DNA of 15,515 bases from Candidatus Pacearchaeota archaeon. Its GTDB lineage: Archaea > Nanobdellota > Nanobdellia > Pacearchaeales > GW2011-AR1. The notes below the pieces were generated by a model. The model did not search any database, was not told the origin of the DNA, and saw only the letters and a program-made list of their open reading frames with translations. The stretch covers positions 1 to 15,515 of the forward strand of contig JAUYJY010000059.1 in the NCBI GenBank assembly GCA_030699205.1, in the 5' to 3' direction. The stretch's first letter is position 1; every line of letters starts with the position of its first letter. Of this stretch, positions 1 through 15,515 are shown piece by piece. The translations under genes were made by a program, and so were the position numbers.

Positions 1-62
1 TTTTTCTCTATCTTATTCATTAAAGCAATGGGTCCAAAAGAAAAACTTACATTTTCTTTCAT
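1..62 (-). CDS. 5' end of an unidentified CDS running off the left edge (visible: MKENVSFSFGPIALMNKIEK...)
   Basis: ATG at 60-62 (minus). GGAGGT (RC of 71-76) lies 8 nt upstream. The frame stays open to position 1. Too short to identify. Confidence 0.3.
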   Translation of the reverse strand, partial: MKENVSFSFGPIALMNKIEK

Positions 63-261
63 AATTATGGACCTCCTTTCAAACAATTAGTTTTGAATAA
101 GAATTAGGCTATTTAGGATTAACTGGCGAAGTCAAGTTAAAAAATCCAATAAATCCATCACACCTCTTTTGAACTAATCACCTTAATTTAAATTAATACG
201 CCAGTCCTCCAAAAACTTGACTATTTTATCTCAATCAACTTCAGCATATCCATTCCATAAA

Positions 262-1503
262 TCAAAGAATATTAATAACACTAAATACCAACATTATAAG
301 AGAAGTAATTACTCCCAACAAAGACAAAACAGGAAACTTCCCGATATTCAATGGCATCCTAAACACTCTTTTTTCATCTTTCTTATATCTCAAAACAATT
401 GCAACTAAATTAATCAGTGCAAAAGTAGCAAATAACAATACAGTGGTCAAATCAGCAACAAAACCAATATCCTCAAAAAATGTCAAAGCAACAGTAACAA
501 TACCAACAGCAAAAACAGCAACATAAGGTGTCCCTCTTTTCTTATGAATCTTAGAAAATATTTTTGGAAGAAACTTTCGTTCAGCCATTCCATAAACCAT
601 TCTCGAAGTTGTAAGCATCGTTAATAAAACCGTATTTGATGTAGAAAATAAAGCAATTATGGCAAGAATAATAAAAGCAGTGCCTCCAAAAGAATAAGCT
701 GCTACATCGGCAAGAGGGCTCTTACTACCCGCAATCTGTTCAACAGGCAGAATACTTACAGCAGATATAGCAACTAAGATATACAAGATTGCAGTAATCA
801 CAACAGATAAAATAATTGCCTTGGGAATTGTCTTCTCCGGATTTTTAGCTTCCTCGCTCAACTTTACTATTGTCTCAAATCCCATAAATGCAAAAAACAA
901 CAAGGCTCCAGTCTTTAAAACTCCAAAAAATCCGTTAGGCATCTCAAACAAATCAACACTTCCAAAATGTTTAATTCCCAAAAGAATAATTATCACCAAT
1001 CCTAAAAATTCAATAGTCGTTGCAGTTAAGTTGAATTTATTGCTTTCTTTAATCCCCCAATAATTAAGAAAAGCCATCAACATAACAATTGCAATCCCTG
1101 CAAATAAATACCTGATTGCAATCAGCGAGGATAAATAGCCCGCAAACCCCAAAGCAACCGCCGCAGAACTTACAACACCTGTAAAAATAATAAGCAAAGA
1201 AACAAAACCCGCAAGTTTTCTTCCAAATCCCGCATTAATATAATCATATTCCCCTGCATCTCCTTTGAAAATGCTGCTAAGCTCTGCATAACTCAATCCC
1301 GTAAATGCAGCAACAATCGCAGAAATCAAAAAACTCAACCAAATTGTATTTCCCGTCTCTCCCGCAGCGATTCCAATCAAAGCATAAATCCCGGCACCCA
1401 ATATAATTCCCACACCTGCAACAGTAACACTAAAAAGTCCAAGCTCTTTCTTTAACTTCCCACCGCCTTTAATCAAAGGAGTTATCGATGCAATTTTTTT
1501 CAT
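262..1503 (-). CDS. APC-superfamily amino acid/polyamine permease
   Basis: 413-aa multi-pass hydrophobic ORF. The N-terminal block LFSVTVAGVGIILGAGIYALIG and GLSYAELSS are typical of the amino acid-polyamine-organocation transporter family. Confidence 0.85.
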   Translation of the reverse strand: MKKIASITPLIKGGGKLKKELGLFSVTVAGVGIILGAGIYALIGIAAGETGNTIWLSFLISAIVAAFTGLSYAELSSIFKGDAGEYDYINAGFGRKLAGFVSLLIIFTGVVSSAAVALGFAGYLSSLIAIRYLFAGIAIVMLMAFLNYWGIKESNKFNLTATTIEFLGLVIIILLGIKHFGSVDLFEMPNGFFGVLKTGALLFFAFMGFETIVKLSEEAKNPEKTIPKAIILSVVITAILYILVAISAVSILPVEQIAGSKSPLADVAAYSFGGTAFIILAIIALFSTSNTVLLTMLTTSRMVYGMAERKFLPKIFSKIHKKRGTPYVAVFAVGIVTVALTFFEDIGFVADLTTVLLFATFALINLVAIVLRYKKDEKRVFRMPLNIGKFPVLSLLGVITSLIMLVFSVINIL

Positions 1504-1596
1504 CTATTTGAAGACACTCTTTCTTCGATTTAACCAATACCCACTTTTAAATCCTTCTCAAAACTAGAAACCTAACTTCCTCAAACTTCATAAAAA

Positions 1597-3039
1597 TCAC
1601 CCCAGAACTTTCCTAACTATTTCCATTGCTCTCTTCGCATCTAACTTTCCTTTAAATTCTTTCATAACCAAACCCATATAAGCATTAGCCCTCAATCCCG
1701 GTTTTCCCTTAACCATCGCCCTTATTCTTTCTTCAATCTCATTTTCACCTGCTTTCTCAATCCTTAAAGCATCATCTAATTCTAACCCATCAAGAATTTT
1801 TTCCATAATTATTTTCACATCTGATTTATCTAACTTCCCTGAATTAACCTTCTCTAATATTCTTTCCAAAACTTTCTCGGATAAAACATCCCTAACATCA
1901 TCCATGCTCTTCCTCATCTTAGTTCCAAATTCAGTCCTCCAAAGAGTAATCATTTTCCCAACTAAATTAGCATCTTTGTTATATACCTTAATTAAAGCAA
2001 GAAATTCATCAACCACTTCGCCATTAGACAAAACTAATTTAATCATTTCATCAGACAGCCCCTTCTTCTTTAACAATCCAGTAAGTTCAGTCCTCAATTT
2101 AGGAAGGTGTTTTTTCAGCTTATTTACTCTCTCTCTCGAAATTTTTAATAAATCTAAATCAGTTTCAGGATACATCCTCGCCTGTCCGGGCATTGGCCTC
2201 AAATACTCCGTCTCTCCAGAAGGCAAAGCATTCCTAACCTCTCCAATTTTATTTCCCTTCTTAATATTTTCCAGTTGTCTTTCAATCTCCAAATCAATTG
2301 TTTTAACAAACATCTTAGGCTCCTGAAAACCTTTTATTTCAACCCTGTCATGTCCTTCAATAGAAACATTCACATCCTGCCTTATTGTCCCAATCCCTCT
2401 TTTAACCTTGCAAGCCCTTAAAATCTCTCCAAGTTTTAAAGCAACCTCTTTCACTTCTTCGGGATTTCTCATATCGGGTGCAGTAGCAATTTCAACTAAA
2501 GGAATCCCTAACCTATCCAATCTATAAACAACCTTATCTTTTTCTCTTAAAATAACCCTCGCAGAATCCTCTTCAAGACAAACACTATCAACCCCCACCT
2601 TCCCAAAAGAAGTTTCCACAAAACCCGAATGAGCAATCAAAACAGTTCTTTGAAATCCGGAAGTATTTGAGCCATCAATAACCGTCTTCCTCATAACCTG
2701 TGTTGTATAATATATCTCACAATTCAAAAGCAAAGCAACCTGTAAAGCGATATCTAAAGCATCTTCGTTTATAGGTCTTGGAGGCTCTTCATCCAACTCA
2801 ACAAGAGAAACAGAATCGCAATACCCTTCGTAGCAAAACTCTTTTCCCAAAACAGCTTCATGCATAACCGCAACATCAACCTCCCCAGTCTCACCAGCAA
2901 CAGCATGCATTCTCCGCCTAATAACATAATCCGGCTCATCGTTCCTCAAAAAAGAAGGTGCATTAGAAAACAACTTCCCAGTATCAATCTGCTGATGTAT
3001 CTCAAGCCCGGCTTTAAAACCAATTTTTTTATAATCCAT
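1597..3039 (-). CDS. gatE: Glu-tRNA(Gln) amidotransferase subunit E (GatE), compact 480-aa form
   Basis: GatB/E family blocks are present: GLEIHQQIDTGKLFS (GatE-type HQQ), LVELDEEPP, DGSNTSGFQRT, IRQDVNVSI and RMYPETD. There is a YqeY-like tail, AYMGLVMKEFKGKLDAKRAMEIV. The partner gatD is in the same window. Confidence 0.85.
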   Translation of the reverse strand: MDYKKIGFKAGLEIHQQIDTGKLFSNAPSFLRNDEPDYVIRRRMHAVAGETGEVDVAVMHEAVLGKEFCYEGYCDSVSLVELDEEPPRPINEDALDIALQVALLLNCEIYYTTQVMRKTVIDGSNTSGFQRTVLIAHSGFVETSFGKVGVDSVCLEEDSARVILREKDKVVYRLDRLGIPLVEIATAPDMRNPEEVKEVALKLGEILRACKVKRGIGTIRQDVNVSIEGHDRVEIKGFQEPKMFVKTIDLEIERQLENIKKGNKIGEVRNALPSGETEYLRPMPGQARMYPETDLDLLKISRERVNKLKKHLPKLRTELTGLLKKKGLSDEMIKLVLSNGEVVDEFLALIKVYNKDANLVGKMITLWRTEFGTKMRKSMDDVRDVLSEKVLERILEKVNSGKLDKSDVKIIMEKILDGLELDDALRIEKAGENEIEERIRAMVKGKPGLRANAYMGLVMKEFKGKLDAKRAMEIVRKVLG

Positions 3040-3060
3040 AATTAAATCAAAAGAATGTAG

Positions 3061-3070
3061 TTATTAAAAG
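3061..3070 (-). promoter_or_regulatory. TATA box (CTTTTAATAA on minus strand) for gatE, centred ~26 nt upstream of the ATG
   Basis: The same A/T motif at the same spacing is seen upstream of proS, the 9428-9997 gene and the tRNA. It abuts the stop of the upstream ligase gene. Confidence 0.45.
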
Positions 3071-3940
3071 TTATCTTCCAAAAAACTTTCTAATCTTGTC
3101 CATTTCTTCAGAAGCTGAAAGAGTTTTATAAGATTCAATAACCTTCTCTCTTGTATAATTGAACCCTCTTTCTTTCCTAATGTCCCTTCTAACTTCATCC
3201 ACTAAGCCTGTAAGAGTAACTGAAGACTTCCCCCTATCAAGTAAACGATGAAAAGCCTTCATAAACCTAAAACTCGTCAAATAATCTACATTTAAACCTC
3301 CAAAAACCCCTTCCCGTTTCTCAGCAAAATCAGGATGCAAAATCTTCCAAAACTCTTGAGGATCTGAATGATAATCTTTTATTACTAACCCTTCTCTCGG
3401 TCCGCTATAATATCCACTTCTCTCTTTGTTCAACATCAAATCAAAATCTTTAAAACTCAATCTTCCAAACTTTAAAACATCTAAAAAATTAACTCCCTCA
3501 ACACCCAAACTGATAATTTCCTTCCTGGCTTCTTCATAAGGAATAAATTTTCTGCTATCTCTATCAAACACATCAATTACAAAAAACTTATCGATAAACT
3601 CTGGATTATATTCAATTGAGTGATTTCCAAGCCATTCTCCAAAGACTATACGGTTTCCAGGTAGAGCATATAATGAATGATTTGAATGAGCCCAATCAAC
3701 AAATCTTCCAAACCAAGGAACTCTCTCAATAGTTTTCTTTCCTTTCAAAAATTTAGCCCTTGTTCCAAGTCTAATTTGAAAATTTGAAACACTGACTTGG
3801 CAATTCCCACCATCTACCTTTTCAAAAACTCCTACCTTCCGATTTTTCAGTACTTTGACAACTTCAGAAATCGAATCCAATGGAACAATCCCTCCATATT
3901 TCACAAAACTTTCATTATTATCATTTTTTGAACTTGCCAT
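3071..3940 (-). CDS. ATP-dependent RNA ligase, Rnl2-like / RNA_ligase superfamily (289 aa)
   Basis: Complete covalent nucleotidyltransferase motif set: I EK41VDGGN (codon K41 = 3818-3820), III VFGEWLG, IIIa FFVIDVFD, IV EGLVIKD, V WKILHPDF. KxDGxN rather than KxDGxR favours RNA ligase over DNA ligase. Confidence 0.8.
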   Translation of the reverse strand: MASSKNDNNESFVKYGGIVPLDSISEVVKVLKNRKVGVFEKVDGGNCQVSVSNFQIRLGTRAKFLKGKKTIERVPWFGRFVDWAHSNHSLYALPGNRIVFGEWLGNHSIEYNPEFIDKFFVIDVFDRDSRKFIPYEEARKEIISLGVEGVNFLDVLKFGRLSFKDFDLMLNKERSGYYSGPREGLVIKDYHSDPQEFWKILHPDFAEKREGVFGGLNVDYLTSFRFMKAFHRLLDRGKSSVTLTGLVDEVRRDIRKERGFNYTREKVIESYKTLSASEEMDKIRKFFGR

Positions 3941-3964
3941 TTTGTTATCTAGTAGACACCCAGT

Positions 3965-4606
3965 CTATTCCAGTATAATGGGAACCATCTGGACCCCTAT
4001 CTTTAAAAGATCAATGGTGGCCTGAACATGTTCATCAGCACTCAATACAACAACATGATTTAGATTTTCTATCGGAAGTCCACTAACAACTACAAATTTC
4101 TTTGGACTTGGAACTAATAAATATCTTGAAGATAATGCAGAAGTAACAAGCTTCAGATCACAATATGATATTTCATCTCTTTCACATTTCTTATGCCCTT
4201 TCTCAAATGCAACTCTTCCTGCAAGATGAACATTCAATCCTAGTAATTCAATATCAACATCAGGATCAAAAATGGTTTTGCTTAAAAGAGATTTATAAGC
4301 CTTATTCATTCTTTTGACAAAATCAAAAGTTCTCTCAGAAATTTCACGCCTACCGTGAACCCTATGATTTTCATAATGCCCCTTAGTTTCTTTGAAAATT
4401 TCATTAGAAACAAACAAAGGATAATTCTGATTAACTAAACTCCTATAAAAATCAGGAGAGCTACATGGAGAGTTCTCTAGTTCTGTTTCAATATCTATTA
4501 TTGCAGAAGTATCTAAAAAAATGGAAGGTCTTCCATCAGAAATTGCATTTATCTGCTTCGTTATTCGTTTAACTAATCCTTCCAAGCCATTCTCTTTCTT
4601 CTTCAT
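3965..4606 (-). CDS. PIN-domain nuclease (213 aa, enlarged PIN with insertions)
   Basis: The acidic quartet sits in canonical contexts: IFLD32TSAIID, FVSNE69IFKE, SYCD150LKLVTSAL, VVLSAD191EHV. It ends 24 nt upstream of the ligase gene on the same strand. Confidence 0.7.
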   Translation of the reverse strand: MKKKENGLEGLVKRITKQINAISDGRPSIFLDTSAIIDIETELENSPCSSPDFYRSLVNQNYPLFVSNEIFKETKGHYENHRVHGRREISERTFDFVKRMNKAYKSLLSKTIFDPDVDIELLGLNVHLAGRVAFEKGHKKCERDEISYCDLKLVTSALSSRYLLVPSPKKFVVVSGLPIENLNHVVVLSADEHVQATIDLLKIGVQMVPIILE

Positions 4607-4627
4607 ACTAAATAACCCCCCCTCCCA

Positions 4628-4637
4628 CTTTTAAACC
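4628..4637 (-). promoter_or_regulatory. TATA-like box (GGTTTAAAAG on minus strand) ~27 nt upstream of the PIN ATG
   Basis: A/T box at the spacing used by other genes in the window. Divergent intergenic region shared with the DUF1003 gene. Confidence 0.35.
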
Positions 4638-4645
4638 TTTCTGCT

Positions 4646-4668
4646 ATGTAACCCCCAAGAAGTTACAT
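4646..4668. promoter_or_regulatory. Inverted repeat ATGTAAC-N9-GTTACAT in the PIN / DUF1003 divergent intergenic region (possible operator)
   Basis: 7-bp perfect arms (4646-4652 and 4662-4668) lie between the two divergent TATA-like boxes. No binding protein can be assigned. Confidence 0.25.
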
Positions 4669-4688
4669 TAACACATACAACCCCAAGA

Positions 4689-4695
4689 TTTAAAT
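4689..4695 (+). promoter_or_regulatory. TATA box (TTTAAAT) ~26 nt upstream of the DUF1003 ATG
   Basis: Position and sequence are consistent with the other leaderless-type promoters in this window. Confidence 0.4.
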
Positions 4696-4717
4696 CCTAA
4701 AAAATCCAAAAATAGAA

Positions 4718-5137
4718 ATGAATAAAAAAGAAAAATTTCAGGAAATAAAAGAATCCGTAAACAACAAACTTAATCACCCAAATATTTCAGCAAAACGAAC
4801 ATTTGGAGAAAAAGCATCCGACAACCTAACAAAATGGGCGGGCTCGTGGATATTCATTATAATCTTCTTAGTAATAATTGCATTATGGATTTATATCAAT
4901 GTATCTTTCATATTAAACTACGGAAAAGAACCTTTTGACCCTTTCCCATTCATTCTTCTTAACCTCGCACTCTCTCTATTAGCTGCAATACAAGCCCCGA
5001 TAATTCTTATGTCCCAAAACAGAGAAGCCAAAAAAGACAGATTAAGAACAGAATATGACTACGCAGTAAATAGAAAAGCGGAAAGAGAAATTTCAGAGAT
5101 TAAAAGTCAATTAAACAGAATTGAAAAAAGAATATAA
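4718..5137 (+). CDS. DUF1003-family membrane protein
   Basis: 139 aa. The block GEKASDNLTKWAGSWIFIIIF ... FDPFPFILLNLALSLLAAIQAPIILMSQNREAKKDRLRTEYDYAVNRKAEREI matches the conserved DUF1003 core (FDPYPFILLNL...MSQNRQ...D..RAE.DY.VN.KAE). Confidence 0.8.
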   Translation: MNKKEKFQEIKESVNNKLNHPNISAKRTFGEKASDNLTKWAGSWIFIIIFLVIIALWIYINVSFILNYGKEPFDPFPFILLNLALSLLAAIQAPIILMSQNREAKKDRLRTEYDYAVNRKAEREISEIKSQLNRIEKRI

Positions 5138-5224
5138 AAAATAATGATTAGATAAAAAACGGACTAATCGGGCTTAAGGGATATTAAATTTTTGAGGCAT
5201 CACACAAAAATCCGAAGTGACAAG

Positions 5225-5371
5225 ATGGAGAAAAAAATTTGGGAAAATCACGAGCCGAGTGATTTTCCTTTAAAGTGCTGTTCAACGCCCCGACGAGCAA
5301 AGCGAGGAGAACGCAGTAGGGTCGAGGATTTCGAAAAAATCCGAAGAAGTCGAGAAAAAACTCGTATCTAG
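5225..5371 (+). CDS. Possible 48-codon Arg/Lys-rich small ORF inside GC-rich repeat A (MEKKIWENHEPSDFPLKCCSTPRRAKRGERSRVEDFEKIRRSREKTRI)
   Basis: Read by hand; it is below the length cut-off of the ORF track. ATG 5225, TAG 5369-5371. It uses CGA/CGC/AGG codons atypical of this window. It could equally be non-coding repeat or structured RNA. Confidence 0.2.
   Translation: MEKKIWENHEPSDFPLKCCSTPRRAKRGERSRVEDFEKIRRSREKTRI
5241..5363 (+). repeat. GC-rich repeat copy A (left arm of the inverted pair flanking ORF 5480-6193)
   Basis: The blocks GGGAAAATCA 5241-5250, TGTTCAACGC 5279-5288 and TCGAGAAAAAACTC 5350-5363 are exact reverse complements of blocks at 6245-6254, 6217-6226 and 6201-6214. There is an internal perfect 10-bp hairpin at 5242-5251/5259-5268. 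31 G/C in 5281-5340. Confidence 0.7.
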
Positions 5372-5449
5372 TGCGAAGCACACTTTATTCAAAATATTAA
5401 GGTTGTGGCTTATTGTTTAGTCACTTAATAGTAGTCATAGATAGAAAGA

Positions 5450-5457
5450 TTTATAAA
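5450..5457 (+). promoter_or_regulatory. TATA box (TTTATAAA) ~27 nt upstream of the ATG of ORF 5480-6193
   Basis: Sequence and spacing are as for other genes here. It lies inside the repeat-bracketed segment. Confidence 0.45.
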
Positions 5458-5479
5458 GAATAAAAATAAACCAATTTCA

Positions 5480-6193
5480 ATGGAATTAGAACCTATATTA
5501 AATGACTTTGAATGTTATAGGCAAGTTCAAAGAATTAAAGGTTTAGATAATCTTCTAACAGATTATTTAATAACACATGAACTTGCTGTATCAGATGGAG
5601 AACCAAATCAGGGAAGAGAAGTGAGACTAATGAGGGATAAACCTGATTTATCTAGTCGTTCTGTAATATTTCATGAAAAGTGTGAGATTGGTTTATATCT
5701 TGGATTATTTGCAACCAATCTGGGTTTTAAATATACTGAGGATGAAGTTAGGAATGGAACAGCACATAAACAGAATTATATTGAAGCACATAATGTTGCT
5801 GAATCAATAGAACTTGCATTATTACAACATGTTGCAATGAAAGTAAGTGGAAGAAAAATTCCATTTTTTGCAATACTTCCTACTAGGCCTGTGATACAAA
5901 TTTTTGATCCTGAATTTAAAGTTGCAAAATTAAGAATGGGTAGATATCTTCCAAATAACTCATTTTTTAGATTGTATGCAGGAACAGAAGAGTTTGTGCC
6001 ACTTAAATTTAATCCAGAAGATGTTCAAGCAAGTTTTGAAATGTTTGAAAGATTTGGCTCTGAATATCATACTCCTGATTTTAAAGATAGATGTCTAACA
6101 GCAGTTAAAAATTTTGTAAGAAGCACTAATATTAAATATGAATCATTGCAAGAGTCTATGCGTGTTAGAGTAAAACAAGCCCCAACCTTTTAG
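5480..6193 (+). CDS. Orphan hypothetical protein (237 aa) with an RNxxxH motif
   Basis: Long ORF with host-like composition and its own TATA box. I recognise no family. R91-N-G-T-A-H96 (5750-5767) fits the HEPN Rx4-6H pattern, but that is weak evidence on its own. Confidence 0.6.
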   Translation: MELEPILNDFECYRQVQRIKGLDNLLTDYLITHELAVSDGEPNQGREVRLMRDKPDLSSRSVIFHEKCEIGLYLGLFATNLGFKYTEDEVRNGTAHKQNYIEAHNVAESIELALLQHVAMKVSGRKIPFFAILPTRPVIQIFDPEFKVAKLRMGRYLPNNSFFRLYAGTEEFVPLKFNPEDVQASFEMFERFGSEYHTPDFKDRCLTAVKNFVRSTNIKYESLQESMRVRVKQAPTF

Positions 6194-6200
6194 GAGTTTA

Positions 6201-6300
6201 GAGTTTTTTCTCGATTGCGTTGAACATCGGAATTTAACGAAGTTTGATTTTCCCTCGTGAAGCGAAGCGGAACGGAGAAGTTTATTTTTAGGGGCGTTAA
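6201..6300 (-). repeat. GC-rich repeat copy B (right arm, inverted and internally rearranged relative to A)
   Basis: It contains the reverse complements of the three A blocks, plus a second GGGGCGTTAA (6291-6300) related to TTCAACGCCCC of A. It starts 7 nt after the stop of ORF 5480-6193. Confidence 0.7.
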
Positions 6301-6623
6301 TCCAATGAATATGTATAGAAGATTTCATCTTCGCCATAATGAATTTCTTTTAAAGTTCCAATTTCTTTAAAGCCAAAACTTTTATGCATTTTTTGAGAAG
6401 CAACATTTTTTTTATGTGTTGAACTTAAGGCGATTCTATTTTTACTTTTTTGTTGTTGAGAAATTTCAATATATTTAGATAATAAAGTCTTTTCTTTATG
6501 AGTTACATTGTGAATAATAATGCCCGATAAAACAGCGTCATATCCCTGACCTAAATCTTCTTTGGTAAAATCTCCACGAATTAGTTTTATACACAGCTTA
6601 TAAATATTTATTCGCTCAACAAT
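6297..6623 (-). pseudogene. Start-less C-terminal fragment of a GNAT-like acetyltransferase (108 codons open, no ATG/GTG/TTG before codon ~73)
   Basis: Hand translation of the minus strand gives IVERINIYKLCIKLIRGDFTKEDLGQGYDAVLSGIIIHNVTHKEKTLLSKYIEISQQQKSKNRIALSSTHKKNVASQKMHKSFGFKEIGTLKEIHYGEDEIFYTYSLD*. The tail N-x2-[AS]-x3-[YH]-x2-x-GF-x-x-x-G is GNAT motif-B-like. The open frame begins right after a TGA at 6624-6626 and overlaps the gatD 3' end. Confidence 0.45.
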
Positions 6624-7873
6624 TCATTAAACTCTCCGGAAAAATTCCCAAGCATTTTTTCCCTAACTTTCTCCCTGCTTCTCCAGTTTTTATGTCCTAA
6701 AACAAAACCAAGTTTAACAAAAGCGGTTTCAGACAACATATCCCCTAAAAAAATAACTCCTGCTTTTTCCAATTCTCTTCCGGTAGAATAAACCTTTGGA
6801 TTTAACCTTCCATAAATTGTCTGAGAAACTGCAAAAACAAACAATCCAGATTTAACAAGTTTCTTTATCTTTGCAATCCAGCCAATATTAACATGCCCAA
6901 GCCCAGACATTTCAATGATAATTCCCTTATATTTCTCTTTTAAATAATAATCTAAAATTCCTTCATCCTGTCCGGGGTAGAATTTTACCAACGCAATTTT
7001 ATCATTAAAACTGCAATCCAATTCAGTTTTACCGTTATTTCTTGGCTTATATTCTCTCAAAAATTCAATCTTGTCCCTGAAAACTTTTGCAATCTCCCTC
7101 GTATTAACTGCCTTAAAAGTATCTCTTCTTGAAGTGTGCATCTTCCTCACTTTATTTCCTTGCAACGCATAACAAAAATCATCATTTGTAGAAGCATGCC
7201 CAACGATAACAACTTCTGCACAATCACCCAACGCAAAAGAAACTGCACAATCAAGATTCATCTCCGCATCCGAACTCGCCCTGTCAATGCTCCTTTGCGA
7301 AAATGTCAAAACAACAGGTTTATTCAAATCTTTCAAAAAAAATGACAAAATAGAAGAAGTATAATGCAAAAAATCAGAACCATGCGTAATAATTACCCCT
7401 TCAATATCTTTGTCATTCAACATTTTTTTAGTGATTTCGGCAATTTTAATCCAATGTTTCCAGTTCATATTTTCAGAAAGTTCCATAAATGGAATCTCCA
7501 TTTTAACATTAACTTTCTCAAACAACTTGGGATAAAACTTCGCAAACTCATCAACACCAGCCAATGCAGTTACTCCCCCTGTTTTTGCATCAAGCTTAGA
7601 GGCAATTGTCCCCCCGGTAACAATCAACCCTATAGTTTTTTTATGGTCATCAAAAGAAGTTTTAATCTCATTTTTTACATCCTCTTTAAATTTCTTCAAA
7701 ACCTTAAAATCTAAAATATTTTCCCTTGCGATTCCAATATTATATCCGGATTTTAATTTAATTAAAATAATCTCCTTGTCATAACTCTCAAGAATCCTCC
7801 CCTCAATTTCCTTCTTAGCCAATCTCAACAAAACATAATCCCCTGCACTAAAATTTAATTTTGATTCAGTCAT
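6608..7873 (-). CDS. gatD: Glu-tRNA(Gln) amidotransferase subunit D (GatD)
   Basis: 421 aa. An N-terminal small beta domain is followed by an asparaginase-like core with IGLIVTGGTIASKLD and VIITHGSDFLHYTS. GAGGAG lies ~9 nt upstream of the ATG. Confidence 0.9.
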   Translation of the reverse strand: MTESKLNFSAGDYVLLRLAKKEIEGRILESYDKEIILIKLKSGYNIGIARENILDFKVLKKFKEDVKNEIKTSFDDHKKTIGLIVTGGTIASKLDAKTGGVTALAGVDEFAKFYPKLFEKVNVKMEIPFMELSENMNWKHWIKIAEITKKMLNDKDIEGVIITHGSDFLHYTSSILSFFLKDLNKPVVLTFSQRSIDRASSDAEMNLDCAVSFALGDCAEVVIVGHASTNDDFCYALQGNKVRKMHTSRRDTFKAVNTREIAKVFRDKIEFLREYKPRNNGKTELDCSFNDKIALVKFYPGQDEGILDYYLKEKYKGIIIEMSGLGHVNIGWIAKIKKLVKSGLFVFAVSQTIYGRLNPKVYSTGRELEKAGVIFLGDMLSETAFVKLGFVLGHKNWRSREKVREKMLGNFSGEFNELLSE

Positions 7874-7930
7874 TTAATAACTCCTCGCAATATCAGATGT
7901 TTTACCTCTTAAAACGATGATCAGCGAAAG

Positions 7931-9391
7931 TTAATAAGCTTTCGCTATATAAACAACTTCCTTTGCATTTTTACCGCAAAAAACACACTTCCCGGAAACA
8001 TTTTCCTTTTCAAGTAAAGTCCCTCTAACTTCTGCACCAATTTCTTTCTCAACTTTCACCGCACATTTTTCTCCGTCTCCATCAACAGAACAAAAACCAC
8101 ACCTCGCAATCCCTCCTTCAGATAAAACCCATTTGACTTTTGCAATAGTGTCTGCATCCCTTATCCTTCCCTTAAACAATTTATCTGCCTCCCTCTTTAA
8201 ATTTTCCCCAGATTCAACAGAAACTTTCCTTAAATAATTCATTAAATCTTTCTCCAAGATAACTTCCTTCTTATTCAAATCTCTCCTGAAAACACTTAAC
8301 TTTTTATCTTTTACTTCCTTTTTCCCTAAATCAATCCTTACGGGAATTCCTTTCATCTCCCAATAATTAAATTTCTCCCCTGGAGATTTTCTATCATCTA
8401 AATCAATCACAACTTCATCAGTAAATACGGAAATTTTCTTTTTCAATTCTTCAGCTTTTTTAACTAATTCTGAATCATTTGAAATCGGAACGATAACAAT
8501 ATGTTTGGGTGCTATTTCCCAAGGAAATCTTAACCCCTTATCATCTCCATGAACTATCACTACACTTGCAAAAATCCTTGAAATTGCAGGACCATAACAA
8601 GTCATAAATGCATATTTTTCTTTTTCATCCTTATCTTTAAATTTAACATCAAATGCTTTTGAAAAATCTGGAGAAATCATATGCGTAGAAGGCTGTTGTA
8701 TAACTTTCCCGTCAGGATTCAAAACATCTGCTGCAAATGTCCTTGATGCCCCGGGAAATTTATCCCACGACGGCCTTTCAAACATCATAAAAGGAAGACA
8801 AAAAATACCATGCAAAACTTCTTCACTTGTTTTCATATCTTCTTTAACCTGATTCAAAGCATCTTCCTCGTTTGCAAAAGCACAATGGGTTTCAATCCAA
8901 TGAAATTCCCTGCTTCTTAAAAAAGGCCTCGTCGCCTTGGTATCATACCTAAATACCTGTGCTCTTTGATAAGACTTAAAAGGCAAATCCTTATAACTTC
9001 TAAGCCACAATGAAAACATTTGATAAAAAGCAGTCTCGCTTGTCGGTCTTAAAGCCAATTTCTCTGGCAATTTCTTATCCCCTCCATGAGTAACCCAAAA
9101 AACTTCAGGAGTAAATCCTTTCACGTGTCCGGCTTCCTTCTCAAAATTTTCTTCAGGAATTAATGTTGGAAAAAAATGTGGCTCATGTCCTTTCTTCTGC
9201 AAACTCTTTTCAAAAAAAGAATACATCTTTTCCATAGAATAAACACTCCAAGGCCTAAACACCAAAAATCCCTTCAAATTATATCTTATATCTGCAAGCT
9301 CTGCCTTCTGCACAACTTCTGTAAACCACTCTGAAAAATTTTCGTTCTTCCTTGCAACTATTCCTTTGTTATCTCTTTCATCTCCAACCAT
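7931..9391 (-). CDS. proS: Prolyl-tRNA synthetase, archaeal/eukaryal type
   Basis: 486 aa. Contains FSEWFTEVVQKAELADIRY, LALRPTSETAFYQMF, FRYDTKATRPFLRSREFHWIETHCAF, and a Cys-rich C-terminal domain ending in the characteristic terminal Tyr (IAKAY). Confidence 0.9.
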   Translation of the reverse strand: MVGDERDNKGIVARKNENFSEWFTEVVQKAELADIRYNLKGFLVFRPWSVYSMEKMYSFFEKSLQKKGHEPHFFPTLIPEENFEKEAGHVKGFTPEVFWVTHGGDKKLPEKLALRPTSETAFYQMFSLWLRSYKDLPFKSYQRAQVFRYDTKATRPFLRSREFHWIETHCAFANEEDALNQVKEDMKTSEEVLHGIFCLPFMMFERPSWDKFPGASRTFAADVLNPDGKVIQQPSTHMISPDFSKAFDVKFKDKDEKEKYAFMTCYGPAISRIFASVVIVHGDDKGLRFPWEIAPKHIVIVPISNDSELVKKAEELKKKISVFTDEVVIDLDDRKSPGEKFNYWEMKGIPVRIDLGKKEVKDKKLSVFRRDLNKKEVILEKDLMNYLRKVSVESGENLKREADKLFKGRIRDADTIAKVKWVLSEGGIARCGFCSVDGDGEKCAVKVEKEIGAEVRGTLLEKENVSGKCVFCGKNAKEVVYIAKAY

Positions 9392-9410
9392 AAAAATCCT
9401 TGGAAAACCT

Positions 9411-9422
9411 TATTATTAAAAG
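9411..9422 (-). promoter_or_regulatory. TATA box (CTTTTAATAATA on minus strand) ~26 nt upstream of the proS ATG
   Basis: Recurrent motif and spacing. Confidence 0.45.
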
Positions 9423-9427
9423 TTATG

Positions 9428-9997
9428 TTATCTCTTTTTCTTGTTAATCCTAGAATTATCTACCTTATAAAAAGCAAAAGCAATAAAAGCTACTGATAGA
9501 AAATTCAGAACAAATAGAGATACCCAATTAGGAAGTATACCTCCTTGTTTAAACACGTAAAATATCTGATAGCATTGCTGTATCTGTAATGAAGGAGTCA
9601 TCCCAACATACATATCTGGGCTTGGTTCCCCCGATCCAGTAATCGCAGGAACGCTTGTACCTCTAAAAATAACCTCCGGATTAGGACAAACCTCCGTCAT
9701 AATATTGCCAGCAATAATCATTAAAAAAAGTCCAAGAAAAGCAAACCAAAATAATACCCAAAACCTCTTAGCAGAATTTCTCTTAATAAGCATGTAAATT
9801 AAAGGCACTCCAAACAAGAAAACAAATACAAATAAGCTAAAAATAAAATGGTAAGAGAAAACATAACCCCACCCAAAAGGAAGTCCAGAACCTTGAAAAG
9901 CTTCAGGATAATAAACCTTGGGAAACCTATTTAATGTAAAAACAAAAACAAAAGATACCAAACCAACCACGAACAATCTAAAAAACCTGCCCCCCAT
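9428..9997 (-). CDS. Hypothetical integral membrane protein (189 aa from ATG 9997; the track start at 10009 is a TTG)
   Basis: Several Phe-rich hydrophobic segments. The ATG at 9995-9997 lies 26 nt downstream of the TATA motif TTTTAATAA (RC of 10019-10027), which favours that start. Confidence 0.6.
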   Translation of the reverse strand: MGGRFFRLFVVGLVSFVFVFTLNRFPKVYYPEAFQGSGLPFGWGYVFSYHFIFSLFVFVFLFGVPLIYMLIKRNSAKRFWVLFWFAFLGLFLMIIAGNIMTEVCPNPEVIFRGTSVPAITGSGEPSPDMYVGMTPSLQIQQCYQIFYVFKQGGILPNWVSLFVLNFLSVAFIAFAFYKVDNSRINKKKR

Positions 9998-10055
9998 ACA
10001 CAAAGACAAAAAATGAACTTATTAAAACTTACTGGTAACCTTTCTCAAACCAATA

Positions 10056-10065
10056 ATTTTAATAG
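10056..10065 (+). promoter_or_regulatory. TATA box (ATTTTAATAG) ~27 nt upstream of tRNA-Arg
   Basis: Same motif and spacing as the protein-gene promoters. Confidence 0.45.
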
Positions 10066-10087
10066 CCCAAGTTTACACTCATTCTAA

Positions 10088-10160
10088 GGGCCTATAGTTT
10101 AATGGATTAGAATAAGGGACTTCGGATCCCTAGATCGAGGTTCGATTCCTCGTAGGCCCA
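10088..10160 (+). tRNA. tRNA-Arg (anticodon UCG), 73 nt, no encoded CCA, no intron
   Basis: Cloverleaf folded by hand:
- Acceptor stem GGGCCTA/TAGGCCC.
- D stem GTTT/GAAT (2 G-U pairs), with GG in the D loop.
- Anticodon stem AGGGA/TCCCT with loop CT-TCG-GA.
- 4-nt variable loop.
- T arm CGAGG-TTCGATT-CCTCG.
- Discriminator A. Confidence 0.85.
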
Positions 10161-10188
10161 TTAGACTTGTTTACAAGTGCTATCTTAG

Positions 10189-10225
10189 TTTTTTTGACTC
10201 ATAGAACTTTTTTCCTAAAAAAGTT
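10189..10225. terminator. T7 run (10189-10195) plus perfect 9-bp hairpin AACTTTTTT-CCT-AAAAAAGTT (10205-10225) between tRNA-Arg (+) and uppS (-)
   Basis: Oligo-T is the archaeal termination signal. The hairpin reads as T-rich on both strands, so it may serve both convergent units. Confidence 0.4.
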
Positions 10226-10229
10226 GTAT

Positions 10230-10253
10230 TTCGATTCCTCGTAGGCCCGTTAG
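10230..10253 (+). repeat. Direct duplicate of the tRNA-Arg 3' end (att-like)
   Basis: TTCGATTCCTCGTAGGCCCgTTAG at 10230-10253 versus TTCGATTCCTCGTAGGCCCaTTAG at 10141-10164. The match is an exact 19-mer and 23/24 overall. The uppS stop codon lies within the repeat. Confidence 0.75.
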
Positions 10254-11296
10254 TTCCCCCCAAAATTTCTCCTTCGGTTAGAAAAATCCTGCACGGCATT
10301 TCTTAATTCCTCTGCATTAAAATCTGGAAAATGCACGTCGGTAAAATAAAACTCACTATATGCACTCTGGAAACTCATAAAACCACTCATTCTTTTTTCT
10401 CCGGAAGTCCTTATTATTAAATCTGGATCTGGAATTCCAGAACTATCAAGATAATTAACAAAATCATCTTCTTTTATTTCCTGCACTCCCGCCCTAATTG
10501 CCTTATTCAATGCCCTCACAATCTCATCTCTTCCGCCGTAATCCAAACAGATTTGAACATTTAATTTATCAAACTTCTCCGTGCTTTTTTCTAAATCATC
10601 AATTGCCTTCACTAATTTTTCAGGTAATCTGTCCTTCCTTCCAAAATGCCTAAACCTAATTTCTTTCTTGACTGACTCTTCTTTAAAATCTTTTATAACA
10701 TCTAAAAATAATCTAAACAAATTATCAATTTCCTTCTTACTCCTATTCCAATTCTCTGTAGAAAAAGTCCAAAAAGTCAAATAATTAATTCCTAAATTCT
10801 TTGCCTCTTCCAACAAACTTTTAAAATTTTCTCCGGTAGCAGCAATCCTATGACCCCTAATTCCCTCCATTCCTCTTGCTCTCGCCCACCTCCTATTTCC
10901 GTCAGGAATAATTGCTACATGTTTTGGTATTTTTCCTTTTATCCCCAAAATCTTTCTTCCCAAATTTAAAAAACTTGATTTCTGATCCTCAATAAGACCT
11001 TTATCCAGAGCAATTATAAAATTCTCATAATCTCTTTCCTTCTTTTTCCAAAAATATGAAACGCCTTCAACACTGCTTAACTGACTCCCTGCAGAAATAA
11101 CTTTTAAAAAATCTTCCAAAACTTCCCTTCTCCCCTGACAAATTATTAAAACACTACCTTCATCTTTATTTATTACAAAACCCTTAACTCCAAGTTTATC
11201 CGCATTTTCTTTAACAAAATTTCGGAACATAACTCCCTGCACTCTTCCAAAAACTTCTATCTTTAATTCAGAGATAGTTTCTAATTTCGATTCCAT
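10250..11296 (-). CDS. uppS: Acylphosphatase-like domain fused to undecaprenyl-diphosphate synthase-type cis-prenyltransferase
   Basis: The N-terminal ~95 aa carry acylphosphatase signatures VFGRVQGVMFR and GFVINKDEGSVLIICQG. The C-terminal ~250 aa carry HVAIIPDGNRRWA and DLIIRTSGEKRMSGFMSFQSAYSEFYF. Confidence 0.85.
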   Translation of the reverse strand: MESKLETISELKIEVFGRVQGVMFRNFVKENADKLGVKGFVINKDEGSVLIICQGRREVLEDFLKVISAGSQLSSVEGVSYFWKKKERDYENFIIALDKGLIEDQKSSFLNLGRKILGIKGKIPKHVAIIPDGNRRWARARGMEGIRGHRIAATGENFKSLLEEAKNLGINYLTFWTFSTENWNRSKKEIDNLFRLFLDVIKDFKEESVKKEIRFRHFGRKDRLPEKLVKAIDDLEKSTEKFDKLNVQICLDYGGRDEIVRALNKAIRAGVQEIKEDDFVNYLDSSGIPDPDLIIRTSGEKRMSGFMSFQSAYSEFYFTDVHFPDFNAEELRNAVQDFSNRRRNFGGN

Positions 11297-11297
11297 T

Positions 11298-12356
11298 TCA
11301 AACCCTATCCTCTACTCCTTTTTTAAATTTTGCTAAATCCTTTGTTTCTATTCTTGCACCCACCGCATTTCTATGCCCCCCTCCATTAGCATTAGAAAAA
11401 TCAGAAATAACTTCTTCCAATATTTGCTTAACATTATCCCCCCTTAGAGATATATTTGTAAATGGTCCTGCACTAAAGGCAACAACAATTGTTTTATCAG
11501 GGTATAAATAACAAAGCTCATTAGACAAATCGGAACTAATGCTTAAATCCCCCGAATAACTAAAAAATAAAACCTTTTCTCCAATTTCTTTCTTTGCCCT
11601 ATCCATCAATAAATTATATTTTTTTAAAACTTCTTTATATTTCTTTCCAAATGGTTTTGAAGATTCTAACTCTATTTCTAAATCTCCCGGACTCTTGCAG
11701 GAGATAAGTAAATTCTGCAATTGAATTACATGTGTTATTGAATCTTTTATCCCAAAACTTAATGCCTTAACAAGTCTTCCAGTCGCAGTTCCATAATAAG
11801 CATCAAAAGCTTTTTCAACACTTTTACTCCAATATTCTGGATATCTTTCTGCAAATGAATCAACAAATTCCGGAAGATAATTATCGGCAATACATCCGAT
11901 AAGAGCAACCCACATATCTTCAGACCTATTAGTTATCACATATGATAAATAAGTTGTAGGTTCGGCACTTTTCTTCTTCCCTTTATTTCTTGTAGGATTA
12001 AAAACAAATAAATCCTCATAACTATAATCTTCCGTCTCAACATCGTGATGGTCTATCCAGATAATTGGAATTTGTAATCTTTCCATTTCTTCAACAAACT
12101 CTCTTCCCAAATCATGCCTGTCCAAAACAACAGCATAATCTGCGTTAAGTTCCTGTGCTTTCTTTGCATATAATCTGTCAACAAATGGGTGAGATTTAAC
12201 CGCAACTCCTTTTCCACGTCCTAAAAATCTTCTAAGCAAAACATAACTGCAAAGCCCGTCTACATCATTATCATAAAAAAACACAGGATTTTGTGCCCTT
12301 TCTAAATGTTCTCTTGCACTTAAGATTTGCTTCTCTGTCAACATTACATAGTCCAA
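11298..12356 (-). CDS. DHH/DHHA1 family phosphoesterase (RecJ-like / nanoRNase-like)
   Basis: Motifs FFYDNDVDGLCS (DxD), VVLD, IWIDHHD (DHH), GCIADNY and DHHA1 GGGHRNAVGARI. Its stop lies 1 nt from the uppS start, so an operon is likely. Confidence 0.8.
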   Translation of the reverse strand: MDYVMLTEKQILSAREHLERAQNPVFFYDNDVDGLCSYVLLRRFLGRGKGVAVKSHPFVDRLYAKKAQELNADYAVVLDRHDLGREFVEEMERLQIPIIWIDHHDVETEDYSYEDLFVFNPTRNKGKKKSAEPTTYLSYVITNRSEDMWVALIGCIADNYLPEFVDSFAERYPEYWSKSVEKAFDAYYGTATGRLVKALSFGIKDSITHVIQLQNLLISCKSPGDLEIELESSKPFGKKYKEVLKKYNLLMDRAKKEIGEKVLFFSYSGDLSISSDLSNELCYLYPDKTIVVAFSAGPFTNISLRGDNVKQILEEVISDFSNANGGGHRNAVGARIETKDLAKFKKGVEDRV

Positions 12357-12425
12357 GAAACAAGCTTTTTAAAACTGCCGAGAAATTACAATAATATTTA
12401 TAAATGGTAATTTTCTGAAGATACT

Positions 12426-12623
12426 ATGGAAAAATGGAGCGAACTTTTAATAGGTTTAATCTTAGTGATAGGTGCAATTTTGATTGCATACTACTCCCAA
12501 AACTGGGGAAATTGGAACTTTTGGAGTGCAGCAGGAGAATTCTTTAAAGGCGGACTATTCTGGGTAATTGTAATGATAGGTTCTTTATTCATTCTTCTTG
12601 GCATCTCAGACCTTAAGGGTTAA
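12426..12623 (+). CDS. Small two-helix membrane protein (65 aa), hypothetical
   Basis: Two clear hydrophobic helices (LLIGLILVIGAILIAYY and GLFWVIVMIGSLFILLGI). No family recognised. Confidence 0.45.
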   Translation: MEKWSELLIGLILVIGAILIAYYSQNWGNWNFWSAAGEFFKGGLFWVIVMIGSLFILLGISDLKG

Positions 12624-12667
12624 TCTATTGCAATAATTTCTAAAAACCCTCATTGATTTATTTATCA

Positions 12668-13873
12668 ATGCCTAAACTATGCAAAACCTGCGGAAAAGAA
12701 TCTTGCGATAAACATTCTTTCTTTCTTGGAAAAACTATAAATATAAAAAATTTTTCGGGCTCAACCCCTCCAGAAATTTTTGTAGGAAAATGGAATTATC
12801 CAAATGTTTATACTGGGATCCTATCTCCGCAAGAACATGGAAACACAGAAATCTTATCCTCTTCAGAATTATGGCATAAAAACAAAATTCCTATTTCAGA
12901 TATCCTAAAATTCAGAAATAGATTAATCTACGGCAGAACTCAAAGCAATATAAAAAAACTAAATACTAAATTCCTCTCAACAATGTCAGAAATAGCAATG
13001 ACGCATAAATCCGTGTCTGCTTCTTTCTTCCTAAAAAAACCAATAACTAAAAACCTTGAGAAAGAAACAAGAACTCCAATAATCCCAAAAGCCGCAGAAT
13101 TACAATCTGCAAAATTGGATGAAAACGCTCCCGTAAAACCAAAAGTAGATTACTTGGTAAATGACATTGAAGTAAAATCCTCCAACGCAATTCTTGAATT
13201 GCACAAATTTAAAATACCTGTTTCAACAATACAAAAAGTCCTTTCCGCTGGACTTCTTGGCCTGAAAAAAAACAGAAAACTTGTCCCAACAAGATGGTCT
13301 ATAACTGCAGTAGATGACACAATATCAAAAGAAAAACTAAAAAAAATAAAACTTCTTCCAGAAATATCAGAATTCCAAGTCTTTTCCGCAGATTATATAG
13401 GTAACTATTATAATTTTCTCTTGCTCCCAGATAAATATTCTTTTGAAGTAATTGAAATATCTATCAAAAATTACGGACTTGAAAAAGGAATGTGCCCTGA
13501 AAGAAACCTTGGTTTCCCTAGTTGGCAGGATTCAGAAACATTCTTTGCAAGAAAAAAATACGCAGATTCAGTAACAGGTGCTTACTATGCAAATCGCCTT
13601 GCATTAACAGAATATTTAGAAAAAATAAAAAGACAAGCATCTTGTTTAGTAATCAGAGAAATTCGCCCACAATACTACGCACCACTTGGAGTTGGAATAC
13701 TAAGAGAAATATCAAGGGAAGCATTCTCCAAAAAACCAAATACATTTAATACATTACAAGAAGCCCTCGATGACATTCAAACCCGCCTTAAGCAGCCAGT
13801 ATCAAATTACACACAAAAGTCTTATTTGCTAAACAACCAAAGTAAACAAAAGAAAATAAGTGAATTTCTATGA
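12668..13873 (+). CDS. nreA: Archaeal Nre-family DNA repair protein (NreA)
   Basis: N-terminal CKTCGKESC, PPEIFVGKWNYPNVYTGILSP and LVPTRWSITAVDD match the Nre N-/C-terminal domain signatures. The track start at 12653 is a TTG. The ATG at 12668 fits an A/T box ~28 nt upstream. Confidence 0.8.
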   Translation: MPKLCKTCGKESCDKHSFFLGKTINIKNFSGSTPPEIFVGKWNYPNVYTGILSPQEHGNTEILSSSELWHKNKIPISDILKFRNRLIYGRTQSNIKKLNTKFLSTMSEIAMTHKSVSASFFLKKPITKNLEKETRTPIIPKAAELQSAKLDENAPVKPKVDYLVNDIEVKSSNAILELHKFKIPVSTIQKVLSAGLLGLKKNRKLVPTRWSITAVDDTISKEKLKKIKLLPEISEFQVFSADYIGNYYNFLLLPDKYSFEVIEISIKNYGLEKGMCPERNLGFPSWQDSETFFARKKYADSVTGAYYANRLALTEYLEKIKRQASCLVIREIRPQYYAPLGVGILREISREAFSKKPNTFNTLQEALDDIQTRLKQPVSNYTQKSYLLNNQSKQKKISEFL

Positions 13874-14040
13874 ATTCACCGATTCAAAAAAATCAAACCC
13901 ATTAGCAATAATTTTATTTTTAACCTTGATGCCGTCGAAAAATGCTTTTTGCTTTTCATCCATCTCTCTTCTATATTTAGCCTCAATAATAGTATCCTAT
14001 TGAATAATAAAAATATATCCTTGCCTTGAGAAATATCCAT
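13868..14040 (-). pseudogene. Possible frameshifted small gene remnant
   Basis: GGAGG lies 8 nt upstream of the ATG at 14040 (MDISQGKDIFLLFN...). A more protein-like reading continues in another frame (DTIIEAKYRREMDEKQKAFFDGIKVKNKIIANGFDFFESVNS*, stop 13868-13870) after a TAG at 13997-13999. No family recognised. Confidence 0.25.
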
Positions 14041-14125
14041 CTTAATTATCCTCCACTTAGAAGAACAAATGTAAACTGTTAAGGTTGAATGAAACAACAT
14101 GCCTAAAAGTGCAGACCAAAATCTT

Positions 14126-14153
14126 TATATAATCCTATATAATATTATATAAT
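14126..14153 (+). promoter_or_regulatory. Three phased copies of TATATAAT (14126, 14136, 14146; 10-nt period) ending at the antitoxin ATG: TATA box plus probable autoregulatory operator
   Basis: The tandem repeat is read directly. The first copy sits ~28 nt upstream of the ATG (leaderless spacing). RHH antitoxins typically bind repeated operator half-sites over their own promoter. Confidence 0.5.
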
Positions 14154-14375
14154 ATGGTAGTTAAAACATTTAATGTTGATTTAGCAGTTTACAAGAAGTT
14201 CTTGCAATTTTGCAGAGATAATGGGATTAGTATGAGCAAGCAAATTGAAATTTTTATGAAATCAAGAGTAGATGAAAAGAAAGAAGTTAGAGAAGAATAT
14301 TTGCAAAAGTTAGAGGAAATAAGAAGAGGAAAGTTTATTAGAGTTGGTGATTTTTCTAAGAGATATGGACTATGA
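14154..14375 (+). CDS. Ribbon-helix-helix (CopG/RelB-like) antitoxin
   Basis: 73 aa. An N-terminal beta strand (KTFNVDL) is followed by two helices (AVYKKFLQFCRDNGISMSKQIEIFMKS) and a charged C-terminal tail. It overlaps the toxin gene by 11 nt. Confidence 0.7.
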   Translation: MVVKTFNVDLAVYKKFLQFCRDNGISMSKQIEIFMKSRVDEKKEVREEYLQKLEEIRRGKFIRVGDFSKRYGL

Positions 14376-14634
14376 ATTAGAAATACCTGAAAATTTGGAT
14401 AGGATTTTTCATAAATTATCTAAAAAAGATAAAAAGTCATTAGAAATAATAAACAATAAAATAAACGGCATTCTGGAAAATCCCTATCAATTTAAACCCC
14501 TGAGAAATAAAATGGCTGGAATAAGGAGAGTCCATGTCGGAAAAAGTTTTGTTCTTACTTACGAAATTTTAGAAGCCGAGAAGATTGTTAGACTTTTAGA
14601 TTACGACCATCATGATAAGATATTTAAAAAATAA
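14365..14634 (+). CDS. RelE/ParE-superfamily type II toxin (89 aa from ATG 14365; the track start at 14344 is a TTG)
   Basis: MDYELEIPENLDRIFHKLSKKDKKSLEIINNKINGILENPYQFKPLRNKMAGIRRVHVGKSFVLTYEILEAEKIVRLLDYDHHDKIF. This follows the RelE/ParE pattern (...P...KPL......RR.RVG.Y...Y.I......V.......H...IY) and the gene order is classic antitoxin-toxin. Confidence 0.75.
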   Translation: MDYELEIPENLDRIFHKLSKKDKKSLEIINNKINGILENPYQFKPLRNKMAGIRRVHVGKSFVLTYEILEAEKIVRLLDYDHHDKIFKK

Positions 14635-14707
14635 ACTTCTTTGGTTTCTTTAACTTCAAGTTAAACGCCCCCACGATTAATAAACATCAGATTTAAAGTA
14701 AACTTCT
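14630..14707 (+). repeat. Composite motif cluster between relE-like stop and the convergent GC-rich ORF
   Basis: Elements, in order:
- AATAAACTTCT at 14630-14640.
- 17-nt perfect palindrome TTTAACTTCAAGTTAAA at 14649-14665.
- AACGCCCC at 14664-14671.
- AATAAACATC at 14679-14688.
- TAAACTTCT again at 14699-14707.
The AACGCCCC + AATAAAC(T/A)TC arrangement also occurs on the minus strand at 6298-6276. Confidence 0.5.
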
Positions 14708-15347
14708 ATAAACCTTCGGTCTGCAATATTCCCTTCATCTCGAGCACACCCGCTCCGCGGGAAACGACTACTACCCGACCGTCCTCGTCCGAGTTAGCGA
14801 TATCCTCGTCGTACGAGCCGACCCTGAGACTCCTGTTCAGACACAACCCCGAAAGGTTTCTATCAGAAGTATGCCATGTGCGACTTCCTTTCTCCCTATC
14901 CAAATTAAGAGGAAATCCTTTTTCATCTGCCTTATCGAAGTTATATCCATTCCATTTAGGGCTAAGTCTATCATCTGCCTGAGCTTGGAAAGCTACAGTA
15001 GGAACGACACGCAAGCCATATCCTTTTTCATCTTCCATCCATGGATCCACTTTAAGTCCTGTAACTAATACTGGCGTCCTCAAATCGCCAACACGGTCTG
15101 CAAGTTCTCCAAAAATAGGAAGACTTCTTTCATAACCTCTGCCCGCTCCACGATAACCTCTGCCCGTTCCAAGTAAAACAAATGCAGGAGTATCAGTATA
15201 ATGACTATATTTAACTTGCCTAAAAACACGCGGGTCGCTTAAGTCTATAAGTTGTGCAACGCCAGCAGAAGGTGCAAGCATTTCATCAACTAACATTGAA
15301 AGAAAAGGTGTAGAACCTCTGAATTTTCCTCGATTAGATTCTATCAA
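14706..15347 (-). CDS. Orphan hypothetical protein (213 aa), compositionally foreign, with GxGRGY tandem duplication
   Basis: Long ORF in a region much more GC-rich than the rest (39 G/C in 14741-14800). It uses CGN Arg codons. The start is uncertain: TTG at 15347, and the first ATG is codon 18. No family recognised. Confidence 0.6.
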   Translation of the reverse strand: MIESNRGKFRGSTPFLSMLVDEMLAPSAGVAQLIDLSDPRVFRQVKYSHYTDTPAFVLLGTGRGYRGAGRGYERSLPIFGELADRVGDLRTPVLVTGLKVDPWMEDEKGYGLRVVPTVAFQAQADDRLSPKWNGYNFDKADEKGFPLNLDREKGSRTWHTSDRNLSGLCLNRSLRVGSYDEDIANSDEDGRVVVVSRGAGVLEMKGILQTEGL

Positions 15348-15362
15348 TCCAAAACTTTCATT

Positions 15363-15515
15363 TTATCCTATACCCCGATGCTCTGCATCGGTTGGGTAAA
15401 AGCTTAAGTAAAAGTTGAACAAGTCTTTTAGATGGATGTTGAACATGCTGGTCATTCTACTTACAGAATACGTTACCACATGGTTTTTGTAGTCAAGTAC
15501 CGAAAGCAAATGCTG
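15363..15515 (-). CDS. 3' end of an unidentified CDS entering from the right edge (...QHLLSVLDYKNHVVTYSVSRMTSMFNIHLKDLFNFYLSFYPTDAEHRGIG*)
   Basis: Hand translation of the minus strand. The frame is open from the window edge to a TAA at 15363-15365, in the same frame as the downstream 213-aa ORF. It contains the hairpin CCGATGC-AGA-GCATCGG near its end. Confidence 0.4.
   Translation of the reverse strand, partial: QHLLSVLDYKNHVVTYSVSRMTSMFNIHLKDLFNFYLSFYPTDAEHRGIG

Follow-up and report, generated by a model that had tools for sequence, protein, structure and literature searches.

The window analysed here is a stretch of 15,515 nt from a Pacearchaeota (DPANN) contig, and two of its minus-strand genes lie 24 nt apart. 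The upstream gene (3965..4606) encodes X, as we call it, a PIN-like metallonuclease of 213 aa whose family is uncurated, and the downstream gene (3071..3940) encodes a 289-aa ATP-dependent RNA ligase; both open reading frames are exactly where the first-pass annotation had placed them. The spacer between them (3941..3964, minus strand) holds no promoter element, and the pair looks bicistronic. Upstream of X, we found a BRE/TATA-like element (AGAAAGG TTTAAAA, 4628..4643, minus strand) about 22-24 nt from the X start codon, whose sequence and spacing are conserved across loci. The palindrome GTAAC-N9-GTTAC (4648..4666, no strand assigned) adjoins this promoter on the upstream side and may be an operator or a site associated with the cassette. 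At the other end, a TATA-like box for gatE (TTTTAATAA, 3061..3069, minus strand) abuts the ligase stop codon and forms the right-hand boundary of the cassette. Outside this boundary is gatE itself (1597..3039, minus strand), the conserved flanking core gene for subunit E of the Glu-tRNA(Gln) amidotransferase, while the left flank of the slot is a divergent gene for a DUF1003 membrane protein (4718..5137, plus strand) that is often conserved in this place. An Rfam scan of the window gave one tRNA and nothing else.

The downstream protein is an RNA ligase by profile, motifs and fold. It matches PF09414 at 62.5 bits (cutoff 27), with the NTase domain at about residues 36-200 followed by a C-terminal helical domain of ~90 aa, and the complete RNA-ligase motif set that had been read from its sequence was confirmed across 23 distinct relatives. 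Motif I (EK41xDGGN, with K41 as the motif I lysine) is invariant in 23/23, and motifs III, IIIa, IV and V (GE102W, F119xxD123, E183-G184-x-V-x-K188 and K199) are kept in 22-23 of the 23; residue by residue, K41, E102, E183/G184 and K199 are invariant and K188 is present in 22/23. These ligases are divergent, with a mean identity of 44%. Hence, selection acts on catalysis.

Placing the ligase within a known Rnl family gave a mixed picture. Its AF2 model (pLDDT 85.6) matches Rnl3, Rnl5 and Rnl2 ligases in Foldseek at E about 1e-8 (best about 5e-9; T4 Rnl2, 4.5e-8), and the Rnl3 enzymes 8ucg, 2vug and 5d1o are among the top fold matches over about 295 columns. By family model, the ligase fails TIGR01209 (Rnl3), scoring 21.6 bits where the cutoff is 136.9, and the scan with the ligase consensus gave no match to PF18330, the Rnl3 C-terminal domain. 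The N-terminal domain of Rnl3, which is PUA-like, is absent as well, since the NTase domain from ~residue 36 aligns to Pab1020 from residue 90. Profile scores are near-equal for NgrRnl (27.0 bits), an Rnl5 enzyme of the type with an N-terminal OB-like domain, whose alignment is restricted to the NTase domain (about 203 columns), and for Pab1020 (26.6 bits). The domain order, NTase and then C-terminal helical domain, resembles Rnl2, in which the C-terminal domain is needed to seal nicks, and we found no clear preference among the Rnl families.

The X family was assembled by exhaustive HMMER search, which was needed for it and gave 64 representative clusters; a word-indexed homologue search returned the query alone for X and 4 proteins for the X family profile. 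Profile searches and structure prediction of both proteins had been proposed by the first-pass annotation, and whereas the ligase passes PF09414, X stays below the PIN thresholds. X itself has no Pfam or NCBIfam match at E<=0.1, and neither X nor the family consensus reaches the gathering score of any Pfam PIN-clan model. The consensus matches Pfam PIN_12 at E 1.6e-5 with 25.9 bits, under the gathering score of 32, with the match beginning at the FLDT strand, and sub-threshold PIN_12 matches occur in 7/60 X-family members. Searching PDB sequences with the profile of X gave nothing relevant.

The candidate active site of X, as judged by conservation, consists of D32, E73, D150 and D191. The acidic quartet had been called as D32, E69, D150 and D191, and three of these are right; E69 is wrong, being present in 7/21 X proteins, and the conserved glutamate is E73 (21/21). 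All four residues are found in 21/21 of the X proteins taken from loci, and across 60 X-family sequences D32 and E73 never vary and conservation is at least 90% for D150 and D191. H77, E88, S147 and H193 are conserved as strongly as the quartet, and K140 is also conserved.

The AF2 model of X (pLDDT 94.3, pTM 0.90) has an alpha/beta/alpha fold with a central parallel sheet and matches the PIN folds of VapC, FitB, SMG6, Utp23 and HARP among solved structures (Foldseek probability 0.97-1.0), with a target-normalised TM of up to 0.65 and a best E of only 8e-3. Within the PIN core of the model, a long helical hairpin is inserted at about residues 91-132. The predicted fold and the four conserved acidic residues indirectly support placing X in the PIN domain-like superfamily, in the VapC structural group.

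The same fold matches point to a second explanation. HARP (PIN_5), the minimal protein-only RNase P, pairs with Rnl3, the Pab1020 family (Seshadri & Gopalan 2025, PMC12153264; also PMC5499597), and like X it is a PIN-like metallonuclease of ~200 aa with a helical insertion and a genomic link to an ATP-dependent RNA ligase. The HARP structures 7e8k, 7e8j and 7f3e rank with the best fold matches of X and align over its full length, the three Rnl3 enzymes are likewise top matches of the ligase, and the two-helix hairpin of X may be comparable to the HARP spike-helix domain (PMC8266387), through which HARP forms dimers and dodecamers. X and the ligase might then act together in RNA maturation without being toxic, as a DPANN counterpart and possibly a remote homologue of HARP-Rnl3 that is accessory and not a conflict system: X would trim the precursor of a stable RNA (a pre-tRNA leader, a C/D-box sRNA or the like) so as to leave a 5'-phosphate, and the ligase would circularise or join the product. 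Co-occurrence, a patchy, accessory-like distribution such as that of X-ligase, and a circularisation hypothesis have been published for HARP-Rnl3 (PMC12153264), and the flanking genes gatD, gatE and ProRS are tRNA-related.

However, X and the ligase miss the family models of HARP and Rnl3. TIGR03875 is matched by 0/60 X-family members at E<=1, X matches PF08745 at E 0.18 over a partial region, with PIN_12 as the nearest Pfam model, and the ligase shows the Rnl3 shortfalls given above (TIGR01209, the N-terminal domain and PF18330). VapC toxins score at least equal to HARPs as fold matches of X, and HARP has been reported absent from DPANN (PMC6380272), which is where X-ligase is found. The gene arrangement differs too, since X and the ligase are always in tandem and often overlap, whereas HARP and Rnl3 are mostly divergently oriented. 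In addition, X-ligase alternates in its slot with Fic and AbiEii-like genes (below), and exchange of a maturation enzyme with such genes between near-identical strains would be unexpected. We regard the maturation explanation as rather unlikely.

A survey of gene neighbourhoods had been put forward as a check on the pairing, and we found that co-occurrence is conserved: X is directly upstream of the ligase in 25/25 non-redundant loci, comprising 21/21 ligase-anchored loci and 4/4 GatE-anchored X-ligase loci. The genome scan for loci was run with the ligase alignment; the X alignment has no sufficiently conserved stretch. Gaps between the two genes range from -38 to +24 nt (18 loci), with a 4-nt ATGA-type overlap in six loci and an SD-like GGAGG in several, and the identities of X and ligase correlate (Spearman 0.75). 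This arrangement supports X and the ligase being an obligate pair that is, by its gene overlaps, probably co-translated.

Between X and the divergent DUF1003 gene, no ORF of at least 20 aa fits, and the earlier statement that X has a divergent upstream neighbour and no small antitoxin-type ORF before it stands. Profile scans of X and the ligase also found no DNA-binding antitoxin-type domain in either protein. A tight two-gene operon with translational coupling and a patchy distribution would suit a classical type II toxin-antitoxin system, in which the ligase neutralises X by binding only and ligation is irrelevant, but the invariant catalytic residues of the 23 ligases and the missing DNA-binding domain speak against it. 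Furthermore, the palindrome next to the promoter is shared by unrelated cargoes, which means that it does not serve the X-ligase pair for autoregulation. We consider neutralisation by binding only to be very improbable.

With loci anchored on GatE instead of the ligase, we found X-ligase beside gatE in only 4/53 informative loci. Elsewhere the slot holds Fic, AbiEii-like, DUF6036 or DUF2204 NTases (MNT-like), HATPase_c_2 or unknown genes, or it is empty. The Fic cargo matches PF02661 at 4e-14 and PADLOC SoFic at 5e-20, and the AbiEii-like cargo matches PADLOC AbiEii at 7e-4; by family names only, these other occupants would be of toxin or defence type. X and the ligase themselves match no PADLOC-DB 2.0 model at E<=0.1. 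Loci with X-ligase are spread across the GatE tree, and in two loci (L012 and L025) the pair is found away from gatE.

The clearest exchange is between L048, which carries X-ligase, and L050, which carries Fic: the two share 99.4% identity from the gatE TATA box on and are unrelated upstream, with homology beginning exactly at the gatE TATA box. Cargo swapping in the slot is recent and repeated. The pair had been described as a self-contained inserted unit, and its own promoter, the variable slot and the L048/L050 swap bear this out: X-ligase is a discrete, accessory and swappable cassette in a strain-variable slot. Such slot behaviour suggests a gene of the conflict, defence or toxin type, for which it is typical.

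The divergence of X and the ligase tracks that of gatD and gatE (Spearman 0.56-0.60). Hence, the cassette is an old resident of these lineages and not the product of recent long-range transfer. No integrase or recombinase was seen near the slot, no relatives were found on plasmids, and phages and viral contigs gave distant generic ligases only and no X.

The promoter region of the cassette is shared across cargoes. The palindrome has a single match in the whole window, with 0.16 expected, and in 11 loci it precedes X at a constant distance. In GatE-anchored loci it also precedes Fic, AbiEii-like, NTase and unknown cargo, and whatever the cargo type, the palindrome and BRE/TATA precede its start codon by ~24 nt. 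An operator specific to X-ligase was therefore rejected. In 14 loci, the gatE TATA-like box is conserved in its place, about -33 to -25 relative to gatE. Since both TATA-like boxes keep their positions across loci, they are more than AT-rich chance, in agreement with the earlier proposal that the pair and gatE have separate boxes. Judging from the spacing between BRE/TATA and start codon, the X-ligase mRNA is probably leaderless. The gatE slot, with its palindrome and BRE/TATA promoter, looks like a previously undescribed cassette-exchange site of DPANN archaea.

In its position between conserved core genes, the slot resembles defence islands and hotspots (SoFic and AbiE cassettes), as it does in alternative cargoes that match SoFic and AbiEii models and in content that varies at strain level. 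It differs from them in being a gatE slot of DPANN archaea with a single cassette and no integrase or recombinase seen nearby, and in that its cargo types share one palindrome and BRE/TATA promoter at a fixed ~24 nt.

The position of the pair next to gatE could also be read as a housekeeping operon tied to the Glu-tRNA(Gln) amidotransferase (gatD ... X-ligase-gatE) and inherited vertically in tRNA metabolism. In almost all ligase-anchored loci gatE follows the ligase, with gatD upstream, and the correlated divergence of the pair with gatD and gatE fits this reading. However, anchoring on the ligase favours loci with the pair, and the GatE-anchored control contradicts such an operon: the other informative relatives carry unrelated cargo or nothing, gatE has its own conserved TATA box, the pair occurs away from gatE in two loci, and near-identical strains differ in cargo. 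The ligase is thus not a housekeeping gene present in all relatives, and we give this explanation almost no credence. As one cargo in a strain-variable slot, where it swaps with Fic- and AbiEii-type genes, X-ligase is better accounted for by a conflict or growth-control role than by housekeeping.

We tentatively favour, at somewhat less than an even chance, a two-gene accessory cassette in which a PIN-like RNase and an ATP-dependent RNA ligase are made from one mRNA to cut and then rejoin RNA. X and the ligase would be expressed from a single bicistronic mRNA, probably leaderless; X would nick cellular or invader RNA (of the tRNA or rRNA class) to leave 3'-OH and 5'-phosphate ends, and the ligase would rejoin the same ends. 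The cut would thereby be reversible or self-limited, as we propose. The cut-and-reseal idea is plausible; within it, we infer RNA as the substrate of X, the chemistry of the ends, the action of the ligase on X products and the biological role. From the company that X-ligase keeps in the slot, a role in conflict or growth control by cutting and then resealing RNA seems indicated.

Taken further, the cassette may be an enzymatic-antidote module: the PIN-like RNase would nick tRNA or rRNA to stop translation and the ligase would reverse the nick, giving a reversible switch for virus defence or dormancy in DPANN, carried as interchangeable cargo of an operator-controlled leaderless slot, and by extension HARP-Rnl3 of other archaea and of bacteria would be a conflict system and not an RNase P back-up. 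We hold this fuller version to be unlikely as a whole. A toxin-antitoxin reading has been raised for HARP-Rnl3 too, and it was judged unlikely, at least in Thermococcus kodakarensis, because a ligase knockout there had no growth defect (PMC12153264).

An RNA ligase that restores RNA cleaved in conflict has precedent, and it opens another explanation. Phage T4 Pnkp/Rnl1 reverses the damage of the PrrC anticodon nuclease. In bacteria, Pnkp1-Rnl-Hen1 is an RNA repair system linked to immunity (PMC4411300). X-ligase could likewise be a repair (immunity) cassette against ribotoxins of viruses, hosts or competitors, in which X trims damaged tRNA or rRNA ends to 3'-OH and 5'-phosphate and the ligase seals them; intact catalytic residues in both proteins and the location in a variable, conflict-type slot are consistent with this. 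However, the 2',3'-cyclic phosphate and 5'-OH ends that most ribotoxins produce require both a kinase and a phosphatase, and the cassette has neither; nor was a Hen1-like or Pnkp-like partner found in any examined locus. Trimming by an endonuclease also shortens the RNA, which is therefore not restored. We judge repair improbable. In the T4 and Pnkp1-Rnl-Hen1 systems, nuclease and ligase are opposing parties or end-healing enzymes are needed, whereas X and the ligase are co-encoded without a kinase, phosphatase or methyltransferase.

VapBC type II toxin-antitoxin modules are a further comparison. The best structural matches of X are the VapC/FitB toxins 3h87, 6a7v and 2bsq, the four PIN acidic residues are conserved, and both systems are accessory and patchy in distribution. 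In contrast to VapC, X is ~70 residues longer, with its helical insertion, and lacks a small DNA-binding antitoxin; in every locus ~24 nt separate its start codon from the TATA box, and its partner is a 289-aa enzyme encoded downstream.

The first-pass annotation had known of no experimentally characterised two-gene PIN and Rnl system of this kind. Pairings have in fact been published (HARP-Rnl3; PMC12153264, PMC5499597), and a conflict system with an RNA ligase that neutralises nucleases has already been proposed (cited in PMC5499597). These pairings, HARP-Rnl3 and PIN_3 with an ATP-grasp ligase alike, are known from comparative genomics only, with none demonstrated as a working system. The HARP-Rnl3 pairing and the predicted nuclease-plus-ligase conflict systems are the closest precedents of X-ligase. 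The PIN_3 systems likewise encode a PIN nuclease together with an RNA ligase in a single operon, and their ligase is proposed to reverse the damage done by the nuclease. They differ in having an ATP-grasp fold where X-ligase has the covalent nucleotidyltransferase PF09414, in their PIN family and their extra ATPase and HNH components, and in being bacterial and themselves only predicted.

The DPANN pair brings in two uncurated families and adds context evidence that was missing from the earlier cases; with two small proteins, the cut-and-reseal idea can be put to a direct test. Censuses based on HMMs, in which DPANN came out without HARP, thereby missed the X-ligase analogue. Since several cargoes of the gatE slot have no known family, the slot could serve to discover further archaeal conflict genes.

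ORF calling returned the two minus-strand genes that the first-pass annotation had placed 24 nt apart, a 213-aa PIN-like protein (hereafter X; 3965-4606) and a 289-aa ATP-dependent RNA ligase (3071-3940). The contig (15.5 kb, GC ~33%) comes from a Candidatus Pacearchaeota (DPANN) MAG. Directly downstream of the ligase lies gatE (1597-3039, minus strand); on the other side are a divergent DUF1003 membrane protein (4718-5137, plus strand) and, further out, gatD (6608-7873) and ProRS (7931-9391). Between DUF1003 and gatD sits a 237-aa ORF (5480-6193, plus strand), which had no match in Pfam, NCBIfam or PADLOC and no homologue in the other fetched loci, and which may be another lineage-specific insertion.

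The pairing was surveyed in contigs of ligase homologues, in GTDB species genomes scanned with a ligase profile, and through two divergent X look-ups. We found X immediately upstream of the ligase in all 21 non-redundant loci, so the adjacency noticed at first pass is kept. The intergenic gap runs from -38 to +24 nt (a 4-nt overlap in six loci), an SD-like GGAGG precedes the ligase in several loci, and pairwise identities of X and ligase correlate (Spearman 0.75). Hence, the pairing is obligate and the two genes are probably translationally coupled. In one of the 21 loci, L011 (1-844), X is reduced to its C-terminal half (profile positions 117-217) ahead of an intact ligase, reflecting either decay of the cassette or a break in the assembly.

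X had no Pfam or NCBIfam match, and a word-indexed homologue search returned only X itself. Exhaustive HMMER searching recovered related proteins (200-255 aa) in 64 representative clusters. In their alignment D32 and E73 are invariant, and conservation reaches 90% or more at I37, H77, E88, K140, D144, S147, D150, D191 and H193. Among the X proteins taken from loci, D32, E73, H77, E88, S147, D150, D191 and H193 are each present in 21/21. Three members of the acidic quartet proposed earlier (D32, D150 and D191) thus stand, whereas the fourth, E69, is conserved in only 7/21 and gives way to E73. AF2 modelled X with confidence (pLDDT 94.3, pTM 0.90), and the best PDB matches of the model in Foldseek are the VapC and FitB toxins, the SMG6 and Utp23 PIN domains and HARP minimal RNase P, with probabilities up to 1.0 yet a best E-value of only 8e-3. 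The family consensus aligns with Pfam PIN_12 (formerly DUF4935) from the first strand (E 1.6e-5, below the gathering score), and X shares the long helical insert after strand 2 described for PIN_12 (PMC5499597). No family member matched the HARP models PF08745 and TIGR03875. From alignment and model, X is predicted to be a nuclease with a PIN-like fold and a complete acidic quartet that belongs to a new family; a specific kinship to HARP is possible.

The ligase passes PF09414 (62.5 bits, cutoff 27). Its motifs EK41xDGGN, GE102W, F119/D123, E183-G184-x-V-x-K188 and K199 vary little or not at all, first in 9 homologues and then in 23 distinct ligases, which upholds the earlier RNA-ligase call. 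By sequence profile NgrRnl (Rnl5) and Pab1020 (Rnl3) are equally distant (~27 bits each), and the AF2 model (pLDDT 85.6) matches Rnl3, Rnl5 and T4 Rnl2 equally well (E ~1e-8). The protein falls below the Rnl3 equivalog TIGR01209 (21.6 vs 136.9 bits), lacks the Rnl3 N-terminal domain and has no PF18330 match. We regard it as an ATP-dependent RNA ligase of an unclassified clade, made up of an NTase domain and a ~90-aa C-terminal helical domain. A ligase acting purely by binding, as an ordinary antitoxin, is argued against by these invariant catalytic residues.

In the loci anchored on the ligase, the gene after the ligase is almost always gatE, with gatD and ProRS on the upstream side, and divergence of X and ligase tracks gatD/gatE (Spearman 0.56-0.60) about as well as these track each other (0.57). 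The pair was therefore first read as part of a housekeeping, tRNA-linked operon. This sample is biased, since presence of the ligase was what selected each locus. In a control, metagenomes were probed with the GatE of the window, giving 80 loci at 42-67% identity, of which the 53 whose upstream flank reached 900 nt or more were counted. The ligase, with or without X, precedes gatE in only 4/53, and gatD directly adjoins gatE in 2/53. In the remaining loci this position is empty or taken by other genes: Fic/DOC proteins in nine (PF02661 at 4e-14; PADLOC SoFic at 5e-20), AbiEii-like nucleotidyltransferases in seven, DUF6036/DUF2204 nucleotidyltransferases in five, and also a HATPase_c_2 protein and several unannotated families. 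On the GatE tree, loci with X-ligase are interspersed with the rest. Two metagenome contigs, L048 with X-ligase (1-924) and L050 with Fic (1-933), are 99.4% identical over 2.4 kb of gatE and downstream sequence; the identity sets in precisely at the TATA box of gatE, right behind the cargo stop codon, and the upstream sequences are unrelated. In two loci, L012 and L025, X-ligase is not next to gatE. Given these counts, the tree, the swap and the displaced copies, we rejected a housekeeping gatD..X-ligase-gatE operon. Hence, X-ligase is an accessory, swappable cassette that keeps company with toxin- and defence-type genes, and a strain-variable cargo slot lies beside gatE in Pacearchaeota-like genomes.

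The evidence goes against a mobile defence element: PADLOC gave no match, plasmids and viral contigs held no relatives beyond generic ligases, and X-ligase divergence scales with that of host genes. Because of this scaling, long residence in lineages with repeated loss or replacement is suggested.

In almost every locus X is preceded by a BRE/TATA-like element (GAAAGG TTTAAAA), and this in turn by a palindrome, GTAACT-N7-GGTTACA, whose sole match in the window is at 4648-4666 (0.16 expected). The same composite (4628-4666 here; for example 2137-2171 in L039, 5071-5106 in L071 and 4629-4662 in L083, all homologous loci) precedes every other cargo type and is absent from the empty slots of the GatE-anchored loci. 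Cargo start codons of all types follow the TATA box by ~24 nt, the spacing expected for leaderless mRNA. The composite also recurs at a handful of other promoters of the fetched loci and may thus be the signature of a small regulon or of a general type of promoter. A separate, conserved TATA box (TTTAATAA) belongs to gatE and abuts the cargo stop codon. Comparison across loci thus confirmed both TATA boxes and the self-contained unit read at first pass; the promoter-equipped slot is an additional finding and appears undescribed.

One locus, L014 (4192-4566), suggests that the cassette also has a three-gene form, since the palindrome-promoter is followed there by a 104-aa ORF and then by X and the ligase. 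Small ORFs also precede X in L001 (114 aa) and L005 (94 aa), with no detectable mutual similarity, and in L028 (102 aa).

Both partners keep their predicted catalytic residues, X in a modelled PIN-like fold with putative metal-binding residues and the ligase in a form that reads as catalytically intact; by their gene arrangement they are obligately co-expressed. Ends of the kind left by PIN metallonucleases (3'-OH and 5'-phosphate) are joined directly by ATP-dependent RNA ligases. X would nick an RNA and the ligase would rejoin the ends; resealing would reverse or limit the damage, as first proposed, or joining would yield a circular or joined product, as in the model for HARP-Rnl3. While the unit, its pairing and its toxin-like company are borne out by the cross-locus comparison, the cut-and-reseal antidote function is something we infer, and is plausible.

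The HARP-Rnl3 linkage is the closest published case (PMC12153264; also PMC5499597). Surveys of it used PF08745, PF18330 and TIGR01209 and list no DPANN taxa (PMC12153264; PMC5499597); neither X nor the ligase matches these models, and HARP is reported absent from DPANN (PMC6380272). A toxin-antitoxin reading of HARP-Rnl3 has been discussed and judged unlikely, at least in T. kodakarensis (PMC12153264), and for PIN_3 operons with an ATP-grasp ligase a conflict system has been put forward in which the RNA ligase neutralises nucleases (cited in PMC5499597). For X-ligase, a pair serving RNA maturation is the main rival, though an unlikely one; because of the slot context we lean, tentatively and without reaching an even call, to a role in conflict or growth control. 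Our literature search found no paper on the DPANN pair or its slot. Nuclease-ligase pairings as such were already known, and the DPANN pair adds a variant.

Elsewhere in the window, a 73-aa ORF and a 96-aa ParE/RelE-type toxin (PF05016, E 1.2e-5) overlap by 32 nt (14154-14634, plus strand) and look like a classical toxin-antitoxin pair, in contrast to the architecture of X-ligase. GC rises to 0.41 towards the contig end (14500-15515), over a 213-aa ORF (14706-15347, minus strand) with no family match. A 348-aa protein (10250-11296, minus strand) fuses an acylphosphatase domain to undecaprenyl-diphosphate synthase. GatE is short (480 aa vs model lengths of ~620-630; ~475-495 aa in all related loci) and its match to the GatE equivalogs is split in two, as though it lacked an internal insertion domain. 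L025 (1-12236), binned as Methanosarcinales, has X-ligase beside archaeal S10 and EF-1alpha and also sigma-54 activator and CheR-like genes, and may be mis-binned or chimeric. Three tRNA-Arg(TCG) genes (10088-10160, plus strand, in the window; 6108-6180 in L023; 7911-7982 in L017) lack an encoded CCA and have a TATA-like box ~25-33 nt before the mature 5' end; their 5' leaders may be very short or absent, three cases being too few to judge. In L022 (~6618-6751), a tRNA reported by the caller as a 92-nt 'tRNA-Asp' apparently contains an intron, its 5' half lying upstream of the ARAGORN call.

Follow-up and report, generated by a model that had tools for sequence, protein, structure and literature searches.

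What kind of element surrounds a single open reading frame of a Pacearchaeota genome with three nested pairs of exactly complementary sequences? The window analyzed here, a 15,515-nt stretch of DNA, contains this frame at positions 5480–6193. The first-pass annotation of the locus considered a mobile or invertible cassette, a long-range RNA stem for processing or circularization, and decayed duplicates of a foreign gene, and concluded that no described element type fits. In its geometry, however, the locus matches an integron cassette bounded by attC-like sites. The segment from about 5170 to 6224 is very probably one integron-like gene cassette, which was inserted along with the stump of another cassette (6225 to about 6600).

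Complementary blocks and insertion site

The exact reverse-complement pairs listed in the first-pass annotation are present at 5241–5250/6245–6254 (block A), 5279–5288/6217–6226 (block B), and 5350–5363/6201–6214 (block C), as are a 10-bp hairpin (5242–5251/5259–5268), the open reading frame, and a TATA box, TTTATAAA, at 5450–5457. The exact complementarity across the frame totals 34 nt. Among 2000 dinucleotide-preserving shuffles of both intergenic arms, a match of at least 14 nt occurred once, and a chain of at least three collinear blocks, or of at least 34 nt, never occurred, so the chain exceeds chance. Each 10-mer is unremarkable alone, because single 10-mers were found in 277 of the shuffles (14%).

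The two arms had been described as diverged, rearranged copies in inverted orientation, which they are not. Profiles built from 34 other copies of a recurrent element, designated U, with the window left out, place the 5′ third of U at 6212–6276 (E=3e-7) and its middle part at 5238–5315 (E=1e-14), both on the + strand. Therefore, the arms are two different parts of one self-complementary element. The left arm contains hairpin H2, L′, R′, and the invariant core, and the right arm contains R″, L″, and H1. The purine-rich block observed in the same orientation in both arms is a recurrent loop motif of U. Blocks B and C represent the two ends of the cassette itself, whereas block A is incidental and arises from GGAAAAT/ATTTTCC stems recurring within site U.

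The insertion is flanked by two convergent host genes, encoding DUF1003 on the left (4718–5137, + strand; Pfam PF06210, E=3e-35) and GatD on the right (6608–7873, − strand; identified by Pfam). The order ProRS-GatD/DUF1003-GatE is preserved in relatives, the GatD proteins of which are 70–74% identical. The gap between GatD and DUF1003 measures 1470 nt in the window copy as opposed to 0–59 nt in relatives (286 nt in L254). Empty sites, which had been proposed as a check, thus exist in related genomes with gaps of 0, 59, or 286 nt; the nearest belong to genomes 70–74% identical in GatD, not to same-species strains. As judged by this sequence comparison, a segment has been inserted between DUF1003 and GatD relative to other genomes. 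At the equivalent spot in the DUF1003–GatD gap, two of the relatives, L256 and L257, have a mini-site that contains ATAATCCGAAGT. The RNA ligase gene of the window occupies a separate variable spot.

Organization of the probable cassette in the window

The upstream site, U1, begins with a degenerate 5′ third (5160–5237, + strand), which was delineated using alignments A1 and A2. It includes an R″-like ACTAA (5163–5167), an L″-like GGGCTTAAGGG (5170–5180), and CCGAAGT (5212–5218), all on the + strand. This third resembles the copy in L046 (GCTAACATCGGGCTTAAACGAAGT), receives no score from the 5′ profile (E=1.3), and cannot pair any longer with the downstream L′ and R′. The left boundary of the cassette would lie at about 5168–5170. 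The next part of U1 on the + strand is TTTGGG with hairpin H2 (5238–5268), the stem of which is the 10-bp hairpin mentioned above. The H2 loop GAGCCGA (5252–5258, + strand) is conserved in the family alignment, and the left copy of block A lies within the 5′ strand of the stem. An L′-like segment (5269–5278, + strand) and the R′ box TGTTCAACGC (5279–5288, + strand; GTT at 5280–5282), which is the left copy of block B, were assigned from family alignment A2. The R′ box is complementary in 10 of 10 positions to R″ at 6217–6226; inside this match GTT 5280–5282 pairs with AAC 6223–6225. The two boxes differ from the family consensus GTTATACGC/GCGTATAAC by two compensatory double changes.

The invariant core CCGACGAnnnAAnnGAGGAGAnCGCAG (5290–5316, + strand; nhmmer E=1.4e-8 in the window) folds as a small hairpin, CC-GA-N-(5 nt)-N′-GA-GG, the closing pair of which is G-C in the window copy. 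In the adjoining hairpin H3 region (5317–5349, + strand), GGATTT 5326–5331 pairs with AAATCC 5337–5342. The region ends in GAAGAAGT and belongs to the same class as L116 (TCGAGGAATTTTGAAAAAATTCCGAAGAAGT). The segment C3′, TCGAGAAAAAACTC (5350–5363, + strand), starts 33 nt past the core, which is the usual position in the family. It forms a cassette-specific terminal inverted repeat, the left copy of block C, and is complementary in 14 of 14 positions to C5′, GAGTTTTTTCTCGA (6201–6214, + strand), the right copy.

Enclosed between C3′ and C5′ are a predicted cassette-borne promoter module (5364–5479, + strand) and the cargo gene (5480–6193, + strand). The TATA box is located about 22 nt upstream of the ATG (30 nt when counted from its first base). 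About 80 nt upstream of the frame are conserved at homologues in L001 and L004, and the motif AGTAGT..GAAAGATTTATAAA is common to + strand cassettes of L119, L096, and L129. The cargo gene encodes a 237-aa protein, which was modeled by AF2 as all-alpha (pLDDT 87.8). The protein has six homologues with 51–83% identity and no shared synteny, is represented by only 29 representative clusters among 1.84 billion proteins, and has no match in Pfam, PADLOC, PDB sequences, or Foldseek. The homologous frames bear the same C5′/R″ tail in four unrelated contexts, and C5′ is identical or near-identical 3′ of the homologues in L004, L005, and L001. The T-run of C5′ may have a second role as the terminator of the cargo frame. 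The R″ box GCGTTGAACA (6217–6226, + strand), the complement of R′ and right copy of block B, contains the point after ..TAA|C at which cassettes of the family break, and a crossover AA|C between 6224 and 6225 would set the right end of the cassette.

The truncated start of the next cassette, site U2 (6227–6296, + strand), is supported by the match to the 5′ profile at 6212–6276. It consists of L″ TCGGAATTTAACG, GAAGT, TTGATTTTCCC (the 5′ strand of H1 and right copy of block A), the purine-rich loop GCGAAGCGGAACGGAGAAGT, and a C3′-like TTATTTTTAGGGGCG, for which there is no partner anywhere in the window. H2, L′, R′, and the core are missing from U2. Its H1 is as in L072, and there is identity in 20 of 20 positions with the H3 loop of L126. 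The stump continues into an open frame on the − strand (6297–6620; ORF list, translation) with no start codon until 6389, which is probably the truncated cargo of the next cassette. The frame has no Pfam or PADLOC match; judged by eye only, it resembles a GNAT C-terminus.

There is neither a recombinase gene nor an array within the window, which holds a single cassette and a stump. Both flanking sites are defective: U1 lacks its R″ and L″ partners and its L stem is broken, and U2 is without L′. The mobility of the window copy is therefore historical at best, and the copy is a stranded, decayed fossil cassette. The 48-codon Arg/Lys-rich frame reported in the left arm does not appear to encode a protein, since the homologous copy in L005 has no start codon and the variation in the family consists of compensatory stem changes and is not codon-like. 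A small left-arm protein was rejected as an explanation, since neither this frame (48/59 codons) nor an antisense 65-codon frame is conserved as a reading frame and variation follows the stems.

The U family and the array-linked recombinase

U is a self-complementary element of about 190 nt. A search for further copies of the arm element, as suggested by the first-pass annotation, found the exact core pattern in at least 120 metagenome stretches and at least 119 genome-contig stretches. The hosts include DPANN and other archaea, among them relatives of methanogens, as well as CPR and other bacteria, and near-identical copies occur across archaea and bacteria. Neither the PLSDB plasmids nor the INPHARED phages contain U, and a scan of viral contigs returned one true copy (L013) and five chance matches in GC-rich phages.

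Covariation in homologues, another proposed check, is strong. In an alignment of 35 diverse copies (A2), 86% of the cells in stems are paired, compared with 71% in shuffles, and the covariation score is 0.39 against 0.14 in shuffles, none of 500 of which reach it; slid controls score at most 0.15. Changes on both sides were found in seven of ten pairs of the L stem, 92% of the cells of which are paired, in five of seven pairs of H1, and in six of nine pairs of H2. RNAalifold recovers the same helices independently. Hairpins H1, H2, and H3 combine conserved loops with covarying stems, and the closing pair of the core covaries among C-G, G-C, and A-T. The inner R″/R′ pairs (columns 35–37 with 125–127 of A2) are formed in 33–35 of the 35 copies (94–100%), whereas the outer R positions pair in only about 50% of cases, as hybrid junctions would predict. 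The unpaired spacer measures 4 nt against 2 nt, and the terminal structure is branched, composed of H1 and H2. The 10-bp L stem in A2 is free of conserved unpaired bases. The strand asymmetry of U derives from the spacer, from tandem G·A pairs, and from the placement of the core and H3 on one side. In H2 and the core hairpin, the tandem G·A/A·G mismatches would be stable on the + strand alone. Mismatch cells of the stems comprise 28 GT/TG and 30 AC/CA, with no excess of G-U.

Throughout the family, the segment after the core finds its complement immediately ahead of the next ..TAAC box. When post-core segments were compared with the 3 kb downstream, the longest reverse-complement match had a median length of 14–15 nt, as against 9–10 nt in the upstream control. 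Among the listed copies with enough downstream sequence (132), 71 have a C stem of at least 11 nt followed by an R″ that matches their own R′; the other 61 are without a clear C-stem/R″ partner by the criteria used. The 71 paired cassettes have a median length of 1114 nt and contain 67 distinct cargo genes, which lie on the strand opposite to U in 53 cassettes. Cassettes of the family span about 0.4–4 kb and carry one diverse accessory gene each, including restriction-modification, defence, transporter, and resistance-type genes.

Where loci share a cassette, they part exactly at AA|C. L049 matches L075 and L237 at 100% identity as far as ..ACGTTTAACA; beyond this breakpoint L049 runs on into another cassette, but the other two loci into an attI-like site and a recombinase gene. 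L100/L164 and L188/L201 split after ..TAA|, and L023/L039 at ..AA|CGTTCC. Among the matches listed, arrays of two to five copies, almost always in one orientation, occur at 24 metagenome and 8 genome loci. A tyrosine recombinase lies on the R″ side in all 28 listed loci with such a gene, in 24 of them on the same strand, and conserved attI-like motifs are found between the last R″ and the recombinase gene. About 90% of the loci are without a visible recombinase, most of these contigs being short. When the 698 neighboring open reading frames were clustered, tyrosine recombinase was the sole recurrent enzyme.

The array-linked recombinase is a XerA-like protein of about 270 aa (268–279 aa in the four examined), matching NF040815 at 211–234 bits. 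The four recombinases align with the integron integrase model TIGR02249 in two stretches only (model positions 1–177 and 238–306 of 315) at 199–220 bits, under the cut-off of 265. They likewise match VchIntIA (PDB: 2a3v) in two stretches, and their best PDB matches are XerA 5hxy and 4a8e. The IntI-specific insertion is absent from all four in the comparisons with TIGR02249 and PDB.

Alternative explanations, related systems, and proposed mechanism

The same cassettes might be bounded by ordinary double-stranded dif-like sites, recombined by Xer without single-strand folding as in Acinetobacter pdif modules and IMEX. The apparent stems would then be two inverted dif-like sites (R″-spacer-L″ and L′-spacer-R′) around a small H1–H2 module. 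The XerA-like recombinase agrees with this, as do the inverted arms with a 6–8-nt spacer that R″+L″ and L′+R′ each form, the short-form junctions that are simple palindromes (arm, 4–6 nt, arm, as in GACATAA TTCCTG TTATGTC), the attI-like sites that repeat the TATACGAAGT arm, and the lack of G-T over A-C excess in stems. Yet the L arms vary freely and still complement a partner about 70 nt away, a hallmark of selection for pairing rather than for a sequence recognized by protein. The conserved loops with covarying stems of H1, H2, and H3, and the G·A/A·G mismatches stable on the + strand only, also argue against duplex sites, and we consider this explanation unlikely. Strong covariation and conserved loops would befit a structured non-coding RNA, the arms of which pair across the frame on a read-through transcript for processing or circularization, or the halves of which assemble in trans like split archaeal RNA genes; the G·A tandems resemble K-turn-like motifs, and the 34 nt of complementarity span the frame. 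The long-range RNA stem of the first-pass annotation, and RNA-based explanations with it, are nonetheless very improbable. The cargo frame has its own conserved TATA box just upstream, so the left arm would fall outside its transcript, the stems have no G-U bias, and cargo lies on the opposite strand in most paired cassettes. Folds of single arms are no stabler than those of shuffles (z = −0.6 to +1.0). No Rfam family matches 5050–6450 at E<=10 or, tRNA aside, ten other U loci at E<=1, and Rfam 15 and ARAGORN find only tRNA-Arg in the window. Cassette-specific terminal complementarity and AA|C breaks beside a recombinase gene are not predicted by an RNA model. A split or permuted RNA, or trans-splicing linked to the RNA ligase, had been raised by the contiguous form of U in L005 and L013, and was dropped because the cassette-specific ends, arrays, recombinase, and AA|C breakpoints emerged. 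C/D or H/ACA sRNAs were rejected as box motifs are absent.

Insertion and breakpoints directly after ..TAAC or ..TAA, strand-asymmetric subterminal hairpins, and tandem arrays in the same orientation would suit IS200/IS605-type (PATE-like) single-strand transposons, which use a Y1 HUH transposase and insert 3′ of a TAAC-like tetranucleotide. No HUH/TnpA or TnpB recurs among the neighboring frames, however; the tyrosine recombinase is always on one side, attI-like sites adjoin its gene, and the cargo is highly diverse and cassette-sized, which makes such transposons extremely improbable. A diversity-generating retroelement, group II intron, TnpB omega-RNA, and IS110 bridge RNA were discarded since genes for a reverse transcriptase, TnpB, or a DEDD protein are missing from the vicinity. 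That the nested blocks are functionless chance matches or leftovers of local duplication has a next to negligible probability: single 10-mers do arise in shuffles and both arms are visibly decayed, but the shuffle statistics of the chain and the 14-mer, the terminal complementarity, the profile placement of the arms, and the recurrence of the architecture in metagenomes and genome contigs effectively refute it. The decay of both arms was correctly recognized in the first-pass annotation; they are not duplicates of a foreign gene. Its proposal of a mobile cassette with a recombinase outside the window is largely correct, in line with the terminal complementarity, AA|C breakpoints, arrays next to recombinase genes, and the empty site; an invertible cassette is not supported.

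The integron-like cassette can be compared with several known systems. Like bacterial integrons, the U family has diverse one-gene cassettes in same-orientation arrays that end at an attI-like site and a tyrosine recombinase, the gene of which is divergent from most cargo genes (classical orientation). The crossover is G|TT (AA|C on the other strand), and a cassette's 5′ end complements the box at its own 3′ end. Cassettes of classical integrons generally lack promoters and depend on Pc for expression, whereas many U cassettes, including that of the window, have their own predicted promoter. An attC site has R″/R′ boxes and an L″/L′ stem whose structure is conserved but whose sequence is not; the central spacer is unpaired, the terminal structure varies, and two or three extrahelical bases on the R″-L″ arm direct strand choice (PMC2727003). 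In U, the R″/R′ boxes likewise have near-invariant AAC/GTT, the L stem covaries and is variable in sequence, the spacer is unpaired, and the terminal structure is branched, but conserved extrahelical bases are missing from the L stem. The classical integrase is a tyrosine recombinase with an IntI-specific additional domain around patch III (PMC9668308, citing Messier & Roy 2001), unlike the recombinase of the U family. Because of these last two differences, the classical integron mechanism cannot simply be assumed. The invariant 27-nt core hairpin and H3 beside R′, the cassette-specific C stem of 11–18 bp that extends the R pairing, and inter-cassette junctions that are in some cases short dif-like palindromes also distinguish U from bacterial integrons, as do its hosts, which are CPR bacteria, DPANN, and other uncultivated lineages, with none in the plasmid and phage collections searched.

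Clusters of attC sites without IntI have been described in Pacearchaeales, Woesearchaeales, Methanosarcinales, ANME-1, Methanofastidiosum, Aenigmatarchaeota, and Thermoplasmatota (Ghaly et al. 2022, PMC9668308), taxa that also carry U. That study also reports attCs of 95–100% identity that archaea and bacteria share, which parallels the near-identical U copies across domains. That survey excluded singleton attCs such as that of the window, its six archaeal IntIs carry the IntI insertion, a conserved core and XerA-type array recombinases are not described there, and its supplement contains no U sequences or contig accessions (PMC9668308). Duplex dif sites of about 28 bp, with two 11-bp inverted arms around a 6-bp spacer, are recombined by host Xer (PMC2958812). 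Xer modules share with U the Xer-type recombinase, the ..ATAA/TTAT.. inner arms around a short spacer, and inversely oriented flanking sites, and differ from it in that the U-family recombinase gene is at the array end by a dedicated attI-like site and that U sites have long covarying hairpin modules and an invariant core. pdif modules are flanked by inversely oriented sites and are Xer-dependent, and the CTX phage (IMEX) has a folded single-stranded attP that mimics dif. In the U family, the short-form junctions and attI-like sites look dif-like, and the covariation of long-form sites favors folding. IS200/IS605-derived PATE/MITE elements have subterminal hairpins, strand asymmetry, and insertion 3′ of a short specific sequence, all of which U resembles; U, in contrast, has no associated Y1 transposase, its cargo is diverse, and it is linked to a tyrosine recombinase.

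In the proposed mechanism, a cassette on the + strand would read C, the folded L″-H1-H2-L′ module, R′ (GTTnnnnGC), the invariant core hairpin, H3, C3′, the cargo gene with its own promoter, C5′, and R″ (..nnTAA). Excision as a circle would join both ends, enabling R″ to pair with R′ and C5′ with C3′, and would complete a multi-hairpin site of about 190 nt that resembles attC. In the integrated state these partners would be positioned on either side of the cargo as blocks B and C. The array-linked XerA-like recombinase presumably catalyzes the reaction, and would cut and exchange strands at AA|C. Folding probably involves the + strand in single-stranded form. The folded site would react with the attI-like duplex site by the recombinase gene or with a second folded site. 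Tentatively, we suggest that the arms may belong to a so far undescribed integron-like branch, near base-for-base common to CPR bacteria, DPANN, and other archaea, in which the capture of promoter-bearing cassettes relies on a short recombinase of XerA type that lacks the IntI insertion. Its attC-like site would lack extrahelical bases, and strand and direction would be set by the G·A-containing hairpin core and the cassette-specific closing stem.

The puzzle posed by the window thus has an ordinary outcome, an accessory-gene cassette stranded between two housekeeping genes. The U family itself has a recombination site whose 27-nt core is invariant, and is tied to a Xer-like recombinase devoid of the integron-integrase hallmark. 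If confirmed, this would widen the known range and diversity of integron-type gene capture, provide a testable intermediate between Xer/dif recombination and integrons, and supply a sequence tag by which gene exchange between archaea and bacteria with reduced genomes could be followed; it would also mean that integrase-based integron searches miss such arrays. Should the family indeed be an undescribed branch, it would be a minimal or ancestral-looking form that links Xer/dif to integrons, and a vehicle for gene flow between archaea and bacteria.

The nested blocks and the element U

The three exact reverse-complement pairs reported around the ORF at 5480–6193 by the first-pass annotation, namely block A (5241–5250/6245–6254), block B (5279–5288/6217–6226), and block C (5350–5363/6201–6214), are present, as are the 10-bp hairpin (5242–5251/5259–5268), the ORF, and the TATA-like box (5450–5457). 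The window is one contig from a Candidatus Pacearchaeota MAG, and the ORF encodes NCBI protein Q8P57_05105 (100% identity). In 2000 dinucleotide-preserving shuffles of the intergenic arms (5138–5479 and 6194–6296), a match of 14 nt or longer occurred once, and a collinear chain of at least three blocks, or of at least 34 nt, did not occur (0/2000). Single 10-mers were found in 14% of the shuffles. The shuffle check suggested in the annotation thus places the whole block pattern beyond chance; as a whole it is real, which could not be said of a single 10-mer.

The right-arm sequence is found 3′ of the stop codon in three ORF homologues (L004, L005, and L001), and in L005 it continues directly, on the same strand, into left-arm-like sequence. 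A search pattern derived from the best-conserved left-arm stretch, CCGACGAnnnAAnnGAGGAGAnCGCAG, matched at least 120 stretches in metagenomes and at least 119 in genomes of species representatives; among viral contigs, one true copy was recovered, in the low-GC contig L013. Profiles were built from 34 other copies, with the window excluded. The 5′ third of the profiled element matched window positions 6212–6276 (+ strand, E=3e-7), and its middle part matched 5238–5315 (+ strand, E=1e-14). Thus, the two arms are not inverted copies of each other, as had been proposed, but different segments, in the same orientation, of one attC-like, self-complementary element of ~190 nt, named U.

From 5′ to 3′ on the + strand of the window, U is composed of C5′, TT, R″ (e.g. 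GCGTATAAC), a 4-nt spacer, and L″, followed by GAAGT, hairpin H1, TTTGGG, hairpin H2 (loop GAGCYGA), and L′, and then by TT, R′ (GTTATACGC), the 27-nt core, CGTGG, hairpin H3, AGT, and C3′. The C, R, and L segments form paired arms. In an alignment of 35 diverse copies, 86% of the cells in the proposed helices are paired, compared to 71% in shuffles, and the covariation score is 0.39 versus 0.14, which was reached by none of 500 shuffles, with slid controls not exceeding 0.15. Both sides are changed in seven of the ten pairs of the L stem, five of seven in H1, and six of nine in H2. The same helices were found by RNAalifold without our input, and the proposed architecture is strongly supported. 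The core is invariant except for a small hairpin, CC-GA-N-(5 nt)-N′-GA-GG, the closing pair of which covaries between C-G and A-T and is G-C in the window.

Cassette ends, arrays, and linked recombinases

For 106 U copies, terminal complementarity was evaluated between the ~120 nt that follow the core and 3 kb of flanking sequence. Downstream of the core, the longest exact match in reverse complement has a median length of 14–15 nt and a maximum of 18 nt, compared to a median of 9–10 nt in the upstream control. The downstream C3′ partner typically precedes TT and an R″ that matches the R′ belonging to the same core. Stricter rules delimit cassettes for 71 of the 132 U copies, with a median length of 1114 nt (range 412–4384). 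These contain 67 distinct cargo ORFs, and the cargo ORF is on the strand opposite to U in 53 of the 71 cassettes. The cargo includes N6 and C5 DNA methylases, a GmrSD-like protein, a PEP-utilising enzyme, a glycosyltransferase, a P-type ATPase, a queuosine-salvage protein, a GH130 enzyme, and a TrmB regulator.

Where a cassette is present in more than one place, the copies part at a fixed point. Loci L049, L075, and L237 are 100% identical up to ..ACGTTTAACA, past which L049 enters another cassette, and L075 and L237 enter an attI-like site and a recombinase gene. The breakpoint follows ..TAA in the pairs L100/L164 and L188/L201, and is at ..AA|CGTTCC in L023/L039. This fixed point of divergence indicates a probable crossover at AA|C (G|TT on the opposite strand), as in integrons.

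Members of the commonest cassette class (e.g. L013 1349–1500, L016, L036, and L134) have ~130 nt after the core in common despite differing cargo genes. The stretch contains a palindromic C stem TTCAAAAAATATTTTTC, the motif GATAGGCTTTCCTCAAT, and a local hairpin (GTTTTGAAAAATGAA/TTCATTTTTCAAAAC), and may act as a terminator or insulator common to these cassettes.

Among the matches listed, 32 loci contain two to five U copies, nearly always in the same orientation; a tyrosine recombinase of ~270 aa is located on the R″ side in all 28 recombinase-bearing loci and is encoded on the U strand in 24 of them. Conserved attI-like motifs are positioned between the last R″ and the recombinase gene. Type A has the sequence TAAC|TCGTTnnTATACGAAGT, with a second TATACGAAGT ~40 nt further, and type B is TAAC|AACTATTAAGCGAGA. 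Upstream of the recombinase genes in L041, L043, L063, L071, L133, L220, and L234, the arm TATACGAAGT(TAT) is repeated within the type-A sites. We take this arm to be identical to the inner 10–13 bp of the loxP arm, and the R″ arm TTGCGTATAA is presumably similar to the XerC arm in the dif site of E. coli.

Near-identical U copies are present in genome contigs (L135–L253) from MAGs labelled Gammaproteobacteria, Chlorobium, Ignavibacteria, Bdellovibrionales, Omnitrophota, and others, and also in the complete Gracilibacteria chromosome OY782391.1. Some of the short contigs under these labels may be binning contamination; some of the long ones (180–365 kb) are probably genuine for the labelled host.

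The window cassette and its insertion site

The window cassette spans about 5170 to 6224. Blocks B (R′/R″, 10/10) and C (C3′/C5′, 14/14) are its own ends, and compared with the family consensus, the R pair contains two compensatory double changes. Block A does not pair the cassette ends: its right-arm sequence TGATTTTCCC is the 5′ strand of an H1 stem, as in L072, and simply resembles the left-arm H2 stem. The degenerate copy U1 on the left has lost a pairing R″/L″ (5160–5237). The copy on the right, U2, ends after an H1/H3-like loop and a C3′-like segment, for which no partner was found within the window, and abuts a minus-strand open frame that lacks a start codon. Both sites bounding the cassette are defective, and the window copy is an ordinary fossil cassette.

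The cargo-gene product has a confidently predicted all-alpha structure (pLDDT 87.8, pTM 0.86), and searches identified no significant sequence or fold relatives. It has six homologues with 51–83% identity in unrelated gene neighbourhoods, and a search of 1.84 billion proteins gave only 29 representative clusters. Conserved His/Glu motifs and weak heme-oxygenase-like matches provide only a hint of its function.

The gene order ProRS-GatD/DUF1003-GatE is kept in relatives, the GatD of which is 70–74% identical. The stop codons of the convergent GatD and DUF1003 genes are separated by gaps of 0 nt (L258, L259), 59 nt (L256, L257), 286 nt (L254), and, in the window, 1470 nt. Judged by these gaps, the window segment is an insertion, and the spacer looks like a recurrent target. 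The 59-nt spacer (L256 7211–7271, L257 1827–1887) contains a miniature U-like site, TCACTCAAC|ATAATCCGAAGT, a hairpin, and then TTGTTGTGA CTTGC TCACAAC, without core or cargo. It may be a resident, attB-like target or an empty cassette.

Between DUF1003 and GatE, the segment 3071–4606 encodes an RNA ligase (PF09414) and an unknown protein of 213 aa. These extra genes are absent or replaced in relatives, by a gap of 85 nt in L257, a 175-aa gene and Fic in L254, and a 328-aa gene in L258; the segment is a second variable spot. No U-like sequence was seen at its two borders (3030–3080 and 4590–4730), and the RNA ligase is therefore unrelated to the cassette. The tRNA-Arg (TCG) at 10088–10160, the only Rfam or ARAGORN match in the window, is also unrelated to it.

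Within 14154–15347, the stretch 14645–14680 (TTTCTTTAAC TTCAA GTTAAACGCC CCCACGA) resembles a short-form R″-spacer-R′ site followed by the first 7 nt of a degenerate core. The profile match is weak (E=0.16), and the stretch may be a second cassette junction. It is located directly 3′ of a ParE-like toxin gene (14344–14634), with a small ORF upstream (14154–14375), and adjoins a minus-strand ORF of 213 aa (14706–15347, 42–48% GC) that has no Pfam match.

Mechanism and relation to integrons

The annotation's reading of a mobile cassette with its recombinase encoded elsewhere was right. It agrees with the cassette-specific ends, the AA|C breakpoints, and the arrays linked to a recombinase in the family, which rest on data, as do the family membership, the folded architecture, and the insertion relative to other genomes. 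Blocks B and C would pair once the cassette is circular, with a circle junction in which ..GCGTTGAA|C runs into the start of the same cassette's L″. Excision and integration would be catalysed by a XerA-like enzyme. Like the bottom strand of attC (PMC2727003), the + strand of U is expected to fold in single-stranded form. Cues for strand and direction, which in bacteria come from extrahelical bases and the IntI insertion, may here be provided by the core, H3, and the C stem.

The evidence for the folded strand is mixed, with 28 G-T cells and 30 A-C cells in the stems. The lack of a G-T excess argues against a wobble-tolerant RNA, and no Rfam family matches U, so the reading of the blocks as an RNA-level stem is unsupported. 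Single-stranded folding of the + strand is supported by tandem G.A/A.G mismatches (54 cells), which are stable only on that strand. The main mechanistic rival is dif-type recombination of duplex DNA, which is favoured by the short-form junctions and attI-like sites, as these look like simple palindromes. However, the L arms vary freely in sequence while their pairing is kept, which speaks against a duplex mechanism.

The U system works like an integron, and a reverse-complemented U array has the classical layout, with the recombinase gene divergent from most cargo and a structured site 3′ of the cargo. However, two defining features are absent: the array-linked recombinase is without the IntI insertion (its match to TIGR02249 is split in two, and XerA provides the best models and structures), and the L stem lacks the conserved extrahelical bases of attC. 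The system is therefore not filed as a classical integron. Clusters of attC without IntI have been described in archaeal orders that also bear U, together with near-identical attCs across domains (Ghaly et al. 2022, PMC9668308), and U may be part of these clusters. In the literature searched, no description of the invariant core or of XerA-type array recombinases was found. In the U family, integron-type gene capture takes a variant form that is widespread, shared across domains, and apparently under-described.
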